64,000 bases of DNA from an uncultured Alphaproteobacteria bacterium (GTDB lineage: Bacteria; Pseudomonadota; Alphaproteobacteria; Micropepsales; Micropepsaceae): positions 357,734-421,733 of the forward strand of contig CAWDSJ010000001.1 of assembly GCA_963805005.1 (NCBI GenBank). Reading direction: 5' to 3'. Of the stretch, positions 1-64,000 are shown piece after piece. Both the position numbers and the translations under genes were made by a program. Under the pieces are notes generated by a model. The model was not told where the DNA came from. It did no database searches and worked only from the letters and a program-made list of their open reading frames with translations. Numbering within the stretch: the first letter of the stretch is position 1; the number at the start of each line of letters is the position of its first letter.

Positions 1-99
1 TCCTGTGTGGCGGACGGCAATCAAGTCTCTTTGGCACGCCCTCTCGCCCAAGAAAAGACGCTGCCGATCGCGCGGGTGGTTTCGGCCGGCGCTGCCGGT

Positions 100-1170
100 T
101 CAGCCGATCCTGCCGATCATCCGGGCCGCTTCCTCGAAATTCCGCTTTACAGTGCGCGAGAAAAACTCGCCCGTCTCGGCGCCGAGTATGCCCGCCGCGG
201 CCTGGGCCACCTTGTATTCGAGGATGCAGCCCACCTTGAACCTCGCCAGAAGCAGGTAATAGTCGAAATTTGAGACATCGCGTCCGGTGCCGGCGGCATA
301 GTAGCGCGCGAGCTCCTGGCGTGTCGGCGCATGGGCGGGATTGGCCAGCGGGTCTTCGAAGACCTGATCGGGCCAGCGTTCGTCGCGCAGAGAATTGCAG
401 AGCCAGGCCAGGTCGATCAGCGGGTCGCCGATGGTCGAAAGCTCCCAGTCGATCAGCGCCAGCGCGCGGGCCGGCGGATCGGGCGCGAACAGCGTGTTGG
501 TCGCCGCGACGTCGCCGTGAAGGATGCCGGCCTTGAAGTCCTTCGGCGTGTTGGCGCGCAGCCATTGTTCGGTGATGTCGTAACCGGGAAGTTCGCGGCC
601 GGGATAGTTGTAGAGCGTCTTGTAGGATTTCAGCTGCTTGGCCCAGCGGTCGACTTGGCGCTCGAGAAAATTCTCCGGCTTGCCGAAACCTTCCAGACCC
701 ACGGCCTCGTAGTCGACATTGCCCAGCGCCACGAGCGCATCCACGATGGCATAGGGAATGCCGTATTCGTAAGGCATTCTGTCGAACGGGGGCTTGTAGT
801 AGATTTTTCCGTCGCGGAATTCTCCCGCCCATCCCGCGACCCGTTCCATCACATAGAAGGGCGCGCCGATCACGCAAGCGTCGTCGCAGCTTCCGTAGCA
901 TTCCGGGTGGGGAACCGGTGTTCCGTTCAGCGCGGCGAGAACCTTGGCTTCGCGCAGTACGGTCTTCTCGCTTCCGGGCGGCGGCACGGCAGGCGGTCGG
1001 CGCAACACCATCGGCTTGCCGCCGCGGTCGAGGCTCAGCACGACGTTCGACGTACCGCCATGGATAACCTTGACGTCCAAGGGCCCATGGCCGAGCGCGG
1101 CAACATTGTCGTCGAGCCAAGCGGTCAGCCGCGGAACATCGACCAGTTCCTCCAGCGCGGGCGCCGTCAC
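100..1170 (-). CDS. Phosphotransferase (APH / ACAD10-11 N-terminal-like) family protein
   Basis: GGTSNVV, VLRRPP, FYVMERV, LHGD, LIDWELSTIGDPLIDLAW motifs. GTG start at 1170 overlaps the MarR stop (GTGA). Confidence 0.85.
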   Translation of the reverse strand: MTAPALEELVDVPRLTAWLDDNVAALGHGPLDVKVIHGGTSNVVLSLDRGGKPMVLRRPPAVPPPGSEKTVLREAKVLAALNGTPVPHPECYGSCDDACVIGAPFYVMERVAGWAGEFRDGKIYYKPPFDRMPYEYGIPYAIVDALVALGNVDYEAVGLEGFGKPENFLERQVDRWAKQLKSYKTLYNYPGRELPGYDITEQWLRANTPKDFKAGILHGDVAATNTLFAPDPPARALALIDWELSTIGDPLIDLAWLCNSLRDERWPDQVFEDPLANPAHAPTRQELARYYAAGTGRDVSNFDYYLLLARFKVGCILEYKVAQAAAGILGAETGEFFSRTVKRNFEEAARMIGRIG

Positions 1171-1667
1171 GTCTTCTTTCCCGCCTTGGCTTTGCGCGCC
1201 GGCGTCTTCTTCGTGCGCAGAACGTCTTCTATTTCTTCCCGGAAATCGCGCAATTGGCCGGCCATGCGCCGGCACGTCGCCGCATCGATACGGCGCAGCA
1301 ATGCGGATGTCGCGTCCTCCGCGCGCGCATCGGATTGACGTTTCAGGTTCCGTCCCTGCTGGGTGGGCAGCAGCAGCGGCGCGCGCTTATGCGAGGGGTT
1401 GGGGCGCGTCTCGATCAGTCCTGCCTCGATCAAGGCATTGGCCGCGCGCTGGATAACCTGGCGCGCATGACCCAGGTTGCGGCCGATCTGCGGTACGGTC
1501 GGAGGCATGCTCAATTCGATGACGGCGGTCAGCACCGTCGTTTCCATCGCCGAGAGACCGGCGGCGGCGTTGACGTTTGCGAAAATGCTTTTCAGCCGGC
1601 CATGCGTGCGGACGAGTTCGTCGATCAGCGCCACCATGGAATTGCGCGGACGAGGCCTGGTGAGCAT
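1167..1667 (-). CDS. MarR-family winged-helix regulator
   Basis: PTVPQIGRNLGHARQVIQRAANALIEAGLIETRPNPSHKRAPLLLPT is a typical MarR wHTH. Divergent from the catabolic operon. Confidence 0.85.
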   Translation of the reverse strand: MLTRPRPRNSMVALIDELVRTHGRLKSIFANVNAAAGLSAMETTVLTAVIELSMPPTVPQIGRNLGHARQVIQRAANALIEAGLIETRPNPSHKRAPLLLPTQQGRNLKRQSDARAEDATSALLRRIDAATCRRMAGQLRDFREEIEDVLRTKKTPARKAKAGKKT

Positions 1668-1695
1668 GGAACTTGAGTGTCATAATAGAATGGAT

Positions 1696-1723
1696 ATGTC
1701 AATATACGGGCCAAGTTTGACAT
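1696..1723. promoter_or_regulatory. Inverted repeat ATGTCAA-N14-TTGACAT in the divergent promoter (possible MarR operator or back-to-back -35 boxes)
   Basis: 7-bp inverted repeat seen directly between marR and the enoyl-CoA hydratase gene. Confidence 0.4.
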
Positions 1724-1883
1724 CGCAGCTTGGCGGGTTTCAGATTGGGTAACGTCTCGATCGCGGGCTGGGATAGTCTCTGCACACATCGCCAATTTGG
1801 CGAAAGGATTGCGATGAGGCTGAAGTTCGGCGCGTTCGCGGCCCAGGGCCCGCATCCCGCACCGAGCAAACAGGAGGACGCCG

Positions 1884-2669
1884 GTGAGCCATCAGTACTG
1901 CAAGGTCGAGATCAAGGATCACGTCATGGTCGTGACCGTCAACCGGCCGGAGCAAAGAAATGCGCTCAATCCGCCCGCCAACCACGAGCTGGGCGCGGTT
2001 TTCGACGCGTTCGAAAACGACAGCGACGTCTGGGTCGGCATTTTGACCGGCGAAGGCGACAAGGCTTTTTGTGCCGGCGCCGATCTCAAGCATGCGAACA
2101 GCGAAGGGCTGCGGAGCTTCGTGCCGGCGTCGGGCTTTGGCGGTCTCACTTCGCGGTTTGCGCGCAAGAAGCCGGTGATTGCAGCGGTGAACGGTTTTGC
2201 CGCCGGCGGCGGCTTCGAGCTGGCGCTGGCCTGCGACCTGATCGTCGCTTCCGATACGGCGAAGTTCGGATTGACCGAACCGAGGGTCGGCCTGGCTGCG
2301 CTGGGCGGCGGCATTCAACGCCTGATCCGGGAGATCGGATTGAAACGGGCGCACGCAATTCTGCTCACCGGCCGTATGGTTTCCGCCGAGGAGGGCTTGC
2401 GTCTGGGTTTCGTCAACGAGTTCGTACCGCCGGGCGATCTCATGGCGGCGGCAATGCGCTGGGCCGACGAGATCCTGAAATGCTCGCCCGCCTCGATCCG
2501 CGCGACCAAGGCGGTCGCCGATGCGCTCGACGGACAGACCGTGCAGGCGTCCATGGAGAGCATGCTCGCCCTGCCGGAGGTGCGCGGACTGTTCGCATCG
2601 CCGGATGCGAAGGAAGGGCCGCGCGCGTTCGCCGAGCGCCGCCCGCCGCGCTGGAGCAATCCTGCGTGA
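1884..2669 (+). CDS. Enoyl-CoA hydratase/isomerase (crotonase, CaiD-like)
   Basis: AFCAGADLK, KPVIAAVNGFAAGGGFELALACDLIVA, FGLTEPRVG, KEGPRAFAERRPPRW. Confidence 0.9.
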   Translation: MSHQYCKVEIKDHVMVVTVNRPEQRNALNPPANHELGAVFDAFENDSDVWVGILTGEGDKAFCAGADLKHANSEGLRSFVPASGFGGLTSRFARKKPVIAAVNGFAAGGGFELALACDLIVASDTAKFGLTEPRVGLAALGGGIQRLIREIGLKRAHAILLTGRMVSAEEGLRLGFVNEFVPPGDLMAAAMRWADEILKCSPASIRATKAVADALDGQTVQASMESMLALPEVRGLFASPDAKEGPRAFAERRPPRWSNPA

Positions 2670-2677
2670 TTCGCTTC

Positions 2678-2748
2678 TCACACAGAGACACGGAATATGG
2701 CGCTTCCCGCCCAACGATGTCTCGGTGTCTCTGTGCCTCTGTGTGAAA
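2678..2748. repeat. REP-like inverted repeat (CACACAGAG family)
   Basis: TCACACAGAGACACGG ... CTCTGTGCCTCTGTGTGA arms; same family at 51653, 57163 and 59415. Confidence 0.7.
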
Positions 2749-2783
2749 TTCTTTTCAATTTCTGAGCAGAGTTTTTAGCTGAG

Positions 2784-3569
2784 GTGGCCGTGTCGCAATC
2801 AGAAGCTCCGGTCCTGATTGAACGCCGCGGTGCGATCGCTATCGTGACGCTCAACCGGCCGGCACGCCGCAACGGCGTGACAGTCGCAATGTGCGAACAG
2901 CTTTTCCGGGAACTGCGCGCGCTCGCCGCCGAAGATGCCAGCGTGCTCGTGCTTCGCGGTGCAGGCAGCGATTTTTCCGTGGGCGCGGATCTCGACGGGT
3001 CTCGCGAGGTGCAGGACTTTCCGACGCTGGCGCAGCTCGGCCCCGTTTATCATGCGGCGACGCTGCTGCACACGATGCCCCAGGTCACGATTGCCGCAAT
3101 CGACGGCGGCTGCGCCGGCGCCGCGCTGGGCTGGGCGTGCGCGTGCGATTTTCGTTTCGCCTCGGATCGCGCGCGGTTCTCGACGGCGTTTCTCAAGCTC
3201 GGCATCTCCGGCGACATGGGCCTCGCCTGGTCGCTCTGCCGCATCGTGGGCGGGGCGCGGGCGCGCGAGCTACTTTTCTATCCCGACAAGATCACGGCGC
3301 AAAAGTCGCTCGAATTCGGTCTCGTCACCCGGCTTTTCGGCGCCGACGCCCTGCACGACGCGACGATGGCGCTTGCCGAAGAGCTGGCGGCGCGCAATCC
3401 TTTCGCGCTGCGCATGATGAAGGCCAATCTCGTTTCGGCGGAGACGCTGAACATCCCGGAGTTCATCGAGATCGAGGCCGCCCGCCATCTCCACACGATG
3501 ACGAGTTCGGTATTCGGCGGTGGTCGCGCCGCGGATGCGAGCAGTCCTGAAAAGCGCGAAGAGACGTGA
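2784..3569 (+). CDS. Enoyl-CoA hydratase/isomerase
   Basis: FSVGADL, VTIAAIDGGCAGAALGWACACDFRFA, FSTAFLKLGISGDMG. Confidence 0.88.
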   Translation: MAVSQSEAPVLIERRGAIAIVTLNRPARRNGVTVAMCEQLFRELRALAAEDASVLVLRGAGSDFSVGADLDGSREVQDFPTLAQLGPVYHAATLLHTMPQVTIAAIDGGCAGAALGWACACDFRFASDRARFSTAFLKLGISGDMGLAWSLCRIVGGARARELLFYPDKITAQKSLEFGLVTRLFGADALHDATMALAEELAARNPFALRMMKANLVSAETLNIPEFIEIEAARHLHTMTSSVFGGGRAADASSPEKREET

Positions 3570-5083
3570 CGCAATTCCGTCAAGGGAGGCTGTGCATGAC
3601 GATCGCCGAAACGCCCGCGCGCCCGATGGGCATGGGCTATGCCTTGAGCTGGCAAGCCGCGCGCAATCCGGACAGGCCGGCATTGACAATGGGCGAGAAG
3701 ACCTACTCGCGCCTGGCGCTGGATCGCGCCGCCAACCGTCTGGCGCGCGCCTTGGCGCAGTTGGGCGTGGGTAAGGACGATCGCGCCGCCGTCGTCCTGC
3801 CGACAGGACCGCGTCATCAGATCGCGAGTTTCGCGCTGTGGAAGCTCGGTGCGACCGTCATTCCCATGCCGCCGAAACTGGCCGATCTGGAGTTGCAGCA
3901 GATCGCCGAGAAAGGCGATCCCAAAATCGTGATCGGGGTCGATCCCGCGCGGCTTCCCGGACGCGCCGCGGTGCCGGCAGACTTCGAGCCTGATCCGGCA
4001 CTGTCGGACGAACCGATGCCGGAGGTTGTCTCTACGATCTGGAAAGCCGCCACCAGCGGCGGCAGCACCGGCGTTCCCAAGCTGATCTACGAAAGAAGAA
4101 GCTCGCTCGTCCATCCGCTGGAGCCGAACCCGATGCTGCGCATGCGCGCCGAGGACGTGATCCTTCATCCTGCGGGCGCCTATCACAATGCGAGCTTTTC
4201 GCAGACGAATTGGGCGCTGTGCTGGGGCAGCCACGTCGTTCTCATGCAGCGCTTCGATCCCTTGGAATGGCTAAAGATCGTGCAGCATTACGGCGTGCGC
4301 TGGGCCTATCTGGTGCCGACCATGATGAGCCGAATCCTCGCGCTGCCGGAGGAGGTGCGCAAAAGCTTTGACGTTTCCTCGATCGACATTGCGATCCACA
4401 TGGCTGCGCCCTGTCCGTCATGGGTGAAGGAAGCCTGGATCGAGTGGATCGGTCCCGAAAAGATCTGGGAGGTTTACGCGGGTACGGAAGGATACGGCGC
4501 CACCATGATCGGCGGCGTGGAGTGGCTCGCCCATCGCGGCTCGGTCGGCAAAGCCCCGCCGGGAACGGAGATCCGCGGCGAAGACGGCGCCATCCTTCCT
4601 GCCGGCGAGATCGGAGCGGTTCATTTCCGGCCCGGCGCCAATAACCTGTTCGGCCATCCCGACGTGCCGCTGAGTTACGGCGACATGGGCTGGCTCGATA
4701 CCGATGGGTATCTTTATCTCGCCGACCGGCGCACCGACATGATCCTGACGGGCGGCGTCAATCTCTATCCCGCCGAGATCGAAGCGGCAATCGAGCAATT
4801 CCCAGGCGTCGTTTCGGCCGCGGTCATCGGCTTGCCAGATTCCGATCTGGGCGCAAAAGCGCATGCTCTCATCGAGCTGGCGCCGGGTCGGAAATCTCCC
4901 GCACCTGTCGACTTGGGTGCGTTCCTCGCCACGCGGCTCTCACGGCACAAAATTCCGTACACGTGCGAGTTCGTGACCGACTCCCTGCGCGACGAAGCCG
5001 GTAAAATTCGGCGCCAGCGCCTGCGCGAGGAACGACAGGTTGGCTCCCGTCTGCCGCTGCGCGCGGCATTCGGAAGAGACTAA
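3566..5083 (+). CDS. AMP-binding acyl-CoA synthetase (start may be 3596)
   Basis: TSGGSTGVPK P-loop, YAGTEG, GDMGWLDTDGYLYLADRRTDMILTGGVNLYPAEIE, KIRR. Confidence 0.88.
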   Translation: MTQFRQGRLCMTIAETPARPMGMGYALSWQAARNPDRPALTMGEKTYSRLALDRAANRLARALAQLGVGKDDRAAVVLPTGPRHQIASFALWKLGATVIPMPPKLADLELQQIAEKGDPKIVIGVDPARLPGRAAVPADFEPDPALSDEPMPEVVSTIWKAATSGGSTGVPKLIYERRSSLVHPLEPNPMLRMRAEDVILHPAGAYHNASFSQTNWALCWGSHVVLMQRFDPLEWLKIVQHYGVRWAYLVPTMMSRILALPEEVRKSFDVSSIDIAIHMAAPCPSWVKEAWIEWIGPEKIWEVYAGTEGYGATMIGGVEWLAHRGSVGKAPPGTEIRGEDGAILPAGEIGAVHFRPGANNLFGHPDVPLSYGDMGWLDTDGYLYLADRRTDMILTGGVNLYPAEIEAAIEQFPGVVSAAVIGLPDSDLGAKAHALIELAPGRKSPAPVDLGAFLATRLSRHKIPYTCEFVTDSLRDEAGKIRRQRLREERQVGSRLPLRAAFGRD

Positions 5084-5109
5084 AACCCGAGAGCGACACA
5101 TTTGCACTG

Positions 5110-5197
5110 CTGGGAGCGCCCCCCGACTTCATCCTGTAGGCTTTGGAATCAAGGGTTGATCGGGGGCACTGCTCCCGGTGACGCCGGCGCTCCCAGT
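5110..5197. repeat. REP-like element (GGGAGCGC family)
   Basis: CTGGGAGCGCC ... GGCGCTCCCAG arms. 5182-5197 is identical to 10579-10594. Confidence 0.6.
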
Positions 5198-5284
5198 GGC
5201 GGGGCCGCCTCCCCGCGTTTTGCTTGCACGCCTGCTTCTTCTCTCGCCATAATGCCGCGAGAAGCAAGACTTGGGAGGAAACGC

Positions 5285-6136
5285 ATGAGCACACCGGCGC
5301 AGAAGCTGCGCGCTCTGCTGAACAGCGGCGAGCATTTCATTGCGGCGGAAGCCTACAGCGCGCTCACCGGGCGCATCGTCGAGCACGTCGGCTTCAAGGC
5401 GGCCTATCTGGGCGGTCATGCCTGCAGCGCGTTCCATTATGCGATGCCGGACATCGGCATTTTCTCGCAAGTCGAGCAGATCGAGCAGGCGGAGCGGATT
5501 GCGGCGGCGATCGATATCCCGCTGATCGTCGACGCCGACACGCTGGGCGAAACGGTGGCGGACGCTTTCCATTTCACGCGCCGCCACGTGCGGGCGGGAA
5601 TCGCCGGTTATCACGTGGAGGACGAGGTTAATCCCAAGCACTCGAGCTACGTCAACGGACTTTTGCCGATCGCCGACATGCAGGCGAAGCTCGAAGCATG
5701 CGTAAAGGCACGAGGCGACTCGGGCTTTGTCATCATTGCGCGCTGCGACGAGCTCTATCCCATCGCGCGCGGCGGCGGCGGTAGCGGTTCGGTAGAGGAA
5801 GCGATCAAGCGCGGCCAAGCCTATGTCGAAGCCGGCGCCGATGCGCTCGTGTTTCCTTTGGCGAGTCCCGAAGCCACCGCCCAGCTTCAGAAGGCGATCG
5901 ATATTCCGTTCTGTATCCTTGGCTACACCATTCCCGGGACGGCTTGCACGCTCAACACGGGCTGGGGATGGATGGGCGCGGCGCAGCTGCATTTGAAGGG
6001 CGCGCGCGAGCTGTTCGAGACCGGCACGCTCGCCATCAACACAACGATTGAAGGCAAGGATGCTCTCATCGAGCAGGATTTCTACGCCGAGTTGATTGCG
6101 GATTGGGCGAAGAAGACCGGTCGGCAAACGCGCTGA
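5285..6136 (+). CDS. Isocitrate lyase / PEP mutase family enzyme
   Basis: IDIPLIVDADT, GYHVEDEVNPKH, FVIIARCDE, AYVEAGADALVF. RBS GGAGG before ATG 5285. Confidence 0.85.
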   Translation: MSTPAQKLRALLNSGEHFIAAEAYSALTGRIVEHVGFKAAYLGGHACSAFHYAMPDIGIFSQVEQIEQAERIAAAIDIPLIVDADTLGETVADAFHFTRRHVRAGIAGYHVEDEVNPKHSSYVNGLLPIADMQAKLEACVKARGDSGFVIIARCDELYPIARGGGGSGSVEEAIKRGQAYVEAGADALVFPLASPEATAQLQKAIDIPFCILGYTIPGTACTLNTGWGWMGAAQLHLKGARELFETGTLAINTTIEGKDALIEQDFYAELIADWAKKTGRQTR

Positions 6137-6204
6137 ACGATGCAGGCCGGAAGTTCGCCGTCCAAGGTCGGGGCTATCGCGTATCGATTGGTGGTGCACA
6201 GGCG

Positions 6205-6357
6205 ATTTTTATCGCGCGGAGGCGCGCAGCGGCGTCCGTTGCTTAGGCGGCTCCGCCAAGACACCAAATTGCCAAGAACTCGTAGTTCCTCGGTGCTTTG
6301 CGGTTTGACTCGATTGCGCTTCGCGCAAAAAATCGGCGCGACTCCGCGTGAGAAAAT
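6205..6357. repeat. Degenerate nested REPIN-like element
   Basis: Outer CGCGGAG...CTCCGCGTGAGAA arms enclose inner CCGCCAAG...TTTGCGGTT arms. Inverted homolog of 61853-62057 (shared GATTGCGCTTCGC). Confidence 0.55.
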
Positions 6358-6704
6358 TGGCGGTATCGCCTCGATGCCCTATGCGATGCCCCCCACGCTC
6401 ACACTAGGCCGTCTACACATATCGAGTCGAGAAAACAATTCAATTTCAAAAGGTTGCAAAACAGCGGCGTAAGCGGGGCAAAAGTCCGGACAGACTGTCC
6501 AAATTCAGCCGTCGTAGCGTTCCCGATGCCGAGGAAAACGGTAGATTTCCGCCATTTCCAAACGTGGTTCTCGATCATGCTGCACCTGCGTGCCAGGACT
6601 TTTGCCCCTCTTACAAACGTCGTGGTTGCAGCCGGGAATGCTCAAGGAAGAGCACACAAGATACAGGCATCCTCACCAGGCACGATTTTGCTGGTCGGGC
6701 GGCC

Positions 6705-8021
6705 TCACGACCTCGGCGTGCCCGGCTCCCGGCCGATGCTGATATAGGTGAAACCGGCGTCCGCCATCTGCTTGGGACGGTAGATGTTCCGCAAATCCAC
6801 CATGAGCGGCTGCGACAGCAGGCTTTTCACCCGGGCAAGATCGAGCGCGCGGAATTCGTTCCATTCGGTCAGGATGACGATGCCGTCGGCGCCTTCCAGC
6901 GCCTGATAGGTGTCGGTGCAGAGTTCTACATCCAGCAGTTTTTTTGCTTCGCGGCCGCCTTCCGGATCGTACGCCCTGATGCGCGCGCCCTCGGCTTGCA
7001 GGAGCGGCAGGATGACGAGACTCGGCGCCTCGCGCATGTCGTCGGTGTTGGGTTTGAAGGTAAGACCGAGCACCGCAATCGTTTTGCCTCTTACCCCACC
7101 GAATGCATCGATGATCTTCCGGGCCATGCGCGCCTTGCGCGCTTCGTTGACGGAGACCACGGTTTCCACGATCCGGGTCGGCGCACCGGTGAACTCGGAG
7201 GTCTTCAGGAGCGCAAGCGTGTCCTTGGGGAAACACGACCCGCCGAAGCCCGGCCCCGCATGGAGGAATTTCGCCCCGATCCTCCCGTCGAGACCGACCC
7301 CGCGGGCTACGTCCTGAACGTCCGCGCCGACCTTTTCGCAAAGATCGGCCATCTCGTTGATGAACGTGATCTTCGTCGCGAGAAAGGCGTTGGCGGCGTA
7401 TTTGATGAGCTCGGCGCTTTCGCGCGAGGTGAAGAGGATCGGCGTTTCGTTGAGGTAGAGCGGTCGATAGACTTCTTTCATGACGTTGCGGGCGCGTTCG
7501 GTGTCGCAGCCCACGACGACGCGGTCGGGCCGGCGGAAATCCTCGATGGCAGAGCCTTCGCGCAGGAATTCCGGATTCGAGGCGACGTCGAACTCGATGT
7601 CGTTGCGCACTTTGCCGATGATGTTTTCCACTTTCCGGCTGGTGCCGACCGGGACCGTGGATTTCGTCACCACCACGGCATAGCCGTGCAGCGCGCCGGC
7701 GATTGCTTCGGCGGCGGCAAAGACGAAACTCAAGTCGGCATGTCCGTCGCCGCGCCGGCTGGGCGTTCCCACCGCAATGAACACCGCGTCGGCGCCGGGG
7801 ACCGCCTCCGACAGATCCTGGGTGAACGCAAGCCTGCCGGCCTTGACGTTCGCCGCCACGATCTCGTCGAGACCCGGCTCGAAGATGGGAATTTTACCGG
7901 CCTTCAGATCCGCCACTTTGGCCGCGTCCTTGTCGACGCAGACGACCTCGTGGCCGAACTCCGAAAAACAGGCTGCCGAGACCAGGCCGACATATCCCGT
8001 GCCGATCATGGCAATGCGCAT
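6705..8021 (-). CDS. ugd: UDP-glucose 6-dehydrogenase
   Basis: GTGYVGLV, VASNPEFLREG, GFGGSCFPKD, GLTFKPNTDDMREAPS. Confidence 0.95.
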   Translation of the reverse strand: MRIAMIGTGYVGLVSAACFSEFGHEVVCVDKDAAKVADLKAGKIPIFEPGLDEIVAANVKAGRLAFTQDLSEAVPGADAVFIAVGTPSRRGDGHADLSFVFAAAEAIAGALHGYAVVVTKSTVPVGTSRKVENIIGKVRNDIEFDVASNPEFLREGSAIEDFRRPDRVVVGCDTERARNVMKEVYRPLYLNETPILFTSRESAELIKYAANAFLATKITFINEMADLCEKVGADVQDVARGVGLDGRIGAKFLHAGPGFGGSCFPKDTLALLKTSEFTGAPTRIVETVVSVNEARKARMARKIIDAFGGVRGKTIAVLGLTFKPNTDDMREAPSLVILPLLQAEGARIRAYDPEGGREAKKLLDVELCTDTYQALEGADGIVILTEWNEFRALDLARVKSLLSQPLMVDLRNIYRPKQMADAGFTYISIGREPGTPRS

Positions 8022-8093
8022 GGTTCGTTTTCCTTATGGACCGCAATAAGGCAAATTGTCCCTCATTACTCGAGCCCGACCGACGCGAGCCGG

Positions 8094-9002
8094 CTATTCG
8101 CCGCCTTGGGACTGCGGCCTGCGAATCTTGAAGCTTTCCAGAATCCGATTGAGCGCGGGCGCGATGTCCGGCCGCTCGAGACCGACTGCGATATTGGCAT
8201 GAAGAAAACCTACTTTGTCGCCACAGTCATAGCGGGCGCAGCCGGTGAGCACGGCATGGAACGGGACACGCCCGATCAAGCGTTGCATGGAGTCGGTCAA
8301 TTGAATTTCGTCTCCTGCGCCGCGCTCCTGCCGGTCGAGTTCGGTGAAGATTTCCGGGGGAAGAATATAGCGGCCGATGACGCACAGCCGGGACGGCGCC
8401 TCGGCCGGTATGGGCTTTTCCACCACCGCCTTGACCTCGACGATATCGCCGTTGATTACGCCGGGCGCGATGACACCGTAACGCTTCGTCTCTTCGAGGG
8501 GTTTTTCTTCCGCGGCCACGATCATACCGCCGCCGACGGTCCGATACGCATCGATCATCCGCGCCATTCCGCCCGGTTTGCCGACCAGGAGGTCGTCGGG
8601 CAACAGCACCGCAAAGGGTTCGTTTCCCACGAAATGTCTCGCCGACCACACGGCGTGACCAAGTCCGAGCGGGCGCTGCTGCCGGGTAAAGCTTACCGAT
8701 CCCGTCGGCGGCAGACTCTCGATGAGACTGTTCAGCTCGATCGTTTTTTCCCGGGCGGAAAGAAGCGATTCCAGCTCGTAGGCATGGTCGAAATGATCTT
8801 CGATGATGTATTTGCCCCGGCCCGTCACGAAAATGAATTGTTCGATGCCGGCTTCCTTGGCTTCTTCGACGGCGTATTGGACGACGGGCTTGTCCACGAC
8901 CGGCAGCATTTCCTTGGGAACGGCCTTCGTCGCCGGCAGGAAACGCGTGCCCATGCCGGCAACGGGAAGGACGGCCTTACGAACGGGAGGTGGCTGGGGC
9001 AT
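8094..9002 (-). CDS. galU: UTP--glucose-1-phosphate uridylyltransferase
   Basis: KAVLPVAGMGTRFLPATKAVPKEMLPVVDKP, LGLGHAV, VEKP, EIQLTD, YDCGDK. Confidence 0.95.
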   Translation of the reverse strand: MPQPPPVRKAVLPVAGMGTRFLPATKAVPKEMLPVVDKPVVQYAVEEAKEAGIEQFIFVTGRGKYIIEDHFDHAYELESLLSAREKTIELNSLIESLPPTGSVSFTRQQRPLGLGHAVWSARHFVGNEPFAVLLPDDLLVGKPGGMARMIDAYRTVGGGMIVAAEEKPLEETKRYGVIAPGVINGDIVEVKAVVEKPIPAEAPSRLCVIGRYILPPEIFTELDRQERGAGDEIQLTDSMQRLIGRVPFHAVLTGCARYDCGDKVGFLHANIAVGLERPDIAPALNRILESFKIRRPQSQGGE

Positions 9003-9269
9003 AGTCTCTCGCGGTATCTGAACGAGCCTTCATGGCACAGAGGCGCGGCAATCGTCCACCCGCACGTCGCAACCGCGACAAAAGCCGCAGATACAATCGC
9101 GGTTGGTGTTCCGGGCCAACGGCGCTCGCCACGCAAAATCTGGACTGACGGCCCGGCGACCCCGGCGACGGGCCTTCACCGGGCGGGGGGCGGCGGTGGC
9201 CCATTCATGGGAGCGCCGGTATCTTGCCGGCACCAGCGGGCGGAAGCATTCAGGCCGGCCGGAAGCGCT

Positions 9270-10451
<1,182 letters not shown>

Positions 10452-10484
10452 TCATGCGTTCACAGGCGAAGCGCAGTCTATCTC

Positions 10485-10630
10485 ACCGCCAAGACGCCAA
10501 GGCGCTGCGCGCATGACACTGGGAGCGCCGGCTTCCAGCCGGCATGCGATGGTGCGTCACGACTAATGCCGGCAAGATGCCGGCGCTCCCAGTGCGACGA
10601 AAGTCCTTGGCGCCTTGGCGTCTTGGCGGT
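10485..10630. repeat. Nested REP elements: ACCGCCAAG-family arms enclosing a GGGAGCGC-family doublet
   Basis: Perfect 21-bp IR 10485-10505 / 10610-10630 and perfect 16-bp IR 10517-10532 / 10579-10594. Confidence 0.85.
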
Positions 10631-10680
10631 TCTTTTCCGACAAAATGAGTTTGCGTTGCGCGCGGCTGCAACGGCACTCG

Positions 10681-12765
10681 TCAGCCCGTCCGCAGATACC
10701 GCACGGCTTCGTCGCGCTCGAACAGATAAAGCAGAATGCGCAACGCTTCGCCGCGCGGAGATTTCAGGAGCGGGTCGCGCTCGACGATCATGCGGGCGTC
10801 GTCTTGCGCGGCGGCAAGCAGCTCGCCATGCACGGCGAGGTTCGCGATGCGGAAGGCCGGCATGCCGCTCTGCCGGGTGCCGAGGAATTCGCCCGGACCG
10901 CGCAGGCGCAAATCCGCCTCCGCGATCTCGAATCCGTCGTCGGTCTCGCGCAAGGTCTTGAGCCTTTCCTTGGCGGTTTCGCCCAGCGGCGCCTGATAGA
11001 CCAGCAGGCAGGTCGATGGAGCGTCGCCGCGGCCGACGCGACCGCGCAGCTGATGCAATTGAGCAAGGCCGAAGCGTTCGGCTTGCTCCACCACCATGAT
11101 GGTGGCTTCCGGAACGTCGATTCCCACCTCGATGACGGTGGTCGCAACCAGCACCTTGGTTTCGCCCGCCTTGAAGCGGGCCATCGCCAAATCGCGCTCG
11201 GCCGGTTTCATGCGTCCATGCACCAGACCCACGCTGTCGCCGAGTGCCTCGGCGAGCGTTTTGGCGCGCTCCGCCGCGGCGGCGAGATCGATTTTTTCGG
11301 ACTCTTCCACGAGCGGGCACACCCAGTAGGCGCGCGCGCCTGAGCCGATAGCCCGCCGCAGGTGTTCGACGACCTCTTCCAGGCGTTCGACCGGCAACAC
11401 CCGGGTTTGCACGGGCTTGCGCCCCGGCGGGCGTCCTTCGAGCCGCGAGACATCCATCTCGCCATAGGCGGTGAGCGCCAGCGTGCGCGGAATAGGGGTG
11501 GCCGTCATCACCAGTACGTCCACCGGTTTTGCGCCCTTGCCCTGCAATTGCATGCGGTGATGCACGCCGAAGCGGTGCTGCTCGTCGACGACGGCTATTG
11601 CCAGATCGCGAAACGCAACGTCTTCCGAAAACAGCGCATGCGTGCCGATGAGAATGTCGATTTCGCCTGTCGCAAGCCGCGTCAATATCTCGTCCCGCGC
11701 GGCACCGCGTTCGCGTCCGGTCAACAGCGCCAGGCGAATGCCTGCAGCCTCGGCTATGCCGCCAAGCGCGGCGCCGTGCTGACGGGCGAGTATTTCCGTG
11801 GGCGCCATCAGCGCGGCCTGGCAGCCCGCCTCGACGGCATTGAGCATGGCCAGCATCGCCACCACCGTCTTTCCCGCGCCGACATCGCCCTGAAGCAGTC
11901 GAAGCATGCGCGCCGGGGAGGCCATGTCGGCTTCGATCTCGGCAAGACAGCGCATCTGCGCCGGCGTCAGCTGGAAGGGCAGCGCCGCAAGTGCTGCCTG
12001 TTTCAGATGTCCGTCGCCCACGATCGGGCGTCCTTTCGGTCCCTTCATCCGGGCGCGGATGAGCGCCAGAGCGAGCTGATTGGCGAGCAGCTCGTCGAAG
12101 GCAAGGCGCATCCGGGCAGGCGCAGAAGCATCGAGTTCGGCTTCGGTCTTGGGCGCATGGGCGGCGAGCAGCGCCGCGTTGAATCTATCCCAGCCACGGG
12201 CCTTGCGAAATGCCGGCTCCTGCCATTCGGGCATGGCCGGCACGCGCGACAGCGCCGCGGCGACGGCCTTGACGAGCGACTTCGCGGGCAAGCCTTCGGT
12301 GAGCCGGTAGACCGGCTCGTGCAAGGGGAAGGTTTCTGCGGCGTCGGGCGCGGCAATGTGATCGGGATGGACCATCTGCAGCCTGCCGCCATATCGCTCG
12401 ACGCGGCCGCTGACGATGCGCTGCGAGCCGATCGGCAGCGCGCGCGCGAGGTAATCGATTTTGGCATGGAAGAACACCAGCTCGATGACCGCGGTGTCAT
12501 CGGAGCAGCGCACCCGGTAGGGTTGGCGTGCGTCCCGCCGCGGCTGATGATCGAGAACGTTCAGTGTGAGAGTAGCGATGCGGCCGGTCTCGGCTTCGAT
12601 CAGGCGAGGCCGATAGCTGCGGTCGATCATGCCGGCCGGCAGATCGAACACGAGATCGACAAGCCGCGTGCCCGCCGCCCGCGCAATGAGCTTTTCGAGC
12701 CTGGGGCCGATGCCGGGAAGCGTGCGCGTCTCGGCAAACAGTGGAAAAAGAATCGCGGGCCGCAT
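10681..12765 (-). CDS. recG: ATP-dependent DNA helicase RecG
   Basis: LLQGDVGAGKT, VDEQHRFGV, MTATPIPRTL, GLAQLHQLRGRVGRG, DLRLRGPGEFLGTRQSG. Confidence 0.97.
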   Translation of the reverse strand: MRPAILFPLFAETRTLPGIGPRLEKLIARAAGTRLVDLVFDLPAGMIDRSYRPRLIEAETGRIATLTLNVLDHQPRRDARQPYRVRCSDDTAVIELVFFHAKIDYLARALPIGSQRIVSGRVERYGGRLQMVHPDHIAAPDAAETFPLHEPVYRLTEGLPAKSLVKAVAAALSRVPAMPEWQEPAFRKARGWDRFNAALLAAHAPKTEAELDASAPARMRLAFDELLANQLALALIRARMKGPKGRPIVGDGHLKQAALAALPFQLTPAQMRCLAEIEADMASPARMLRLLQGDVGAGKTVVAMLAMLNAVEAGCQAALMAPTEILARQHGAALGGIAEAAGIRLALLTGRERGAARDEILTRLATGEIDILIGTHALFSEDVAFRDLAIAVVDEQHRFGVHHRMQLQGKGAKPVDVLVMTATPIPRTLALTAYGEMDVSRLEGRPPGRKPVQTRVLPVERLEEVVEHLRRAIGSGARAYWVCPLVEESEKIDLAAAAERAKTLAEALGDSVGLVHGRMKPAERDLAMARFKAGETKVLVATTVIEVGIDVPEATIMVVEQAERFGLAQLHQLRGRVGRGDAPSTCLLVYQAPLGETAKERLKTLRETDDGFEIAEADLRLRGPGEFLGTRQSGMPAFRIANLAVHGELLAAAQDDARMIVERDPLLKSPRGEALRILLYLFERDEAVRYLRTG

Positions 12766-12849
12766 GACCCGCCAAGGTTAGCGGAGCCCGTTCCAAAAGC
12801 TCAATGGATCGGCGGCCTCACCGCAGAATACGGGGCGCGCGAGAAATTG

Positions 12850-13128
12850 GGCTGCGCGAGAACGCGAAACATTCTTCCTCCCCCGTGCGAAGCATGGGGG
12901 AGGTGTCTCCCGCGGCGTTAAGCCGGGGGAGAGGGGGGCATCGATTCCCGTTTCGCGCCATTGCGCGGCTGCGCATATCGGCAAGGTCGCAAATCATTGG
13001 GATGGCATCGTCGTAGCGCCCCCCTCCTCCTTCGCTGCTCTGCAGCTTCGGAGGACTTTCGAACAAACCCGCCGAAGCTCGCGGAGCGAAGGCGGGCCCT
13101 TCGCTGCGCGAACGGGGAAGGAAGAATA
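12850..13128. repeat. Gene-less derivative of the DUF559 palindromic element, carrying a 72-bp insertion
   Basis: 12850-13015 is an inverted homolog of about 17640-17825, including the codons for MICDLADMR. 13025-13096 is a separate double-hairpin insert. Confidence 0.8.
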
Positions 13129-13240
13129 TTGGCCAATCATGTGTGCAACCTGATCGGGGCAGCGCTCCCAGTGGCGTCCAACGCAGTATGTCTTCTGCGC
13201 CGCTCTGGCACTCGCGCCCGGCACTCGCTATATCGGCCCC

Positions 13241-13534
13241 ATGATCGACGACCGGAGCGAAAAAATCGCCGTCCGGCGAAAGCGTTTGCGCTTTCGCTGC
13301 CATCGGCGCGGCTTCAAGGAGGTGGATTTGATCTTTGCCACCTTCGCCGAGGCCAGCCTGGCCGAGCTGGACGAACCCGGCCTCGACCAGCTCGAAATGC
13401 TGCTGGAGGCGCCGGACCACGACGTCTTCGCCTGGTTGCAGGGCGAGGCGCCGGTGCCGGCGCCATTCGATAACGCCGTATTTGCGCAGATGAGATCGCT
13501 CTGCCAGCGTAAGAGTCCGACGTGGAACGTCTAA
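13241..13534 (+). CDS. sdhE: Succinate dehydrogenase assembly factor 2 (SdhE/Sdh5)
   Basis: RRKRLRFRCHRRGFKEVDLIF with the RG(x)KE flavinylation motif; immediately upstream of mfd. Confidence 0.87.
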   Translation: MIDDRSEKIAVRRKRLRFRCHRRGFKEVDLIFATFAEASLAELDEPGLDQLEMLLEAPDHDVFAWLQGEAPVPAPFDNAVFAQMRSLCQRKSPTWNV

Positions 13535-16500
13535 GCTATATCGCCCGTACCGAAGGCCATCTGACGGTCACCGGCGCGCCGGACGGCTTCGATGCCTATC
13601 TCGCCGCCGAGGCGGCCAGACGGCGGGCCGGGCTGGTGCTGTTTGTCGCCAGCGACGATCTGCGCGCGCAATCGGCACTGGACGCCGTCCGCTTCTTTGC
13701 GCCGGACATTCCGATGCTCTTTTTCCCGGCCTGGGATTGTCTTCCTTACGACCGCGTTTCGCCCAAGCCGGACATCGAGAGCCGCCGTTCGGCTACATTG
13801 TCCGCGCTTGCAAGGCGCACGAAAAAGTCCGGGCCGGCCGTCGTCGTGACGACCGTTAATGCCCTTGTCCAAAGGGTGCCGCCGCGTTCGGTGATTGCCG
13901 AATCGAGCTTCTATGCCCGCGTGGGCGGCACAGTGGAGCATGATCGTCTCGTCGACTATCTCGTCAAGAACGGCTATGCGCGGGCCGGCACGGTGCGCGA
14001 GCCGGGCGATTTCGCGCTGCGCGGCGGCATCATCGACCTCTGGCCGCCCGGTACGGAGGAGCCGCTGCGCCTCGATTTCTTCGGCGCGACGCTCGACGCC
14101 ATCCGGCGTTTCGATGCCGATACGCAGCTGTCCTCGGAGCAGATTGCCGAGATCGAATTGCTGGCGGCGAGCGAAGTGCAGCTCGACCAGGATTCGATCA
14201 GCCGTTTTCGCGCCGGTTATGTGGCGACGTTCGGCCCGGCCGGCGACGATCCGCTTTACGAAGCGGTGAGCGCCGGCCGCAAGCACCCCGGCATGGAGCA
14301 TTGGCTGCCGCTTTTCTATCCGCAGCTCGACACGCTTTTCGATTACCTGCACCACCCCTTGATATTCTTCTCGCACCAGGCCGAGGAAGCCAAGCAGGCG
14401 CGGTTCGAGCTCATCTCCGACTATTACAGCACGCGGCGGCAGTTCTTGCAGGCCGGCCGCGACGGCGCCGAGACGGTTGGAGCAGCGCCCTACAAGCCGC
14501 TGCCGCCCGAACGTCTCTACATCACCGACGGGGAATGGAAGGCGGCTATGTCCCATCGCGCCGTCCGCGAGCTTTCGCCGTTTCAGGCGCCGGAATCGAA
14601 GCATTCCGTCGATGCAGGCGGCAGGCAGGGCCGCGATTTTGCGCCCGAGCGGACACAAGGCCGCGTCAACGTTTTCGAAGCGGCCGCCGAGCACATCAAA
14701 TCCCTGCAGCAGGCAAAAAAGCGGGTGCTGGTGGCGGCGTGGAGCGAGGGCTCGGCCGAGCGTCTCGGCGGCGTGCTGTCCGATCACGGACTTGCCGCGA
14801 TGCGCCATGTCGAAGGCTGGCAGGATGCGGCTGCGCTGCATGGCGCCGCAATCGGCGTGGGGGTCCTGGGTCTCGAGCACGGTTTCGAGGCGGACGCTTT
14901 TGCAATCGTCTCCGAGCAGGACATCCTGGGCGACCGCATGGCGCGTCCGCGGGCGCGCTCCAAGCGGGCGCAAAATTTTCTGGCCGAGGCTTCCAGTCTC
15001 GTCCCCGGCGATCTGGTCACCCATATCGAGCACGGCATCGGCCGCTACACCGGCCTTCGCACCATCGACGTGGCCGGCGCTCCGCACGATTGCCTCGAGC
15101 TGCATTATGACGGCGGCAAGCTCTTTCTGCCGGTCGAAAACATCGAGCTCTTGACGCGCTACGGCTCGGACGAGGGAACCGCACAGCTCGACCGGCTGGG
15201 CGGTAGCGGATGGCAGCAGCGCAAGGCCCGCATGAAGGCGCGCGTGCGCGAGATTGCCGCCGAGCTGATTCGGATTGCCGCCGCGCGCCAGCTCAAATCC
15301 CTGCCCGCCGTGGAGGCGCCGCAGGGTCTCTACGACGAATTCTGCGCCCGCTTCCCGTGGGCCGAGACGGAGGATCAGGACCGCGCCATCGCCGAGACGG
15401 TGGAAGATCTGGCGAACGGCCGGCCGATGGACCGTCTGGTCTGCGGCGATGTGGGTTTCGGAAAGACCGAAGTCGCGTTGCGTGCGGCCTTTGTCGAGGC
15501 GATGTCGGGCATGCAAGTTGCCGTGGTGGTGCCGACGACCCTGCTGGCGCGTCAGCATTTCCGGACCTTTGCCGAGCGCTTTCGCGGCTTTCCGATAAAA
15601 GTGCGGCAGCTGTCGCGCTTCGTCGATGCCAAGGAGGCGCGCGAAACCAAAGCGGGCCTTGCGTCCGGCGACATCGATATCGTTGTGGGCACGCATGCGC
15701 TGCTTTCGAAGACCGTGAACTTCAAGCAGCTCGGCCTCGTCATCGTCGATGAAGAGCAGCATTTCGGCGTCGCCCACAAGGAGCGGCTGAAATCGCTCAA
15801 GGCGGATGTGCATGTGCTCACGCTGACGGCCACTCCCATTCCGCGGACGCTGCAATTGGCGCTTTCGGGTGTGCGCGACCTCTCGTTGATCACCACGCCG
15901 CCGATCGATCGCCTGGCGGTGCGCACCTTCGTCACGCCGTTCGATCCGCTCGTCGTGCGGGAAGCCTTGTTGCGCGAGCATTATCGCGGCGGACAGAGCT
16001 TCTATGTCTGCCCGCGCATTGCCGACCTGCATGAGGCCGAAGAATTCCTCAAGCAGACCGTCCCTGAAGTGAAGGTGGCGGTGGGTCACGGCCAGATGGC
16101 CGCAAGCCAGCTCGAAGACATCATGACGGCATTCTACGACGGCCGGGTGGACGTGCTGATCTCCACCAACATCGTGGAAAGCGGCCTCGATATCCCGAGC
16201 GCCAACACGCTGATCGTCCACCGTGCCGACATGTTCGGTCTGGCGCAGCTCTATCAGCTGCGCGGTCGCATCGGCCGTTCCAAGCAGCGCGCCTACGCCT
16301 ATCTCACGACGCCGGCAGACCGGAAACTCACCGAGACGGCCGAACGGCGGCTGCAGGTTCTGCAGTCGCTGGATCAGCTGGGCGCGGGGTTCTCGATTGC
16401 AAGCCACGATCTGGACATCCGCGGCGCCGGCAATCTTCTCGGAGAGGAGCAGTCCGGCCATGTGCGCGAAGTGGGCATCGAGCTTTATCAGGACATGCTC

Positions 16501-17010
16501 GAAGAAGCCGTTGCGCAGCTGCGTCAGGGCACGGCCGCGGAGGAGATCGGCGAGCAGTGGTCGCCGCAGATCAATATCGGCACGGCCGTGCTCATCCCGG
16601 AGGATTACGTCGGCGATCTCAATGTGCGCATGGCGCTCTACCGGCGGCTGGCCGGGCTGCAGGACCGCGCCGAGATCGACCGCTTCGCAGCCGAGCTGAT
16701 CGATCGCTTCGGGCGGTTGCCCGAAGAGGTCAAGCACCTGCTCGACATCGTGGCGATCAAGACGCTGTGCCGGGCGGCGTCGGTCGAGAAAATCGATGCC
16801 GGGCCCAAGGGCGCCACGCTCAGCTTTCGCAACAATGCGTTTCCCAATCCCGCAGGCCTGGTGCGTCTCATTGCCGAGCACCAGTCCACCATGAGGGTGC
16901 GGCCGGATCGGAAAGTCGTCATCGCGCGCGATTGGCCCTCGCCGGAAGAACGGCTGAAGGGCACGCATGTGTTCTTGGGCCAGCTCGCCAAGCTGGCCAA
17001 AGCGGCTTAG
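13522..17010 (+). CDS. mfd: Transcription-repair coupling factor
   Basis: PAWDCLPYDRVSP, RGGIIDLWP, GDLVTHIEHGIGRY, DRLVCGDVGFGKTEVA, GLAQLYQLRGRIGRS. Confidence 0.97.
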   Translation: MERLSYIARTEGHLTVTGAPDGFDAYLAAEAARRRAGLVLFVASDDLRAQSALDAVRFFAPDIPMLFFPAWDCLPYDRVSPKPDIESRRSATLSALARRTKKSGPAVVVTTVNALVQRVPPRSVIAESSFYARVGGTVEHDRLVDYLVKNGYARAGTVREPGDFALRGGIIDLWPPGTEEPLRLDFFGATLDAIRRFDADTQLSSEQIAEIELLAASEVQLDQDSISRFRAGYVATFGPAGDDPLYEAVSAGRKHPGMEHWLPLFYPQLDTLFDYLHHPLIFFSHQAEEAKQARFELISDYYSTRRQFLQAGRDGAETVGAAPYKPLPPERLYITDGEWKAAMSHRAVRELSPFQAPESKHSVDAGGRQGRDFAPERTQGRVNVFEAAAEHIKSLQQAKKRVLVAAWSEGSAERLGGVLSDHGLAAMRHVEGWQDAAALHGAAIGVGVLGLEHGFEADAFAIVSEQDILGDRMARPRARSKRAQNFLAEASSLVPGDLVTHIEHGIGRYTGLRTIDVAGAPHDCLELHYDGGKLFLPVENIELLTRYGSDEGTAQLDRLGGSGWQQRKARMKARVREIAAELIRIAAARQLKSLPAVEAPQGLYDEFCARFPWAETEDQDRAIAETVEDLANGRPMDRLVCGDVGFGKTEVALRAAFVEAMSGMQVAVVVPTTLLARQHFRTFAERFRGFPIKVRQLSRFVDAKEARETKAGLASGDIDIVVGTHALLSKTVNFKQLGLVIVDEEQHFGVAHKERLKSLKADVHVLTLTATPIPRTLQLALSGVRDLSLITTPPIDRLAVRTFVTPFDPLVVREALLREHYRGGQSFYVCPRIADLHEAEEFLKQTVPEVKVAVGHGQMAASQLEDIMTAFYDGRVDVLISTNIVESGLDIPSANTLIVHRADMFGLAQLYQLRGRIGRSKQRAYAYLTTPADRKLTETAERRLQVLQSLDQLGAGFSIASHDLDIRGAGNLLGEEQSGHVREVGIELYQDMLEEAVAQLRQGTAAEEIGEQWSPQINIGTAVLIPEDYVGDLNVRMALYRRLAGLQDRAEIDRFAAELIDRFGRLPEEVKHLLDIVAIKTLCRAASVEKIDAGPKGATLSFRNNAFPNPAGLVRLIAEHQSTMRVRPDRKVVIARDWPSPEERLKGTHVFLGQLAKLAKAA

Positions 17011-17016
17011 GCGTAA

Positions 17017-17063
17017 GCGCACGACATTCTTCCTCCCCCATGCTGCGCACGGGGGAGGAAGAA
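17017..17063. repeat. Palindromic REP (CTTCCTCCCCC family) after the mfd stop
   Basis: Perfect 13-bp stem TTCTTCCTCCCCC / GGGGGAGGAAGAA. 17017-17039 is the exact reverse complement of 17791-17813. Confidence 0.85.
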
Positions 17064-17177
17064 GCCGGGCGGCGCGTCGAGCCGGCGATCGTCAATCTGT
17101 TCGTAGGTCGCCTGGGCCGGGCCGTGACCCGGCGCGACAGCTTCAGGCTGTTCGGGCTTTAGCGCGATACCCACACT

Positions 17178-17802
17178 CTTCCTCCCCCGTGCGCAGCATG
17201 GGGGAGGTGGCGAGCTCCCCCGGCTTAAAGCCGGGGGAGCGAGACGGAGGGGGCACGACCGACAGGCATCGATACAGTTTCGGCAATCTCCGACGACGTC
17301 TTGCTCGCACGCTATCTTGCCCTTCGCTCAGGCAATCGCCATGGCATACGTCGTACCGAAAACGCTCGCTCGCGCACGCGAACTCCGGAAAAGGCTTACC
17401 GATGCCGAAACCATCCTATGGTTCCGTCTGCGAGGCCTTCAAGGCATTCGATTCCGGAGGCAGCATCCTGTCGGACCGTTCATCGCCGATTTTGCCTGCA
17501 CGCGCGCCCGTCTGATCGTGGAAATTGACGGCGCCACCCACGGAACCGAAGCCGAGCGGAGCTATGACGCACGCCGGGACTTGTTTCTCGGAAGCCGCGG
17601 CTGGCGGGTTGTACGAATTCCGAATGTGGACATCTATGAACGCTCCGACGACGTCGTCTCAATGATTTGCGACCTTGCCGATATGCGCATTCGCGCAAAG
17701 GTACGAGGCGGGATTTGATGCCCCCTCCGTCTCACTCCCCCGGCTTTAAGCCGGGGTCGCTCGACACCTCCCCCATTCGCTCTTGCGAACGGGGGAGGAA
17801 GA
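17178..17802. mobile_element. DUF559 gene bracketed by about 80-bp inverted double-hairpin arms (REPtron-like unit)
   Basis: Arms 17178-17255 and 17719-17802 are near-identical inverted copies, each with two hairpins. Mobility is inferred, not shown. Confidence 0.6.
17341..17718 (+). CDS. DUF559 (Vsr-like / PD-(D/E)XK) endonuclease
   Basis: ARELRKRLTDAETILW, FRRQHPVGPFIADFAC, LIVEIDGATH, RDLFLGSRGWRVVRIPN. Confidence 0.88.
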   Translation: MAYVVPKTLARARELRKRLTDAETILWFRLRGLQGIRFRRQHPVGPFIADFACTRARLIVEIDGATHGTEAERSYDARRDLFLGSRGWRVVRIPNVDIYERSDDVVSMICDLADMRIRAKVRGGI

Positions 17803-17954
17803 ATGTCGTGCGCTCTCGCGCGGCTCCATCCCTCCGGCGTCTCTCCGCACTCCGCATTGAGAAACGTGACACAAACGAACCCTAAAATGCGATTGCCCTG
17901 CTGTCTCGGGCTTATCGGATTGCACGCATGACTTCCAATGTGTATTCTTGCGCC

Positions 17955-18167
17955 ATGAAAGATCAGATCATCACTCGCGATCCGGACGTCATGGGTGGAA
18001 CCGCCGTGTTCCGCGGCACGCGCGTCCCTGTGCAGACGCTTCTCGACTATCTGGAGGCAGGCGACTCGATCGACGAGTTCCTTGCGGGCTTTCCCAACGT
18101 CACCCGCGCACAGGTGGTCGCCTTCCTGGAAAGCGCAACCGACCGGTTGGTCGAATCGGTTTCGTGA
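17955..18167 (+). CDS. DUF433 antitoxin
   Basis: IITRDPDVMGGTAVFRGTRVPVQTLLDYLEAGDSIDEFLAGFP. Confidence 0.88.
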   Translation: MKDQIITRDPDVMGGTAVFRGTRVPVQTLLDYLEAGDSIDEFLAGFPNVTRAQVVAFLESATDRLVESVS

Positions 18168-18484
18168 GGGTTTTTCTCGACGAATGCGTTGATTGGCGTT
18201 TGTCGCGCGCGATTTCCGGACATGACGTCCGAACTGCCCGCCAAATGGGTTGGACGGCGATCAAGAACGGAGAATTGCTGAGGCTTGCTTCCGAACTGTT
18301 CGAGGTCTTTGTGACCGTGGATCGAAACCTTGCGTTTCAGCAGCCGATGGACTCGCTACGGATTTCGGTCATTGTGCTCCGTGCCAACTCAAACCGGCTC
18401 GCCGATTTGATGCCGCTTGTGCCGGCGCTTCACGCCGCCGTCGCAGCCACAACGGGTGGCACCGTAAGCGTGATTGGCAATTAA
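18164..18484 (+). CDS. DUF5615 PIN-like toxin (VapC45-like)
   Basis: VFLDECV, GHDVRT, FVTVDRNL; GTGA overlap with the DUF433 gene. Confidence 0.85.
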   Translation: MRVFLDECVDWRLSRAISGHDVRTARQMGWTAIKNGELLRLASELFEVFVTVDRNLAFQQPMDSLRISVIVLRANSNRLADLMPLVPALHAAVAATTGGTVSVIGN

Positions 18485-18662
18485 GCGCCGACAGTCGACA
18501 CGCGTGTCGATCTCTGTATGGAAACATTACGTAATTCACGTCGACAACGAAGATGACCCGGCCTCCTTGGGACCGCGGGCTTCCAGCCCGCAATTAATCG
18601 TGCCACCCCATCACCGTATTCTGCTACAATGTAAATGATAGTACGATTTCGAGGCTCCCGGC

Positions 18663-19940
18663 ATGAAAGTCTTTTGGTCGTGGCAGTCCGATACACCAGG
18701 AAAGATCGGACGCCATTTTGTCCGCGACGCCTTGCAGGCGGCGATCGAGCAGCTGAAGGAAGCGCCCGAGGTCGAGGAGCCGACAGAGCGCGAAACGCGA
18801 TCGGCAGTGCATCTCGATCAAGACCGCAAAGGGATTTCGGGTAGCCCTGATTTGGCCCGAGTGATCCTCGAGAAAATCGAAGCTGCCGCGGTCTTCGTCG
18901 CGGATGTGACGGCCGTGGGCTTTGTTTCAAACGAGAAGCAAGGGCCGGCGAAGAAGCTCATCAATCCCAATGTCGCAATAGAGCTTGGGTACGCTCTTCA
19001 TGCCCTCACCGACCGCGCGCTTCTCATGGTGATGAACGAACACTACGGCAGCCGCGCTGACCTTCCTTTCGACCTGCAATCTAAAGCAGGCCCGCTTATG
19101 TATTCCTTGGCTCCTGACGCCGACAGACAGACAGTCGCAGCAGCATCCCGGACACTCGCCGCGCGCCTCAAGGAGGCTCTAGAGCCGTTCATTGTGCAAA
19201 GAGTTGAGCAAATCCGCCAAGAACATCCGTTTCCCGAGGCACCGGCCAAAGACGGGCCAGCGAGATTTCGCGGCCCAGGAGAACCAATAGGCACATTGAA
19301 AGACTTGCTGCCGTTCGGCCCCAATGCCGGGAAGAGCATCACGCTTCGTCCTGGCCCGGCGACATGGCTTCGTCTGATGCCCACCTTCGATCGCGGTCAG
19401 ACCTGGACGGCCGAGGAATTACAGGAGGTATCCCGCAGAGGAAATCTCCCCTTGCAGCCGTTCGTGTGGAACACTTTCCGCACCGTGCGCGGCGCGGACG
19501 GCATCGGCTGTTGCGATCTTCCCGGCGATGCACAGGAAACGAACTCTTTAGCCTTTGCGTTCGAAACGGGTGAAGTATGGGCGATCGATACCTGGGTATT
19601 GGGCTCGCATCCGGCCGAAATTTTTGTCGGCGAAATCGAGCGAGGGTGGCTCGATCGATTCGGGGGCTATGCGGCGTTCCTCCGCGGCCTCAAGATAGAA
19701 CCTCCTTATCGTTGGATCGCTGGTATGGCAGGCGTGAACCACTGGCGCCTGCGATACCCTCTCGCGCGAGGTCAGATGCAACTTGCCGAATGGTCAGGCC
19801 CGGAATGCCTAGCCGAGCAAATTGTGGTCGACGGCACCTTCGCCGGCAAAGAGACGCCGCTTGCCGCGCTGCTGCCGTTTTTCGAGGCGATCTATAAGAG
19901 ATGCGGCATGCGCCGCCCCGACTACTTGCCGCGAGAATGA
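18663..19940 (+). CDS. Two-domain protein: N-terminal TIR/nucleoside-deoxyribosyltransferase-like domain plus uncharacterised C-terminal domain; candidate defence protein
   Basis: VFWSWQSD, ILEKIEAAAVFVADVT, NPNVAIELGYA (putative catalytic Glu), LPFDL. Confidence 0.6.
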   Translation: MKVFWSWQSDTPGKIGRHFVRDALQAAIEQLKEAPEVEEPTERETRSAVHLDQDRKGISGSPDLARVILEKIEAAAVFVADVTAVGFVSNEKQGPAKKLINPNVAIELGYALHALTDRALLMVMNEHYGSRADLPFDLQSKAGPLMYSLAPDADRQTVAAASRTLAARLKEALEPFIVQRVEQIRQEHPFPEAPAKDGPARFRGPGEPIGTLKDLLPFGPNAGKSITLRPGPATWLRLMPTFDRGQTWTAEELQEVSRRGNLPLQPFVWNTFRTVRGADGIGCCDLPGDAQETNSLAFAFETGEVWAIDTWVLGSHPAEIFVGEIERGWLDRFGGYAAFLRGLKIEPPYRWIAGMAGVNHWRLRYPLARGQMQLAEWSGPECLAEQIVVDGTFAGKETPLAALLPFFEAIYKRCGMRRPDYLPRE

Positions 19941-20083
19941 CTGAAGCCAGCGTGGTCATTTGGCGCGCCGCCGACGGCAATCGACCGGATGCTGGTGTCG
20001 GTGCACCAGGCGGCGACGCTGGAATGCCGGGACATGAAATGCATTTTCCCAACGGCCTTGAGTTTCGGCGCGGACGACGAATG

Positions 20084-21916
20084 TCAACCAACCAGTGGAT
20101 CAAACGCCATCACGGTGTCGGCGCCGGCCTGGATGCGTTCCAGCAGCATGGGGCATTCGGGAATCATGCGCTCCATCCAATATCGCGCCGAGACCAGCTT
20201 GGATTCGTAAAACGCCTTGTTCGCCGGAGCCGCCGCCAGCTTGGAGAATGACAGCTTGGCCATCCGCGCCCACATCCAGCCGACAGTGACGATGCCCATG
20301 AGGCGCAGGTAATCGACGGCGCCGGCGCCGGCATTGTTCGGGTTGGCGACTCCGTTCTGCGCCAGCCACATCGTCGCCTGCTGCAAATTATCGAGACCGC
20401 GTTTCACCGGCTTCACGAACGGCGCGAGCTTCTCGTCGGCATCGTTTTCGCCGAGCCAGCCAGACACGAGCGAGAAGTATGCCAAGGGTGCTGCGCCGCC
20501 TTTCCGGCCAAGCTTGCGGCCCACGAGGTCCATCGCCTGCACGCCGTTGGCGCCTTCGTAGGTTTGGCTGATGCGCGCATCGCGCACGAATTGCTCCATG
20601 CCGTTGTCGCGGATGTAGCCATGGCCGCCCCAGCACTGCATGGCCATGTTGGCGGCTTCGAATCCCATATCGGTGAAGAAGGCCTTGATGACGGGAGTCA
20701 TCAGGTCGGAAAGCTGACCCGCCGTCTCGCGCTCGGGACGGTTAGATTCGGCGATCGACATGTTGAGCGTGGTCCACAGCACCACGGCGCGCGCGCCTTC
20801 AATGAAGGACCGGCAATGCAGCAGCATCCGTCTGATGTCGGGATGCACGATGAGAAGATCAGCCGGCTTGTCGGGCTCCTTGGGGCCGGTCAGCGCATGA
20901 CCGACACGGCGTTCGAGCGAGTAGGCGAGAGCGTTTTGATAGGCTACCTCCGCAAGGCTGATGCCCTGCACGCCGACGCCCAGCCGCGCCGCGTTCATCA
21001 TGCCGAACATGCCGCGCATGCCGGCCGAAGCCGAGCGGGGCTCGCCCGGCTTGGGCGCTTCCGGCTTGGGGCCGAGCCGCCAGGCGATCGCATCGTCGAA
21101 ATTGAGCACGGCGGTTGCGTTGGCCTTGATGCCCATTTTCTTTTCGATGCCGCCGCAGGAGACGCCGTTGCGCGGTCCCGGCGTGCCGTCGTCTTTCACG
21201 ATGTATTTGGGCACCATGAAGAAGTTCACGGTGGACAGATCGTCATAGATGTGCCCGTGCTCGTCGGGGATCTTGGCGATGACCATGTGGATGATGTTGT
21301 CGGCCAGATCGTGCTCGCCGCCGGAGATGAAGATCTTGGTGCCGTTCATGCGATAGGTGCCGTCGGCCTGTTCGACGGCGCGGGTCTTCATCAGGCGCAA
21401 ATCCGTGCCGCAATGCGGCTCGGTCAGGCACATCGTGCCGGTCCATTCCCCCGTCACCATCTTGGGAACGACGTGCTCCTTCATCCAGGCCGCGCCGGTT
21501 TCCATAAGCGCCCTGTACGCGGCCACGGTAAGCCCCGGATACATCGAGAAGGCCTGATTGGCCGATTGCGCCATCTCGCCCACGATCACCGTGGCGAATT
21601 GGGGCAGATCGGCGCCGCCGAATTTTGCGGGCGCACCGAGCCCGGCCCAGCCGCCCTCGACATAGGCGTCATAAGCCTCCTTGAATCCCTTGGGCGTGCG
21701 CACGACGCCATTCTCGAAGTGGCATCCTTCCTCGTCGCCGGACTGGTTGAGTGGCTGCAGCACTTCCTCGCAGAGCTTCGCCGCACTTGCCAGCACGTCG
21801 TCCATCAGCTCGGCGGATACGTCGGCGAATTGCGGCAGGTCGTTCTGCTTGTCGAGCTCGAACAGTTCCCGGATCAGGAATTTGTATTCGTCGAGCGGCG
21901 CACGATAGGCGGGCAT
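20084..21916 (-). CDS. Acyl-CoA dehydrogenase (long, DmdC-like subfamily)
   Basis: WTGTMCLTEPHCGTDL, GTKIFISGGEHDL, EKKMGIKANAT, WGGHGYI, YEGANGVQAMDL. Confidence 0.92.
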   Translation of the reverse strand: MPAYRAPLDEYKFLIRELFELDKQNDLPQFADVSAELMDDVLASAAKLCEEVLQPLNQSGDEEGCHFENGVVRTPKGFKEAYDAYVEGGWAGLGAPAKFGGADLPQFATVIVGEMAQSANQAFSMYPGLTVAAYRALMETGAAWMKEHVVPKMVTGEWTGTMCLTEPHCGTDLRLMKTRAVEQADGTYRMNGTKIFISGGEHDLADNIIHMVIAKIPDEHGHIYDDLSTVNFFMVPKYIVKDDGTPGPRNGVSCGGIEKKMGIKANATAVLNFDDAIAWRLGPKPEAPKPGEPRSASAGMRGMFGMMNAARLGVGVQGISLAEVAYQNALAYSLERRVGHALTGPKEPDKPADLLIVHPDIRRMLLHCRSFIEGARAVVLWTTLNMSIAESNRPERETAGQLSDLMTPVIKAFFTDMGFEAANMAMQCWGGHGYIRDNGMEQFVRDARISQTYEGANGVQAMDLVGRKLGRKGGAAPLAYFSLVSGWLGENDADEKLAPFVKPVKRGLDNLQQATMWLAQNGVANPNNAGAGAVDYLRLMGIVTVGWMWARMAKLSFSKLAAAPANKAFYESKLVSARYWMERMIPECPMLLERIQAGADTVMAFDPLVG

Positions 21917-22030
21917 GGCGGGCCTTCCTCGCTGAACGCGAGCGATTCTATAGGCACAAAGCCCTTACCGTGTCGATAACCGGCGGATATGCGGTCTAGA
22001 GCCGCGGATATTCAGATAGAATCACAATCG

Positions 22031-22157
22031 TGTCATGGCCCGCAAAGGCGGGCCACCCAGTTGGAACGAGCAAAAATGTGGAAGATTCGGCTGCGATGTT
22101 CCTTCTGCTCGGCCTGAAGAGTGTGACCTGGGTGGCCCGCCTTTGCGGGCCATGACA
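22031..22157. repeat. REPIN-like doublet (TGTCATGGCCCGC family)
   Basis: Perfect 30-bp inverted repeat 22031-22060 / 22128-22157; each arm is itself a hairpin. Confidence 0.85.
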
Positions 22158-22195
22158 ATGAGGGGGTGAACGATTTCACATGAACGACCTCCGCG

Positions 22196-22867
22196 CTAAT
22201 AGACACCCGGAATGAGCCGCGACGTTCGCGCCGCATAATCCGAGTACTCCGGGAATGTGCGCGTCAGCACGCGTTCTTCGAAGGAGATTCGCCACAGCTG
22301 CAGGGCGATGCTGACGGCTTCGATCAAAAGCGACCACGGCTGAACGTATTGCACCGCCACGCCGATGTTGCCGATCTCCTCCGCCACATAAAGAGGATGA
22401 CGCACGATGCGGTACGGCCCGTCCGTCACGAGCTTGCGCGCTTCGGGAAGAATGCTGAAGGCGCGTCCCAGCCGGACGAGCACGACGAGCGAAAGCACGG
22501 TTCCGATGACAGTCAGCGCCGCCGCCAGAGCGTCGACCGCCGCGGGCAATTTCGCCAACGGCAGAAGCCCGCGCCCGATGGTCATATAGGCGCCGGCAAG
22601 CGCGACCGCACGCGGCAGAATCCCTTGCGACTTCGCCACCGGCATGCAGCGGACAAACACCAGCAGGACGATCAGCGAAAAATACAGGATGTTGGCTGCG
22701 CCGCGTGCCACGTGCACACAGGCAATGGGCGAGGGCAGGCGCCGGAAATCCGCCGCCATGTCGGGAACGAGACGGACGAGAATTCCCGTTGCGTAAAGAC
22801 CGATCAGCGGCGCGGCGGCCATGACGTCGTAGAGCTTCGTGGCCGGGAAGGGCGGCTTGCGGGTCAT
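22196..22867 (-). CDS. Isoprenylcysteine carboxylmethyltransferase (ICMT/PEMT) family membrane protein
   Basis: LGRAFSILPEARKLVTDGPYRIVRHPLY, FEERVL, EYSDY. Confidence 0.82.
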   Translation of the reverse strand: MTRKPPFPATKLYDVMAAAPLIGLYATGILVRLVPDMAADFRRLPSPIACVHVARGAANILYFSLIVLLVFVRCMPVAKSQGILPRAVALAGAYMTIGRGLLPLAKLPAAVDALAAALTVIGTVLSLVVLVRLGRAFSILPEARKLVTDGPYRIVRHPLYVAEEIGNIGVAVQYVQPWSLLIEAVSIALQLWRISFEERVLTRTFPEYSDYAARTSRLIPGVY

Positions 22868-23002
22868 CGCCGCGAGCTTGACAATTTACCGCAAGGCGTC
22901 AAGCGTTGCCCCATCCGAAAGCCTCATCCGCTGGATTGACGGAGGAACGCAGAATCCTTCGCAGGAAGTTTTCGGAAGGGCCAGACCTCGCGCTCCGACC
23001 TT

Positions 23003-23890
23003 TCACGCCTCCCAGTTCAGCCATGTGCGGGCGGTCTTGCCCATCACCCACTCGCGTTCGCCGGCACTGACTTGGGGATTTTCACGGATGGCGAAGATCA
23101 GCTCCGCCCAGCTTTCGCCGGTCTGGTTGGCGGAGATATCGCTGGCCCACATGACCCGCTCGGCGCCGAAGGCATCCAGCGCCTTGCGCAGGAACGGCCG
23201 TGCAGCGAGGTTCGGATAGCCTGCCGCATCGAACATCACCGGCGCATGCGCCCATTTCAGAGCGACCTGCGGCCATTTCGCGGCCTGCAGCACTTTGTCG
23301 AACACCCGATCCAGAGGCTCTTCGCCCACCTTGCGCCAATAGTCCATGCTGTCGGGCAGGCCCTCCATCTTCGCGAAGATCGGCCAGAGCTTGGCGCCGG
23401 GCGGCATGCCGCAATGGCATATGACGATGCGGCTGTCGGGGTACTTCTTGACGATGCGTTCGAGCAGGTGCGTATGGCCAGAAATCTGCACGAAGATCGG
23501 CAGGCCGTACTCCGACGCCAGCGCAAAGACGTCATCGTAAACGCCCTTTGCGAAATCGGCGACTTCCGCACGCGACATGCCCGGCAAAATCCGCAGCGCG
23601 CGAGCATAGGCGGCATCCCGGACGAACCGGATGACACTCTTCAGGTCCGGATCGCGCGGATCGACGCGCACCAGATAAGAGAAGCGTCCCGGGAAGGTCC
23701 AGGCAGCGAGCTCGGCCGTCGGCGAAGTCGGTCGGAAAGCCTTGTCGCCTACCCGGTAGCCCGGATCGCCGGGCGTTCCCATCCACCATTCGTCGTTCAG
23801 GACGGACTTGATTCCGAGCGCGTCCATCGCGGCGACCATTTCCGCCGCCCCGCCGGGACCGATGTGCACCTGGCTGTCTACGATGTCCAT
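23003..23890 (-). CDS. Amidohydrolase_2 family protein
   Basis: IVDSQVHI, IVICHCG, ALDAFGAERVMWASD. Confidence 0.85.
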   Translation of the reverse strand: MDIVDSQVHIGPGGAAEMVAAMDALGIKSVLNDEWWMGTPGDPGYRVGDKAFRPTSPTAELAAWTFPGRFSYLVRVDPRDPDLKSVIRFVRDAAYARALRILPGMSRAEVADFAKGVYDDVFALASEYGLPIFVQISGHTHLLERIVKKYPDSRIVICHCGMPPGAKLWPIFAKMEGLPDSMDYWRKVGEEPLDRVFDKVLQAAKWPQVALKWAHAPVMFDAAGYPNLAARPFLRKALDAFGAERVMWASDISANQTGESWAELIFAIRENPQVSAGEREWVMGKTARTWLNWEA

Positions 23891-23925
23891 TCGTTCCTCT
23901 CCTGTCTTGTTTTATTGCGGTCGGT

Positions 23926-24513
23926 TTAGCGGGCGGCCAGTCCGGGATTGCCCGGTATCGGGCGAATTCGCATCGCGTTGTAGAGGTACGCCACCTCGTG
24001 ATAGGCGCCGATAATCGTCAGGATCTCGATGATCTGCTTGTCGGTAAAGTTGGCTGCAATCGCCGCCCAGGTGTCGTCGCCGACGAACGAGGTGTCGTGC
24101 AGTTCCTCGCAAATCCGGTTCAGCGCACGGTCGCGCGCGTTCCAGCCCGGCGCCGAAGACCCTTGCACGATCCATTCGATTTCCTGTGCGGTCAGTCCCG
24201 CCTTCTTGCCGAATTTGACGTGCTCGCCCCAGCTATAGCCGGACTTGCACAACCAAGCCGTGCGCAGGATGACGATCTCCAGGTCGCGCGGAGCGAGCAC
24301 CAGCGCCTTGGTGCGGGCAACGACGTATTCGACCTGGGCTCTGTACAGGTCGGGGTGGCGGAGCATCGTCGCGATGGCGTCCGGCATCGCTTCGCCGAGA
24401 CCGAAATTGGCCCGCAGCTTTGCCGCCAGCGCACGCCCCTCCTCGCTAAGTTCCTCCGGCGCCAGCGGAAGGATGCGAGGCTCGGAAGCCGCTGCGGCGA
24501 TGTCATCGGCCAT
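23926..24513 (-). CDS. Carboxymuconolactone decarboxylase / AhpD-like protein
   Basis: EIVILRTAWLCKSGYSWGEHV, ICEELHDTSFVGDDTW, QIIEILTIIGAY. Confidence 0.8.
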   Translation of the reverse strand: MADDIAAAASEPRILPLAPEELSEEGRALAAKLRANFGLGEAMPDAIATMLRHPDLYRAQVEYVVARTKALVLAPRDLEIVILRTAWLCKSGYSWGEHVKFGKKAGLTAQEIEWIVQGSSAPGWNARDRALNRICEELHDTSFVGDDTWAAIAANFTDKQIIEILTIIGAYHEVAYLYNAMRIRPIPGNPGLAAR

Positions 24514-24548
24514 GTTCGATCTCCATTGAATTGCCGTCCGTCGTTTGG

Positions 24549-24640
24549 CTCGCCGAAGCTTCAGCGAAGGCGGGCTGCAAATCCTCTGCGACCGCCGCGC
24601 TAAATCTTTTCACGTGTCTCCAACCCGTGATTCCCGGTAC
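24549..24640. repeat. Half copy of the 70-bp double-hairpin element abutting a CTGCGACC-family repeat
   Basis: CGCCGAAGCTTCAGCGAAGGCGGG matches the 3' hairpin of 13025-13096 and 52586-52654. 24575-24640 resembles 39759-39825. Confidence 0.6.
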
Positions 24641-24679
24641 TACGGCAATCACCATGCAAAACGCCTTTGCGAAATCGTT

Positions 24680-25337
24680 TCACGATCTCGCATCGCCCTC
24701 GAGCCAGCGGTCCAGCACGGTATGAAAGTGGGCGACGCGGGGCTCCTGTTTGGTCAGGACCATATATTTCAGCGTGCTGTTTCGCAGGCCGAGCTACTGG
24801 CGCTCCATTTGATCGTAATCCGGCTCGCGAGCCAGGAAGTACGGGAAATGGTCGCCCTCCGCGATCTCGGCGAGTTCGGTGCGCCGCTCCGCCCGCTGGG
24901 CGGCAGCCCCCTGATCTTTTCGACATCGTGCACCGGAGTGGAACCGGTCTTGCCCGGCTCTCCGAAGGGGACAGTGCATGCAGCGTGATAGCCGACATTG
25001 CTGAAGCGTTCCTTGGTCATGTCCACGAAGGAGACAAGCTCGGGATGGACGCTGTGAAGATGATAGCATTCCTGGAAGGCGTCCATGACGACCTTCCAGT
25101 TGCAGTCGATCGACTCCCGGACATTCAGGCCCACGGGAACCATTTCCTCGATGTGGTAAGCCGCCAGAAGATCGGCCGCCTCTCCCAGGAAATCGGCAAG
25201 CGGCGCCGCTTTCGGATCCGGATTGAGGAAGATGAAACGGGCGAATAGCGCTCGGTGGGGATCCGCATCCGGTATCGACTGAAGTCGATTTCCGGAATCA
25301 GCGGGCCCTTGTCGACAAGCTCGCCGGGTCTCGCCAT
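24680..25337 (-). pseudogene. Rieske aromatic ring-hydroxylating oxygenase alpha subunit, doubly deleted
   Basis: RIPTERY joined out of frame to FIFLNPDP. Catalytic NWKVVMDAFQECYHLHSVHPEL is intact. Second frame shift after RGLPP; in-frame TAG in QMERQ*LGLRN; no Rieske CxH/CxxH motifs. Confidence 0.8.
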
Positions 25338-25413
25338 CGGATCAATCCTCCTCCAAAGGTGCCAAGCCCGAATGGTGGCAGGTCGGCAGCGATCGGAGCC
25401 GGCATATCGGCCA

Positions 25414-25620
25414 CCCATCGCCGTGGCACCCTATAGGATGACGAATAAACTCTCAATAATAAAACGTACGTTACAAGAAGTCGCGCCGTACCATAAAACA
25501 TATGTTTTAGTTCACAGATTAGCGAGAACGGATTGATTTGAAATCCGGCGAATTATAGGAATTTATTACAAAGCTTCATAATTAGAATGCTTCGGCAATT
25601 CACGCACGCTATGCGAGGCG
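25414..25620. repeat. AT-rich 207-bp element, copy 1 (putative regulatory region)
   Basis: Collinear with 32731-32937; contains the perfect palindrome TAAAACATATGTTTTA at 25494-25509. Confidence 0.75.
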
Positions 25621-25868
25621 ACTGGCGAGCCCCTCCTTCCGTCAACCTGACGCTCAGAACGGGGCGCCACGGTCCGGCGCGCAGTCAATCCGCAATTGCG
25701 ATGTCTGGCGCCGCGTGCGCGCCGGATCGCGCGTCGTTGCCTTGGCCGCTCGCCGCCGTCGTTGAGGAACGCACCGATAAATCGGCCGAGGATGAATTGG
25801 CCGAGAATGTCGGATAAGACAAGTCGGCAGGAACGTGCCTCGAGCTATTCCAGGAGAGGGAGTGCGGT

Positions 25869-27566
25869 ATGATTCGGAATCTTCCGGGGAAATGGGATAT
25901 TGAGGCCGACGTCGTCGCGATCGGCTCCGGTATCGGCGGCTTATCGGCAGCGATCGCCGCCCATGATCACGGGGCAAGCACGCTCGTATTGGAGCGCACC
26001 GATCAGGTCGGCGGCGTCACCGCCCTGTCGCTGGGTGAGATTTGGATTGCAGGCAATCATCTCGCCGCTGCTTTGGGGATAGAGGATTCGCCCGAGAGCG
26101 GCTATCGCTACCTCAAGCGTCTCTCCATGGATTACGGGGAGGACGTCGCCATCCTCAATACGGTGGTCCACGCGCCGCTTGCTCTTCGGTACTTCGAGGA
26201 GAAAATCGGGCTGAAGATGCGCGTCATCCGCAACTGCCCCGATTATTATTACGGGTTCACCAACGACAGCATGGCGGAAGGCCGGTTGCTCGAGGTTCTG
26301 CCGTTTCCGGCAGCCTCGCTGGGCGCGTGGCAATCCAAGACGCGGGTCTCGCCACAAGTGCCCTATGGCATGACGCACGAGGATATGTTCGGCAACGGCG
26401 GCGCGGCGAACATGGCCAACTGGGACTATGGGCTCATGGCCGAGCGCCTGACCAAGGACGAGCGCTGTCTTGGCGCCGGTCTAGCGGGCTATTTCGTCAA
26501 GGGCGCGCTCGATCGCGGCATTCCCATGCATACCGGCGCCAATGTCGAAGAACTGATCGGCGACGGCGAACGCATTGTCGGCGTGCGCGCGACGAGGGAC
26601 GGCAAGGATTTCTTCGTGAAAGCCGGTCGCGGCGTCGTCATCGCGGTCAGCAGTTACGAGCGGAATGACAATTACAACAAGACTGTCGGTCAACAGCTCG
26701 TGCAAGGATCGATGGTGTTCTCCTCGATAGACGGCGCCAATTTCCGGTTGGCCGGCCCGGTTGGCGCGCGCATCGCGCGGGTGCCCGATATTACCTCGCT
26801 GGGCTATCAAATTCCGGGCGAGGAAACGCAAACGGGCGAGCCGTTGTGGCGCAGCGCGATGCAGCCCATCGGCTTTCCCCACACGATCGTCGTCAATCGC
26901 ATGGGCAAGCGCTTTGGCAACGAGGCCTTCTACCGCTCGATCCTTTACGCAGTGGACATCATCGACGGCGGAACCCAGACGCACCCGAATTTTCCCTGCT
27001 GGGCGATCTTCGACAGCCAGGCGCGGGAGAAATATCCGTTTGGCTCGGTCATGCCGGGGCAGGATTTGCCCGAAGGCCTTGGCGTGAAAGCCGGCTCTGT
27101 CGCGGATCTCGCAACCAAAATCGGTGTGGATGCGCAACGCCTCGCGGCCGCCATCGCTGCTTTCAACGTGCATTCCGAGAACGGCGAGGATCCCGAATTT
27201 CATCGGGGTGCGCATCCCTGGAGCGTTTGGATGTGCGGCGATCCGTTCCACAAACCGCATCCCAATCTCGGTCCATTGACGAAGGCGCCATTCTATGCGG
27301 TCGAATTGCGCCGGATTGGCGGCAGCGCCATCCCGTCCGCGGGGTTGCTTGCCGATCCTCATTGCCGAGCGATCGGCTGGAACGACAAGCCGATCGAGGG
27401 TCTTTACGTCGCAGGGAACTCCATGGCTCGAATGGAGACCGGGGCGACCATGCAGAGTGGTGTTTCGAATGCGCGCGGCATGACCCACGGCTATTTGGCC
27501 GGCCGTCACGCCGCGGGCAAACCCAGCGGTCTGTTGCAAGCCGAAATCGAACGCTTGGGTTTGTAA
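25869..27566 (+). CDS. FAD-binding_2 oxidoreductase (3-ketosteroid dehydrogenase-like)
   Basis: DVVAIGSGIGG, LERTDQVGGVT, VVNRMGKRFGNE, GEDPEFHRG, IEGLYVAGN. Confidence 0.85.
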   Translation: MIRNLPGKWDIEADVVAIGSGIGGLSAAIAAHDHGASTLVLERTDQVGGVTALSLGEIWIAGNHLAAALGIEDSPESGYRYLKRLSMDYGEDVAILNTVVHAPLALRYFEEKIGLKMRVIRNCPDYYYGFTNDSMAEGRLLEVLPFPAASLGAWQSKTRVSPQVPYGMTHEDMFGNGGAANMANWDYGLMAERLTKDERCLGAGLAGYFVKGALDRGIPMHTGANVEELIGDGERIVGVRATRDGKDFFVKAGRGVVIAVSSYERNDNYNKTVGQQLVQGSMVFSSIDGANFRLAGPVGARIARVPDITSLGYQIPGEETQTGEPLWRSAMQPIGFPHTIVVNRMGKRFGNEAFYRSILYAVDIIDGGTQTHPNFPCWAIFDSQAREKYPFGSVMPGQDLPEGLGVKAGSVADLATKIGVDAQRLAAAIAAFNVHSENGEDPEFHRGAHPWSVWMCGDPFHKPHPNLGPLTKAPFYAVELRRIGGSAIPSAGLLADPHCRAIGWNDKPIEGLYVAGNSMARMETGATMQSGVSNARGMTHGYLAGRHAAGKPSGLLQAEIERLGL

Positions 27567-27575
27567 GGCTATCGC

Positions 27576-28142
27576 GTGCTCGAAACAGAACAAACGATTT
27601 CGATCGATGCCGCCATCGGCTGCGTCTGGGATTATGTCAGCGATATCCGAAAATTGGCCAACCTCATGCCCGGGTTGCGCGAATGCACGGTCGTCGATGC
27701 CGATGATTCCCGCTGGACGCTCAAGGTCGGTGTCGGCGGCCTCGTACGCACGGTCAACGTCCTGGTGCATGTCGATCGGTGGAATGGGCCGGAGCGGGTG
27801 AATTTTTCCTACGCATTGCAAGGCGACCCTGTCACGGGCGGCGGTTCCTATACCGCCTCGCGGAAATCGGCCCATGAAACCGAAGTCACCTTGCACGTGC
27901 GCGTAGAAGGCGGCGGACCCATGGCCCCAATGTGGGAAGGCATGGGCAAGCCGCTCATGCCGCAATTCGTGAAGTCCTTTGCCGGGCAACTCAAGGCCGA
28001 GATCGAAAAGGCCGTTGGTGCGCCCCCATCGACAGACGGAGCACCGCCGGTCGCGGCCGTAACCGATGTGCCTTCATTGTTTGCGGCCATCGGCAAAAGG
28101 CTGCGGAGTTTCTGGCGGGCGATCCTCGGACGAAGGCGTTAG
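27576..28142 (+). CDS. SRPBCC / CoxG family protein
   Basis: VWDYVSDIRKLANLMPGLREC followed by a START-like beta pattern. Confidence 0.8.
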   Translation: MLETEQTISIDAAIGCVWDYVSDIRKLANLMPGLRECTVVDADDSRWTLKVGVGGLVRTVNVLVHVDRWNGPERVNFSYALQGDPVTGGGSYTASRKSAHETEVTLHVRVEGGGPMAPMWEGMGKPLMPQFVKSFAGQLKAEIEKAVGAPPSTDGAPPVAAVTDVPSLFAAIGKRLRSFWRAILGRRR

Positions 28143-29138
28143 CTATCCGGGGGAGCGTGCGATCGCGTTTCTATAGTCGATCAGTTCCTGCAGCCTGGAG
28201 AACATGCGGCGCACTGCTTCGGAATTGCGGCGTCCTATATGAGCTACCCGAAACCGCGATCCCAGGTCGGCCGGCAAGGCCAATCCATCTTCCTGTTCGC
28301 CGACCAGGCCCAGCGCAATCAAACGGGCGATCCGCCGGCGCGCCGTTTCGGCGGGCATGCGCAGCGACCCTACGATTTCCTTGCGCGATACGCCCCGGCC
28401 CAATCGGTTGGGCACGCCATGCAATTCCGATACGCATTGCCCCGAACCCCGCGGCCGACCCGCGTTGTGGTGAGCAATAAAGAGAAATATCAGGCGATCT
28501 ACTATATCGAGTTCCACAGTTTCGTCGGCATTGAACAGAGCGCTCAAAAAGAGAGCGATGGGATTGTTGGACAGGACGGCCAAGGCGACTAGCCACTCGT
28601 CGCGCGCCCTGTCCAACCTCACTCCGTCCGAAGTCGCTATAAAGCCGGCCCCAGGTAATTCGATTTTCTCTGCGGCAAGCCGATTATGCAGGCGGGCGAG
28701 CAGATCGCCATTAAGCCTCCGCATTTTTTCAAAGTTGCCGCCAAGCGCGAGTTCAACGTCCCCCATGACCACCCCTGACGGACGCTCCCCAAAAATATTC
28801 CGCTCCACCAGCATTTCGACGCGTCGGCGTGTGGTTTCCAACGGCAGGTTTAGAAAACGCGAAATCGTGCTCCGGCTGACCGGCTGCTGTTCCGCGGCGT
28901 ATCCGGCGGGGCTCTCGAAAGCCACGCGGTACAGCAACGCCATATCCGAACTCAGGCGACGGCGGCCCGCGCTCGATACCGCGAGAACGATAAAAAAGTC
29001 GAGCAAATCAATGTCAGGGAATATTTCGGTTGCCGCGGATATGAAATCCAGCACGAGCGTCGCGAAGTGGTGCCGGATTAACAGGTCTTCGTTCGGATAT
29101 TCTGGAAATGCCCCGTCTTCTATCTGCCTTGCACGCAT
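28143..29138 (-). CDS. Hypothetical protein with two tandem winged-helix-like repeats
   Basis: PVSRSTISRFLNLPLETTRRRVEML and GVSRKEIVGSLRMPAETARRRIARL. Confidence 0.6.
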   Translation of the reverse strand: MRARQIEDGAFPEYPNEDLLIRHHFATLVLDFISAATEIFPDIDLLDFFIVLAVSSAGRRRLSSDMALLYRVAFESPAGYAAEQQPVSRSTISRFLNLPLETTRRRVEMLVERNIFGERPSGVVMGDVELALGGNFEKMRRLNGDLLARLHNRLAAEKIELPGAGFIATSDGVRLDRARDEWLVALAVLSNNPIALFLSALFNADETVELDIVDRLIFLFIAHHNAGRPRGSGQCVSELHGVPNRLGRGVSRKEIVGSLRMPAETARRRIARLIALGLVGEQEDGLALPADLGSRFRVAHIGRRNSEAVRRMFSRLQELIDYRNAIARSPG

Positions 29139-29384
29139 GGTTGCCGATCAACTCAAACGCGTTACGCTTTCCGTGAACACAGCCCATCGAACCGTATCGA
29201 AATCTTCTAACAAAACACCGCAAGCATAGTCACTAGGATGATACCCTCCCGCCCCAAAATGGGTAACAAGAAGAGCTGTCCGTGACGAAACACGGCTCCG
29301 GGAAGTCCCGCGATTAATCTTGGGTTCGCAAGTTGCAATCTAGACTGATCGCCTGGACGCAGTAAAGCACCAACCCGGTGGCAT

Positions 29385-30170
29385 ATGTCGCAAGATTTGC
29401 GCGCAATTCGCAAACTCACTCACAGCGAAGACTGCGCGCAGCAGGTTGGGCGGTCCGTGGTTCCGGGCGCGTCGGCGCTCTCGGTCCTGAATCACGAAGT
29501 GCGAACGCCTCTCAATGCCATCCTTGGATTTTCCGAGATCATGGCCCGCGAGCTTCTTGGCCCGCACACCCGGGCGGATTATCGCCAATATGCAAGACAC
29601 ATCAACGAAAGCGGGCGGCGTCTGCTTGAAATTACCGACGCGCTTTTCGCGCTGGCCAGCATCGAAACGGGTTTGCATAAGCTGACATGCGGGGCTGTCG
29701 ATCTCGCCGGCGTTGTCGACGAGGCATGCCAAAGCTTGCAGGACGACGCATCGCGGGCCGGAGTCGGCCTCCAATGGCCGGCGGCGGCGCCGCAAGTCCT
29801 TGCCGCGGCGGATCGCGACGCGGCCAAGGAAGTCCTGACGCATGTGATCGGCAACGCCATCAAGTTTTCGCGCGCCAAGGGTTCGGTCACGGTTCAAACG
29901 AACCGGCAGGACGGGATGGCGCTGGTCGAAGTGATCGACGACGGCATCGGAATGACAGCCGACTTCGTCGAAAAAGCAACCCAGCCCTTCGCGCAGGAAG
30001 CGCCGCATATGATACGGGACAATGGCGGTGTCGGATTGGGGCTGACAATCGCCAAGTCTTTGATCGAGCGTATGAACGGTTCGCTTTCGATATTTTCGCG
30101 AAGCGGCGCCGGCACGCGTGTGACTTTGACCTTCAAGGCAGATGGCTGCCCCCAAATCGGCTGTACCTAG
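29385..30170 (+). CDS. Sensor-less histidine kinase (PleC/DivJ-like HisKA plus HATPase_c)
   Basis: NHEVRTPLNAILGFSE H-box, VIGNAIKFS, DDGIGM, GVGLGLTIAK. Confidence 0.82.
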   Translation: MSQDLRAIRKLTHSEDCAQQVGRSVVPGASALSVLNHEVRTPLNAILGFSEIMARELLGPHTRADYRQYARHINESGRRLLEITDALFALASIETGLHKLTCGAVDLAGVVDEACQSLQDDASRAGVGLQWPAAAPQVLAAADRDAAKEVLTHVIGNAIKFSRAKGSVTVQTNRQDGMALVEVIDDGIGMTADFVEKATQPFAQEAPHMIRDNGGVGLGLTIAKSLIERMNGSLSIFSRSGAGTRVTLTFKADGCPQIGCT

Positions 30171-31455
30171 GCACCGCGGAAAACCGCAGATCGGAGCAAG
30201 CCCGATAAATCCGGATACGGCGAAGCTTTCGGGACAGAACGTTCCCCATCGCACCGAACACATGCTCGGTTTGGTGGAAGAACGCGCGCAGGCCGGTCGC
30301 GCGGCGCTCGCCGGGCAGCCGAACGCCAATCAGAATGTTCTGGATTTTCTGGCGCGATGGGGCGCCACGGCCACGCGCAGCGCGGTGGCCGCAAACGCCG
30401 ATGCGAGCCTGCGGACAAACCAGTTTCTTGCCAACGACAGCGATAACCGCGTCCGCGCCGAGCTGGCCGCCAAGCTCGGCCGTATTCTTCCCTGCCAGCT
30501 TAAGGCAGAGGAAGCCCATGTGCGGGACGCGTTTATAACAATGCTGGAACAAATCGCTTCCGATCGGGAAGCAAGCGTCCGCGCCGCGCTCGCCGAGGAG
30601 ATCAAGCTGCTCGATTGCGCGCCGAAGGCCGTCATCGACGCCCTGGCGCGGGACGCCCAGTCGATCGTGGCGGTTCCGATCCTGCAATTTTCGCCGCTGC
30701 TGACCGACGAAGATTTGCTCGAGATCGTGGCGGCGGCCGAAGCCAGCGATGTTCTTGCCGCGATCACACGCCGGAAGGCTGTCTCGGGCGTAGTATCGGC
30801 CGCGATTGTCGAGACCCTGGACACCGGCGCCATCGCCGCCCTGCTCGCCAATCGGCAGGCCCATATCCGCAAGAAGACGCTCGACAGGATCGTCGCGCAG
30901 GCTGCCTCTTCGTGCGAACTGCATGCGCCACTGACGCTGCGCCCCGAATTGTCGCGGCGAATGATTTGGCGGATTTCGCAATTCGTCGGCGCTGCGCTGC
31001 TGGACTCTCTCGCGCAACGCCACGGGCTCGACCCCGTGACGCGCCATGTGCTGCGGGCCCGCCTGCGGCGCCGTCTGAAATGCGAAGCCGCAGGTCTGAC
31101 GCCGCATGCCCCTGCCGCCAACGCGAATGGCGACGGCGAACTTGTCCGCGACGGCGATGGTCTGGAGCAGGCGATCGGCGCCGGCCGGCGCGAAACGGTC
31201 GAGTGTGCGCTGGCGCGGCGCGCCCATATCGACCTCGATGTCGTCCGCAAGATTTTTGCGGCGCGCGCGGCGAAACCGCTGACCGCGCTGGTCTGGCAAG
31301 CCGGATTGAGTATGCGGTTCTCGTTCAAAATCCAGACAGAATTGCTGCGCCTGAAAGGTCCGGAGCTTCTGCCGGCACGCAACGGCGAGGGTTTTCCGCT
31401 CGACAAATCCGAGATGCGCTGGCAGCTGGACTTCTTTCGCTCCCAGCCGCGTTAG
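30142..31455 (+). CDS. DUF2336 domain protein (start uncertain)
   Basis: SVRAALAEEIK, ALARD, VAVPILQFSPLLTDEDLLEIV, ALLANRQAHI. Confidence 0.8.
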   Translation: MAAPKSAVPRHRGKPQIGASPINPDTAKLSGQNVPHRTEHMLGLVEERAQAGRAALAGQPNANQNVLDFLARWGATATRSAVAANADASLRTNQFLANDSDNRVRAELAAKLGRILPCQLKAEEAHVRDAFITMLEQIASDREASVRAALAEEIKLLDCAPKAVIDALARDAQSIVAVPILQFSPLLTDEDLLEIVAAAEASDVLAAITRRKAVSGVVSAAIVETLDTGAIAALLANRQAHIRKKTLDRIVAQAASSCELHAPLTLRPELSRRMIWRISQFVGAALLDSLAQRHGLDPVTRHVLRARLRRRLKCEAAGLTPHAPAANANGDGELVRDGDGLEQAIGAGRRETVECALARRAHIDLDVVRKIFAARAAKPLTALVWQAGLSMRFSFKIQTELLRLKGPELLPARNGEGFPLDKSEMRWQLDFFRSQPR

Positions 31456-32301
31456 GGTCTGTAGACATTCACGTGATGGCCCGCAAGGCGCCGGAGAGAT
31501 AGACGAAGCCGGCGAAGCTGGTGTCGGTTTTGTCGTAGCGCGTTGCGATGCGACGCCAGTCCTTCAGTCGCTGGATGCAGTTCTCAACCAAATGGCGCCA
31601 TTTGTAGATCTCGGCATCATGGGGAATGCAGATTTTGCGATCTTGCTTCGAAGGAATAACGGCCAGAGCACGACGGGCGTTCAATTCGCTGCGGAGGGCA
31701 TTGTTGTCGAAAGCTTTGTCGGCAATGAGAGCTTCAAAATCGACGTTCTCAATCAATGGCTCGACGCCAACGCTGTCGTGCCGCTGACCGGGCAGCAGCA
31801 CGAACTTCGCCAGATAGCCCAAAGCATCGACCAAAAGGACGATTTTCGTCGTCAACCCGCCGCGAGACTTGCCTATGGCTTGCCCTTGGGTCCCCCTTTT
31901 GCGTCGGTACCGTGCCGGTGCACTTTTATGATTGTGCCGTCGATCATGGCGTACTCGAAGTCAGGGTCACCGGAGAGCGACTTGAATATCTTCTTGAAGA
32001 CGCCTTTGAGCGCCCAACGGCGAAATCGTTTCCAAACTGAAAACCAATTGCCGAAATCATCCGGCAGGTCACGCCAAGGCGATCCGGTGCGGGCAATCCA
32101 AAGAACACCTTCCAGAAAACGCCGATTGTCGTTGCCTGAGCGACCAGGATCCCCCACTTTACCGGGAAGAATGGGCGCGATCCGCTTCCACTGCTCGTCG
32201 TTAAGAATTCTCCAAATCAAGGCCGCCCCTCCAATTTTCAGCCTTGAATCAAAATTTCAGCCGTTCGGGAATCCCCTGGTGCTATGAATGTCTACAGACC
32301 C
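31455..32301 (-). mobile_element. IS5-family (IS427-group-like) insertion sequence, 847 bp
   Basis: Perfect 17-bp TIRs GGGTCTGTAGACATTCA (31455-31471 / 32285-32301) and TA duplication (31453-54 / 32302-03). Confidence 0.9.
31469..32220 (-). CDS. IS5-family transposase, orfA (31873-32220) plus orfB (31469-31855) joined by a probable programmed -1 frameshift
   Basis: EQWKRIAPILP, RTGSPWRDLP, MIDGTIIKVH, ADKAFD, RHLVENCIQRLKDWRRIATRYDK. AAAAGGGGG slippery site at 31892-31900 on the minus strand. Confidence 0.88.
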
Positions 32302-32324
32302 TAGTGCCTCTGACAAGAATATTT

Positions 32325-32474
32325 CCTCCCTGAGAGCGCGGCCATCTTGGCCGCATCACGGTGCAGTAACATCAGGTGCGGGCTGGAAGCCCGCGCTCCC
32401 AGGTAGAAACTGTTTTCATTGCACGGCGGGTCCGCACCGCCGATGACCAACTTTGTGGTGAAAGCGATCCGGAG
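32325..32474. repeat. Composite REP element, empty allele
   Basis: Highly similar inverted copy at 52491-52716; contains the GCGGGCTGGAAGCCCGC and GGCGGGTCCGCACCGCC hairpins. Confidence 0.85.
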
Positions 32475-32730
32475 GAGCGCCGGGACCACGCGTCTCCGCG
32501 AGCCAATCTTATCGGGCGGCAGGCACGATGCTTGCCGGTTTCGTCGTCCACAAATCAATCACGCGGAGATGGGAAGGTGCGGAGCAATGCTGCGAATGCG
32601 TCGCGATCAGCATGCGGCAATGGCAAGGCTGCGCGATTTGATAGCGCGCGTTCGCGCAGATGACCACTTCAACGATCCAGCGGAGAACCAGCCGCTGATG
32701 CTCGGCGAGTGCAATCTCGCTCCGCGTCTC

Positions 32731-32937
32731 CCCATCGCCGCGGCACCCTATATAGGGATGAATAGAACCTCAATAATAAAACACGCGTTACATAAAAATA
32801 CGATCTTATCATAAGACAGATGTCGCACTGGCCTGGTTCGTAATTTCGGATTGATTTATAATTCGGCGAGTTCTAGGATTCATTACAAAACTTTGCAGCG
32901 AGAATGCTTCGACATTTTACGCGCGCGATGCGAGGCG
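32731..32937. repeat. AT-rich 207-bp element, copy 2
   Basis: Shares CCCATCGCCGYGGCACCCTA, CTCAATAATAAAAC, CGTTACA, CGGATTGATTT, AGAATGCTTCG and ATGCGAGGCG in order with copy 1. Confidence 0.75.
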
Positions 32938-32940
32938 GCC

Positions 32941-33329
32941 GGCGGCGTGACCTACACGTTCGGCGTGCTTTTCGGCACCTGCAAGGCCGCCGTCGACCGG
33001 ATGGCGCGCGACATGGCGATCGGCTGAAGCCCCACAATGTCGCTTCGATGTCGCTTTGGCAGGGCCTTACCTTCACCGAGCGGGCGCAGGAGAACTTGAA
33101 GAACGTGCCCGGCATGGCCATGCAACTCGTCAGCACTGCCGGTTCATCGGTCGAATTTCCCGGCCGGGTCATCGCCGCGCTTGCCAAGGATCCGGACGTC
33201 ATGAAGCGTACGGGCGGCACGCACATCAACGCCGAACTCGCACAGGACTACCGCGTCACCGACATCGATGGCAGGGTCGTTCCGTCGCTGCGAGCGGAGC
33301 GCGGCTCGCCGATCTGGAAGCCCGTTTAG
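32941..33329 (+). pseudogene. C-terminal remnant of an SDR oxidoreductase (DHRS1-like)
   Basis: FGTCKAAVDRMARDMAI, then a 1-nt frameshift, then LKPHNVASMSLWQG...EFPGRVIAALAKDP...DIDGR. Rossmann N-terminus absent. Confidence 0.75.
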
Positions 33330-33368
33330 CGGTCGGAAAAAAAACGAGCTTGGCTGAAACGAGGAGGT

Positions 33369-34580
33369 ATGGACATGAAGGCCGTAGCCGATCTTGACTT
33401 GGCCTACCTGCCGATGGAGCAGACAAACTTCGCCGAGAACCCGTTCCCGTACCTGGCCGCGGCGCGACAACATCATCCGTGGCTCGCGCAATGTTCGTTC
33501 GGATATGTGGTGAACGAGTACGCGGCGATGAGAGAACTCATGGCCCAGGAAGACAAGATGCGCATGTCGCATCCCGGCGTGGTCGAGCTCATGGGGGCGA
33601 AGGGCACGCCATGGGGCCGTTTTATCGAGGAATCGATCCAGGCCCAGTCGGGGGCCAACCACAAGCGGCTGCGGGACATCCTGGCGCCCGCCTTTACGCC
33701 CCGCCAAGCGAACCTGCATCGTCCGCTGATGCGCGAGGTGATCTCTCGGCTGCTCGACGAGTGGGTACCCAAGGGTGCCTTCGATTTCGAAGAGTTTGCG
33801 TCCCATTTTCCGATCACAGTGGCATGCAGAATGATCGGATCGTCTCCGGACGCCATTCCCGGCCTGCGCGCATCGCTCGAGACGATGGGCCTCGGGTTCA
33901 GCATGGATCGTAAATATCTGCCGGCTTTGCAGCAGAGCGTCCTCGTGCTGGACGAATTCGTTCGGCACCTTTTGGCCGACCGACGCGCGGAGCGGCACCC
34001 GCACGAAGTCCCCGATCTGCTCGACCTTTTTCTACGGGCGGCCGACGCGGGCCAAATGACGGATGACGAACTCGCCAATCTCCTGATCTTCTTGTTCGTG
34101 GCCGGCTACGACACCTCCAAGAACGTTCTCACGATGATCATGCACATGCTGCTGGACCGGCCGGACGACTATGCGCGCTGCGCGCAGGATCCGGACTTCT
34201 GCCGTAAGATCGTCGACGAGACGCTGCGCTACCACGGCCCGGCCTCCTCGCCGCGCATTCTGACCGAGGACATTGTCTATCGCAACGTGCGGCTGCCGAA
34301 GGACGCCATGCTTTTTTTCCCCTGGAGCGTGTCCGGTCGCGATCCGACCGCCGTCGACAATCCCGACGTGTTCCAGCCCGAGCGTGCCGAGGGCAACCGC
34401 CACTTGGCGTTTGGACTTGGCCCCCATATTTGCCTCGGCCAATTCATCGCGCGCGCGCAGATCGAGGAAGGCCTTCATCTGATCTCGCAGCGCATCAAGA
34501 AACCGAAACGAGCAGGCACGAGCGCCTGGCGGCCGTTTCCCGGCGTATGGGGCATCCGCGGTCTGCCGATCGAATTCTAA
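33369..34580 (+). CDS. Cytochrome P450
   Basis: FVAGYDTS I-helix, ETLR (ExxR), FGLGPHICLG heme motif. Confidence 0.93.
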   Translation: MDMKAVADLDLAYLPMEQTNFAENPFPYLAAARQHHPWLAQCSFGYVVNEYAAMRELMAQEDKMRMSHPGVVELMGAKGTPWGRFIEESIQAQSGANHKRLRDILAPAFTPRQANLHRPLMREVISRLLDEWVPKGAFDFEEFASHFPITVACRMIGSSPDAIPGLRASLETMGLGFSMDRKYLPALQQSVLVLDEFVRHLLADRRAERHPHEVPDLLDLFLRAADAGQMTDDELANLLIFLFVAGYDTSKNVLTMIMHMLLDRPDDYARCAQDPDFCRKIVDETLRYHGPASSPRILTEDIVYRNVRLPKDAMLFFPWSVSGRDPTAVDNPDVFQPERAEGNRHLAFGLGPHICLGQFIARAQIEEGLHLISQRIKKPKRAGTSAWRPFPGVWGIRGLPIEF

Positions 34581-34781
34581 CCCGCCGCCGCGTCCGGATA
34601 TGCGGGCGCCGCCTGAGCATATTCGAACCCGTATTCTCCAGATGACATTGTAGCTGCAAGGGCGCGAGCCGATTCAGACACAGATATCAGAGGCCCATGT
34701 CATCGGATCGAGGATGATCGTGGCGTACCCGACGACCTCGCCGGCCGATTGCGCAGCTTGACCTCGGACAAAGGATCAATC

Positions 34782-34798
34782 ACTTTACATTGCAAAGT
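34782..34798. promoter_or_regulatory. Imperfect palindrome ACTTTACATTGCAAAGT upstream of the second P450 (possible operator)
   Basis: 14 of 17 positions symmetric; about 50 bp upstream of ATG 34851. Confidence 0.35.
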
Positions 34799-34850
34799 AA
34801 GCTGGCGTCGGACGCCTGAGCGGGTTCGCTCGGCTTAGGGAGTCGATCCT

Positions 34851-36074
34851 ATGGCAACTCAAGCAATGCCTTCCTTTGTTCCCGATCATGTACCGCCCGA
34901 ACTGGTCTGGGACCATTCGCTGGCCGAATTCAATTCCGAGCTTGACGATCCGTTCCTGGCAGCCAGCCGGTTGCTCGATGGACCGGAAGTCTTCTGGGCT
35001 CGCGACGGGGCCCAGGGCCGGCCAGGCTGGGTCATTGCCCGCCGCGCTCTGCTTCAGGAGGCCTTCGTCGACTGGGGGCATTTCAGCAGCGAAGGCGGCA
35101 TGGATTTGACGCAGGCACTGGGCGTCAACTGGAACCTCAACCCCGTCAACATCGATCCGCCCAGGCACACGACCTATCGCACGATCCTCACCCCTTTCTT
35201 CACGCCCAAGGCCGTCAGCCACATGGAAGGGGCGGTCCGCGAGACCTGCGACCGGCTGATCGCCAAATTCGAAGAGCGCGGTTCCTGCGAGTTCGTTAGC
35301 GAGTTCGCTATCCCCTTCCCGAGCTATATCTTCCTGGCCCTGATGGGCATGCCGATCGAAATGGTTTCGCAGTTTTTCGCCTGGGAGCAGAACCTGCTGC
35401 GCGGCTCCACGATGCAGGAACGGCTGACCGCCGGACGGGAAATCCTCGCCTATCTCGAAAGCCACCTCGAGAAGCAGCGGGCGAAGCCCGCAACGCCGTT
35501 GATGGAAGGCATCATGGGGGCGCGGATCGATGGCCGCCCGCTCAATGACGGCGAAGTGCTCGGCATGTTCTACACATTCTATGTAGGCGGGCTGGACACG
35601 GTGTATGCTACGATCAGCTGGTCGATGCGCTATATTGCGACCCGTCCCGACTTCCAGCGGTACCTACGAGGAAACCTCGACCAGCTTTCGCGCGCGGTGG
35701 ACGAGCTCCTGCGGCTGTTCAGCGTCGTTTCGACACAACGCCGAGTGGCCAAGGATTTCAACTTCCACGGCGTCGACATGCGCAAGGACGATCTCGTCAT
35801 CATGCCGATCTTCGTCGCTTGCCGGGATCCGCAGGCTTATCCCAATCCGCATGAAGCGGATCTCCAGCGGAAAACCCCCATGCTTGCCTTCGCCAGCGGA
35901 CCGCATTTCTGCCTCGGCCGGCATCTGGCGCACCGGGAGATCAGGATTGCGATCGAAACTTTCCTGAAGCGCTTCGACGATATCCGCATTCCGGAAGGCG
36001 AAACCTATGCCTATCACGCCGGTCCGACCTTGAACGTGGACCGCCTTCCGCTCGCCTGGAGGCGAGTTGGCTAA
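34851..36074 (+). CDS. Cytochrome P450 (CYP101-like N-terminus)
   Basis: VPDHVPPELVWD, FYVGGLDTV, ELLR, FASGPHFCLG. Confidence 0.93.
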   Translation: MATQAMPSFVPDHVPPELVWDHSLAEFNSELDDPFLAASRLLDGPEVFWARDGAQGRPGWVIARRALLQEAFVDWGHFSSEGGMDLTQALGVNWNLNPVNIDPPRHTTYRTILTPFFTPKAVSHMEGAVRETCDRLIAKFEERGSCEFVSEFAIPFPSYIFLALMGMPIEMVSQFFAWEQNLLRGSTMQERLTAGREILAYLESHLEKQRAKPATPLMEGIMGARIDGRPLNDGEVLGMFYTFYVGGLDTVYATISWSMRYIATRPDFQRYLRGNLDQLSRAVDELLRLFSVVSTQRRVAKDFNFHGVDMRKDDLVIMPIFVACRDPQAYPNPHEADLQRKTPMLAFASGPHFCLGRHLAHREIRIAIETFLKRFDDIRIPEGETYAYHAGPTLNVDRLPLAWRRVG

Positions 36075-36304
36075 TCGTTTGAGCCGGCGGACAATCGGCG
36101 GCTCTCCGCAGGATGTCCTAGCCCGCTTTCCCTAAATGAGATTGGAGTTGCAAGGGCATGCGAACCAATTCGCACATAGGTGTCGGAGGCTTATGTCGTG
36201 CCGCCGCGTGATTGCAGCGGCTTGCCGGGAAGACGTATAGATCGGCGAAGCGGCAGCGGGCTCTGCTTGGATCGGGCGCACGAACTTCGCACGGAGACGA
36301 AACA

Positions 36305-37546
36305 ATGGCCGACACCGCCGCTCGTTCCAGGCCGGAGCACGTGCCTCAATCGCTGGTTTACGACTTCGATCTCCACCACGACCCGGCTCTGATCGCCGAT
36401 CCGCACGCCCGCATTCTCGATCTTGTCGAGAACGCGCCGCCGATTTTTTGGACGCCGGCCCATGGCGGCCAGTGGGTGGTGACCAGCTATGACGCTATTT
36501 TCGAAGCGTCCCGCGACTGGGGCGCTTTCAGCAGCGAATTCGTCTCGCGCGAGCGCATGCAAGCCTTGATGGCGGCGCGTCCGCCGGGCGTGCCGCATAT
36601 CCCGGTTGCGGTCCCGATCAATCTCGATCCGCCCGAACACGGCAAGTACCGACTGCCATTGAACCAGGTCTTCTCGCCCAAAGCCATGAACATGATGCAG
36701 GACGACATCCGGGCGCTCGCAAGGCGGCTGGTTTCCCGTGTCGCAAGCAAGGGCCGCTGCGAGTTCATGAGCGAAATCGCCGAACCCATGCCCGTTCAGA
36801 TCTTTCTGAAGCTCATGGGACTGCCTCTGGAACGGCAATCGGAATACCGCGCCCTGGTGCGCGAACATCTGTCGCAAGGAATAAAATCCATCGAAGAAAG
36901 TCTGCGCAAGCTGCAAAAGATCGCGGCCGCCATGCGCGACACCTTTATCGAGCGCCGCGATCGTCCCCGCGACGACCTGATCAGCCGGCTCTGGCAGACG
37001 CAAATCGACGGCAGGCCCACCACGCTCGACGACCTTGAGAACTACGGTGTTCTGCTCTTCATTGCCGGACTGGACACCGTCATGAACAGCATGGGCTTCG
37101 GCGTGCGCCATCTGGCGCTGGACCATTCGCTTCAGGACCGTCTGCGCCGGGACAAGAGCCTGATATCGGATGCAGTCGAGGAGCTGCTGCGGCGTTACAG
37201 CATCGTTGCGGTTATTCGCAGGGTCGGCAAGGACCAGATCTTCCACAACATAGAGATGAAAAAAGACGATCGCGTGCTTCTGATGCTGCCCTGCGCCAAC
37301 CTGGATCCGGGACATTTCGAAGAGCCGGCGCGGTGCGACGTGGATCGCGAGGACAAAGTCCACATCGCATTCAATGCCGGCCCGCATCGCTGCCTGGGGT
37401 CGCACCTGGCACGGATCGAGCTGCAGATTTTGTTTGAAGAGCTGTTGCAATGCCTGCCGCAGTTCCGTTTGGATTCGGCAAGGCCGGCAGTCTTCCACGG
37501 CGGCAACGTGATCGGCGTCGACGAACTGCATCTCGTCTGGAATTAG
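36305..37546 (+). CDS. Cytochrome P450 (CYP101-like)
   Basis: PEHVPQSLVYDFD, IFWTPAHGGQWV, LFIAGLDTV, ELLR, FNAGPHRCLG. Confidence 0.93.
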   Translation: MADTAARSRPEHVPQSLVYDFDLHHDPALIADPHARILDLVENAPPIFWTPAHGGQWVVTSYDAIFEASRDWGAFSSEFVSRERMQALMAARPPGVPHIPVAVPINLDPPEHGKYRLPLNQVFSPKAMNMMQDDIRALARRLVSRVASKGRCEFMSEIAEPMPVQIFLKLMGLPLERQSEYRALVREHLSQGIKSIEESLRKLQKIAAAMRDTFIERRDRPRDDLISRLWQTQIDGRPTTLDDLENYGVLLFIAGLDTVMNSMGFGVRHLALDHSLQDRLRRDKSLISDAVEELLRRYSIVAVIRRVGKDQIFHNIEMKKDDRVLLMLPCANLDPGHFEEPARCDVDREDKVHIAFNAGPHRCLGSHLARIELQILFEELLQCLPQFRLDSARPAVFHGGNVIGVDELHLVWN

Positions 37547-37639
37547 CCCGCATTTCTCATACTCCCTGCGGCTCGGGTTCACGAGCAGCATGGCCGTCGT
37601 GCTGGCTGGCCCCAGACTTTCGATTATCTCTGTGATTGA

Positions 37640-37872
37640 TTCGCGCAGAGACGCGGGGACGCGGAGGAAACCGTCGGCGAATTACCTGCGCGAAGCGTGA
37701 GGAATCTGACCGCCAAGCGCAAGGCGCCAAGGACCTTCGAACTCCGAGCACTTTGGCGTCTTGTCGGTTCAACTTTGCGTAATAGTATTGGCGCTACGCG
37801 CCGGATACTTCCCTCCGCGTTCCCCGCGCCTCCGCGAGCCAAGCTTAGGGGGCGGCAGGCACGATGCTTGCC
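37640..37872. repeat. Nested REPIN-like composite
   Basis: Outer CGCGCAGAG/CTCCGCG arms, inner ACCGCCAAG arms. The 42-bp core 37765-37806 matches 61979-62020 with one mismatch; the tail matches about 32503-32537. Confidence 0.75.
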
Positions 37873-38012
37873 GATTCAGTCCTGCCGACACGAACTGACG
37901 TAGAAATCCCATCGCTTTACGAAGAGTTCGAACCGTCAAATCCGCTGTGCAGAGGTACTGGCGGTTTTTGAACCGCCTGCTACGCTGCCGCGGACTCGTT
38001 GGGGGACTGATC

Positions 38013-38744
38013 ATGCGCGTCTTCGGATTGCTCTACGGCGTCATCGCCTATTTCATCTTTTTCGGCGCGTTCGTGTACGCGGTCGGTTTCGTCGGAAACT
38101 TCGCTGTGCCGCGCAGCATCGACACGGGCGTGAGCGGTTCCGGCGCGATCGCGTGGATCGTCGACGCGGCGCTGCTCTCAGTCTTCGCCGTGCAACACAG
38201 CCTGATGGCGCGTCCGTTCTTCAAGCGGTGGTGGACACGCATCGTGCCGCATGCGCTCGAGCGTTCGACCTACGTCATCTTTGCGAGCCTGGCGCTCTTC
38301 CTCATCTACTGGCAGTGGATCGCGCTTCCGCAGGCGGTCTGGCTCGTCGCCGCGCCGGTCGGCAGCATGATCCTGCGGGCGCTGTTCTGGGCGGGCTGGG
38401 CAATCGTGTTCATCAGCACCTTCCTCATCAATCATTTCGATCTCTTCGGCCTGCAGCAGGTCTGGGACAATTTCCGCGGACGGCCGGATTGGGTGGCGCA
38501 ATTCCGCACGCCACTCTTTTACCGCGTCGTACGACACCCGATTTATCTCGGCTTCACGCTCGCGTTTTGGGCGACGCCGTCGATGAGCGTGGGCCATCTG
38601 CTGTTTGCTATGGCGACGACCGGCTACATGCTGATCGCCATCCAGTTCGAAGAGCACGATCTGATCGGCGCGTTCGGCGCGACCTATGTCGAGTACAAGC
38701 GGCGCGTCTCGATGATCGTCCCGCTGCCGCCGCGACGGAAGTAG
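38013..38744 (+). CDS. mddA: Methanethiol S-methyltransferase-like membrane protein
   Basis: LLYGVIAYFIFF, VPRSID, FAVQHSLMARPFFKRWW, ERSTYV, INHFDLFGLQQVW, YRVVRHPIYLG, EEHDL. Confidence 0.82.
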   Translation: MRVFGLLYGVIAYFIFFGAFVYAVGFVGNFAVPRSIDTGVSGSGAIAWIVDAALLSVFAVQHSLMARPFFKRWWTRIVPHALERSTYVIFASLALFLIYWQWIALPQAVWLVAAPVGSMILRALFWAGWAIVFISTFLINHFDLFGLQQVWDNFRGRPDWVAQFRTPLFYRVVRHPIYLGFTLAFWATPSMSVGHLLFAMATTGYMLIAIQFEEHDLIGAFGATYVEYKRRVSMIVPLPPRRK

Positions 38745-38765
38745 CCGCCGCGCAGGAGGACGCCC

Positions 38766-39620
38766 ATGGCCGACCCGGAGCAGTTCAACGCCGATCAACG
38801 GGCCTTTTGGGACGGGGCTGGCGGCCGCACCTGGGTAGCGCGGCAGGAACACACCGACATCACACTGGCGCCGGTGTCGAAGGCATTGCTCGCCCTCGCC
38901 GCGCCGCGCTCCGGCGAGCGGGTGCTGGACGTCGGCTGCGGCTGCGGCGCGTTCACGCTGGAGCTTGCGCGCGCCGTCGGCCCGCCCGGCCGCGTGGCCG
39001 CATTGGATATTTCCGGGCCGATGCTGGCTGAGGCCCGGGCACGCGCGGAGGCCGCCGGCATCGCCAATATCGATTGGCGGCAGGCCGATCCCGCCACGGC
39101 GGCGTTGGGGAAATACGATTTGCTCGTGTCGAACTTCGGCGTGATGTTCTTTGGCGATCCGGTGGCGGCCTTCGCCAATATGCGCCGCGCCGCAAACCCT
39201 GGCGCGCGAATGGCGTTCGTGTGCTGGCGGTCGCTCGCCGAAAACCCTTGGATGAGGGTGCCGATCCAGGCAGTGCTTCCCCATGTGCCCCCGCGGCCGA
39301 AGGCAGACCCGAACGCCCCAGGAATGTTCGCCTTCGCCGATCCGCAGCGCGTCACGCAGGTGCTCACCGCAGACGGCTGGGCGCCGCCGCGGTTCGACAA
39401 ACTCGACCTCGATCTGGACATTGCCGCCGGCCGCGGGCTGGACGAGGCCGTGGTTCAGGTGACCCAGATCGGCGCCATCAACAGCTGGCTGCGGGACCAG
39501 CCGGCGGACGTCGTTACAGCCGCGAAGGCGTCCATCCGCGAGGCGCTGGCGCCGCATGTGGACGGCTGCTGCGTGCGCTTACCCGGAGCGATGTGGCTGG
39601 TTAGCAGCAAACCCGCCTGA
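38766..39620 (+). CDS. Class I SAM-dependent methyltransferase
   Basis: VLDVGCGCG, ALDISGPML, SNFGVMFFGDP. Confidence 0.9.
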   Translation: MADPEQFNADQRAFWDGAGGRTWVARQEHTDITLAPVSKALLALAAPRSGERVLDVGCGCGAFTLELARAVGPPGRVAALDISGPMLAEARARAEAAGIANIDWRQADPATAALGKYDLLVSNFGVMFFGDPVAAFANMRRAANPGARMAFVCWRSLAENPWMRVPIQAVLPHVPPRPKADPNAPGMFAFADPQRVTQVLTADGWAPPRFDKLDLDLDIAAGRGLDEAVVQVTQIGAINSWLRDQPADVVTAAKASIREALAPHVDGCCVRLPGAMWLVSSKPA

Positions 39621-39632
39621 GCCCGCGCTGGC

Positions 39633-39825
39633 AGCCACTTTTCTCAAAAAGTGATTCGTCGAAAATGGCGGCATTTTTAGCGCAGGGTTCGCAGTGGATT
39701 CGCGGGCGACGTCGTGGTTTTCTTGCGCCCTGCGCGCGCCATTTCTCTCCCGCGGACTCTGCGAATCCACTGCGACCACCGCGCTGAACCTTTTCACGCG
39801 TCACCAACCTGTGATTTCCGGCGTG
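39633..39825. repeat. REP-like element (TTTTAGCGCAG family)
   Basis: AAAGTGATTCGTCGAAAATGGCGGCATTTTTAGCGCAG nearly matches about 60360-60400; internal CGCAGTGGATTCGC / GCGAATCCACTGCG inverted repeat. Confidence 0.7.
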
Positions 39826-39873
39826 GCAACATGCAACGCCCCTGTGACAGGTTCGAGTGTTCGGCCAATCCGT

Positions 39874-40620
39874 TCAGCGGCTTGTAAAGGCGCCATCGAC
39901 CGCGATCGCCTGGCCGTGCACGAAACTGGCGGCGTCGTCGCACAGCCACAAAACGGCCGCGGCGATTTCTTCCGGTTGTCCCATCCTGCCCAACGGACTA
40001 TCTGCGGCCAGCGCGGAGACAAGCTCCTTGATCTGCTCTTTCTGCGTCATGGGCGTAACGATCATGCCCGGGCAGACGGCATTGATGCGAACGCCCTGTT
40101 TGCCATATTCGAGCGCGGCCGCTTTGGTGAGACCGACGACGCCGTGTTTCGCAGCGGTATAGGCGCCGCAATAGGCGGCGCCGGCGATGCCGGCGATCGA
40201 TGCGCAATTGACGATGGCGCCGCCGCCATGGGCGAGCATGGCCGGGATCTGATGGCGCATGCAGTGCCACACGCCGGTAAGGTCGATGGCGATGATCCGG
40301 TGCCAGTTTTCAATCGTGCAATCTGCGGTCATTCGGCCGACCTCGCCATCGATGCCGGCGGCGTTGAACGCCGCGTCGAGCCGGCCGTAACGCGCCACAG
40401 CCAGATCGACCGCCTGTTTCACCGACGCATCGTCGGTGACATCGCAGCCGACGAACTGGCACTCGCCGTTCGCGGCGCGTATCTGCGCCTCGGTCTCACG
40501 CCCGCCCGCTTCGTCACGGTCGACGATCGCCACGGCATAGCCCCTTGCGGCAAATGCCGCCGCCGTGGCCCGCCCGATCCCCGAACTCGCGCCGGTAACG
40601 AATGCCACCTTGCTGGCCAT
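39874..40620 (-). CDS. SDR-family oxidoreductase
   Basis: TGASSGIG, NAAG, YTAAK (YxxxK), RINAVCPG. Confidence 0.92.
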   Translation of the reverse strand: MASKVAFVTGASSGIGRATAAAFAARGYAVAIVDRDEAGGRETEAQIRAANGECQFVGCDVTDDASVKQAVDLAVARYGRLDAAFNAAGIDGEVGRMTADCTIENWHRIIAIDLTGVWHCMRHQIPAMLAHGGGAIVNCASIAGIAGAAYCGAYTAAKHGVVGLTKAAALEYGKQGVRINAVCPGMIVTPMTQKEQIKELVSALAADSPLGRMGQPEEIAAAVLWLCDDAASFVHGQAIAVDGAFTSR

Positions 40621-40759
40621 ATGCTTGCTCTCCTCAAAAACATGAAATGCGCGAACCGGCAGGCGGTGCGCAACAGCGCGACAACCGCCAGCATGAATGG
40701 AGACATCCGTCAGTCAAGCCCGAACGCCGAGCGGAGCTCATGCGCCGATCGGCAGGCCT

Positions 40760-40970
40760 TCATGGTATCCGGCGCGCAAAGGTAAGCGGCAGGCTCTGGA
40801 TCGCATGGCTCGCGATGTCGAGCCGGTAGGGGATATCCTCAAGCGGGACGGCCAAGCGGATAACCTTGAGCCGCCGCACGACCTCCCGCGTGACGACCTT
40901 TGCCTCCATGCGCGCCAAGGCCATGCCGACGCAGCGATGGATGCCGGCGCCGTAAGCCAGGTGCCGGCCC
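40760..40970 (-). pseudogene. Cytochrome P450 C-terminal remnant
   Basis: RHLAYGAGIHRCVGMALARMEAKVV...SLPLTF with no upstream P450 sequence. Confidence 0.75.
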
Positions 40971-41020
40971 AGAGCTGAGGCACTTGATTCCCGCTCCTTC
41001 CCGGCAAAGAGTGTGGCGAC

Positions 41021-41812
41021 ATGGGCAAGAAACGACACACGCACGGCAAGCACGAGGCCGGCGACGCCGCACACTATTCCGAGACGCTGCGCCAGTTGCA
41101 GATCGAACTCGTGAAGCTGCAACGTCAGCTGATCAAGGACGGCGCGCGCGTGCTGGTGATCGTCGAGGGGCGGGATGCCGCCGGCAAGGACGGCGCCATC
41201 AAGCGGTTGACCGAGCATATGAGCCCGCGGGAGACCCGGATTCACGCGCCGGGCAAACCCTCGAACCGCGAAGAGACGGAGTGGTATTTCCAGCGCTTCG
41301 TGCCGTATCTGCCGGCAGCGGAGGAATTCGTCGTCTTCAACCGTTCCTGGTACAACCGTTCCGGCGTCGAGCGCGTGATGGGCTTCTCCACCGAACGCCA
41401 AGTGGAGGAATTTTACGTTTCCGTCGTTCCCTTCGAGGAAATGCTGGTGCGCGACGGCATCGCGATCCGCAAATTCTATCTCGACATCTCCAGGCGCGAG
41501 CAGGAAAGGCGTCTCAAAGCCCGCGAGAGCGATCCGCTGACGCAGTGGAAGGTGTCCGAGGTGGACGAGGCGGCGATCAAGAATTGGAAAGCCTACAGCA
41601 AGGCGCGCGACGAGATGTTTGCCCGCACCAGCCATCCGCCGGTCCCGTGGTGTGTCTTGCGTGCCGACGACAAGAAGATCGCCCGGATCGAGCTGATCCG
41701 GGCCCTGCTGGCAGGCTTTGCCTACAAGGGAAAAGACGACGATCTCGCGACGCCGGATGCTTCGATCGTCTTTCCGTGGTCGCAGGACGCGAAGGACAAG
41801 ATCTGCGCGTAG
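41021..41812 (+). CDS. ppk2: Polyphosphate kinase 2
   Basis: VEGRDAAGKDG Walker A, WYFQRF, FNRSWYNR, DPLTQWK. Confidence 0.93.
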   Translation: MGKKRHTHGKHEAGDAAHYSETLRQLQIELVKLQRQLIKDGARVLVIVEGRDAAGKDGAIKRLTEHMSPRETRIHAPGKPSNREETEWYFQRFVPYLPAAEEFVVFNRSWYNRSGVERVMGFSTERQVEEFYVSVVPFEEMLVRDGIAIRKFYLDISRREQERRLKARESDPLTQWKVSEVDEAAIKNWKAYSKARDEMFARTSHPPVPWCVLRADDKKIARIELIRALLAGFAYKGKDDDLATPDASIVFPWSQDAKDKICA

Positions 41813-41842
41813 CCCGGTTCTCCTTTGCGGATAAGAGCGATG

Positions 41843-42028
41843 CCCGCCTCCCTTTGGGGAGGCGGGCGAGCCTGCGTAGCGTCGGCTGCCGATTACAGCC
41901 CGCGAGCCGGGTGGGGGCGGAAAAACATTGCGAGCATCTGTCGATGCGTCGCGATTCTCCCCACCCGAAAAATCCCGCTACGCTTCGCTCCGCCGGGGAT
42001 TTTTCGGCCTCCCCGCTGGGAAGGCGGG
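41843..42028. repeat. REPIN-like element of the CCTCCCC/GGGAGG type
   Basis: CCCGCCTCCC-TTTG-GGGAGGCGGG hairpin; CGGGTGGGG / CCCCACCCG arms; GAAAAATCCC...GGGATTTTTC hairpin; terminal CCTCCCC..GGGAAGGCGGG. Confidence 0.7.
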
Positions 42029-42071
42029 TTGGCATTCGAGGTGCCATCGACAGCGTGGATCTTGCGAAGAA

Positions 42072-43427
42072 CTATTGCGGCGAAACCGGTCCCGCCTTGA
42101 TATCGGGGTCGCTCAAGTGCGCCGCCTTCCAGCGCATGGCGGTAAAGATGCGGGTACGGCCCGATGGGTGGTCGTAGAACAGGAATTCCTCGAGCGGCGA
42201 AGGATCGAGCTTGCGGTATTCGGCAAGCTTGAGCGTCACGGTGGCGAACCCGTCAGGCTGGCGGGCGGCATTGAGGCCGAAAATATCGGCCTGCAACTCC
42301 ACCGTCCGCGTGATCGTGTTGGTGACCGGCGTTGCCAGCAGCAGGAAGGCGCTGAGCAGCGCATAAAGCACGGGCAGACCCGCCGGATCGTCGATCGACC
42401 GCACGTTCCAGTTGGCGTCGAACATGCCGGCGAGAACCTTGAATCCCCGATCCAGGAACAGGAACGCGACGAGGAAGATGAGCCCGTACCAGGTGATCAG
42501 CAAGGCGACATGGTCGAGGACGTAATGCCCCATCTCGTGACCGAGCACGGCCTCGATCTCCGCCGGGCCGCAGCGGTTGAGCAGATTGTCGCTGAGTGAA
42601 ATTCGCGTGGTGCCGAGAAATCCCGAAACATTGGCCGAGATGCGCGTGGTCTGCCGCGAGGCGTCAAACTCGGTGACGTTGTCCGTCGGGATGCCGTTGG
42701 CATGGGCCAGCGCAAGGATTTCGGTTTTCACCGGGCTCTCGCGCAATGGGCTGTAGTGGTTGAACAGCGGGTTGACGAACACGGGTGTGATGACGAGAAG
42801 CACGGCAAACAGTAGAACGGTAACCAGGGTCCCCCAGGCCCACCAAACTCGCGGCGCCGCACGAATGATGGCGTAGATCGGCGTCAGCGTTATGACGGCC
42901 CCGGCGAGGGCGAGCAAAAAGCCGATCGCGAAATCGCCGAACCACTGCGGAAAAGTCTGGTTCGACAGACCGTAGGCGTGTTCGCGGACGAATTGCTCGT
43001 AAAGGATGAGCGGGAAGGTCAGCGCTGTGACCAGCGGCACGAACATCGCCACATAGATCGCCGCCTGTAGGAAGCGCGAGCGGCTGACACCCTGTGCGAT
43101 GTTGCGCATGCCGGCCGAAATTCCGAGCCACAGCAGCAGCGCCGAAACGGCTATGGCATAAAGGGCATCGACGAGAAGAAGGACATAGCCGCCTTCGAAA
43201 TAGGCATCGGAGCGGGCGCGGGCGCCGCCGCCGACCCGCGCCAGATAGGCGTTGGTCGCCTTCTCGGGGTCGAACGGCTTGGCGGCGGGTTGCGGTGCGG
43301 GCGCCAGCGGCTGGACCATCACATGGGTCACGGGTGCGGCGCGCGGCACGGCTTGCGCGTAAGATCCGGTGGCCGGCACGCACGCAAGCGCAACCAGAAC
43401 CAGGAAGACCCAAAGCCTGAGCGCCAT
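42072..43427 (-). CDS. M48 (Ste24/HtpX-like) membrane metallopeptidase
   Basis: EIEAVLGHEMGHY (HExxH), ELQADIFG, DHPSGRTRI; multiple TM segments. Confidence 0.9.
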   Translation of the reverse strand: MALRLWVFLVLVALACVPATGSYAQAVPRAAPVTHVMVQPLAPAPQPAAKPFDPEKATNAYLARVGGGARARSDAYFEGGYVLLLVDALYAIAVSALLLWLGISAGMRNIAQGVSRSRFLQAAIYVAMFVPLVTALTFPLILYEQFVREHAYGLSNQTFPQWFGDFAIGFLLALAGAVITLTPIYAIIRAAPRVWWAWGTLVTVLLFAVLLVITPVFVNPLFNHYSPLRESPVKTEILALAHANGIPTDNVTEFDASRQTTRISANVSGFLGTTRISLSDNLLNRCGPAEIEAVLGHEMGHYVLDHVALLITWYGLIFLVAFLFLDRGFKVLAGMFDANWNVRSIDDPAGLPVLYALLSAFLLLATPVTNTITRTVELQADIFGLNAARQPDGFATVTLKLAEYRKLDPSPLEEFLFYDHPSGRTRIFTAMRWKAAHLSDPDIKAGPVSPQ

Positions 43428-43462
43428 CCACCTCTCCGATTCGAACCTGGCAAAGGACGCTA

Positions 43463-44617
43463 TCAGACGCGCGCGGGCCGCGGCAGCGGCCGGGACAGCA
43501 GTTCCCGGTAGAGCGCGATCGTCGCCGCACACATGCGCTCGACGGTGAAATTCTGTGCGACGACATCGCGGCCTTTGGCGCCCATCGCAGCGCGCCCGGC
43601 TGCGCCCGCATCGATCAGTCGGCGCAAAGCCGCTGCAAGCGCTTGAGCGTCGCCCGGCGGCACCAGCAGACCGGTCTCGCCGCGAACCACGGTTTCGCGC
43701 GAACCGCCATGATCGGTGGCGATGACCGCGCGTCCCATCGCGGCGGCTTCGGCGGCAACGCGGCCGAAAGCCTCCTCCTGGGTGGAGGCGGACACGACGA
43801 TGTCGGCGGCGAGATAGGCGGCCGGCATGTCGGCGACATGGCCGGCGATCGTCACCCGATCATTGAGGCCGCGCGCGGCGATGGCATGGCGCAATTCGCG
43901 TTCGTAGCCGGTGCGGCCTTGCGCATCGCCTGCGAACACCGCACGGATTCGTTGTTCTCTAAGCAGTGCAAGGGCTTCGATCAGCACTTCCTGGCCTTTC
44001 CAGCGCGTCAGGCGCCCAGGCAAGAGAACCAGGATCGTTGCCGGGTCCGCCCCCCACAGCCGCCGCAGCCCTTCGGCCCGGTCCGGCGCGACGCTTGCGG
44101 GATCGAAGTACTTGAGATCGACGCCGCGAGGTATGGTGACGATGCGCCTGGCGGGGAATTGCGAGGCGATATGCGCGGCTGTCCAGGCCGAATTGGCGAT
44201 CACCGCGTCGCCGCGCGCCATGACCGAGTTGTAGAAGCGCTTCAAGGCTGTACGCGCGGAATAGGAGCCGTGCCAGGTGGTCACGAAGGCAATGCGGGTC
44301 AGCCGTGCCGCCCATAGCGCGCTCCAGGCCGGTGCGCGCGAACGGGCATGGATGATCCCGACGTTGCGCGCGCGGATGAGATTTGCCAGCTTGAGCGCGT
44401 TGGCAGCAAGCGCGAAGGGCGACTTGGCGTCCAGAGGCAGGAACACCCACTCGCCGCCGGCCTGCTCCAGCTCGGCCACCATGCGCCCGCCCTGCGAGGC
44501 GACGAGCGGGCGAAACCCTTCCCGGGCCAAGGCCGCTGCGATCTCGATGGTCGAGCGTTCCGCGCCGCCGGTGTCCAGTTTCGGAATGACCTGGAGGACG
44601 GCGGTTGGCGCTGCCAT
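43463..44617 (-). CDS. Glycosyltransferase family 4
   Basis: VLQVIPKLDTGGAER, IHARSRAPAW, LPGRLTRWKGQ, EAFGRVAAEAAAMG. Confidence 0.92.
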   Translation of the reverse strand: MAAPTAVLQVIPKLDTGGAERSTIEIAAALAREGFRPLVASQGGRMVAELEQAGGEWVFLPLDAKSPFALAANALKLANLIRARNVGIIHARSRAPAWSALWAARLTRIAFVTTWHGSYSARTALKRFYNSVMARGDAVIANSAWTAAHIASQFPARRIVTIPRGVDLKYFDPASVAPDRAEGLRRLWGADPATILVLLPGRLTRWKGQEVLIEALALLREQRIRAVFAGDAQGRTGYERELRHAIAARGLNDRVTIAGHVADMPAAYLAADIVVSASTQEEAFGRVAAEAAAMGRAVIATDHGGSRETVVRGETGLLVPPGDAQALAAALRRLIDAGAAGRAAMGAKGRDVVAQNFTVERMCAATIALYRELLSRPLPRPARV

Positions 44618-44708
44618 AAGAGTAAGAGACGAACTAATGTTACGGTTAGGCATCTGCCTATCAATTCCCCCCGAGGGGGAGGCGGGTTGGACAATTCTGA
44701 ATCGACCA

Positions 44709-45483
44709 ATGTGCAGGTCTCGCGGCCTCGAGGGAAGGGCGGGGCTCACTGTTGCATGGCTGCTCTTGGCGCTCTTGGCGGCAACGGGTCCGGCCGGCGC
44801 CGCCAATCTCGCGGTTCTCGACGATCCGTCGCTGGGCGGCAAGGACCGCTATGGACGTTGCATGGAGCTCGCCAAACGCAACCCGCACGCGGCCGTTGAG
44901 CAGGCCGGCCGCTGGTACAAGGACGGCGGCGGCGGCGCGGCGCTGCATTGCGCGGCGCTCGCGCTGGCGGACCTCAAGCGCTACGGCGATGCCGCCCTCA
45001 AGCTGGAGGCCGCGGCGCACGAGCAGGGCCTGGCAGCCGCCATGCGCGGCGAGCTGTTGGACCAGGCCGGAAACGCCTGGCTGCTGGCGGAACGCCCCGA
45101 CAAGGCCGATGCGGCGCTCTCCGCGGCGCTCTCCTTCACGCCGCAGGACGAAGACGTGCTGGCCGACCGCGCGCGGGCGCGCGGGATTGAGAAAGATTGG
45201 TCCGGCGCCGAGGCCGATTTGTCGGCGGTGCTGTCGCTCGATCCCAACCGGGCGGACGCCCTGGTTCTGCGGGCGAGCGCTCGGCACGCCCAAGGCCGCC
45301 TGATCGATGCCCGCGCCGATATCGACCGCGCCCTCGCCATCGATCCCGGCTATCCCGAGGCGCTGGTGGAGCGCGGTACAATGAAGTTCGAGGCCGACGA
45401 CGCGGCGGGTGCACGCGCCGACTGGCTTGAAGTCATGCGCGAGGCACCCGGCACCGCCGCGTCGGCCGAAGCCGCCGCGCGGC

Positions 45484-45512
<29 letters not shown>
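44709..45512 (+). CDS. Exported tetratricopeptide-repeat protein (start uncertain)
   Basis: Signal-like [15 protein letters not shown] followed by repeated helical TPR units ([28 protein letters not shown]). Confidence 0.8.
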
Positions 45513-46609
<1,097 letters not shown>

Positions 46610-46629
<20 letters not shown>

Positions 46630-47255
46630 AATGGGAAACCGGCGGCTGTCCGGGTACCCGGTCCGAAAGCAGGGTGCGAAAGGCGGGCCGCGATTTCATC
46701 CGCATGTACCACTCCGCCATCGCGGGGAACTCGGCCCAGGGAACTTCGCCGAAATAGTCGAGTGCGGAGAGGTGGGCGGCGATGGCAAGGTCGCCCAGCG
46801 AGCATTCGCGGCCGGCGAGATAGCCGTTCTTCTCGGCCTGGTCGCCCAGGACGGCGAGAGCGGCGCGCAGCGCGTCGCGGCCGGCGCGGATTACCTCCAT
46901 GTCCGGGGCACGGCGCTGGGGGGCGCCGGTGAAGCGCTGCGAGGCTTTTTCGTAGACGATCCGGCGGGTGACGGAGTTCGAGAAAAGGGCCCATGGCCCA
47001 GTCGAGAATCCGCAAGGATTCCGCCCGCTGGGCGGGGTCTTCCGGCGCCATGGGGTGGTCGGGATAAGCGCCTTCCAGATGATCCACAATCGCCCACAGC
47101 CCTTGGGCGCGGTTGCCGTCCAGATCGATGAAGACGGGCAGGTGATCGAGCAAGTCCTCCGGGGTGACGGGGTCGCAGGTCAGCCGCTTCTCGGCGATGA
47201 GCAGCCGGGCGAAGCGGGAGGGGGGCGAAAGGAGGAGGTGGACGAGCCGACGCAT
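46610..47255 (-). CDS. fzlA: GST-like FtsZ-binding protein FzlA; +1 frameshift in a T4 run near 46983 (likely sequence error)
   Basis: [13 protein letters not shown] in one frame continues as VYEK...[15 protein letters not shown]...[12 protein letters not shown]...HYADIDA in another; adjacent to queG. Confidence 0.75.
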
Positions 47256-47548
47256 GACCGGACTGTAGGGGAATCCGGGCACCTTCTACCAGTACGCAAG
47301 TTCGATGCAGGGACGACGCAAGGCGGTTGCATGGATTCGGCGGCCTTTCGACGCGCAGTTTGCAGCTTGCCGGTCGGTCTTTTCGTCGAACTGCACGTAA
47401 AGGTTGTGATGCTGGCCGCGCCGGTCATGGCCCCGGGGCGCCCGCCTCGCCACGCCTAATTATGGGGACGGTATGAGCGCGGCCCGGCCGCCACCTGTGC
47501 GCCGCGGCGGAATCGGTCTATGACAACTACGAACGGGGAGGACATGCC

Positions 47549-48697
47549 ATGACAGATCGATTCGTCGAAACATCCAATCAGGGATTCTTTTCCCGCCTCG
47601 GCGGCGCGTTCGTCGGGCTGCTGTTCGGGCCGCTGTTCGTAATCGGCGCCATCGTGCTTTTGTCCTGGAACGAAGGCCGCGCGGTGGAAGCCGCAACCGG
47701 GCTGACCCAAGCCGCCGGATCGGTCGTCGAGGCGGCGGCCAATTCCGTTTTGCCCGCCAACGAAGGCAGGCTCGTGCATGTCATCGGCACGGCCGGCGCG
47801 CAATCGCCCATCCGGGACGGCGACCTCAATCTCGATTTCGGGGGACAGCTTGCGGTCAAGCGCACGGTCGAGATGTATCAATGGCGCGAGAAAAAGGAAT
47901 CATCGTCGCAGAACAATCTCGGCGGCGGCCAGACCACGACGACGACCACCACCTACGAAAAGGCATGGTCGGATGTGGCGATCGATTCCTCGACGTTTGC
48001 GCATGCCCAAGGCCACACCAATCCGCCGATGCCGCTTGGGTCGCGCAGCTTCGCGGCGAGCGATGCCAGGCTCGGCGGTTTCGTGCTCGATGCCGATACG
48101 CTCGGCTTGATCGATCCGGGCGCCCCGCTCGACCCGCAAGCGCCGGGCGGCTGGAAGAACGACACCGGCGGTCTTTACAAAGGCGACAACCCCGCCCAAC
48201 CCGCGATCGGCGATGTGCGCGTGCATTACGCGGGCCTTGCGTCCGGCTCGACGCTGTCGGTGCTGGCGCAGCAAAGCCACGGCGGGTTCGCCGCCTTTAC
48301 CGCGCCCAACGGCTACCAGATCCGCTTGGCGGCGGCAGGCAATGTTCCGGCGGCGCAGATGATCGCGCAAGCCCGCAAAGCGGCCGCGATGTGGACGTGG
48401 ATTCTGCGAGGGGTTGGCGCGCTCGTCATGTTCATCGGCTTCATGCTGTTCTTCGGACCGCTGGCGATTCTCGCCTCCATCCTGCCGTTTCTGGGTGCGC
48501 TCGTGCGCGGCGCCAGCGCCGCTTTCGCCTTCGTGCTGACGCTGCCGATCACGTTGGTGACGATCGCGGTGGCGTGGATCGCCTTTAGGCCGCTCATCGG
48601 CGGCGGGCTGATCGTCGTCGCGCTCGGCGTGTTCTATGCGCTGTGGCGCTGGCATCACGCGCGCACGCCAATGGCCGGTGCTGCAAAGCCCGCCTGA
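47549..48697 (+). CDS. TMEM43 (DUF1625) family membrane protein
   Basis: LSWNEGRAV, NEGRLVHV, VKRTVEMYQW, IGDVRV, TWILR, terminal TM helices. Confidence 0.85.
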   Translation: MTDRFVETSNQGFFSRLGGAFVGLLFGPLFVIGAIVLLSWNEGRAVEAATGLTQAAGSVVEAAANSVLPANEGRLVHVIGTAGAQSPIRDGDLNLDFGGQLAVKRTVEMYQWREKKESSSQNNLGGGQTTTTTTTYEKAWSDVAIDSSTFAHAQGHTNPPMPLGSRSFAASDARLGGFVLDADTLGLIDPGAPLDPQAPGGWKNDTGGLYKGDNPAQPAIGDVRVHYAGLASGSTLSVLAQQSHGGFAAFTAPNGYQIRLAAAGNVPAAQMIAQARKAAAMWTWILRGVGALVMFIGFMLFFGPLAILASILPFLGALVRGASAAFAFVLTLPITLVTIAVAWIAFRPLIGGGLIVVALGVFYALWRWHHARTPMAGAAKPA

Positions 48698-48721
48698 CGG
48701 ATGCTGAGCTTCATCGATTTA

Positions 48722-48985
48722 TTTCACCACGAAGGACACAAAGAACACGAAGGCGCATGAAGAGGCGAGTCAGGATCGTGCGGCTCTCGCGCGAAGCGCA
48801 GATGAAATCGGAAGCGCTTTTTAGCACGCGGAGGCGCGGAGCCCGCGGAGATGTGGTGCACCTTTTCCCTCCGCGCCTCGGTGTCTCCGCGTGAGATAAT
48901 TACTGAAAGTTCTATGCCTTCGGCGGGATGCCACGGCGGTTTCATCGCCTTCGTGTTCTTTGTGTTCTTTGTGTACTTGGTGGCG
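48722..48985. repeat. Nested REPIN-like composite (CACCACGAAG outer arms, CACGCGGAG inner arms)
   Basis: Perfect 20-bp IR 48736-48755 / 48946-48965; inner IR 48825-48833 / 48885-48893; core GCGCGAAGCGCAGATGAA. Confidence 0.8.
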
Positions 48986-49107
48986 AATGAGATCTCAGGC
49001 CCGCGCTGATATTGTGGAATACCCCCTGGGATGCTCCACCCTTTACCTCTTGCCGGCTCTTGGATCGATGTGTATGATCACGGTGACGAATACACATTGG
49101 CGAGCCC

Positions 49108-49323
49108 GTGCGGACCAATATTGAAATCGACGACAAGCTTCTCTCCAGCGCCATGTCTGCGACGGGACTGCCGACGAAGAAGGCGACGGTGGCGGAGGGC
49201 TTGCGCGTTCTCGTTCGCCTGCACGAACAGGTGGAAGCGCTGGACGACATGAAGGGACTGGGCTGGGAGGGAAGCCTCTCGCAGTTGCGCCTTGGCCGAA
49301 GCTCCCGCCGCCGGCGCCGATGA
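49108..49323 (+). CDS. vapB: VapB-type antitoxin
   Basis: MRTNIEIDDKLL...TKKATVAEGL ribbon-helix-helix; overlaps vapC. Confidence 0.88.
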   Translation: MRTNIEIDDKLLSSAMSATGLPTKKATVAEGLRVLVRLHEQVEALDDMKGLGWEGSLSQLRLGRSSRRRRR

Positions 49324-49709
49324 TCCTGGTCGACAGTTCCGTCTGGATCGAGCATTTGCGCGGACGCACCACGCGCGCGACGGTGAAGTTGCGCGCCGCA
49401 GCCGCCCGCGAGCCGTTGCTGGTTGGCGACCTCATTCTCCTGGAAGTCTTGCAGGGCGCCCGCGACGAGCCTCAGGCTGCCCGGATCGAGCGCGATTTGC
49501 GGCGCTATCAGATCGTCTCGCTTCTGGATCCGGATCTGGCGGCGCTCGGCGCTCGGAACTATCGCTTCCTGCGCGGCATGGGCCTGACAATTCGCAAGGC
49601 GGCGGATGTTATCATCGGGACCTTCTGCATCGAACGCGGTCATTCGCTGCTGCACGACGATCGGGATTTCGCGCCGATGGAGAAATATTTGGGCCTGAAG
49701 GCCGCATAG
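49320..49709 (+). CDS. vapC: VapC PIN-domain toxin
   Basis: MILVDSSVWIE, EVLQGAR, ADVIIG, LLHDDRDF. Confidence 0.9.
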   Translation: MILVDSSVWIEHLRGRTTRATVKLRAAAAREPLLVGDLILLEVLQGARDEPQAARIERDLRRYQIVSLLDPDLAALGARNYRFLRGMGLTIRKAADVIIGTFCIERGHSLLHDDRDFAPMEKYLGLKAA

Positions 49710-49830
49710 GCCGACACACGCTGCGCAGCTTCATCCGTGCATTTCACCACAAAGTTTACACCGATTGGGTATGGGCCCCGGAGGATGAAACGGGGAGATT
49801 TGCGGGCGCGGAACGGCGTCTGCGGGATTC

Positions 49831-50319
49831 CTACTTCTGGCCCCAGACGATCTGCGCCTGCGTCTTGCCGTTTTGAGTGGACGCCATCACCTGAAGCGAT
49901 TTCTTCTCCGAATTCGATGTAGCGGTGAACATGAGCATGCCGTTCATGTTCATGTTGGCCGTCTGGGTGAAGCCGGACGCGGCGGATTTCTGCTTGTAGA
50001 ACGCGATGACGGCGTCCGGAGAATCCGATGTCTCGACGACGATCGTGCCGCCGTTCGAGGTGCCGGTGCCCACCACGCTCGTCGTCACCTTGCCGCCGGG
50101 ATAGACCGGCACGAAAGCGGGCAAGCTGGCGCCGTTCAACCCATTGCTGCTGAAATTGACGGTTTCCTTACTCTTGGCGTCGGTGACGGTGATGTGCTGG
50201 CCGTTGCCGGAGACGCTCGCCGTGGTGCCGTTCTGCGAGACGACCACGTTCTGCTGCTTGTTCTGGTCGCAGCCGGCGAGGACGCCGGCGATGGCGAGAG
50301 CGAGAATGACTACGCGCAT
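49831..50319 (-). CDS. Hypothetical lipoprotein
   Basis: MRVVILALAIAGVLAGC lipobox; LPAFVPVYPGG and TSDSPDAVIAFYK pattern. Confidence 0.75.
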   Translation of the reverse strand: MRVVILALAIAGVLAGCDQNKQQNVVVSQNGTTASVSGNGQHITVTDAKSKETVNFSSNGLNGASLPAFVPVYPGGKVTTSVVGTGTSNGGTIVVETSDSPDAVIAFYKQKSAASGFTQTANMNMNGMLMFTATSNSEKKSLQVMASTQNGKTQAQIVWGQK

Positions 50320-50518
50320 GTTCCCCCCATTTATGTGTCGCTCCATTTCTGTCGCGAATTCGTGGCGAGTGCAAGACCATAGTCCCGGACCGATAACTGT
50401 CCTGTTCGTGGGCCGGGGCAACGGTGCGTTTCAACACGAAAGCACGAAGGACACGAACCCGGCGGCAAAACCGGAAGTCCGGGTACAGGGCAGGCATCGC
50501 GAAACGGTCCTGAAATAA

Positions 50519-50546
50519 GGCAATGGGCAGTAGGCGTTGGGCAATA
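50519..50546. repeat. Four degenerate heptamers GGCA(A/G)T(A/G)
   Basis: GGCAATG GGCAGTA GGCGTTG GGCAATA, with a partial inverted arm nearby. Confidence 0.45.
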
Positions 50547-50623
50547 GCGGGTGAAATAGCCACCTGTCGCCACTACTGCTTAATCCTTACCGCCTTCTTC
50601 CCGTGCGTCCGTGGCGAGATGTG

Positions 50624-51406
50624 CTATTCGAGAAGCACGTCGCGAATCCGGGCCAGGCCGCTCGTGTCGAGGGTGAGCGCTTCGGCGAGATAGCCTCCGA
50701 TGGAGCCGTGCTTTTTCTCCACGCTGTCGAACGCGGCCGCGATATAGCTCGGATGCGCCTCCAGCGCCGCGGCGGTCACCTCCGGTGAAATCCGTGGCCG
50801 GTCGGCAGATCCGGCCGCGGTGAAACGGTTGCGATCGAGCACGCGGTTGGTCAGCGCGTAATCCTCGACGACGGTGTCGCGCGGCACGCCCAGCGCGCAC
50901 AGCACCAGCGCCGCAAGCGTGCCGGTGCGGTCTTTGCCGACCGTGCAATTGAACACCAGCGGAACGTCGCCGCTGCCGAGCCGCTCAAAGACTTCGCGGT
51001 AGGCGGGCGCCTGCTCGTAGGGCAGCCGGCGATAGGTTGCGATCATGGCGGCGCGCGCATCGTCGGGCGTTGCAAGCTCCGATGTCAGGGCGCGATGAAG
51101 CTCGCCCAGACTGTGCGCATAGTCGCGGCACCAATATGTCACGCCGGCAACGTCGGCCCACGCATTCGGCTCGTTCTGCCGCTCCTCGCTGGTTCTGAGA
51201 TCGCACACGCTTTTGATGTTCAGCGCGGCCAGTGTGCCGTAGTCGGTCTGCGTCAGCCGGCCCATGCTGCCGGAGCGATAGAGCTTGCCCCAGCGCACGG
51301 TGCGGCCGTCCTGGGTCCTATATCCTCCCATGTCGCGGAAATTCAGGCCGCCTTCGAGCGGCGGCACGCGGCGGGCAACGTCTTCGGTCCGATCGTTCTG
51401 CGCCAT
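50624..51406 (-). CDS. Tyrosine-protein phosphatase (Y_phosphatase3 family)
   Basis: NFRDMGGY, KLYRSG, VCDLRT, NCTVGKDRTG (CX5R). Confidence 0.9.
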   Translation of the reverse strand: MAQNDRTEDVARRVPPLEGGLNFRDMGGYRTQDGRTVRWGKLYRSGSMGRLTQTDYGTLAALNIKSVCDLRTSEERQNEPNAWADVAGVTYWCRDYAHSLGELHRALTSELATPDDARAAMIATYRRLPYEQAPAYREVFERLGSGDVPLVFNCTVGKDRTGTLAALVLCALGVPRDTVVEDYALTNRVLDRNRFTAAGSADRPRISPEVTAAALEAHPSYIAAAFDSVEKKHGSIGGYLAEALTLDTSGLARIRDVLLE

Positions 51407-51523
51407 GGCCTGTCCTCACTTCCCATCGCACGAGGTTTCGCCCGCCCGCACTGCAAAGTCCAGCCGGGCGACTGGCGGGGCGAGATGCTCGATCGGCTGC
51501 GTCGCCTGGTCAAGCAAGGGCAC

Positions 51524-51640
51524 TCAGCGCAGCAGCACGAGCTTGAAGACGGGATAGCGCGGCGCCGCGCGCAGGTTCTTGACCCAACTCGATTCGCCGC
51601 GCGGACACGCGAGATAGCGTTGGCCATCGAGATCGAGCGG
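51524..51640 (-). pseudogene. Remnant of a deazaflavin-dependent nitroreductase (DDN) family gene
   Basis: PLDLDGQRYLACPRGESSWVKNLRAA fused directly to PRYPVFKL. Confidence 0.55.
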
Positions 51641-51652
51641 ATCGAATCGCAT

Positions 51653-51726
51653 TTTTTCACACGGAGGCACAAAGACACAGAGAGTGTAACGATGCCGCTG
51701 CGCGGCTGCGTGTCTCTACGTGAAAA
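51653..51726. repeat. REP-like inverted repeat (CACACGGAG family)
   Basis: TTTTTCACACGGAG ... CTCTACGTGAAAAA; the interior resembles 59435-59475. Confidence 0.7.
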
Positions 51727-51779
51727 ATCGTTTTTGCAGCCTTGGAACCATATGCGATTGCCCTGCGTGCAAGGCGAAG

Positions 51780-51937
51780 GGTAGAGGTTGCCACAGCGTG
51801 TGCAGGCGAATGCGGGCCGCGCCGCCTAGCTCCACGCCGGGGAGCCGCGGTAAAAGTTCCTGCCGGAAGATGCGCATGTCCATGCGCGCCGGATGCCGGC
51901 CGATGCACCGATGCGCGCACGAGCCGAAGGCGCGGCG
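51780..51937 (-). pseudogene. Degraded cytochrome P450 C-terminal remnant
   Basis: RAFGSCAHRCIGRHPARMDMRIFRQELLPRLP resembles FGxGxHxCxGxxLARxE. Confidence 0.65.
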
Positions 51938-51999
51938 GTCGGATCCGCTCTCATCCGCGTACGGAGCAAAGCGCTTGACATTAAGAAGTTTTTGTTGCA

Positions 52000-52015
52000 T
52001 TAATACTTTATTAAC
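52000..52015 (+). promoter_or_regulatory. Consensus CtrA-binding box
   Basis: TTAA-TACTTTA-TTAAC, with TTGACA at 51975-51980. Confidence 0.65.
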
Positions 52016-52227
52016 CAAAAGTGCCGGGCAAATCATTGGCGTAAGCCGGTGTTTAAGTCCCTCACGCGGGTCGAGCGGGGTGCCTATCCGGGAAGCAAAG
52101 AAACATTCGAAAGGGTGGAGCTATGCATTCTGGGGCACAAACGACTATCGAGCACATTGCAGCCGGCGCGAGAGCGCCGAGATTGTCCGGCGGCTGGGAG
52201 CGTTTTGCGAGCGAGGCCCGGCGCTTC

Positions 52228-52437
52228 ATGTCGGGCGAGGGAGCGATTCGCGCGCGAAAGGCGCGTCTCGTCGAAGAACATCGCGACCTCGACGACCTGA
52301 TCGCCGTGCTGGCGCACGCGCCGGCCGGCGACGACGCGCTGGTCTCGCGCCTGAAAAAGCGCAAGCTGAGCCTTCGCGACGAGATCGCGCGCGCCGACGC
52401 GCAACTCTTCGCGCATCTGGAGCGGGCCCCGCCGTGA
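52228..52437 (+). CDS. YdcH / DUF465 family protein (start may be 52123)
   Basis: LVEEHRDLDDLI...RLKKRKLSLRDEIA. Confidence 0.8.
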   Translation: MSGEGAIRARKARLVEEHRDLDDLIAVLAHAPAGDDALVSRLKKRKLSLRDEIARADAQLFAHLERAPP

Positions 52438-52490
52438 GGCGGGGCCGATCGCATCCGGTATGGGGCGATACGGAGCAAAGTTTGCCGCCT

Positions 52491-52716
52491 CTCCAGATAT
52501 CTTTCACCACAAAGTTGTTCATCGGCGGTGCGGACCCGCCGTACGCCGTACAATGAAAACACTTTCTCCCTGGGAGCGCGGGCTTTCCTCCTACGATGCT
52601 ACGCAGCTTCGGAGGACTGACCCGCTAACCCACCGAAGCCTCGGCGAAGGTGGGCCAGCCCGCACCTGATGTTACCGCACCGTGATGCGGCCAAGATGGC
52701 CGCGGTCCCAGGGAGG
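52491..52716. repeat. Composite REP element, filled allele (inverted copy of 32325-32474)
   Basis: Collinear with 32325-32474 except for a 69-bp insertion and a 7-bp TACGGCG duplication. Confidence 0.85.
52586..52654. mobile_element. 69-bp double-hairpin mini-element inserted without target duplication
   Basis: TCCTCC...GCTTCGGAGGA...CCCACCGAAGCCTCGGCGAAGGTGGG splits GGCTT|CCAGCCC of the host REP; homolog at 13025-13096. Confidence 0.75.
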
Positions 52717-52730
52717 GGATTTTCTTGTCA

Positions 52731-52933
52731 GGACACGAAGGCGCACGAAGTGCCGATCCACGATCATGCCGCTCCTGCGGGAAGCGCGGAATTTTGCTGA
52801 CGATTGTTCACGCGGAGAGTCCACTGTCTCTCCGTGCCTCCATGTGAAAAAAAAGCGATCTCGCTTTCATCTGCGCTTCGCGCGGAAGCCGCGCCGGCCC
52901 TTATTTTCGTGCGCCTTCGTGTCCTCGTGGTGA
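52731..52933. repeat. Nested REPIN-like composite, inverted homolog of 48722-48985
   Basis: Perfect 19-bp IR 52731-52749 / 52906-52924; inner TTCACGCGGAG / CTCCATGTGAA; core TTCATCTGCGCTTCGCGC. Confidence 0.8.
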
Positions 52934-53122
52934 ACTCGTCCTCCGCGTCCCCGCGTGCGAAAATGTCTATGCGAGTGCCCTGCGCCGTGAGGCGGGGTCA
53001 ATCGCATCTGGCATGTGGTGATAGGGAGACGAATTTGCCGAGCAAGAACACCGGCAAGGCCGGGATGAATGCCGGCGGCGTCGTGACCGTGACAACCGTG
53101 ACGATCCTTGACGGGCCACTAC

Positions 53123-53145
53123 TTATGATCCATTGTGGATCATAA
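53123..53145. promoter_or_regulatory. Perfect palindromic operator-like site TTATGATCCA-N3-TGGATCATAA
   Basis: 10-bp perfect inverted repeat about 95 bp upstream of the P450 fusion gene. Confidence 0.6.
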
Positions 53146-53240
53146 CTTACCGGCAGGTCGGCCCGTTTCTACAAGACGGTGTACAATTTGGGTGAGCCGG
53201 CCCCCGAGAATGCCGCAGGATCGGTGACGAGGAGAACGAG

Positions 53241-54799
53241 ATGAACGCTGTCAGTGAAGGCTCGGTGCACTGGGATCCTTACGATCCCAAGTATTTCGCC
53301 AATCCGTACCCGACCTTCCGGCGCCTGCGCGAGGAAGCGCCCCTCTATTACAACGAGCAGTACGATTTTTACGCAGTGAGCCGCTACGAGGACGTCGAGC
53401 GGGGGCTGACCGACCGGAACACCTTCATCTCGGGCCGCGGGGCCGTTCTCGAGTTCATCAAGTCGGACACTCCGATCCCGAAGGGTATTTTCATCTTCGA
53501 GGATCCCCCCTCCACACCATCCATCGCGGCCTGCTCACGCGGGTCTTCACGCCGAAAAAGATGGCGGCGCTCGAGCCCCGGATTCGCACGTTCTGCGCCG
53601 AGGCGCTCGATCCGTTGGTGGGAGGCGGCGCATTCAATTTCATCGACGATCTCGGTGGCAAGATGCCCATGCGGGTCATCGGCATGCTGCTGGGCATTCC
53701 GGAGCAGGACCAGCAGGCGGTCCGCGCCCGCGCCGACGCTGCTCTGGCGACCGAAGCCGGCAAGCCGATGGACGTGGCGAGCTTCCCTTTCGTCGCCGAA
53801 GGTTTTGACGAGTATATCGAGTGGCGGGCCAAGCACCCGTCCGACGATCTGATGACCGAGCTCTTGAATGCGGAATTCGTCGACGAGACGGGCGAGACTC
53901 GACGGCTGAGCCGCGACGAGGTGCTGATGTTCGTCAACATCCTCGCCAGCGCCGGCAACGAGACCACCAATCGCCTGGTCGGCTGGACCGGCAAGGTGCT
54001 CGCCGAACACCCCGATCAGCGGCGCCAGATCTACGAGAATCGAGCCCTCATCCCGCAGGCCATCGAGGAGATTCTCAGATACGAGCCGCCGGGACCTTCC
54101 ATCGGCCGCTATGTGGCGCGAGACGCCGAATTCCATGGGACGAAGGTGCCGGAAGGCAGCGCCATTCTCTTCCTGGCGGCGGCCGCGAACCGCGACGAGC
54201 GCAAGTTCGTCAACGGCGAGCGTTTCGACATTCACCGGGAGCGCGTGCCGCACTTTACCTTTGGTTTTGGGTTCCATGCCTGTCTCGGCAATGCGCTGGC
54301 GCGTGTCGAAGGCCGGATTGCGCTGGACGAGTTGCTGAACCGCTTCCCCGAATGGGATGTCGATCTCGAGAATGCTCGCCTCTCCTCCACCTCGACCGTG
54401 CGCGGCTGGGAGACGCTGCCGGCGTTCACCCCGAAGGCCAAGCGGAGCGCGCAGCCCAAGCCCGCCGCCGAGGCTCCGCCCGCGGCGGCCCCTGCGCTCG
54501 CCGGCGCGGAGAGCTGGAAAATGACCCTCAAGACGCCGATGGGTCCTCAAGATATGACGATGCAAATCGTCCGCCAGGGCGATGCCTTCACCGGCCGGAT
54601 CGACAGCCCAATGGGCTCGGAGACCATCAACAACGGCAAAATCGCCGGGGACACGCTCAGCTGGACCATGGACGTGAAGAAGCCCACGGCCATCAAGCTG
54701 AGCTTCGAGGTGAAGGCGACAGGCGAGACCATGAGCGGCCACGCCAAGCTGGGCATGTTCGGCAAGGCGGAACTGAGCGGCCAGCGCATCCCGTCGTAG
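53241..54799 (+). CDS. Cytochrome P450 fused to a C-terminal beta-rich domain; -1 frameshift in a C6 run near 53505-53510 (likely sequence error)
   Basis: WDPYD...FANPYPTFRRLREEAP, ASAGNETT, EILR, FGFGFHACLG. One extra C restores DPPLHTIHRGLLTRVFTPKKM. Confidence 0.82.
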
Positions 54800-54836
54800 C
54801 CGGCGCAAAACTGCGCGCACGTTTGCGGGAACCGCT

Positions 54837-55916
54837 CTAGAAATCGTAAGCGACCTGCAGCTTGTAAAGCGTGCTCGCGGTGAGCTGTCCCGAAGTGCCT
54901 TCGATCGCCACGCTCGATGCCGCGTTGGTGTACTGATAGATCGGCTTCTCGATATCGCCGAAGACGCGGAATTGGTTGATCTGCAGCGTGAAGCCGGGTG
55001 CGATCATCACGCGCTCGTAGCCCGAGTTCAACGAATTGGCATTGAAGCCCGTGTCGTGCTCGCGCCAGCTGTTGATGAATTGCAGAACGATGCCGAGATC
55101 GTCGAGCGGTCCTGCCTGTCCGAGATCGTACCTAAGCCCGGCGGCGGTATCGAACTCGTTGCCGGGCCGGTAGCTGTCGCGCGTCATGACGGCGAACTGA
55201 TACTTGCCGTTCACGAAATAGGACAGGGCATCGATCATGCCGAAATCGCCGGTGTGGTAACCGCCGATCATCAGGTCGGTACTTCCGGTGCCGGGCAGGC
55301 TGTCGCGATCGAATTCCGCGCCGCCCAGCGGACCGTTGGGTCCGGTGTAGTTGCCGGTGGGCAGTTTCGTGCCGAACATCAGGCCGGTGGATTGATCCGG
55401 CGACAGTCCCGTGTAGGTCGCCGCGATCTGCATGTCTCCCAGATCGGTGAGGCGGCCGGTATAGACGGTGCCCGCCGGGCCGAAGACGGTTCCATCGTCC
55501 GTCGTTGTCAGGCGGCGGGCAAAGGTCGGCAGTTCGGCCGTGACGAGCCAGTCCGAGTTGATCTGATACTCCGCTCCCACCGTGTAGAAGCTGGTGTTGA
55601 TCATCTTGTCGCCGTTGTCGGCGCCGGGTGCGCTGGAGCCGTGTTCCCAGTTCTGGTTCTGGTTCATGTAGTCATAGCGAAACCAGACCGACACGCCGGC
55701 CATGCCGGCCATACCGTTCATCGAATTGGGCATCGATGTCAGCATGCCAAACCCGACATCGAAAACGCCGCAGCCGCAGGCGCAGGCGTCGGCTGTAGTG
55801 GGATGGAGGGCTGCGGCCAGCAGGAGCGGCGCGGCGGCGATACGCGATGCAATAAGTCCGGCAGACAGGCAACGGGAAGAAAGGCGCGACAGCGCGCGCT
55901 GAGAGCGGTTCGACAT
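54837..55916 (-). CDS. Outer-membrane beta-barrel with N-terminal CACGC motif (putative metal transporter)
   Basis: Signal peptide ending ADA, then CACGC and Met-rich MPNSMNGMAGM; alternating beta-strands; GTKLPTG; C-terminal YDF. Confidence 0.7.
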   Translation of the reverse strand: MSNRSQRALSRLSSRCLSAGLIASRIAAAPLLLAAALHPTTADACACGCGVFDVGFGMLTSMPNSMNGMAGMAGVSVWFRYDYMNQNQNWEHGSSAPGADNGDKMINTSFYTVGAEYQINSDWLVTAELPTFARRLTTTDDGTVFGPAGTVYTGRLTDLGDMQIAATYTGLSPDQSTGLMFGTKLPTGNYTGPNGPLGGAEFDRDSLPGTGSTDLMIGGYHTGDFGMIDALSYFVNGKYQFAVMTRDSYRPGNEFDTAAGLRYDLGQAGPLDDLGIVLQFINSWREHDTGFNANSLNSGYERVMIAPGFTLQINQFRVFGDIEKPIYQYTNAASSVAIEGTSGQLTASTLYKLQVAYDF

Positions 55917-55987
55917 AGTATCCTCGTTCGATTTGAAGCCGTGCCGACTTCACGTAATGCGAAGCCGGCTGATGCAGGGTTCGGCGT

Positions 55988-56359
55988 TCAAACGAACGGC
56001 GGTGGAGCCCGGGGTGATTGCAGCGCGTAGCGCGACGCGGTCTCGACCGCTGCCGCGTACCGCGGCCGGGCGCTAGTTTCGGTAAGCCGATGGGCCGGCA
56101 CGAATCCGGCCGGCCCCAGCAAGGTCGCAAAATGCGGCGCCGCCCCGAACGGACACAGACCCTTATGCTGATTGTCGCGCGACGGGATGGTCTTGCCGGG
56201 CAAGCCCGTGACATGGCCGGGCAGCGAGACGGCGCCGTACACCGTGCAGATGGTGAAAGGCGAGCCGGCCGACGCATTCGGCATCCAGCCAAGCGGCATC
56301 AACGCTTGCAGCATCACCGCCGCAAGCGCAAGCTGGATCGCGAATTGGCGCAAGCGCAT
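55988..56359 (-). CDS. DUF2946 family protein (CruR-like leader) ending in RAPP
   Basis: TM segment LALAAVMLQALMP, ICT, HKGLCPFG, C-terminal SPRAPP. Confidence 0.8.
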   Translation of the reverse strand: MRLRQFAIQLALAAVMLQALMPLGWMPNASAGSPFTICTVYGAVSLPGHVTGLPGKTIPSRDNQHKGLCPFGAAPHFATLLGPAGFVPAHRLTETSARPRYAAAVETASRYALQSPRAPPPFV

Positions 56360-56491
56360 GGTTTTCCCTTGCGGGTGACTATTGCCTCCTGGTCGACTGG
56401 CGGTCAAATGCTCAAATGCCACATTGCTCGCGGCAGTTCCGCCGGACGATACGCGCTCAACGGCCGCCCATGACTTCGACGGGCTAGGACG

Positions 56492-56998
56492 ATGCGCTTT
56501 TCCCTGATCCTCGCCTTTCTCGCGCTGGCCGCCGCCGACACGCCATCGTTCGCGGCCGCGCCGCCGCCGGTCAGCATTCGGAGCCTGTCGGATCTGACCG
56601 TCCCCGACACTCCGTTCAGCGAATCTGCCGACGCAGACGCCGATGTGGCGCGCGCCTTTGCCCAGGCACGCGCGCAGAACAAGCGCGTGCTGATCGATCT
56701 GGGCGCCAATTGGTGCGCCGACTGCCGCATCCTTTCGGGCATCATGGAGCTTCCGGAGGTCCACCGCTTTCTCGATGCCCATTACGCGATCGCAATCGTC
56801 GATGTCGGCCGCTTCAATCGCAATCTGCAAATCCCGGCGCGCTTCGGAATCACCGGGCGGTTGCAAGGCGTACCCAGCATCCTGATCGCCAGCCCCGACG
56901 GCCAGCTTCTCAACGCCGGCCACATCTCAGCGCTGGACGACGCCCGCAGCATGACGCCGCAAGCCATCGTCGACTGGCTGGCGCAGTGGACGCAGTAG
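56492..56998 (+). CDS. Exported thioredoxin-like protein
   Basis: Signal peptide; LIDLGANWCADCR (CxxC); GVPSIL cis-Pro. Confidence 0.88.
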   Translation: MRFSLILAFLALAAADTPSFAAAPPPVSIRSLSDLTVPDTPFSESADADADVARAFAQARAQNKRVLIDLGANWCADCRILSGIMELPEVHRFLDAHYAIAIVDVGRFNRNLQIPARFGITGRLQGVPSILIASPDGQLLNAGHISALDDARSMTPQAIVDWLAQWTQ

Positions 56999-57075
56999 GC
57001 CTCCGCCGGGGCTAGCTTCGGCGGGCAAGGCTATCGTTTTTGGCGCGCAGCAGAGTAAAGCACGACGCTCCTTCC

Positions 57076-57222
57076 GATCGCTTTCACCACAAAGGACGCG
57101 AAGAACACGAAGATATGCCGGACACCTGCGCGAAGCGCCGATGAATTCGATATCGTATTTTGGCACACGGAGACATGGAGCCGCGGAGTGGCACCGATAC
57201 TCTCTCTGTGCCTCTGTGTGAG
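57076..57222. repeat. Composite repeat, left of kup
   Basis: 57076-57180 matches 59328-59432 as a direct repeat (7 mismatches in 105 by my count). Confidence 0.85.
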
Positions 57223-57324
57223 AAATTTTGCGCTTTGCGCCGCAAACCTGGATCGAGCGCAAGGAATCGTTCGTGGCTTATGCTTTAGAGTCTCCCCGAC
57301 CTTGAAGGCCGGCGCCGATTCGTC

Positions 57325-59280
57325 ATGAAGCTGCCGAGATTTCGCAGACCCGTTCGCGCTTCGCATGAAGCCGGGCCCGCGCATGGCAGCTCGGCGCTGC
57401 TGGCGGTGGGCGCGCTCGGCGTCGTCTATGGCGACATCGGCACTTCGCCGCTCTATGCGGTGAATTTCCTGTTCTTCGGCCAGACGCACATTGCGCGCAG
57501 CCCCGAGAATATCTGCGGCGGCATATCGCTCGTCGTCTGGGCCTTGACGCTCGTCATCGCCGCCAAATACGCCACCTTCGTGCTGCGCGCCGACAATGAC
57601 GGCGAGGGCGGGGTGTTCGCGCTCTACGGGCTGCTCGATAAATTCACGCGGCGCGGCATGCCGGCCCTGTTGTGGGTTCTGCTGCTGGGCGCCGGCCTTC
57701 TGCTCGGCGACGGCATGATTACGCCGGCGATCAGCGTGTTGTCGGCGGCGGAGGGAGTACGGGTCGCGACGCCGATGTTCGGCAATGCGGTCGTCCCGAT
57801 CACGCTCGTCATCCTGACGGCGCTGTTCGCGATGCAGTTCAAGGGCACGGGCGGGGTCGGGCGGATCTTCGGCCCGGTGATGATCGTCTGGTTTTTCGTC
57901 ATTGCCGGCCTTGGCCTCGTCCAGATCGTGCGACAGCCCGAAATCCTCAAGGCGTTCGATCCGTTGCTGGGACTGGCGTTTCTGGCGCATTGCGGCTGGC
58001 GCACGGGGCTAATGGTGCTGGGCGCCATCGTGCTCGTTTTGACCGGCGGCGAGGCGATGTATGCCGATTTGGGCCATTTCGGCGCCCGGCCGATCCGGCT
58101 GAGCTGGTTCGGCCTCGCATTTCCCTGTCTGCTCCTTAACTATCTGGGGCAGGGCGCATTCCTGCTCGGCGGCACAGCGCTCGCCGGCCACAATCTGTTC
58201 TACAGCATGGTTCCTGCGGGCTTCATCTTTCCGATGGTGGGGCTGGCGACCGCGGCCACCATCATCGCCTCGCAGGCGCTGATCTCGGGCGCATTCTCGC
58301 TGATCGCCCAAGCCATCGCGCTCGGCCTTTTTCCGCGGCTCACGATCAAGCACACCCATCATGCGCAGGCCGGCGAAGTCTATGTCCCCTTCGTCAACCG
58401 CGTCCTCTACGTCGGCTGCGTGGCTCTCGTCCTGGGCTTCCGCTCCAGCGCAGCGCTTGGCGCCGCTTACGGCCTCGCCGAATCCGGCGTGATGATCATT
58501 ACGTCGACGGCGATGTTCTCGATCGCGCGGCGCTACTGGAATTGGAGCCTGGCGCAAAGCGGCGGGCTGTTCGGCGCGGCAGCACTGGTCGACGGCGCCT
58601 TTCTCGTCGCCAATTCGCTGAAGGTTCTGGAAGGCGGCTGGGTGCCGTTATCGATCGGTCTGCTCGTCTTCTTCGTCATGGCGACCTGGCGCTGGGGACG
58701 CAAGATCACCTATGCCGGCTATTCCGCCAAGCACACCATGTCGATGAAGGAGCTTGTCGCACTGCACCGGAACGCCGCCAGCTATATCGAGCGGACGGCG
58801 ATCCTGATGGTGCCGGCGCCGGTTCATGCCGGGAGCGAACGCGCGCCGGCCCTGATGCAGCTTCTGTGGGACCGTCTGGGCGTTTTGCCGCGCAATCTGA
58901 TCTTCGTGCAGGTGGTCCATCCGAAGGTCCCCTATATCCACGACAGCCGCTATGCCGTGACTGTGTTCGAGCGCAACGCCAAAGGCAGCATCGTCCGCGT
59001 CGAACTCAAATTCGGCTTCATGGAGGAGCCCAATGTCGAAGCGGTGCTCGAAGACATGATCTCGCACAAGCAGATCGATCTTAGCGCCGACGAACGCAAC
59101 TGGATCGTGCATGTCAGCCACGAAAACCTCGTGCCGGAGAAAGTCATGCGGCCCGTGCGGCGGGTTCGGCTCAGAGTCTTCAACCTGCTGCGCTTCGTCT
59201 CTCGCCCCGCCTATTACCATTACGGCCTCGGCGACGAGGTGCAGCTTTCGGCGGAAATCCTGCCGGTGCATGTGCGATGA
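57325..59280 (+). CDS. kup: KUP/HAK/KT potassium transporter
   Basis: GVVYGDIGTSPLY, ADNDGEGGVFAL, GDGMITPAISVLSA, TGGEAMYADLGHFG, NYLGQGA, GFMEEP. Confidence 0.96.
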   Translation: MKLPRFRRPVRASHEAGPAHGSSALLAVGALGVVYGDIGTSPLYAVNFLFFGQTHIARSPENICGGISLVVWALTLVIAAKYATFVLRADNDGEGGVFALYGLLDKFTRRGMPALLWVLLLGAGLLLGDGMITPAISVLSAAEGVRVATPMFGNAVVPITLVILTALFAMQFKGTGGVGRIFGPVMIVWFFVIAGLGLVQIVRQPEILKAFDPLLGLAFLAHCGWRTGLMVLGAIVLVLTGGEAMYADLGHFGARPIRLSWFGLAFPCLLLNYLGQGAFLLGGTALAGHNLFYSMVPAGFIFPMVGLATAATIIASQALISGAFSLIAQAIALGLFPRLTIKHTHHAQAGEVYVPFVNRVLYVGCVALVLGFRSSAALGAAYGLAESGVMIITSTAMFSIARRYWNWSLAQSGGLFGAAALVDGAFLVANSLKVLEGGWVPLSIGLLVFFVMATWRWGRKITYAGYSAKHTMSMKELVALHRNAASYIERTAILMVPAPVHAGSERAPALMQLLWDRLGVLPRNLIFVQVVHPKVPYIHDSRYAVTVFERNAKGSIVRVELKFGFMEEPNVEAVLEDMISHKQIDLSADERNWIVHVSHENLVPEKVMRPVRRVRLRVFNLLRFVSRPAYYHYGLGDEVQLSAEILPVHVR

Positions 59281-59327
59281 GCGTGTCGCGCGATATGATT
59301 GGCACGCGGAGACCCGGCGCTCCTCCA

Positions 59328-59476
59328 GATCGCTTTCATCACAAAGGCCACGAAGAACACGAAGATATGCCGGACACCTGCGCGAAGCGCAGATGAATTC
59401 GATATCGCATTTCGGCACACGGAGACACGGAGACACGGAGGCACAGAGAGTGTGACGATGCGGCTCCGTGTGAGAA
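59328..59476. repeat. Composite repeat, right of kup
   Basis: Direct repeat of 57076-57180; tandem CACGGAGA units. Confidence 0.85.
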
Positions 59477-59493
59477 CTTTTGCGCGCGATCGT

Positions 59494-59994
59494 TCAATGC
59501 GGCGGGACGCCGGACATCGTGCCGTCCAGCACGTTCAGCTTCATGCCGTTGGCCATGATGACGTCGCCGCCCCTCATGCCGGGCTTGCACGGACCTATCC
59601 ACGTCATTGTCATCGTCGTTTCGGGCCTGTTGCTGCCGTCGGCGAACAACACCATCGTATATTTGGCGTTGAAATCGCCTGTTATATGCGCATGCGTCGT
59701 GCGCGCCGCGCCCGACCCGAATTTGCAGGTCGACGTGCTGGACCACGATCCGTCCATATTGTGCGTGATTGTGCTCGACGAGCAATTCTTTCGACGCACC
59801 TGCGAACTGAACACCGACATTTTTGCCTGCGATTCCTCGCTGACGCAGGACAGTGACGTATAAGGGCGCCCCATCATCGTCATGGAACTCTCCCACAGGC
59901 CGTCCTTCTGGTGCGGTGCGAGCGTCTCGGCGGCGGCAATTCCGGCAATGACCGTAGCGACGCCGGCCAGCGCGCCAAATGGTGTGAGTTTCAT
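59494..59994 (-). CDS. DUF3617-like exported protein
   Basis: Signal peptide; DGLWESSM, SCVS, NCS, STCK, TWIGPC. Confidence 0.75.
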   Translation of the reverse strand: MKLTPFGALAGVATVIAGIAAAETLAPHQKDGLWESSMTMMGRPYTSLSCVSEESQAKMSVFSSQVRRKNCSSSTITHNMDGSWSSTSTCKFGSGAARTTHAHITGDFNAKYTMVLFADGSNRPETTMTMTWIGPCKPGMRGGDVIMANGMKLNVLDGTMSGVPPH

Positions 59995-60172
59995 GCGATC
60001 GAATAACTCCTGGTTGGTTGAACCGACATTGCCCGGACGAACCCGGGCTGGAGCGCACGGTAGCGTTTTTCCCAAGCCCGCAACAGCACCGGGCGCCGTG
60101 TACCCGGCTGCGGGCGGATACTTCCGGCCTGGAGCGTGCCGATCGCGATTCGGACGGCGCTCGGGCATTGCC

Positions 60173-60302
60173 AATTCGCTGCTAGCAGGGAGATCTGCAG
60201 CGAATTTTCGCCTGCGCGTCGCGGCAAAGCCAATAATACCGCGGCTTTTTGGCCGCCGCCGCGCGCCGAGCAGCGAATTGAGCAGCGAATGAGCAGCGAA
60301 TT
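60173..60302. repeat. GCAGCGAATT repeats (one inverted pair plus three tandem units)
   Basis: AATTCGCTGC 60173-82 / GCAGCGAATT 60197-206; GAGCAGCGAAT(T) three times at 60268-60302. Confidence 0.7.
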
Positions 60303-60349
60303 TGGCGCGGTTCCGGCCCGTCGGCATGCGCCGATGCGGTACTAGTACC

Positions 60350-60510
60350 CATTTTTCTTAAAAGGTGATTCGTCGAAAGTGGCGGCATTTTTAGCGCAGA
60401 GTACACAAAGGCTGCGCGGAGGACGCAGGGGATTCTGCGCTGCGCGCCAAGCGCAATTCTTACTGCGCGTCCCCTGCAAATCCCCAGCGGCCTCTGCGTT
60501 AAAAAAAAGC
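60350..60510. repeat. REP-like element (TTTTAGCGCAG family)
   Basis: Shares its left core with 39633-39685; TTTTTAGCGCAGAG ... CTCTGCGTTAAAAA arms. Confidence 0.7.
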
Positions 60511-60762
60511 ATTTGTGCGTCACTTTGCTTTGACTCCGGGTACTAGGTTTACGGGGGAGGTGCTGAGCCGGCTTTGACCGGCGAAGAAGGGGAAAATGCG
60601 GTTCGATTTCAACGGACTTTGCTGTAGTAAAGCCATCGCCCGCGGCAGCGTCGGCGATCTGCTTCGCGGCCGCCTGAAACTCGGTCGTCAAGCGCGGTCA
60701 TCGCTTCGCCGTCCGGCGCGATGCGCGTCGAGGATGCGGACGAGCGAGGATGCGGCAGCAAC

Positions 60763-60791
60763 AAAAAAACCGGCCCCTCGATCGGTGCCGG
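60763..60791 (-). terminator. Rho-independent terminator-like hairpin with U7 tail
   Basis: Minus strand CCGGCACC-GATCGA-GGGGCCGG followed by TTTTTTT. Confidence 0.5.
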
Positions 60792-61242
60792 GCGCGCTAC
60801 CCCATGACGGAGATTTTCATACACATTTTGATCAAACCGGGCAAGCGGGCGTCCCGGGATTGTCGATAGCACACGATTTGTCCGGGTTACGTAGCACACG
60901 AGTTGTCCGTTTTTGGAGCCGTTCTAAAGGGATGGCGCGGAGTAACGGGACATGAAATCCATTTCCGTTGTGCGCACGAAGAGCCGGGGGCGATTTGAGC
61001 GTTTTACGTATGGCGTCCCGGTATTCATTAAAAGGCGCCGGTACGCGGGTCGGGTTTCAACGAAGCCGGGTACTATGGCGCTCTCGCTCCCAGTGTGCCC
61101 AATGGCTTTGCGCCAGCGAAAGCGCCGGCCCGGCCCAGCGGCCGAGATTTCAGCCTCTGCGCTTAAACCTTCGTCTTCCCTGCTTGAAGGGGATCGTGTC
61201 CTGGCGCAAAGTCGCTCGCGACATCTTTTGAAGGGAACCCCC

Positions 61243-61773
61243 ATGGCAATCTCATTCTACGACGCAAGCGTTGCGAACTACATCCAGATCGTCGGCGCGA
61301 TGACCGGCGTGCTCGACAAAGGGCTCAAGCACTGCCGCGAGGCCGGGATCGATCCCGAGACGATGGTGGCGGCGCGGCTGGCGCCCGACATGTGGCCGTT
61401 CGGTTTTCAGATCCATTCGATCGCCCATCATTCGCTGGGCGCCATCAAGGGCATCAAGGCCGGCGTGTTTCACCCGCCCGCCGAGATGCCGGCGTATACC
61501 TATGCCCAGCTGCAAGGCGCGATCGCCGACACGCTGTCGTCGCTGCAGAAGCTGACGCCGGCGGAGGTGAACGCACTGGAAGGCAACGATGTCATGTTCG
61601 AGGTGGTTAGCATGAACATGAAAATGCCGTTCACGGCGACGGGTTTTCTGATGTCGTTCTCGCTGCCGAATTTCTTCTTCCATGCCACGACGGCCTACGA
61701 CATCCTGCGTTCCAAAGGCGTGCCGCTGGGAAAGCTCGATTTCATGGGCATGCCGCGCATGAAGCCGATGTAG
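61243..61773 (+). CDS. DUF1993 (DinB-like) protein
   Basis: RLAPDMWPFGFQI, FSLPNFFFHATTAYDILRSKGVPLGKLDF. Confidence 0.9.
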   Translation: MAISFYDASVANYIQIVGAMTGVLDKGLKHCREAGIDPETMVAARLAPDMWPFGFQIHSIAHHSLGAIKGIKAGVFHPPAEMPAYTYAQLQGAIADTLSSLQKLTPAEVNALEGNDVMFEVVSMNMKMPFTATGFLMSFSLPNFFFHATTAYDILRSKGVPLGKLDFMGMPRMKPM

Positions 61774-61852
61774 AGGCTGCGGGAATCACTCAATCGGTTC
61801 GTCCCGTGCAGCCAGGGCTGTCGCATATGGCTTGGACGCCGTAAGAAATTTT

Positions 61853-62057
61853 TCTCACGTGGAGACAGCGAGGCGCGGAGAATAAGTGGCGCGAAGCGCA
61901 ATCAATCTTACCGCCAAGGCGCCAAGGACGCCAAGGATCGGGGACGGTCCACAAGCTCTTGGCGCCTTTGCGTCTTGGCGGTTCAACTTTGCGTAATGGT
62001 ATTGGCGCTACGCGCCGGATTGTTCCCTTCGCGTCTCCCTGTCTCCGCGTGAGAATA
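61853..62057. repeat. Nested REPIN-like composite
   Basis: Outer TTCTCACGTGGAGACAG / CTGTCTCCGCGTGAGAA arms; inner ACCGCCAAG / CTTGGCGGT arms; core shared with 37765-37806. Confidence 0.8.
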
Positions 62058-62180
62058 ATTCGCCCACGCAGCCTCGGTCTGTATGCGATAGCCTTGCCTG
62101 CGCAGCGGGGAGGGGACCGAGAATGCAGGCGCTCGACCGGCCCGTTTAGGCGAGCCTCGCCATGCCCCATGCACGCCGGC

Positions 62181-64000
62181 TTATCGGCCCATGGCATTGC
62201 GCAGGAGCGCGCCGAAGACGTTGCTGTAATCGTCGGTCCACGGCCGGGCGCCGTCGTCGCGGGCCGGACGCCAGCGCTTGTCGCCGATGAAGCCGGACGC
62301 CGCTTCGGGCGATTTTGCGATCAGCATGGCCTGGGTCGGGGTGACGCCGAACACCGTCGCGCCTTTCGGAGGCGCAAAGTCCTGCATCAGTGCAACCGCG
62401 CCGATCTGCCTGGCGGTTGCCGCCACCGGCGCTTCCAGCGCCAGATTGCGGTTGGACAGATGCAAGACCAGAATTCCATGAGGTTTCAAAAGGCCCAGAT
62501 AAAGCCGAAGCGCCTCGACGGTGAGCAGGTGCGTCGGCACGGTGTCGGCCGAGAACGCATCGAGCATCAGCAGATCGTAGTCGGCGCGTCTCTCGCGCGC
62601 CAAGGTCAGACGGGCGTCGCCGAGCACGACCTCGATGTGTCCTTTGGCGCAATCGCAGAGGTAGGTGAAATATCGCTTGTCCTGCGCAATCGTCCGGACC
62701 TCCGGATCGATTTCGAAGAAGCGCATGCGATCGCCGGGCCTTGTATATGTTGCAAGCGTCCCCACACCGAGGCCGACAACGCCGACATGGGCGCGCGGAT
62801 GACGCGACAGGACATTGGCCAGCGCCTGGCCCAATGGCGTTGACGCCGCATAATAGGTTGTCGCGCGACACCGCTCGGCCGGCGCGAGCGCCTGGGCGCC
62901 GTGAATGGTCGTGCCGTGGAACATCAAATGCAGGCGGCCCAGGGCGGGATCGAGAGCGCTGGCGACGCGATAGACGCCGAAAAAGCTCCGCGCCGCCAAC
63001 AGGTTCGTTTCGCGATCGGGCGGGACGAGCGCGGCCTCGAGGCAAAACGCTGCGATGGTCATCGCGAACAGCGCGGTTCTGTTGCTCACGGATGCGGCGG
63101 CAGCGGCGCCGGCGACGGCGAGTGCGACGGGCACGTAGAGCGTCTGTCCGGTATCGGGCACCAGCGCGATCGCGGCGATTGCTGCAATGCCGATGACGGT
63201 GCAGGCGATGTTCGTCCGCGAGGCAGGCGCGCCGTCCCATGGGCGGGCAAGCACGGCGGCGGCCAGCACGAGGGGAAATTCGGCGACGCTCGAGAAAATC
63301 TGCGGTGCGAGAAACGCATTGAACATGCCGCCCAGCACGCCGCCGGCCGACAGGCACAGGTAGAATTCGGTCAGATGCCTGGCGTCGGGCCGCGAATCGG
63401 CGAGGCGGCGGTGGCAGACGAGGGCGCTGAAAAAGAACGCGCCGGTATAGACGAAGAGATGGGCGGCAAGACTGCTCGAATTGATGCAGAGAAGTGCGGC
63501 AGCCATCGTCACGAAAACGACCTGCCACAACAGCGCGCGTTGGTTCGAGATGGCGGGTTCGGCCTGAAAGCTGACGATGAAGGTCAACAGATAGAGAGCA
63601 AGCGGGATCACCCAGAGGAAGGGAACCGAGGCGACATCGTCGGAGATATAGGTCGTGGCGCCCAGCATCAGGCTGGAGGGCACTGCGGCCAGCGCCAGCC
63701 ATTGCAGGCGCGCGCGCCAGGATGGCGAGGCGGGCGCCGCAACGGTCGATTGCGTTGCCCCGACGGGTGCCGGCAGGGTTTTGCGCCAGACCACCATGCC
63801 GATCGTCGCCATGAGGATGCAGAAGCCGAAATATCCGAGCGACCAGCCGGTGGACTGGCTGTGAACCGAAAGCGAGGGTTCGACGATCGTCGGATAGCAG
63901 AGCAGGGCGAGCATGCTGCCCAGATTGCTCGCGCTATAGAGGATGTACGGATTGCCTGCCTCGGATACTTGAGCGGCGGAGCGCACGTACCAGGCCTGGA
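62181..64000 (-). CDS. Fused membrane / spermidine-synthase-like SAM-dependent protein (5' end beyond the window)
   Basis: LYSASNLGS, LWVIPLALYLLTFI, HGTTIHGAQ, VVGLGVGT, FEIDP, LGDARL, LDAFSAD, WTDDYSN. Confidence 0.9.
   Translation of the reverse strand, partial: QAWYVRSAAQVSEAGNPYILYSASNLGSMLALLCYPTIVEPSLSVHSQSTGWSLGYFGFCILMATIGMVVWRKTLPAPVGATQSTVAAPASPSWRARLQWLALAAVPSSLMLGATTYISDDVASVPFLWVIPLALYLLTFIVSFQAEPAISNQRALLWQVVFVTMAAALLCINSSSLAAHLFVYTGAFFFSALVCHRRLADSRPDARHLTEFYLCLSAGGVLGGMFNAFLAPQIFSSVAEFPLVLAAAVLARPWDGAPASRTNIACTVIGIAAIAAIALVPDTGQTLYVPVALAVAGAAAAASVSNRTALFAMTIAAFCLEAALVPPDRETNLLAARSFFGVYRVASALDPALGRLHLMFHGTTIHGAQALAPAERCRATTYYAASTPLGQALANVLSRHPRAHVGVVGLGVGTLATYTRPGDRMRFFEIDPEVRTIAQDKRYFTYLCDCAKGHIEVVLGDARLTLARERRADYDLLMLDAFSADTVPTHLLTVEALRLYLGLLKPHGILVLHLSNRNLALEAPVAATARQIGAVALMQDFAPPKGATVFGVTPTQAMLIAKSPEAASGFIGDKRWRPARDDGARPWTDDYSNVFGALLRNAMGR

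Follow-up and report, generated by a model that had tools for sequence, protein, structure and literature searches.

Positions 17175–17804 of the window, by which we mean the whole 64,000-nt stretch of DNA analyzed here, constitute a 630-bp selfish cassette in which a DUF559 nuclease is the sole gene. The balance of evidence leads us, by a modest degree, to favor the idea that this nuclease acts on the folded ends of its own cassette and that host recombination or repair copies the element.

A DUF559 gene enclosed by folded inverted arms

An inverted-repeat search of the window located two arms at 17198–17255 and 17719–17776, which are 58 nt long and 93% complementary. With the outer hairpins added, they reach 17175–17255 and 17719–17804. 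Scored with +1 per match and −2 per mismatch, the scheme of the wider survey of 104 loci presented below, the 58-nt arms of this locus, which lies outside that survey, obtain an estimated value of about 45. As single-stranded DNA, each arm folds into a double hairpin (−31.8 and −28.7 kcal/mol by Watson-Crick pairing only; z −4.95 and −6.2), and 0 of 200 shuffles folded as well. The features of the locus and of its related elements in the window are as follows.

12871–13127, minus strand: gene-less type-1 element of 257 nt in the opposite orientation to the cassette; retains ~80 nt from the end of a DUF559 ORF
13522–17010, plus strand: mfd (transcription-repair coupling factor), upstream host gene; Pfam TRCF, DEAD, Helicase_C, UvrB_inter, CarD_TRCF_RID; stop codon TAG at 17008–17010
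17011–17025, no strand assigned: short inverted fragment matching the start of X-right; outer part of the 23–29-nt inverted pair
17026–17063, no strand assigned: symmetric solo hairpin with ATTCTTCCTCCCCC and GGGGGAGGAAGAA on either side of the loop; folds as DNA at −16.9 kcal/mol (z −5.3)
17064–17174, no strand assigned: spacer from solo hairpin to cassette, homologous to the spacer at C1:2571790-2571856 as read from the sequences
17175–17255, plus strand: left end unit, type 1; nhmmer E 5.8e-19; double-hairpin fold z −4.95; arms parsed as terminus ACTCTTCC, C arm 17181–17188, loop/hairpin A, G arm 17200–17207, hairpin B 17215–17239 and mirror G arm GGAGGGGG 17246–17253
17256–17340, plus strand: leader from left unit to start codon; 51% identical to that of paralog d2773
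17341–17718, plus strand: ORF of 125 aa for a DUF559/Vsr-like PD-(D/E)XK nuclease; PF04480
17719–17804, minus strand: right end unit, type 1, an inverted copy of the left unit; nhmmer E 5.4e-26; fold z −6.2; CCCCCTCC 17721–17728, hairpin B' 17735–17760, C arm 17767–17774, G arm 17791–17798 and terminus GGAAGAAT
17805–17900, no strand assigned: 'X-right', which forms the right half of another repeat, 'MITE-X' (17-nt TIR GGGCAATCGCATTTGGG); adjoins type-1 termini at three loci
41841–41916, plus strand: solo end unit of type 2, as carried by the second DUF559 clade; nhmmer match over model positions 2–81 (E 6.2e-8)

The cassette ORF matches PF04480 over model positions 4–105 of 109 (E 3.3e-30; 104.6 bits, the cut-off being 20.6), and no recognized transposase is encoded. 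The start codon is most likely the ATG at 17341, giving 125 aa. At the other end, the stop codon TGA (17716–17718) directly adjoins the right end unit, whose first base is 17719. The leader carries one copy of a 13-nt direct repeat, CTCCGACGACGTC (17288–17300), found by a repeat search. We found no sigma-70-like promoter at the cassette, and an Rfam search matched no family here. The nearest paralogous cassette is 87.6% identical.

At the sequence level the protein matches PDB 3hrl (E 2e-17). Its AF2 model (pLDDT 78.7) gave Foldseek matches to 3hrl (E 6.8e-7), I-Bth0305I (3r3p, E 5.9e-4; TM 0.78–0.80, normalized to the target) and Vsr (1cw0, E 1.2e-2), and the protein is thus predicted to adopt a Vsr/restriction-endonuclease-like fold. 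We know of no function for 3hrl, the top structural match. In the paralog alignment, all six copies share residues D50, E61, D63, H67, D76 and R79 without variation. The dN/dS value against paralog d2773 is 0.22, within a range of 0.12–0.22 among the paralogs, which indicates that they are under purifying selection.

Outside the cassette lies a perfect 23-nt inverted pair (17017–17039 and 17791–17813), extending to 29 nt at 93% (17011–17039 and 17791–17819). This outer pair consists of two components, the symmetric solo hairpin and the short inverted fragment of X-right. The solo hairpin comprises two outer termini over one loop, the loop being the reverse complement of that in the left unit, and it forms a 31-nt, 100% inverted repeat with 17177–17207. 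The layout of solo hairpin, spacer and left unit recurs at C1:2571700-2571975. In paralogous MITE-X contexts, the same junction is occupied by a complete cassette, by a gene-less element in degenerate form or by nothing more than a solo hairpin.

The initial annotation, made from the letters alone, had placed the DUF559 ORF between inverted double-hairpin arms of about 80 bp; the 93% complementarity and the two folds, both better than their shuffles, bear this out. The 23-bp perfect pair that it described was recovered by our inverted-repeat search, and the gene-less hairpins that it noted at 12850 and 41843 turn out to be the 257-nt type-1 element and the solo type-2 unit, respectively.

Anatomy of the end units

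Each unit is about 85 nt long and contains three arms (C-rich, G-rich and mirror G-rich) and two hairpin loops of variable sequence. Of the 62 full-length units, 59 could be resolved into the arms CCTCCCCC, GGGGGAGG and GGAGGGGG, with the third arm mostly at consensus apart from a few one-letter variants. All three arms are conserved. The sequence of hairpin B is highly variable, and 66% of units have a hairpin B that folds better than its own shuffles (z < −2). In this genome, loop 1 measures 10–17 nt and loop 2, with a hairpin of its own, 25–45 nt. Across taxa, the third arm fits better as a mirror of the G arm in 50 units and as a direct copy in 12, with 27 tied.

The termini of 17 complete elements read C-ATTCTTCC...GGAAGAAT-G, and none of these elements shows a flanking direct repeat longer than 2 bp that could be a target-site duplication. 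A second hairpin in the type-2 unit was considered and rejected: only the first hairpin beats shuffles (z −0.3 beyond it).

Two nuclease clades with two types of ends

Of the six DUF559 genes in the genome, five have inverted end units on both sides. The sixth, d2562, is unbracketed; no close orthologue of it was found in the genus. The relatives nearest to it share 61% identity, and of the four that were scored, three are bracketed. The clade-1 proteins (72–93% amino-acid identity) are associated with type-1 ends and the clade-2 proteins (94%) with type-2 ends, and proteins of the two clades are only 40–44% identical to each other. Two protein clades with two different end types mean that gene and ends co-vary, and the two behave as one evolutionary unit. 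The idea that each DUF559 paralog might have its own cognate repeat variant is thereby substantiated in the form of clade 1 with type 1 and clade 2 with type 2.

The same co-variation would also be expected were the gene a mere passenger travelling with the ends.

The units greatly outnumber the genes. For type 1, nhmmer returned 78 matches, some of which overlap on both strands, and 62 full-length units, including 14 convergent gene-less, MITE-like pairs and about 20 solo units. Type 2 has 30 units in the genome. Solo units of both types amount to about 35, roughly 20 of type 1 and the rest of type 2. Several gene-less pairs retain the last ~78 nt of the DUF559 ORF behind a common deletion junction, and at least five pairs have their junction immediately past the mirror G arm. 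From the ORF tail and the common junction it follows that these pairs derive from the gene-bearing form, and they probably multiplied after the deletion. Together, the pairs and solo units show that the cassette decays by internal deletion into derivatives dispersed genome-wide. Copies are not recent, with the best gene-less pair 92.9% identical. The element at 12871–13127 has itself received a foreign 72-nt mini-element within hairpin A, at 13025–13096.

We notice that the common junction could partly reflect recurrent deletion: the 13-nt direct repeat lies on either side of the region, and exactly this deletion is present in a metagenome contig.

Different copies of the cassette lie between genes and have no flanking sequence in common. 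Where two convergent units lie within 1 kb of each other, DUF559 is the only protein found between them, and other cargo was rejected on this ground. Larger intervals between units contain housekeeping genes or an IS.

Cassettes are lineage-specific insertions

In species-level relatives, mfd is only ~80% identical, and other genes and another MITE family lie downstream of it. The mfd site was thus unsuited to a comparison of filled and empty states, and we used the sites of two paralogous cassettes instead. The site of the type-2 cassette d815 is empty in six relatives, with a gap of 95–160 nt against 760 nt here, and that of the type-1 cassette d1317 is empty in two, with a gap of ~0–15 nt against 945 nt. 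These junctions were read by eye, as the large insertion made the MAFFT alignment uninformative. The comparison shows that cassettes are lineage-specific insertions into short intergenic gaps just past stop codons; the initial annotation had named a site invariant across relatives as an outcome that would speak against its proposal, and at these two paralogous sites the opposite was observed. For the present genome itself, the public runs are two low-coverage metagenomes, in which a contig 94–96% identical to mfd diverges directly after the stop codon.

Bracketing is not confined to this genome. In other species of the genus, 13 of 16 DUF559 loci are bracketed. In a survey of 104 DUF559 loci from many phyla, an inverted repeat brackets 69 (66%), against 3 of 393 displaced controls (0.8%), at an inverted-repeat score threshold of ≥14. 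A low-scoring DUF559 subfamily in relatives (46–59 bits) has no bracketing repeats and may be a host-type version.

Genomes of the genus carry 0 to 10 DUF559 copies. Copy number follows the number of CCTCCCC hairpins (Spearman 0.74, p 2e-5, as raw values uncorrected for phylogeny and assembly fragmentation), and the median hairpin count is 42 in genomes with the gene and 4.5 in those without. The complete genome of one relative, G008, has 41 CCTCCCC hairpins and zero DUF559 genes, and a search there for DUF559 ORF remnants that would explain the hairpins found none. Hairpins without a gene imply that units can persist, and may spread, without DUF559.

A candidate mechanism and its alternatives

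Action of the nuclease on its own ends is a candidate mechanism that we infer. The enzyme would recognize its end units in a folded form (cruciform, hairpin or intrastrand triplex) and would nick or cut there. Since a hydrolase is unable to rejoin DNA, copying would fall to the recombination or repair machinery of the host, much as happens in homing. A break at a solo or gene-less unit would be mended with a gene-bearing copy as template, the homology arms being the ~85-nt units, and the same breaks may drive deletions, mosaics and rearrangements at these repeats.

An alternative that we consider unlikely, though it deserves serious weight, is that something else spreads the units, be it the host's own replication or recombination acting on folded DNA or some further transposase, and that the DUF559 gene, which would only ride inside them or home into pre-existing units as its target, contributes nothing to their dispersal. 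Relative G008, with its 41 hairpins and no DUF559, fits such a view, as does the great numerical excess of solo and gene-less units over gene-bearing ones. The MITE-X junction, occupied by a cassette, a degenerate element or a solo hairpin, is what homing into a hairpin might leave, and the nearest functionally characterized structural neighbor of the protein is a homing endonuclease. However, no other mobility gene occurs between unit pairs, and the ORF remnants indicate that at least those gene-less pairs descend from gene-bearing copies. A passenger would also have to account for two unrelated end types, each with its own nuclease clade, in one genome. The empty sites of relatives contain no landing-pad hairpin, which at 70–78% identity argues only weakly against this alternative.

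It is improbable, in our judgment, that these proteins are Vsr-like nucleases for repair or genome surveillance, with the flanking repeats being REP-like terminators or stabilizers unrelated to the protein. A host function of this kind has been proposed for Caulobacter VsrA in connection with cytosine methylation by ScmA (PMC12907096), and both the purifying selection on the paralogs and the position of units directly past stop codons, like that of REPs, agree with it. Yet the genes are patchily distributed, at 0–10 copies per genome within one genus, and the cassettes are lineage-specific insertions. The exact bracketing, in which the stop codon adjoins the unit, in five of six paralogs, its frequency across phyla (66% of loci against 0.8% of controls) and the co-variation of gene and ends all speak against it as well.

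Two further readings have very little probability. One is a programmed inversion switch, in which the long inverted arms serve to flip the enclosed gene. The term 'DUF559 domain-containing protein' is 14-fold enriched among predicted targets of programmed inversion (PMC9881135), and in one metagenome contig 17213 is linked to 17733 from the opposite strand. That enrichment is an expected by-product of terminal inverted repeats, however, and no invertase lies nearby. The same arms also occur as ~35 solo units and 14 gene-less type-1 pairs, and flipping would alter nothing obvious because the whole ORF and its leader lie inside the arms. The other, which we rate lowest, is that the hairpins are ordinary REPs kept by one of the Y1 (HUH) genes of the genome. 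There are six PF01797 matches, and one of these genes (C1:1445459-1446133) has a symmetric solo hairpin ~60 nt upstream, but that hairpin sits in a left half of MITE-X that is repeated elsewhere. Three Y1 genes carry a different palindrome instead, GCGGACGAGGACGTCCGC, ~50 nt downstream, with 21 copies in the genome. An association with RAYTs was accordingly rejected; the flanking of a RAYT/HUH gene by these repeats, envisaged at the outset as the finding that would overturn a DUF559 system, was seen on both sides of none of the six genes.

Implications

Because DUF559 is bracketed by repeats that are also scattered without a gene, the nuclease is the likely partner of a widespread 'orphan' repeat class of bacteria. 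Beyond this locus, we tentatively raise the possibility, which we hold with less assurance than the reading of the cassette itself, that DUF559 cassettes are an unrecognized class of selfish element and that BoxC/PIT/TMECO repeats are its ends and decayed remains. A literature search for such a DUF559 cassette found no description. If the proposal is true, a minimal Vsr-like nuclease would be the only protein of an element with three-arm, triplex- or cruciform-forming ends, on which it acts and which host repair copies. This would be a second, independent partnership of nuclease and repeat beside REP/RAYT, and the view of HUH transposases as the sole keepers of REP-like repeats would need widening. 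BoxC/PIT/TMECO, orphan repeats of hundreds of bacterial genomes, would gain an enzyme. DUF559 is a very large family with, to our knowledge, no established role, and it would gain a substrate. The present genome is a good test bed, with two cognate nuclease/end pairs per cell, clear gene-less derivatives and empty sites in relatives. The nuclease may also serve as a structure-specific DNA tool.

Comparison with known systems

The cassette resembles a class II transposon with its MITEs in having terminal inverted repeats, lineage-specific insertions and non-autonomous, internally deleted copies that have a junction in common and retain part of the ORF. In contrast, it has no DDE, serine, tyrosine or HUH transposase and no target-site duplication above 2 bp, and its terminal repeats are folded modular units that also occur alone.

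With I-Bth0305I, a Vsr-like 'EDxHD' homing endonuclease (PDB 3r3p), the nuclease shares the catalytic fold (Foldseek E 6e-4), and the cassette shares a selfish lifestyle with filled and empty sites, in which copying would rely on host repair. Unlike the homing endonuclease, the cassette lies outside any intron or intein and has no conserved host gene as its target; it has long inverted ends of its own and leaves MITE-like derivatives. I-Bth0305I has an additional DNA-binding region, which the cassette nuclease probably lacks.

Caulobacter VsrA (CCNA_02930) is likewise an alphaproteobacterial DUF559 protein, and genetic data indicate that it causes DNA damage in vivo, provoking an SOS response where YGCCGGCR sites lack methylation (PMC12907096). 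It differs in being read as a mismatch-repair nuclease tied to a solitary methyltransferase, and no repeat context is given for it in that study.

The cassette is an analogue of the REP/REPIN-RAYT systems built on an unrelated enzyme, not a member of them. Such systems were reportedly described by Nunvar in 2010 and by Bertels and Rainey in 2011. Both feature short, folded palindromic repeats, intergenic and dispersed just past genes, that form inverted doublets, and a small nuclease-type gene between copies of its own repeat. Both also have gene clades with different cognate repeats in one genome and a slow turnover in which repeats outlast gene loss. The enzyme here, however, is a DUF559 PD-(D/E)XK hydrolase, whereas a RAYT is an HUH/Y1 transposase; such a hydrolase cannot perform the cut-and-rejoin chemistry of RAYTs and forms no covalent intermediate. 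The gene is multi-copy per genome here, and the units have ~85 nt, three arms and two loops, against single hairpins of 20–40 nt in REPs. Three-arm units of this length bounding a TIR-type cassette are not REP/REPINs in the strict sense. The initial proposal of a REP/RAYT-like architecture around a Vsr-like nuclease therefore stands as to a gene inside its own cognate ends and falls as to the identity of the repeats.

Repeats of the BoxC/PIT/TMECO type were first described in the 1990s; they number thousands of copies across several hundred genomes and have been tied to genome instability. They are intrastrand-triplex repeats (Holder et al., 2015, PMC4666352; Hoyne et al., 2000, cited there). 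Judged by sequence architecture, the cassette ends belong with them: both have a C-rich arm, a complementary G-rich arm and a third G-rich arm mirroring the second, and both are intergenic, highly conserved, multi-copy and associated with rearrangements. The published pattern, CCCTCNCCC N3-6 GGGNGAGGG N3 GGGNGAGGG, is not matched by the units of this genome, in which the arm sequences differ and the loops are much longer (10–17 nt and 25–45 nt, the second with a hairpin, against 3–6 and 3 nt). DUF559 flanks in other taxa fit the TMECO pattern, and many of those in other phyla show it near-literally, for example CCCTCTCCCC-N-GGGGAGAGGG-TTA-GGGTGAGGGG. The main study of TMECO found no mobility gene or protein partner nearby (PMC4666352), whereas here a DUF559 gene stands between inverted units.

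Structure of the window cassette

Downstream of mfd, an ORF encoding a DUF559 protein (PF04480, E 3.3e-30) lies between two folded repeats, which are referred to as end units. The cassette and its surroundings are arranged as follows.

Layout of the window cassette
ends at 17010: mfd gene, upstream of the cassette
17026-17063: symmetric solo hairpin after mfd
111 nt: spacer between the solo hairpin and the cassette
17175-17804: cassette
17175-17255: left end unit
85 nt: leader between the left end unit and the ORF start
17341-17718: DUF559 ORF, 125 aa
17719-17804: right end unit, directly adjoining the ORF stop codon
17805-17900: X-right, the right half of a second repeat (MITE-X), after the cassette

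The two end units are inverted copies with a 58-nt core at 93% identity, extended by outer hairpins. As single-stranded DNA each folds into a double hairpin (z -4.95 and -6.2), and none of the shuffles folds equally well. The sequence is as the initial annotation described it, a DUF559 ORF within inverted double-hairpin arms. The outer 23-nt perfect pair it reported is also real, and is made up of the solo hairpin together with a short inverted piece of X-right.

We notice that the DUF559 frame stays open upstream through the entire left end unit (17147-17340), so that the open frame totals 196 aa; this is also true of the paralogous locus d1317, not of d2773. Directly downstream of the cassette is a DUF433 gene (17928-18167, E 1.3e-20), a family whose genes commonly belong to toxin-antitoxin-like pairs. 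A 425-aa ORF at 18663-19940 has no Pfam match.

Anatomy of the end units

Each unit of about 85 nt contains a C arm, a G arm and a mirror G arm. In 59 parsed type-1 units the three arms are near-invariant (CTTCCTCCCCC, GGGGGAGG, CGGAGGGGG), loop A occurs in three stem-extending variants, and hairpin B has many unrelated sequences, yet in 66% of units it folds beyond its shuffles (z < -2). The ends are constrained in structure: conserved arms combined with variable parts that are kept foldable point to recognition of a folded structure. Different hairpin-B modules can occur in the two units of one element, and the elements are mosaics.

The third arm is a mirror of the G arm, not a direct repeat. 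The rule also holds in other bacteria with different arms, where the mirror was the better description in 50 of 89 informative units and the direct repeat in 12, with 27 tied. A-to-T replacements recur in the third arm, and replacements of that kind are permitted in purine-motif triplexes under the triplex code.

A 72-nt double-hairpin mini-element (CCCGCC...GGAGGAGG) is located at 13025-13096 of the window, inside hairpin A of a gene-less type-1 element. Its relatives occur in a degenerate element at C1:335xxx and beside C1:1436394, and the C/G arms of these hairpins seem to be its target.

Cognate nuclease and end pairs in one genome

The source genome G000 (4.42 Mb, 4 contigs) carries six DUF559 genes, five of which lie exactly between inverted end units. 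Clade 1 comprises the window copy, d2773 and d1317 (72-93% protein identity), and clade 2 comprises d815 and d2653 (94%); identity between the clades is 40-44%. The idea that each paralog has its own repeat variant holds at this level. Clade 1 has type-1 ends (ATTCTTCCTCCCCC, loop A, GGGGGAGGTG, hairpin B, GAGACGGAGGGGGCA), and clade 2 has type-2 ends (CCCGCCTCCCCC, loop, GGGGAGGCCGG ... CCGGGTGGGGG). The sixth gene, d2562, is not bracketed and has just a gene-less pair close downstream. In other species, its four closest relatives share 61% identity with it, and three of those do have a bracket.

Between paralogs dN/dS is 0.12-0.22, so each copy has been retained as a working protein. The six proteins do not vary at D50, E61, D63 or H67. 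By sequence, the closest solved structure is 3hrl, a structural-genomics 'endonuclease-like protein' (E 2e-17). The AF2 model (pLDDT 78.7) matches 3hrl and Vsr, as well as the catalytic domain of the homing endonuclease I-Bth0305I (3r3p) and the PvuRts1I nuclease domain. There are no recent copies: d2773 and the window cassette share 87.6% identity, and the best gene-less pair 92.9%. The leader, from left unit to start codon, has just 51% identity between the two closest cassettes.

Could a RAYT be the partner of the units instead? Six PF01797 genes are present in G000, and none is flanked on both sides by type-1 or type-2 units, in line with the non-RAYT system first suggested. One has a solo hairpin about 60 nt upstream, within a MITE-X half. 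Three of the six, RAYT-like Y1_Tnp genes with two in tandem (C1:1635522-1637149 and 1648980-1649552), have WERGRP-type repeats at the N-terminus, and a different palindrome, GCGGACGAGGACGTCCGC (21 copies in G000), lies about 50 nt downstream of each. This palindrome is probably their own REP, making the genome's real RAYT/REP pair. A RAYT partner was rejected on these grounds.

Gene-less derivatives

Profile searches of G000 gave the following counts.

End units in G000
Type 1: 62 full-length units among 78 matches, with DUF559 between 3 pairs (603-631 bp), no gene between 14 convergent pairs (140-370 bp), and about 20 units standing alone
Type 2: 30 units, with DUF559 between 2 pairs and all others in gene-less pairs or alone

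Gene and ends behave as one unit: where two convergent units are separated by less than 1 kb, no protein other than DUF559 is encoded between them. In longer intervals there are housekeeping genes, leuD-like ones among them, or an IS5-type transposase interrupting a unit.

Decay of the unit leaves gene-less forms and solos. Alignments of several gene-less pairs cover the final ~78 nt of the DUF559 ORF plus the right unit, and at least five pairs have an identical junction directly behind the mirror G arm (C1:339794, 3772880, 2043547, C3:11636 and window 12871-13127). Another copy, C1:3049566, retains about 215 nt of the ORF. Both gene-less elements initially noticed in the window are genuine. 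The one placed at 12850 is the type-1 element 12871-13127, with the last ~80 nt of the ORF, and the one at 41843 is a solo unit of the second type (41841-41916). Gene-less copies descend from gene-bearing ones, in the simplest reading through one internal deletion after which the shortened element multiplied. Some recurrence is possible, because a 13-nt direct repeat (17288-17300 and 17643-17655) spans the deleted region and precisely this deletion is seen in a metagenome contig; recurrent deletion may partly account for the common junction.

IS elements land in both repeat types. At C1:2632718-2634278 an insertion of ~1.47 kb splits a type-2 unit, and a truncated type-1 unit adjoins an IS5-family transposase gene at C1:1436394-1437946. 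A 7.6-kb segment (C1:1302230-1309874) between long inverted repeats that include type-2 units and flanks may be invertible or duplicated.

The second repeat, MITE-X, is about 175 nt long with a 17-nt TIR (GGGCAATCGCATTTGGG / CCCAAATGCGATTGCCC), and a type-1 hairpin, unit or cassette always occupies its centre. Right halves lie at window 17805-17900, C1:2773755-2773865 and C1:335574-335669; left halves lie at C1:2774495-2774594, 1445278, 2571887, 335893 and 2383135. At five loci the left half adjoins the type-1 left terminus, always with an identical junction. Past it lies a complete cassette with DUF559 at d2773, a degenerate element without the gene at C1:335xxx, just a solo hairpin at C1:1445xxx, and at C1:2571xxx a solo hairpin, spacer and left unit, as in the window. 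Such differing interiors are the expected remains of repeated conversion or deletion between units, and they do not give the direction of change.

Filled and empty sites in relatives

In species-level relatives mfd is ~80% identical with other genes downstream, and the site is not comparable. A peat-metagenome contig, 94-96% identical to the mfd end, diverges directly past the stop codon. Filled and empty sites could be clearly compared for two paralogous cassettes.

Gaps at paralogous sites
d815 (type 2): 760 nt in G000 versus 95-160 nt without hairpin; empty in six relatives (G008, G010, G013, G003, G004, G005)
d1317 (type 1): 945 nt between convergent genes in G000 versus ~0-15 nt; empty in two (G005, G003)

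The d1317 cassette begins 4 nt past one gene's stop codon, and a solo hairpin directly adjoins that of the convergent gene. Given the empty sites, both cassettes are lineage-specific insertions into tiny post-stop-codon gaps; the unit inserts whole into intergenic gaps. No target-site duplication above 2 bp was found at 17 complete elements.

A further MITE family, with ends TTGTCATGGCCCGC...GCGGGCCATGACAA and 27 copies in G000, follows mfd in two relatives (L002 1360-1500, L004 1360-1490).

Distribution of bracketed DUF559 genes

Genomes of the genus carry 0-10 DUF559 copies, and at 13 of 16 loci the gene lies between inverted arms, whose C-run/G-run hairpins differ in sequence. We surveyed 104 loci, 80 of them from Alpha-, Beta- and Gammaproteobacteria, Chloroflexota, Planctomycetota, Myxococcota and others. 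A bracketing inverted repeat (score at least 14) was present at 69 of the 104, compared with 3 of 393 displaced control positions. A low-scoring subfamily (46-59 bits) is without bracket and may be a host-type version.

Across 25 genus genomes, with kinship ignored, CCTCCCC hairpin number correlates with that of strong DUF559 genes (Spearman 0.74, p 2e-5), with medians of 42 hairpins with DUF559 and 4.5 without (Mann-Whitney p 0.0012). The exception that matters is the complete genome G008: it lacks DUF559 and shows no detectable trace of the ORF, with a hairpin count of 41.

Proposed mechanism and comparison with known systems

We are confident of the narrower claim, that the cassette is a mobile unit. 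We lean slightly towards the explanation as a whole, a mobile gene-plus-ends unit whose nuclease cuts its own folded ends and is copied in a homing-like manner. The nuclease would recognise the folded ends and cut there, and recombination with a gene-bearing copy would then repair the break, the units acting as homology arms. The first arrival at a new site falls outside this route. Transposase chemistry is less favoured than the homing-like route because a PD-(D/E)XK hydrolase cannot rejoin DNA.

A link between DUF559 and repeats was not found in the literature searched. DUF559 is enriched among predicted inversion targets in one table row (PMC9881135), and the Caulobacter VsrA work treats DUF559 without a link to repeats (PMC12907096). 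The study of TMECO states that no mobility function was found (PMC4666352). The BoxC/PIT/TMECO elements of that study share the arm layout of the G000 units, whereas both loops are far shorter in their published pattern. On the single-deletion reading, the shortened gene-less element would stand to the gene-bearing cassette as a MITE classically does to its autonomous parent. What G000 adds is a cell with two cognate nuclease/end pairs, a set of gene-less derivatives with one common deletion junction, and defined empty sites in relatives.

Follow-up and report, generated by a model that had tools for sequence, protein, structure and literature searches.

A TIR-like head on an orphan C-terminal module: a predicted single-protein immune effector from a Micropepsaceae genome

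The window, a stretch of 64,000 nucleotides from the genome of an uncultured member of the Micropepsaceae (Alphaproteobacteria), carries behind mfd (13522-17010) a repeat-flanked nuclease gene, a toxin–antitoxin (TA) pair and a gene for a two-part protein of 425 aa, a neighbourhood that an earlier note on this DNA had described accurately:

17198..17776, forward strand: cassette of a DUF559 (Vsr-like) nuclease, gene at 17317-17718 (PF04480, 3.3e-30; inverted repeat I2)
17928-18167 and 18164-18484, forward strand: DUF433 antitoxin-like gene and DUF5615/PIN-like toxin gene (PF04255, 1.3e-20; PF18480, 1.7e-5)
18663..19940, forward strand: whole gene under study, encoding a TIR-like head, a linker helix and an orphan C-terminal module (ORF list, 425 aa)

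Inverted repeats of 58 nt, 93% complementary to each other, enclose the nuclease gene exactly, and we discarded this gene as a partner of the TIR-like gene on finding it to be a repeat-flanked cassette of its own. Related copies of the repeat, at 12836-13018 and 17011-17207, bracket sdhE-mfd. The DUF433 and DUF5615 genes overlap by 4 nt and form a TA system complete on its own, probably independent of the TIR-like gene given that no conserved linkage between them was seen in other genomes. GC content around the gene is 0.58-0.60, against 0.64-0.66 in the flanks. Across the genus, mfd and an acyl-CoA dehydrogenase gene are syntenic (window 17010-20084 compared with loci L097 and L099-L102), and the interval between them, 3 to 7.4 kb long and >9 kb in two genomes, is a variable region, a recombination or insertion hotspot, in which each congener has unrelated cargo of its own (epimerases, a phosphodiesterase, an adenosine deaminase, a FIST sensor kinase, an IS integrase). 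The site after mfd is variable, and repeat-bearing as proposed, but its reading as a defence island is not supported: the congeners' cargo is metabolic or regulatory with no defence genes among it, and we rejected a conserved defence hotspot at this position.

The ORF at 18663-19940 is real and under purifying selection on both of its domains. It starts with ATG, preceded by GAGG at 9-nt spacing, and comparison with an 86%-identical relative (dS 0.37, unsaturated) gave a dN/dS of 0.20 for the gene as a whole, with values of 0.16 in its N-terminal and 0.23 in its C-terminal part. A whole-library search with the protein returned 4,522 clusters (50% identity) at E<=1e-3, or 492 at the stricter limit of E<=1e-30, and a word search at least 1,174 homologues; with this many homologue clusters and such a dN/dS, the motif pattern lies far beyond chance, and every motif quoted in the earlier note was present in the ORF. 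No RNA-seq run containing the gene was found, the sole matching runs being two metagenome DNA runs, and neither an Rfam match nor a sigma-70-like promoter was found around it. The whole protein matched nothing in PADLOC, NCBIfam or PHROGs, and a profile search of the PDB with the whole-protein alignment found no significant match (ribosomal protein L23, E 0.43). The AF2 model of the whole protein (pLDDT 88, pTM 0.74) bears out the two-part architecture first drawn by eye, with an N-terminal domain of ~150 aa, a helix running to residue 187 and then a separate alpha/beta module of ~235 aa:

18663..19112, forward strand: TIR/NDT-type domain, residues 1-150 (Foldseek of the AF2 model; PF10137 similarity)
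18669..18692, forward strand: first-strand motif VFWSWQSD, residues 3-10 (F4, W7, Q8, S9 and D10 invariant; strand E2-6 in the model)
18963..18995, forward strand: motif NPNVAIELGYA, residues 101-111 (N101, N103, V104, E107, G109 and Y110 invariant; Glu107 codon at 18981-18983)
19125..19223, forward strand: long linker helix, residues 155-187 (DSSP on the AF2 model)
19230..19937, forward strand: C-terminal alpha/beta module, residues 190-425 (AF2, modelled alone)
19569..19580, forward strand: hairpin turn G303-E304-V-W306 in FAFETGEVWAID (invariant columns in alignment A1 and mixed-head alignment A6)

The N-terminal head opens with MKVFWSWQSD (residues 1-10), with EKIEAAAVFVADVT at residues 70-83, and in an alignment of 32 sequences reaching down to 38% identity (A1) its invariant residues were F4, W7, Q8, S9, D10, R17, D52, D81, N101, N103, E107, G109, Y110 and N125. 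The AF2 model shows the flavodoxin-like parallel beta-sheet fold of the TIR superfamily (Pfam clan STIR). Its best Foldseek match in the PDB was the TIR domain of TIR-STING (7un8, E 1.4e-4; also 9lmq), followed by nucleoside deoxyribosyltransferases (NDTs; 6qai, 8pqt, 7o62), DNPH1 (4kxm), SARM1 and plant TIRs; Foldseek probabilities were 0.96 to 1.0 for the NDT and DNPH1 structures and 0.9-1.0 for the TIR domains of TIR-STING, SARM1, RPS4/RRS1 and RUN1. The NDT similarity is at the level of fold only, and among 32 members of the family the profiles for DUF4062 (PF13271), TIR_2 and NDT (PF05014, PF15891) gave no match at E<=1. PF10137 scored 13.6 bits (E 0.069) against the window protein, below its gathering threshold of 24.7 bits, with sub-threshold matches in 25 of 32 homologues (best 5.8e-5). 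As PF10137 stays under its threshold and the DUF4062, TIR_2 and NDT profiles do not match, we place the head in the TIR/NDT superfamily as a sister to PF10137 (CAP12/Pycsar TIR), outside any named family.

The conserved glutamate of the head, Glu107, lies in helix 102-115 of the model, which follows the central strand, and the catalytic glutamates of TIR domains sit in the helix after the central strand. A profile of the N-terminal domain matched PycTIR (8jsj) weakly in the PDB (E 0.67), aligning Glu107 of NVAIELGYA with the Glu of NVHLEFG, while the ELGYA context is one that we take to resemble the nucleophile motif of NDTs. Glu107 is a predicted catalytic residue, whose equivalence to the TIR glutamate is suggested by weak sequence matches and by its position in the secondary structure. 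AF2 and Foldseek agree with the TIR/NDT-type fold that had been proposed for this part of the protein, and the glutamate singled out with it is invariant.

Behind the head, the linker helix (residues 155-187) may be a stalk or an oligomerisation element, by analogy with the stalk of Swarozyc. The C-terminal module (C-module) folds confidently by itself (AF2 of the module alone, pLDDT 95.3, pTM 0.91). Foldseek found nothing significant for it in the PDB (best E 0.033, probability 0.13, TM about 0.2) or among the viral structures of BFVD (best E 1.9e-3, TM 0.23), and we rejected homology with the topologically similar TBP and AdoMetDC, to which the matches were faint (TM about 0.2, probability <=0.33). 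Pfam, NCBIfam, PADLOC and PHROGs gave no significant match; neither Pfam nor PDB structures showed a likeness to the cyclic-nucleotide sensor domains SAVED, STING, CNB and PF18178, and no CARF structure in the PDB matched. In all the catalogues searched, the domain hence keeps the description "uncharacterised" that it was given at the outset. The resemblance to Schlafen/AlbA_2 proteins once suspected in it was not found, as none of the 250+ C-module proteins surveyed had such a head (no PF04326 in the precomputed Pfam assignments of 109 + 162 proteins) and the module itself has no Pfam match. Its invariant residues in the 32-sequence alignment were P240, G303, E304, W306 and P348. In the mixed-head alignment (A6), R237, P240 (WLRLMP), G303, E304 and W306 are invariant across all head types, which points to a site that belongs to the module itself. 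This conservation makes the G303-E304-W306 hairpin, together with R237 and P240, a candidate for such a functional site.

The strongest evidence on the role of the C-module comes from its partner heads, which we surveyed by searches restricted to the C-module and by a mixed-head profile search whose extra proteins all carried the module (91 of 91). The commonest head is the TIR-like type of the window protein, which forms the majority; the module also follows heads assigned to PF10137 and canonical TIR_2 domains (PF13676). PNP_UDP_1 precedes it in about 80 proteins, some of them from cultured Bradyrhizobium and Tardiphaga, and further partners are Hypoth_Ymh, a HEPN-like domain with a weak match to the PADLOC model Aga_HEPN, two heads of HNH-nuclease type and, in one protein, an XRE HTH. 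Several of these heads match models of CBASS effectors: the PNP heads that of the PN-superfamily effector (1e-9 to 1e-15), an HNH head those of the endonuclease and SAVED-HNH (2.6e-26) and one TIR-like head that of the TIR effector (1.3e-4). The position of the C-module is that which SAVED or STING takes in CBASS effectors. What survives of the earlier suggestion of a phage sensor is thus a shared, sensor- or regulator-like module behind interchangeable heads, but not its link to Schlafen/AlbA_2.

Some architectures in this survey departed from the two-part plan. Three PNP-headed proteins, P0322 (664 aa), P0329 (784 aa) and P0331 (770 aa), have a further 150-280 N-terminal residues, which may be an additional domain or adaptor. 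Forty-nine proteins that appeared to hold the N-terminal module only, and hence perhaps a second tail family, turned out to end in the C-module after all, in a divergent branch of it (hhalign probability 100%, E 7e-40). Conjugative plasmids of enterobacteria (20 records from Providencia, nine from Escherichia and four from Proteus) encode a hypothetical protein of 275 aa that has the same TIR-like module as its C-terminal half (36% identity over residues 1-173), set behind a different N-terminal part of ~114 aa. On the E. coli plasmid pETEC_35 (NC_009787.1 27303-28130; L010:5659-6486) its gene lies between a RelE/ParE TA pair and repA, offering an experimentally tractable relative native to E. 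coli.

The surroundings of homologues are enriched for defence genes, as the earlier note's placing of the gene in a defence context would have it. At 37 loci, the four ORFs flanking the gene (two per side; 148 in all) matched 133 PADLOC families at E<=1e-5, against 24 mostly generic families for 148 control ORFs called identically in arbitrarily placed regions from 23 of these genomes (23 regions against 37), a contrast that is clear but crude, as several models can match one protein and so inflate the family counts. The matches in the neighbourhoods included Olokun OloA/B (5.5e-67, 6.6e-191), a type I restriction enzyme (1.3e-135), AbiEii (3e-91), PDC-S19, DrmD, SoFic and PD-Lambda-3.

On balance we think it probable that the gene encodes an autonomous single-protein immune effector of abortive-infection type, its activity being predicted. 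Several observations speak against an immune role: the protein matches no PADLOC model, no copy was found on a phage, many homologues have housekeeping surroundings (one is a solitary insertion between dnaN and recF) and the congeners' cargo in the mfd interval is metabolic. We propose more tentatively, as a reading with slightly less than an even chance, that the C-module is an undescribed autonomous infection-sensing domain that replaces SAVED or STING and defines a family of cyclase-free one-protein switches, with R237, G303-E304 and W306 as the site of trigger binding or activation; this would extend to TIR-like, TIR_2, Cap17-like PNP, Cap5-like HNH and HEPN-like Ymh heads, and to many phyla as well as conjugative plasmids. 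Three other explanations were weighed, each of them contradicted by part of the evidence.

The first of these draws on the distribution of the gene, which is stand-alone, patchy and horizontally spread. One of 36 other genomes of the genus has it, in a copy just 41% identical, and of about 185,000 species genomes, 289 had matches, spread over Alphaproteobacteria, Acidobacteriota, Deltaproteobacteria, Nitrospirota, Planctomycetota, Chlamydiota and CPR bacteria. The family occurs on 66 plasmids (54 conjugative), whereas phage records and genomes yielded no copy. One homologue sits in an island with a P4-like integrase, AlpA and a primase, others beside resolvase and integrase fragments or IS elements; in the closest relative a resolvase gene overlaps by 4 nt, and TA pairs of ParE, PIN, Fic and HigB kinds often lie nearby. 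The plasmids, the resolvase overlap, the adjoining integrases, IS elements and Cas1-like gene (see below) and the TA pairs would all suit a conflict module with a function other than anti-phage defence, a toxic effector that maintains a plasmid or mobile element or excludes competing ones. Against this, no antitoxin or immunity gene is conserved beside the gene, and no partner of any kind recurs across 45+ loci, in contrast to the conserved adjacent antitoxin by which type II TA toxins are recognised; no secretion signal or delivery domain was seen; and many copies are chromosomal and solitary. We regard a conflict module as unlikely.

Two of these mobile contexts deserve mention in their own right. 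At L012:10355-12050, directly downstream of a TIR-like gene, a DUF938 gene is seemingly split by a small insertion with a ParE-toxin TA pair. A Cas1-like protein of 552 aa with an N-terminal HTH is encoded on the reverse strand at L008:5454-7112 and L016:9472-10837, directly adjoining two different C-module genes, one with a PNP head (L008) and one with a TIR-like head (L016). Identity between the two copies is 57-87%, that of L016 looks frameshifted, and L008 contains two further fragments of the gene. It behaves like a mobile-element gene of Cas1-solo or casposase type that may have the effectors as cargo, and a link to CRISPR suggested by the "Cas1" neighbours was dropped once these proved to be this one HTH-Cas1-like gene family and its extra fragments.

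Because the C-module takes the position of SAVED or STING in CBASS effectors, we examined whether it depends on a signal generator. The module could be a second-messenger receptor, served in trans by an unlinked Pycsar-type cyclase, TIR, Cas10, mCpol or other enzyme, and the PNP, HNH, TIR, HEPN and HTH heads are indeed the set found on SAVED, STING and CARF sensors, while TIR-STING and PycTIR, the closest TIR relatives, are ligand-activated. Yet no CD-NTase (SMODS) was found in 32 of 37 carrier genomes; the other five had a CD-NTase-like match (four above the cut-off), and the two strongest lay on another contig or at a distance of >1 Mb from the gene. In the complete genome to which the window belongs, no SMODS, TIR_2 or ThsB-type TIR was found, and its sole PF10137-like signal is the gene at 18663-19940; no cyclase was among the 25 most frequent neighbour families listed; and the fold of the module matches no SAVED, STING or CARF structure in the PDB. 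The gene thus has neither the cyclase operon nor the recognised cyclic-nucleotide sensor that mark CBASS and Pycsar. With CD-NTases scarce or distant and no neighbour conserved, an autonomous sensor is the better reading, and a receptor of a signal made in trans appears more doubtful still than a conflict module. Least probable of all is a regulated housekeeping or salvage N-glycosidase akin to NDTs, LOG or MTA nucleosidase, in which the C-module would bind a metabolite as an allosteric domain. In its favour, the head is like NDTs and DNPH1 in fold and ELGYA motif, PNP-headed relatives are annotated as MTA/SAH nucleosidases and metabolic genes occur at many loci and in the congeners' interval. 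Against it, the module also follows heads with no role in salvage (HNH nucleases, a HEPN-like domain), its PNP heads match the CBASS immune PNP model, and the gene is rare among congeners and has neighbours enriched for defence genes.

The autonomous immune effector could work as follows, with the substrate, trigger, oligomerisation and protective phenotype as its inferred parts. In the resting state the C-module would hold the TIR-like head inactive. A cue of infection, which is more likely to be a protein or nucleic acid of the phage than a cyclic nucleotide made by the host, would meet the C-module and cause a conformational change or oligomerisation, probably through the long linker helix, and oligomerisation would bring the TIR-like heads together. 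Binding of the trigger would in this way release a TIR-type N-glycosidase activity through Glu107, with NAD+ as the likeliest substrate, and depletion of the metabolite would arrest growth of the infected cell. Oligomerisation and N-glycosidase activity are proposed here by analogy with Swarozyc/NIR, an analogy supported by the TIR-STING-like head and by its PNP, HNH and HEPN-like alternatives.

Single-protein switches that join effector and sensor are known; what is new here is a candidate sensor domain that matches nothing in the libraries searched. If confirmed, it would add a sensor for TIR, PNP and HNH effectors to SAVED, STING, CARF, STAND/Avs, pAgo and the auxiliary domain of Swarozyc, and would show killing heads of CBASS type rewired to a detector that needs no cyclase. 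The family is large, with thousands of clusters at 50% identity, and as it is absent from PADLOC 2.0.0, censuses of defence systems are likely to overlook it, most of all among Alphaproteobacteria and Acidobacteriota of soil. The trigger of the C-module, once found, would reveal a new route by which bacteria recognise infection, and the compact two-domain design should be handy for structural and engineering work.

Among known systems, PycTIR and Cap12 (TIR-STING) share with the window protein the TIR fold, TIR-STING being the best structural match of the head, the motif NV..E(L/F)G with its conserved Glu, and the joining of an N-terminal effector to a C-terminal regulatory domain. In contrast to them, the window protein falls under the PF10137 cut-off and has no STING or cyclic-nucleotide-binding domain, and its gene lies outside a cyclase operon, in a family most of whose carrier genomes are without a CD-NTase. 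NDTs and DNPH1 resemble the head in fold (Foldseek), but the head has no Pfam NDT match, its first strand VFWSWQSD looks TIR-like, and it is fused to a large extra module in a gene that is accessory, not housekeeping. With Cap17 (PNP), Cap5 (HNH-SAVED) and TIR-SAVED of CBASS, the resemblance lies in the same head families on sister C-module proteins, whereas the C-module is not SAVED, STING or PF18178 and is not part of a CD-NTase operon. Swarozyc/NIR unites on one chain a TIR-like head (DUF4062), an auxiliary domain and helical stalks, and this protein is inactive until a phage portal assembles an NADase complex that depletes NAD+ (bioRxiv 10.64898/2026.05.01.722283; 10.64898/2026.09.04.749371). 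The window family differs from it in having no DUF4062 match (E<=1, 32 members) and another auxiliary domain. The two have in common a TIR-like head with a Glu (catalytic in Swarozyc, predicted to be so here), a helical stalk and an auxiliary C-terminal domain, all in one gene, together with a patchy, horizontally transferred distribution, and by this analogy Swarozyc/NIR appears to be the closest functional counterpart in the literature.

Follow-up and report, generated by a model that had tools for sequence, protein, structure and literature searches.

What is the short block that sets apart two otherwise nearly identical hairpin repeats, how did it enter one of them, and what kind of enzyme moves it? 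The locus that raises these questions lies in a 64,000-nucleotide stretch of DNA (hereafter, the window; C1:357734-421733) of a 4.42-Mb genome in four contigs with 62% G+C. When 52491-52716 of the window was aligned against the reverse complement of 32325-32474, the sole large difference was a 69-bp block at 52586-52654, which begins TCCTCCTACG, finishes GAAGGTGGG, and is flanked by ...GCGCGGGCTT on the left and CCAGCCCGC... on the right. The repeat that carries the block is a REPIN; REPINs are REP doublets that form hairpins and are mobilised by RAYTs (Bertels and Rainey 2011, PMC3116915). This carrier, which we call type A, consists of the hairpin GCGGGCT-TCC-AGCCCGC (loop, GCGGGCTTCCAGCCCGC), a spacer, and an inverted hairpin, with the element lodged in its 3-nt loop (T^CC, the caret marking the point of insertion here and below). 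The parts of the filled and empty copies are as follows, in coordinates of the window.

52491..52585, plus strand: left carrier part, A-type REPIN, up to ...CCTGGGAGCGCGGGCTT
52586..52654, plus strand: element copy A1, 69 bp, in the A-type REPIN, at the loop of its first hairpin; filled/empty junction GGGCTT^CCAGCCC, without duplication
52655..52716, plus strand: right carrier part, CCAGCCCGC...TGCGGCCAAGATGGCCGCG...
32325..32474, minus strand: empty twin of the A1 carrier; free site between 32387 and 32386, core at 32337-32403

At its two borders the filled copy has GGGCTT^T... and ...G^CCAGCCC, where the empty twin has GGGCTT^CCAGCCC. Because the bases beside the junction differ between the filled and the empty copy, the junction cannot be slid, and there are zero duplicated bases. 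The alignment thus agrees with a sequence-only reading of the window, which had proposed an inverted near-copy with a 69-bp insert at GGCTT^CCAGCCC and no target duplication, and the junction is unambiguous. The 67-bp carrier core is 99% identical to that of the empty twin (1 base in 67 differs) and 96-97% identical to two further empties; the chance expectation for the 69-mer is zero matches in shuffled sequence. On the 3' side of the element, a P450 gene (53241-54799) is divided between two overlapping frames (ORFs 53241-53852 and 53561-54799), and the overlap near 53500-53600 suggests a frameshift, a pseudogene, or a sequence error.

The element is non-coding, 68-72 bp long, and made of two hairpins of like design with a variable spacer (~12 nt) between them, and its termini fall exactly at the hairpin feet (5'-TCCTCC...GGNGGG-3'). 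In A1, the parts are these.

52586..52616, plus strand: hairpin 1, TCCTCC-TAC-GATGC-TAC-GCAGC-TTC-GGAGGA
52617..52628, plus strand: variable spacer (CTGACCCGCTAA), whose sequence is subfamily-specific
52629..52654, plus strand: hairpin 2, CCCACC-GAA-GCC-TC-GGC-GAA-GGTGGG

Both hairpins share a layout of a 6-bp foot stem, a symmetric 3x3 internal loop, an inner stem of 3-5 bp, and a short loop (for hairpin 1: 6-bp foot stem, 3x3 internal loop, 5-bp inner stem, and 3-nt loop). Their general forms are TCCTCC-TTC-GCTGC-TCC-GCAGC-TTC-GGAGGA for hairpin 1 and CCCGCC-GAA-GCYC-loop-GRGC-GAA-GGCGGG for hairpin 2. In sequence, hairpin 2 is the diverged reverse complement of hairpin 1, and the element model also matches the opposite strand; the TCCTCC and GGNGGG termini are not inverted repeats of one another. 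For some copies, folding predictions give two REPIN-like alternatives, a pair of hairpins or a single long imperfect one. When 26 copies from nine genomes were aligned, standard pairs filled 98.3% of pair cells, and three of the six foot-stem pairs of hairpin 2 showed compensatory changes (CCCGCC/GGCGGG, CCCACC/GGTGGG, CCCTCC/GGAGGG, and CCAGCC/GGCTGG). This degree of pairing and the compensatory changes suggest that the hairpins are under selection. Hairpin 1 is nearly invariant among copies and across three alphaproteobacterial orders, an invariance that is in part ascertainment, hairpin 1 having also been the search key. The GTAG/CGTC tag is not conserved at the element ends; CTAC (GTAG on the other strand) occurs in some subfamilies only, and there within hairpin 1. 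A search of Rfam matched the element to no family. We additionally observed that the hairpin 1 foot stem pairs a Shine-Dalgarno-like GGAGGA with an anti-Shine-Dalgarno-like TCCTCC and that the B carrier described below includes CACCTCC / GGGGGAGGAAGA; such repeats, if transcribed, could bind or mimic the 16S rRNA 3' end.

A search of the genome with nhmmer recovered 13 copies (E-values 1e-9 to 1e-18), of which 11 are full, one has the interior of hairpin 2 replaced, and one is split by an insertion sequence. All 13 begin TCCTCC, and all but one finish GGNGGG. Every copy is extragenic and lies inside another short repeat, and these repeats belong to six carrier families (A-F). Two further features of the window belong here.

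13025..13096, plus strand: element copy B3, 72 bp, with a TCCTCC start and a GGCGGG end, in the C-rich 5' arm of a B-type hairpin repeat
24548..24574, plus strand: solo E-family hairpin, homologous to hairpin 2 (singlet)

The carrier of B3 is a DUF559-associated repeat (CCTCCC...GGGAGG). Here the sequence-only reading had placed a homolog in the C-rich arm of a DUF559-type hairpin, and the position, the length of 72 bp, and the shared ends all agree. What it took for a half copy at 24549-24574 is real (24548-24574) but not truncated: it belongs with the solo hairpins of a separate family (CCCGCC GAA GCTTCAGC GAA GGCGGG; ~15-20 copies), kin of hairpin 2.

We searched for empty sites by removing the insert and using the joined flanks as the query. 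Each of the six carrier families proved to have empty paralogues that run across the junction (two in F, many in every other family), at empty-to-filled ratios of ~18:3 (A), >30:5 (B), 8:2 (C), and >10:1 (D and E). The junctions read as follows.

A: GCGCGGGCTT^CCAGCCCGC
B: CGCCACCTCCC^CCATTCGCT
C: GATGATCCAC^CTGGGTGGCCC
D: GGCCGYCAA^GACGCAAAGAC
E: GCTGAAGCT^TCGGCGGG (2-nt ambiguity)
F: CCCCGCGA^AAGCGGGG

At 12 sites in this genome, each aligned with empty paralogues, the ends are fixed and the duplication is zero; the small exceptions are A2, which has two extra G at its 3' end, and C2, the last base of which is mismatched. Collected genome-wide, then, the copies have ends that are not ragged and targets that are not duplicated. 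Since repeated 15-mers cover just 3.7% to 12% of the genome, six independent insertions in repeats are far from chance. The proposal of a discrete, tiny, gene-less element that resides in other hairpin repeats is borne out by the six carrier families of this genome and by over a dozen found elsewhere, with empties in each family tested.

Two of the 13 copies have been modified in ways of their own. In copy B4 (C1:335703-335781), the interior of hairpin 2 is swapped for a CCCCGG...CCGGGG hairpin, which makes a third nesting level; the same module is the alternative hairpin in some B-family repeats. A B-type copy is split in its spacer by a 1.47-kb IS5-family element (C1:1436413-1437902) that encodes a 460-aa transposase, has ends GTCGGCCCTAAAAAAC and a GAATTA duplication, and is present in ~20 near-identical copies. 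We considered the split copy (C1:1436395/1437945) as an autonomous form and rejected it, the insert being an ordinary IS5-family element with its own inverted repeats and the GAATTA duplication. Nesting also involves other repeats, as in the following feature of the window.

10485..10630, strand not given: A-type REPIN (10517-10594) nested in a D-type palindrome

The host palindrome is of D type, perfect, and 21 bp long, and ~ten other copies of it have an 18-nt loop; the junction of the nested REPIN is less clean than that of the 70-bp element. This example shows that the nesting of hairpin repeats is general in this genome.

To count arrivals, inserts can be compared with their carriers. The A1 carrier is 85% and 74% identical to the A2 and A3 carriers, and the A1 insert is 93% and 91% identical to theirs (87-93% among the three inserts overall). 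In the B family, the inserts are 86-92% alike and the carriers 59-66%; in the C family, the values are 89% and 83%. Filled carriers are thus nearer to empties than to one another and inserts are more alike than carriers, which implies repeated insertion or precise excision. Judged from these identities, the insert has, within a family, arrived or been precisely lost several times, always at one position. Element subfamilies, defined by the spacer and the hairpin 2 stem, follow the carrier family both within the genome and across species, so part of the spread must be of composites or by conversion between like carriers, and counts of "independent" sites may include composites multiplied as units. 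At the orthologous locus the relatives compared are too distant, with only a neighbouring small gene aligning (~70-79%); one sediment metagenome holds a near-identical strain at ~3x depth, in fragmented contigs that miss the site.

We next consider where in the carriers the element lands. When the reconstructed empty sites were folded as DNA, the insertion point fell in the apical loop for A and F, in an internal loop near the hairpin apex for E, at the stem foot or junction for C, within the predicted stem for D, and in or beside the 5' arm for B. A perfect stem of at least 5 bp, with no more than 4 unpaired bases on each side of the insertion, abuts the insertion at 16 of 24 genome sites and 23 of 40 metagenome sites, compared with 3.3% of random positions. 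About 60% of the 64 distinct sites lie in the apical loop of such a perfect stem; the common geometry is mid-loop, with 1-2 bases unpaired to the left and 2 to the right, and the loops are mostly 3-4 nt. No flanking base or dinucleotide was conserved among 51 metagenome copies, in which the last base of the 5' flank was A in 22, T in 14, C in 12, and G in 3, and the top dinucleotide reached at most about 25%. Thus, of the target-site consensus that had been sought, a structural preference for the hairpin loop emerged and a shared flank sequence did not. The B-type site CACCTCCC^CCATT has no loop yet recurs in several contigs, indicating that structure is not the entire rule. We conclude that the element prefers the hairpin loops of other repeats.

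Beyond this genome, the hairpin 1 pattern (≤3 mismatches) was present in 7 of 37 genomes of the genus Rhizomicrobium. Copies number 13 in the genome studied here, 8 in G002, 9 in G008, and 1 each in G010 and G011 (1-9 across other genomes), and G028 and G034 hold hairpin-1-only variants. Exact hairpin 1 also occurs in metagenome-assembled genomes (MAGs) labelled Rhodospirillaceae, Alphaproteobacteria, and Parvibaculum, in one unclassified bacterium, and in 116 metagenome stretches; soil metagenomes carry the element, and the plasmids and viral/phage contigs searched held zero copies. The carriers vary by lineage and are again hairpins, with junctions such as these.

CCCCTCTCCCC^TTGAGGGAGAGGG
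GCGCGCT^TCGCGCGC
GGGACCGCGGACGT^CCCGTCCGC
ATGCCGCGCGT^AGGCGCGGCAT
TGTCAT-stem-RA^NN-stem-ACCCAGG (stems covary)

In a Rhodospirillaceae MAG (G065), at least 40 empty copies read GCATTTTCCCGA^CAAGTGGGAACC..., and seven are filled at exactly that point; the same MAG has an identical insert in four copies of one carrier family. G002 and G008 have one occupied locus in common, neighbouring genes included, so some copies are vertically inherited. That hairpin 1 is nearly invariant over three alphaproteobacterial orders suggests either that it moves horizontally or that it has a conserved protein partner.

Hairpin 1 is also found alone, in the loop of a TGTCAT-type REP (L203 and L213) and in Parvibaculum MAGs (L078, L081, and L086), where a PF01797 search gave no match. 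In G034 and G028 (L011, L013, L016, and L021), it lies within another composite, CCCCCCACCCG-hp1-GACCTCCCC.... The TGTCAT-type REP is the commonest carrier across species, and small GIY-YIG nuclease genes directly adjoin such REPs (L150, L151, and L179); these genes may be partners of that carrier family. In the genome studied here, at C1:3731146-3731364, a GIY-YIG gene lies ~100 bp from an empty F-type hairpin.

Which enzyme acts on the element? The sequence-only reading had assigned it to HUH/Y1 chemistry (IS200/IS605, RAYT) and had looked to an autonomous partner gene (HUH, GIY-YIG, or DUF559) between the same hairpins. Neither proposal was borne out. The genome has six matches to PF01797 (Y1), of four types, and none of the six genes is flanked by intact element copies. 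The four types are represented at C1:1445459-1446133, C1:3398672-3399493, C1:3055963-3056580, and C1:1636196-1637149. We looked for a Y1, GIY-YIG, or DUF559 gene flanked by the element hairpins in this genome, 11 further carrier genomes, and 110 external loci, and found none; a gene bracketed by a separated hairpin 1/hairpin 2 pair was found neither in the complete genome nor in the external loci. The surroundings of the element at 30 loci from genomes and 80 from metagenomes (~0.6 Mb of external flanks) were likewise free of Y1 genes, and none of the Y1 genes of the 11 other carrier genomes was flanked by it, absence calls that MAG incompleteness weakens. No single Y1 subtype runs through all carrier genomes; in G002 the 1637 type stands alone, in G065 the 3056 type does, and G071, which carries the element, has no PF01797 match. 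The Y1 assignment further lacks a flanking tetranucleotide and a strand bias, the copies being 6 co-oriented and 6 opposed with respect to GC-skew-defined replichores (a small sample). A guide-like match between spacer and flank gave no signal above permutation, and neighbour genes did not recur save generic ABC ATPases and a few GIY-YIG genes. On the other side, PF01797 was present in 7 of 7 element-carrying genomes of the genus and in 6 of 34 others (Fisher 7.6e-5, uncorrected for phylogeny and genome size).

Individual genes were examined as partners. The RAYT-like gene C1:1445459-1446133 has a B-type hairpin upstream and, downstream, an A-like hairpin and a decayed element copy 40 nt past its stop codon. 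We rejected it because in G034, G028, and G013 it is GGGGACACTATACTTAATT-type repeats that bracket the orthologues, and in G011 and G010 there is nothing similar. Inverted GGGGACACTATACTTAATT-like or GGGGACGTCTAATC-like repeats frame the genes of this 1445 type (L039, L040, L045, and L042; G034, G028, and G013), and the units look like IS200-like or RAYT-like elements with ends unrelated to ours. Three RAYT genes, two of them in tandem (C1:1635522-1637149 and C1:1648980-1649552), are flanked by CCTGGGAGCGCGGACG-type hairpin arrays, that is, by the carrier A family; one of the three scores above the NCBIfam cut-off for REP-associated tyrosine transposase, and their open frames extend upstream through the repeat arrays. 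The genome also has four IS110-type genes. An IS110-type (PF01548) enzyme was set aside because it is absent from G002, G008, and G065, which hold 7-9 copies each, and because the targets are diverse.

Taken together, these results define a real, trans-mobilised, structure-targeting mini-element. We are highly confident of its mobile nature, that is, of discrete ends and repeated precise insertion without duplication into hairpin repeats. For the process as a whole, the best explanation is a REPIN-like element moved in trans into hairpin loops by an enzyme that is most likely HUH/Y1, to which we give a probability of roughly 0.5. The enzyme class taken by itself, a single-strand-specific HUH/Y1 (RAYT-like) nuclease-transferase, is a tentative assignment, favoured by the hairpin ends with seamless junctions, the loop of a RAYT-type REP as target, and the co-occurrence within the genus. 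We postulate that a trans-acting protein would recognise hairpin 1 by sequence and hairpin 2 by shape and would cut at the hairpin feet, after which the element would join the single-stranded DNA of an extruded or replication-exposed hairpin. A single cut per strand would leave no duplication and would preserve the outer stem, and the kept outer stem may make insertions harmless. After insertion, some carrier-plus-insert composites multiply as units. A somewhat unlikely variant is that the insertion is guided by shape: an unlinked enzyme, possibly not Y1, would read the near-invariant 31-nt hairpin and paste the doublet into any stable hairpin loop. If true, this mode would let the element move horizontally among orders of soil Alphaproteobacteria, parasitising REP/REPIN populations.

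The main rival dispenses with a dedicated transposase and treats the double hairpin as a swappable module of mosaic intergenic repeats, like BIMEs and RIMEs, copied from one repeat to another through gene conversion, repair of breaks that host nucleases make at hairpins, or template switching when forks stall. The correlation of element subfamilies with carrier families within and across species fits such exchange, as do the other modules that are swapped or nested (the alternative B-family hairpins, hairpin 2 of B4, and the REPIN in the D-type palindrome) and the empty outcome of the partner-gene search. However, the same exact ends occur in at least 15 unrelated carrier contexts with zero shared flanking homology, and homology-driven conversion or template switching would not yield jumps between families with identical ends; moreover, the A1 carrier is 1 base in 67 off its empty twin, and co-converted flanks are not seen. 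We therefore judge module exchange to be unlikely.

A recombinase of another class could also act in trans, whether an IS110-type DEDD enzyme with a guide RNA, an IS607-type serine enzyme, a tyrosine enzyme on folded strands, or a small GIY-YIG nuclease. All of these classes can insert without target duplication. Four IS110-type genes are at hand in the genome, small GIY-YIG genes stand beside the TGTCAT-type carrier repeats, and REPs are known insertion-sequence targets (PMC3733652). Yet the IS110-type genes are missing from G002, G008, and G065 despite their 7-9 copies, the single conserved target or core expected of guide- or core-directed systems is not seen, and no gene of such a class recurs beside the element; this makes the proposal quite improbable. 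The last alternative, that the long form is ancestral and the "empty" repeats are precise deletions from filled ones with no insertion ever, is close to refuted. Precise loss of hairpin-bounded DNA is possible, but empties outnumber filled copies in every family (and by at least 40:7 in G065), the insert would have to predate six unrelated families here and a dozen elsewhere, and well over a hundred independent precise deletions would be demanded.

How REPs and REPINs spread has been a question since their discovery, and the element supplies dozens of exact filled/empty pairs. It offers base-defined ends, a clear structural target (the hairpin loop), and repeated events in a complete genome of cultivable size, and its chemistry is directly testable with oligonucleotides and reporter hairpins. 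Short repeats can parasitise other short repeats, which accounts for part of the "Russian-doll" mosaic of intergenic repeat clusters.

Among known systems, the REPINs are the first comparison. The insertion sites and mechanism of spread of classical REPINs are still undefined (PMC8266576). The element resembles them in being ~70 bp, non-coding, and extragenic, in joining two inverted REP-type palindromes by a short spacer, and in having dual folds and solo kin; RAYT genes with REPINs of their own are also present in this genome. It differs in that no cognate RAYT flanked by the same hairpins was found, in its low copy number (13), in its diverged arms (hairpin 1 invariant, hairpin 2 covarying), in the absence of a conserved GTAG or CGTC end tag, and in that its exact insertion sites, with empty counterparts, are visible inside other repeats. 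Extragenic populations of tens to hundreds are typical of REPIN/RAYT systems, and this genome has 13 doublets and ~15-20 related solo hairpins. Because the test for a cognate flanking RAYT failed, we do not file the element as a REPIN/RAYT member. With miniature derivatives of IS200/IS605, it shares end hairpins, a lack of terminal inverted repeats and of target duplication, and seamless junctions. In contrast to these, it shows no conserved tetra- or pentanucleotide target on the 5' side of its left end, ends exactly at the hairpin feet rather than some bases off, and has neither a replication-strand bias (6:6) nor an autonomous tnpA/tnpB copy.

Among larger elements, the insertion sequences IS1397 and ISKpn1 target the loops of palindromic units, and IS110-family elements target REPs. 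They share with our element the REP hairpin as target, often at the loop or centre, but they are autonomous elements of 1-1.5 kb with a transposase, mostly sequence-specific or with short duplications, whereas our element, at 70 bp, has no gene and occupies a wide diversity of carriers. Against an element mobilised by an IS110-type (DEDD) enzyme stand the lack of consistent DEDD co-occurrence and of a single conserved target or core, and unlike classical DDE-derived MITEs, the element has no terminal inverted repeats and zero target-site duplication. BIMEs of enterobacteria, RIMEs of rhizobia, and NIMEs of Neisseria likewise combine different palindromic modules in intergenic clusters; here, the module is demonstrably inserted, with exact borders and empty sites, and not merely juxtaposed. 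A further parallel is a remark made in passing by Di Nocera et al. 2013 (PMC3733652), who noted REP dimers of three species inside palindromes and, in Thermomicrobium roseum, hundreds of unoccupied target palindromes. The general phenomenon thus has a precedent in REP dimers centred in other palindromes, although those belong to other phyla and to GTAG- or CGTC-tagged REP superfamilies, and our element has no such conserved tag. What is new with this element is the set of base-exact junctions, the range of carrier families that a single element occupies, the evidence that events were repeated, the statistics on loops, and a distribution that crosses orders.

Follow-up and report, generated by a model that had tools for sequence, protein, structure and literature searches.

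The leader gene and the outer-membrane beta-barrel gene that lie together on the minus strand of the window (the whole 64,000 nt stretch of DNA analysed) probably form a two-gene unit, in which a leader peptide of the CruR/CutF family would control translation of an outer-membrane channel for copper or another thiol-loving metal. The evidence comes from the gene anatomy, conservation across the family, linkage of the two genes, the fold class of the barrel, and the complementarity of the RNA between them. The passage of copper across the bacterial outer membrane is not well understood; the few known copper-specific outer-membrane transporters are all TonB-dependent receptors, and diffusion through porins is otherwise assumed (PMC12914433, 2026). 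Members of the barrel superfamily described here take the place of the transporter in CruR-type operons of Ralstonia solanacearum and of many bacteria from soil, peat, and freshwater.

Gene layout and leader peptide

The pair consists of a 123 aa leader ORF (55988-56359) followed by a 359 aa barrel gene (54837-55916). The leader stop codon is TGA at 55988-55990 and the barrel ATG is at 55914-55916, with an intergenic stretch of 71 nt (55917-55987) between them; in relatives, this spacer is 33-158 nt. The leader ending in SPRAPP, the 71 nt gap, and the CACGC barrel, all pointed out in the initial annotation, were each present in the sequence. The layout is that of a DUF2946-type operon, with the leader as the first gene, an untranslated spacer, and downstream genes of metal-homeostasis type, which across the loci of the family are the barrel, TlpA-like genes, PCuAC, and TonB receptors. 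The features of the locus are listed here in order along the minus strand.

56492 to 56998, plus strand: divergent gene for an exported thioredoxin-fold protein, 168 aa, active site WCADC
56378 to 56407, minus strand: promoter-like TTGACC-18-AATAGT upstream of the leader, a consensus match only
55988 to 56359, minus strand: leader ORF, 123 aa, candidate exported arrest peptide of the DUF2946/CruR type
56153 to 56155, minus strand: codon of Cys69 (in CPFG), aligned with the first Cys of the CxxC of canonical leaders, 47 residues from Arg117
56000 to 56011, minus strand: RAPP codons CGG GCT CCA CCG, predicted ribosome arrest site, followed by CCG TTC GTT and the stop
55925 to 55998, minus strand: predicted extended stem-loop, with an outer helix between the leader end and the Shine-Dalgarno sequence and an inner G+C-rich hairpin
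55921 to 55925, minus strand: Shine-Dalgarno sequence GAGGA of the barrel gene, ending 4 nt 5′ of the ATG (spacer UACU)
54837 to 55916, minus strand: barrel gene, 359 aa, uncharacterised outer-membrane beta-barrel modelled with 12 strands, COG4313/FapF fold class
55770 to 55784, minus strand: CACGC codons (C45, C47, C49), start of the mature protein after a predicted AxA signal-peptidase site
55689 to 55751, minus strand: N-terminal linker FGMLTSMPNSMNGMAGMAGVS, between the Cys motif and strand 1, with a 6-residue insertion

An Rfam scan of 54500-57400 gave no match, no operator-like inverted repeats were found in the divergent promoter region (56340-56510), and a terminator scan gave matches at chance level only. 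No RNA sequencing runs with this locus were found; three metagenome DNA runs share 7-16 % of sampled words.

The leader ends in LQSPRAPPPFV, placing RAPP at residues 117-120, three residues before the stop. In arrest peptides with RAPP or RGPP, such as ApdA, ApdP, and CruR, the ribosome arrests when its P site is at the first Pro codon and its A site at the second. Arrest at these motifs, which are otherwise strongly avoided in proteomes, has been demonstrated experimentally for CruR (in vitro) and others (PMC12992588). The motif alone is weak evidence, since the same genome has 46 stop-to-stop ORFs (60 aa or longer) with R[AG]PP at their end. At its N-terminus (MRLRQFAIQLALAAVMLQALMPLGW, continuing to ASA followed by G), the leader has MRLRQ and then a 20-residue hydrophobic stretch; this signal-like segment, readable from the sequence as an export signal, is conserved among 26 aligned related leaders.

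The leader contains two cysteines, C38 (in TICT) and C69 (in CPFG), and as initially noted CPFG stands in place of CxxC, which is absent. In the alignment of the 26 related leaders, the sole invariant columns are C69, P119, and P120; of the CxxC pair, the first Cys alone is retained, and it is invariant, while C38 is not. CxxC is retained in 8 of 50 barrel-linked leaders. In 43 of these 50, the spacing between the invariant Cys and [RQH][AG]PP is 45-49 residues, with a family mode of 47-48, and the window leader keeps this fixed distance, with 47 residues separating C69 from RAPP (counted from the second position of a CxxC, this corresponds to 44). Among 58 related leaders, 38 place the motif three residues ahead of the stop codon, and His-rich tracts are present in many related leaders. 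The conserved core of the barrel-linked leaders is one Cys and not CxxC, which broadens the arrest-peptide field.

This geometry is shared with CruR (Bp2923) of the CruR-CrtA/BfrG-PepSY_TM operon of Bordetella pertussis (PMC9426467, PMC12914433), where an exported DUF2946 protein is likewise the first gene and an outer-membrane transporter comes next. [quoted passage not shown] However, CruR has CxxC, which has been shown to be necessary for copper sensing, and its absence from the window leader, with the single Cys of CPFG, counts against reading the pair as a copper module.

The initial description of the leader as a DUF2946 ORF holds by architecture and relatives, but not by its own Pfam score. 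Against PF11162 the leader reached 16.3 bits (E = 0.017), short of the gathering cut-off of 23.7, and this sub-threshold match spans profile positions 3-117 of 117. Of the 26 related leaders, 24 match DUF2946 at E<=0.1, the best at 9e-9; it is this kinship, with the architecture, that suggests membership of the family. A PF11162 search of the same genome did not recover the leader, and therefore HMM-based surveys under-count leaders of this type. The same genome also has a canonical leader (CPLC...RAPPSF), which precedes a TonB receptor. By analogy, the window leader is a candidate arrest peptide of the CruR/CutF (DUF2946) kind, with stalling predicted.

Predicted RNA pairing at the barrel Shine-Dalgarno sequence

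The last leader codons and the stop (GUUCGUUUGAAC) are complementary to the bases 5′ of and entering the Shine-Dalgarno sequence (UUCAAAUCGAACG), and their pairing forms the outer helix of the predicted stem-loop, which in this window has an MFE of -44.8 kcal/mol (z = -1.78). An AACGAGG(A/G) box is also present in the closest relatives. For nine close relatives, RNAalifold recovered the helix between the leader end and the Shine-Dalgarno sequence, with no double compensatory change. Since spacer length varies too much for an alignment, duplex permutation and ribosome masking were used instead of RNAalifold, covering 47 loci. Cognate duplexes between leader end and Shine-Dalgarno sequence had a mean of -13.97 kcal/mol, versus -11.1 for non-cognate duplexes, and none of 20000 permutations was as strong; the cognate duplexes were also stronger than those with control windows from the same locus (p about 0.006). 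With a ribosome placed at PP, accessibility of the Shine-Dalgarno sequence changed by +0.15, versus -0.005 for an equal step upstream (p = 3e-6). The effects are moderate in size; in this window, the unpaired value of the Shine-Dalgarno sequence rises from 0.20 to 0.37 under ribosome masking. The complementarity is lineage-specific in sequence, a pattern compatible with a ribosome-binding site that a stalled ribosome would unmask, as for CutF.

[quoted passage not shown] With its short spacer and its hairpin between leader end and Shine-Dalgarno sequence, the window is closer in RNA layout to CutF than to the Rho-dependent CruR, in which the spacer is 162 nt and has a Rho site, as against 71 nt and a hairpin linked to the Shine-Dalgarno sequence here. 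The proposal that CruR logic operates at this locus is supported in part, by the geometry of the leader more than by the RNA layout. The CutF leader is co-translationally exported, and the window leader has a predicted export signal; CutF, however, has CxxxC and a different proline tail where the window leader has CPFG and RAPP, and its target is a copper-induced periplasmic multicopper oxidase rather than an outer-membrane barrel. By these comparisons, the regulatory part would follow known arrest-leader logic in an altered form, in which the barrel-linked leaders join a CruR-like sensor, here with a single Cys, to a CutF-like RNA switch.

The barrel family and its gene neighbourhood

The barrel has a signal peptide ending in ADA, followed by the mature sequence CACGCGVFDVG and the linker FGMLTSMPNSMNGMAGMAG, and its C-terminus ends in AYDF. 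The only cysteines of the mature protein are C45, C47, and C49. CACGC is kept in 121 of 121 top matches and at 78 of 81 genome loci, ACACGCG is invariant in the homologs read, and 118 of 120 homologs have exactly three Cys; in a sister clade, CxxCGC stands where the others have CACGCG. Cultured carriers include Novosphingobium acidiphilum DSM 19966 and N. nitrogenifigens DSM 19370 for CACGCG, and Ralstonia solanacearum for the clade with CATCGC. The Met-rich stretch that had also been pointed out is present, with five Met in the linker, but is unique to this protein and not a feature of the family (0-2 Met in 115 homologs). More than 1411 homologs of the barrel were found, and the superfamily comprises approximately 1000 clusters at 50 % identity, 529 at E<=1e-10. 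Searches of Pfam and NCBIfam with the barrel gave no family and no name, no paper on the family was found in the literature, and it appears to be undescribed. A profile search of PDB sequences gave noise only (M17 aminopeptidases at E>0.1), and the window barrel has no PF13557 match at E<=1; a distant superfamily member (P0172) does match PF13557 (32.4 bits, cut-off 22), and another (P0259) has a weak match to the FapF model.

Structure prediction had been suggested as a check on the barrel. The AF2 model of the mature protein (pLDDT 89, pTM 0.86) has 12 strands, and its best structural matches in Foldseek (E about 1e-11, target-normalised TM about 0.65-0.75) were FapF (PDB 5O65) and the COG4313/Phenol_MetA_deg channel Pput2725 (PDB 4RL8), which are 12-stranded and of about 270-300 residues. 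By its modelled fold, the barrel is a 12-stranded channel of the COG4313/FapF type. In both COG4313 channels and FapF, the N-terminal segment before strand 1 is inserted in the lumen (PMC4493636), and by analogy the N-terminal segment of the window barrel is probably located towards the periplasm, either inside the lumen or beneath it. In the mature-form model, the approximately 30-residue segment before strand 1 has a pLDDT of 55-75 and the Cys tip one of 36-65, giving modest confidence in the modelled position of the tip. The term plug-less, initially applied to the barrel, is apt in the TonB-receptor sense only, given the inserted segment of its fold relatives.

The window barrel differs from COG4313 and FapF in having no PF13557 sequence match, an invariant Cys3 tip, and long, highly conserved acidic loops, and in being linked to metal and thiol genes, whereas theirs are genes for aromatic-compound catabolism or amyloid. 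All of the predicted extracellular loops are highly conserved. They are rich in Asp, Glu, Asn, and Thr, not His or Met, and a hard cation or an organic ligand would therefore suit them as well as copper.

A TonB-dependent receptor, already discounted on length in the initial annotation, is rejected: the barrel has 359 aa and 12 strands, versus 22 strands, a plug, a TonB box, and typically >600 aa, it has no TonB_dep_Rec or Pfam Plug match, and no TonB receptor is among its Foldseek matches. The CruR transporter is such a 22-stranded receptor, and its operon has a PepSY_TM gene that the window pair lacks. PcoB-like and general-porin identities were set aside, neither being near the top of the fold matches. 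OprC binds copper via Cys and Met, and the N-terminal region of PcoB is Met/His-rich. These proteins, with NosA and CopB, are also outer-membrane barrels tied to copper, but OprC and NosA are TonB-dependent receptors, unlike the window barrel, and a CxCxC mature N-terminus is absent from all four. Processing of the barrel as a lipoprotein at its first Cys is unlikely, the lipobox [LVI][ASTVI][GAS]C not being matched. In the family consensus, A-x-A before the Cys, position -3 is mostly Ala and position -2 varies freely (D, E, Q, R, W, and Y are among its residues), therefore signal peptidase I fits better than lipoprotein processing.

A leader ORF with [RQHT][AG]PP near its stop was found at 58 of the 75 loci with enough upstream DNA (~77 %), spanning Alpha-, Beta-, and Gammaproteobacteria and Binataceae; with the constant spacing of Cys and motif, this takes the pattern beyond chance. 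The expectation that homologs would show both CACGC and linkage to DUF2946 has thus been borne out, with about three quarters having the leader. A recognisable leader is absent from the other 17 of 75, and about half of loci are without a thioredoxin or PCuAC gene in the DNA covered; both of these observations count against the copper-module reading.

About half of the loci add a gene for a periplasmic thioredoxin-fold protein. In 34 of 81, the gene directly 3′ of the barrel is of the TlpA-like AhpC/TSA-Redoxin type, frequently with a 10 nt overlap, and a Thioredoxin_7 gene adjoins the barrel in six, this window included, lending support to the early suggestion that an exported thioredoxin serves the barrel. 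The divergent thioredoxin of the window (N-terminus MRFSLILAFLALAAA) matches Thioredoxin_7 with 38.2 bits (cut-off 27) and has the fold, the CxxC, and the features of an exported protein. PCuAC (120 bits) is present in 7 of 81 loci, and TonB receptors directly follow in three loci. In Ralstonia solanacearum, a homologous DUF2946-barrel-AhpC/TSA unit adjoins arsenite-oxidase genes. Efflux pumps, multicopper oxidases, ars, mer, and czc do not recur in the 81 loci, and no Sec, YidC, or BAM genes are linked to the barrel loci. The glyA, nrdR, and rib genes near barrels of the Steroidobacteraceae type were dismissed as lineage synteny. Genes for AhpC_TSA, PCuAC, and ScoC have previously been listed in DUF2946 operons (Roy et al.), and CruR-related operons also contain PCuAC, Sco, and AhpC_TSA genes. 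As the pair of leader and barrel is found in several phyla, often with periplasmic thiol reductases and copper chaperones, it probably provides a copper route through the outer membrane that does not depend on TonB and has so far not been described.

Proposed mechanism and alternative explanations

If the leader controls translation of a metal channel, then it would be synthesised and targeted to export, and the ribosome would stall on reaching R117-A-P-P, as CruR, ApdA, and ApdP suggest. The stalled ribosome would cover the last leader codons, the ribosome-binding site would open, and the barrel would be translated; without the stall, the hairpin would re-form and expression of the barrel would be low. 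The duration of the stall may be set by metal on the nascent leader, with the invariant Cys69 and nearby His as candidate ligands and Cys38 as a less certain one. If CruR is a guide, a shorter stall is the most likely effect of the metal, and the barrel would then be made under copper scarcity. The approximately 30-residue segment with Cys-x-Cys-x-Cys could serve as a Cu(I) ligand that hands the ion on to PCuAC or other periplasmic chaperones, its three thiols being kept reduced by a periplasmic thioredoxin, putatively the divergent WCADC protein here and a TlpA-like protein elsewhere. In this scheme, stalling itself, the metal, and the directions of regulation and of transport are all predictions.

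In the TlpA-ScoI/CoxB and PCuAC pathway of Bradyrhizobium and relatives, a thioredoxin-fold reductase keeps the copper-binding Cys of its partner reduced, and PCuAC carries Cu(I). The presumed client here would be different, the previously undescribed N-terminal Cys3 of the barrel, and the thioredoxin of the window differs in being of the Thioredoxin_7 type and divergently transcribed. More tentatively, barrels with CACGCG and CxxCGC may be new small TonB-independent copper importers, combining a lumenal Cys3 relay or gate for Cu(I), a dedicated thioredoxin, and unmasking by a single-Cys arrest peptide, although this fuller proposal is somewhat more likely to need revision than to stand. If the barrel is a copper channel, it would add a route that needs no energy and has a thiol relay of its own, and the TlpA-like genes that are orphans in DUF2946 operons would gain a client.

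It is rather unlikely that the polarity is reversed, with metal prolonging the stall and excess copper inducing the barrel, which would then act in defence by releasing or sequestering Cu(I), like PcoB/CopB. The cutF-cutO pair does share the RNA design of short spacer and RBS-shielding hairpin opened by a stalled ribosome (PMC9973294), and CutF with this design is induced by copper; in addition, detoxification genes follow most CutF-like proteins, and the window barrel has an extra Met-rich insertion of the type found in copper-resistance proteins. However, in motif type, spacing, and three-residue tail the leader is CruR and not CutF, and its recurrent PCuAC and TlpA-like neighbours belong to the copper supply of oxidase assembly, with TonB receptors following in some loci. 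Efflux pumps and multicopper oxidases do not recur in the 81 loci, and PcoB is absent from the top fold matches. The compact two-gene system makes the effect of metal on the stall, whether relief or enhancement, directly testable.

A target other than copper is improbable, be it As(III), Cd, Hg, Zn, Ni/Co, or the periplasmic thiol-redox state, the last sensed via a leader disulfide and release of the stall by folding force. As(III) and Hg(II) are classically bound by three thiolates; the arsenite-oxidase genes beside the Ralstonia solanacearum unit also point this way, as does the linkage of Ni/Co genes to His-only CutF-like leaders. For redox sensing, thioredoxin-fold genes are by far the commonest neighbours, and in Streptomyces a RAPP leader with a Cys pair lies upstream of a thioredoxin gene (PMC12992588). 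Nevertheless, the copper-specific chaperone PCuAC (seven loci) is the only recurring metal-specific neighbour, ars, mer, and czc genes are without recurrence, and C38, the second leader Cys, is not invariant.

It is very improbable that the leader is a monitor of secretion or envelope biogenesis like SecM, VemP, or ApdA, in which Sec pulling would release the stall: the signal-like N-terminal segment and the first discovery of RAPP leaders upstream of sec and yidC genes would agree with this, but the constant spacing between RAPP and the invariant Cys, the His-rich tracts of many leaders, and the downstream genes argue for sensing of a ligand or of redox state, and no Sec, YidC, or BAM genes are linked. 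Least probable of all is that there is no regulation, in which case the upstream ORF would encode a small metal-binding protein, exported and expressed together with the barrel, and RAPP and the hairpin would be idle. ORFs with RAPP at their end do arise by chance with some frequency in a genome this rich in G+C (the 46 above), but P119 and P120 never vary and keep their distance to the stop codon across dozens of distant loci, RAPP/RGPP is strongly avoided in proteomes, and the complementarity to the Shine-Dalgarno sequence is lineage-specific.

Organisation of the leader–barrel locus

Every coordinate and motif in the initial annotation was correct on re-reading of the sequence. The leader and barrel genes are separated by 71 nt. 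The barrel converges downstream on a P450 gene, therefore the leader–barrel unit is bicistronic.

Features of the leader–barrel locus
Upstream of the leader ORF, minus strand: promoter-like TTGACC-18-AATAGT
56359 (ATG) to 55988-55990 (stop), minus strand: leader ORF, 123 codons, ATG preceded by AGGGA
54837-55916, minus strand: barrel ORF, 359 codons, ATG at 55914-55916 in the context GAGGA-UACU-AUG, ending AYDF* at 54837
56492-56998, divergent from the leader: exported thioredoxin-fold protein, 168 aa, WCADC (Thioredoxin_7, 38 bits)

The leader product is MRLRQFAIQLALAAVMLQALMPLGWMPNASAGSPFTICTVYG...KGLCPFGAAPHF...LQSPRAPPPFV*; RAPP is present as reported, although it is followed by PFV and not directly by the stop. 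The barrel has a long signal peptide, ending ...HPTTADA, and its mature N-terminus is CACGCGVFDVGFGMLTSMPNSMNGMAGMAGVSVWFRYDYM....

The convergent cytochrome P450 gene (53241-54799, plus strand) falls into two frames, an N-terminal part from 53241 to about 53510 (...IFIFEDPP) and the remainder at 53561-54799 (from ...ALEPRIR), with a C-terminal Pro/Ala linker and small beta-rich domain. The change around 53510-53560 is either a sequencing error or a frameshift, in which case the gene is a pseudogene. Copies of an approximately 171-nt repeat, 84 % identical, lie on either side of the kup potassium-transporter gene (57063-57233 and 59315-59485), with shorter pieces nearby at 51659-51702 and 52851-52883; the element resembles a dispersed intergenic repeat or a miniature mobile element.

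The barrel superfamily and its leaders

Pfam, NCBIfam, and PDB sequences contain no match to the barrel. Its homologs number more than 1411 in a word-indexed search, none of them named, and exhaustive profile searching gave 1004 clusters (50 % identity) with E<=1e-3, of which 529 reach E<=1e-10. All 121 best matches have ACACGCG[VI]FDVG directly after the AxA site, as do 78 of the 81 genome loci; 118 of 120 mature homologs have exactly three cysteines, those of the motif. Remoter relatives, including a Ralstonia solanacearum megaplasmid protein, have ACxxCGC[ST]L..DW at the equivalent position, therefore the three-cysteine tip characterises the superfamily as a whole. A Met-rich stretch, as noted previously, does exist in the window barrel (5 Met in 21 residues), but comes from a private insertion and is no family trait, the others having 0-2 Met in about 14 residues. 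No description of a barrel superfamily with this tip was found in a literature search.

AlphaFold2 gave a confident barrel for the mature protein (pLDDT 89, pTM 0.86), which we read as having 12 strands. Foldseek matches to FapF and to Pput2725, a channel of COG4313, had E of about 1e-11 and TM of 0.65-0.75; among distant superfamily members, one scores above the Pfam Phenol_MetA_deg threshold and a second weakly matches the FapF model. Strong conservation extends to all six of the predicted outer loops, which are acidic or polar (GPLGGAEFDRDSLPGTGSTD, TTTDDGT, NADPLNSGYER). Such conservation is unusual for an outer-membrane protein and points either to a specific binding site on the outside or to loops that pack into the pore. 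In Pput2725, residues ahead of strand 1 fold inside the lumen, nearly closing the channel (PMC4493636). By analogy, the stretch of some 30 residues between C45 and strand 1 is likely to form a lumen or periplasmic-mouth element, therefore the description of the barrel as plug-less is valid relative to TonB receptors, but doubtful beyond them.

Against Pfam DUF2946 the leader scores 16.3 bits, below the 23.7 cut-off, yet its alignment spans the profile end to end. Upstream regions were read in a sample of 80 loci with barrel relatives from species-representative genomes. Among the 75 with at least 450 nt upstream, 58 have a same-strand ORF ending in [RQHT][AG]PP (RAPP 25, RGPP 20), followed by exactly three residues in 38 leaders and four in 10. 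The only invariant columns in an alignment of 26 leaders are Cys69, Pro119, and Pro120, and 24 of the 26 match DUF2946 at E<=0.1; in 43 of 50 leaders the Cys and the motif lie 45-49 residues apart. Judged by sequence, the leader belongs to the CruR/CutF family as an unusual subtype. In most barrel-linked leaders C[PAV][FY][AG] replaces the CxxC of canonical DUF2946 leaders, the cysteine kept aligning with the first of the canonical pair. Many leaders have a His near this Cys (H65 and H76 in the window), and gammaproteobacterial leaders contain His tracts. This single-Cys subtype was not found described in the literature.

Both subtypes coexist in this genome, since C1:3113519-3116316 (plus strand, outside the window) has a canonical leader (139 aa, ...TCPLCQ...46 residues...RAPPSF*) directly followed by a TonB-dependent receptor (end ...FFAGLSKSF). 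A RAPP ending by itself is not rare, with 46 such stop-to-stop ORFs in this 62 % G+C genome; the leader motif is significant because it is conserved across phyla.

Barrel loci L022, L027, and L028, from Anaeromyxobacteraceae, Gemmatimonadales, and Acidobacteriota, have no R[AG]PP leader. Ahead of the barrel is a different small exported Cys/His-rich ORF (L022 3196-3675, L027 2854-3327, L028 about 3340-3683), with the motifs CNCHHG, CQCRGMMGNGHH, and CTMSCC and, in some, an end rich in proline; such ORFs may represent a leader type of their own.

Predicted pairing of the leader end with the Shine-Dalgarno region

A predicted RNA feature absent from the initial annotation would link the two genes. 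In the window, G UUC GUU UGA AC, which covers the final codons of the leader and its stop, is predicted to pair with UUCAAAUCGAAC-G, directly 5′ of and into GAGGA, around an inner hairpin rich in G+C (MFE -44.8 kcal/mol, z = -1.78). Other lineages have equal geometry from unlike sequences.

Pairing arms at other barrel loci (5′ arm, leader end; 3′ arm, Shine-Dalgarno region)
L006: CCUUCGGUCU; AGACCGAAGG
Caulobacterales-type loci: GUCCUGA; UCAGGAC
L047: CCGGUUUUCGG; CCGAGAGGAAAACCGG
L058: CGUCUC; GAGACG

Across 47 loci, cognate duplexes averaged -13.97 kcal/mol versus -11.1 for non-cognate ones, which 0 of 20000 permutations reached, and were stronger than same-locus control windows (p about 0.006) and shuffled Shine-Dalgarno windows (p = 6e-7). 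The Shine-Dalgarno window is predicted to be mainly paired in these loci (mean P(unpaired) 0.32), with P(unpaired) rising to 0.47 when the mRNA is masked to 13 nt beyond the first Pro codon, which occupied the P site in the CruR toeprint (PMC12992588). This effect is moderate; a mask step of the same size, 15 nt, placed further upstream had no effect (+0.149 versus -0.005, p = 3e-6). No double compensations were seen in a small RNAalifold set. The predicted layout resembles the design described for cutF-cutO rather than the 162-nt Rho-dependent spacer of cruR, and a regulatory step of the cutF-cutO kind is moderately likely here. The regulatory logic is already published (CruR, 2022; CutF, 2021-2025; RAPP/RGPP surveys, 2025); a hybrid of CruR-type sensor and CutF-type RNA switch was not found described.

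Gene neighbourhood and proposed function

All ORFs of the 81 loci were clustered.

Recurrent neighbours of the barrel
Exported TlpA-like AhpC-TSA/Redoxin protein (Pfam; WCxxC): 34 of 81 loci, directly after the barrel, often with a 10-nt overlap
Thioredoxin_7 family of the window: 6 of 81, adjoining the barrel, in one locus in the downstream overlapping position
PCuAC copper chaperone (120 bits): 7 of 81, inside the locus
TonB-dependent receptor: 3 of 81 (L023, L056, L061), directly downstream of the barrel

A gene for a thioredoxin-fold protein or PCuAC occurs in at least 43 of the 81 loci, a lower bound given how many contigs stop close by. Among these clusters, neither efflux genes nor ars, mer, or czc genes recur. 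AhpC_TSA, PCuAC, and ScoC are among the genes of DUF2946 operons (Roy et al.); the barrel has no Pfam domain and is therefore invisible to a domain-based survey. No earlier account was found of the barrel being systematically coupled to DUF2946 leaders and periplasmic thioredoxins. In three Caulobacteraceae loci (L018, L021, L024) the barrel is followed by a cluster 37 protein approximately 590 aa long.

The most likely reading overall, and a probable one, is arrest-peptide control of a copper-handling outer-membrane channel. The arrest peptide would tune translation of the channel, and the three-cysteine segment would accept or gate Cu(I), with the thioredoxin keeping the segment reduced. Copper-repressed uptake is favoured because the leader resembles CruR and the neighbours (PCuAC, TlpA-like proteins, TonB receptors) suit copper supply; the same parts with reversed polarity, copper-induced and protective as for CutF, are the main alternative, though an unlikely one. 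Another thiophilic metal or metalloid, or periplasmic redox state, in place of copper would fit the dominance of thioredoxin neighbours, the two cysteines of the window leader, and an arsenite-oxidase neighbour in Ralstonia, but is rather improbable. That the leader is a secretion monitor is very doubtful, and a complete lack of regulation slightly more so.

Annotation of the R. solanacearum locus gives DUF2946 first, then a hypothetical protein that is the barrel, 'alkyl hydroperoxide reductase', another DUF2946, and MoeZ/peptidase/ThiS-like genes. In this locus (L087, megaplasmid CP023017.1, 3147-10900), the first leader ends GRPRDSPFLT, without RAPP, the barrel homolog has CATCGC at its mature N-terminus, and genes of the arsenite-oxidase type are divergent and upstream. 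The second leader (CHYC...RGPPSLS*) stands at the head of MoeZ-like, JAMM-type peptidase, MoaD/ThiS-like, and CoA-transferase genes, together resembling a set for sulfur-carrier (thiocarboxylate) biosynthesis.
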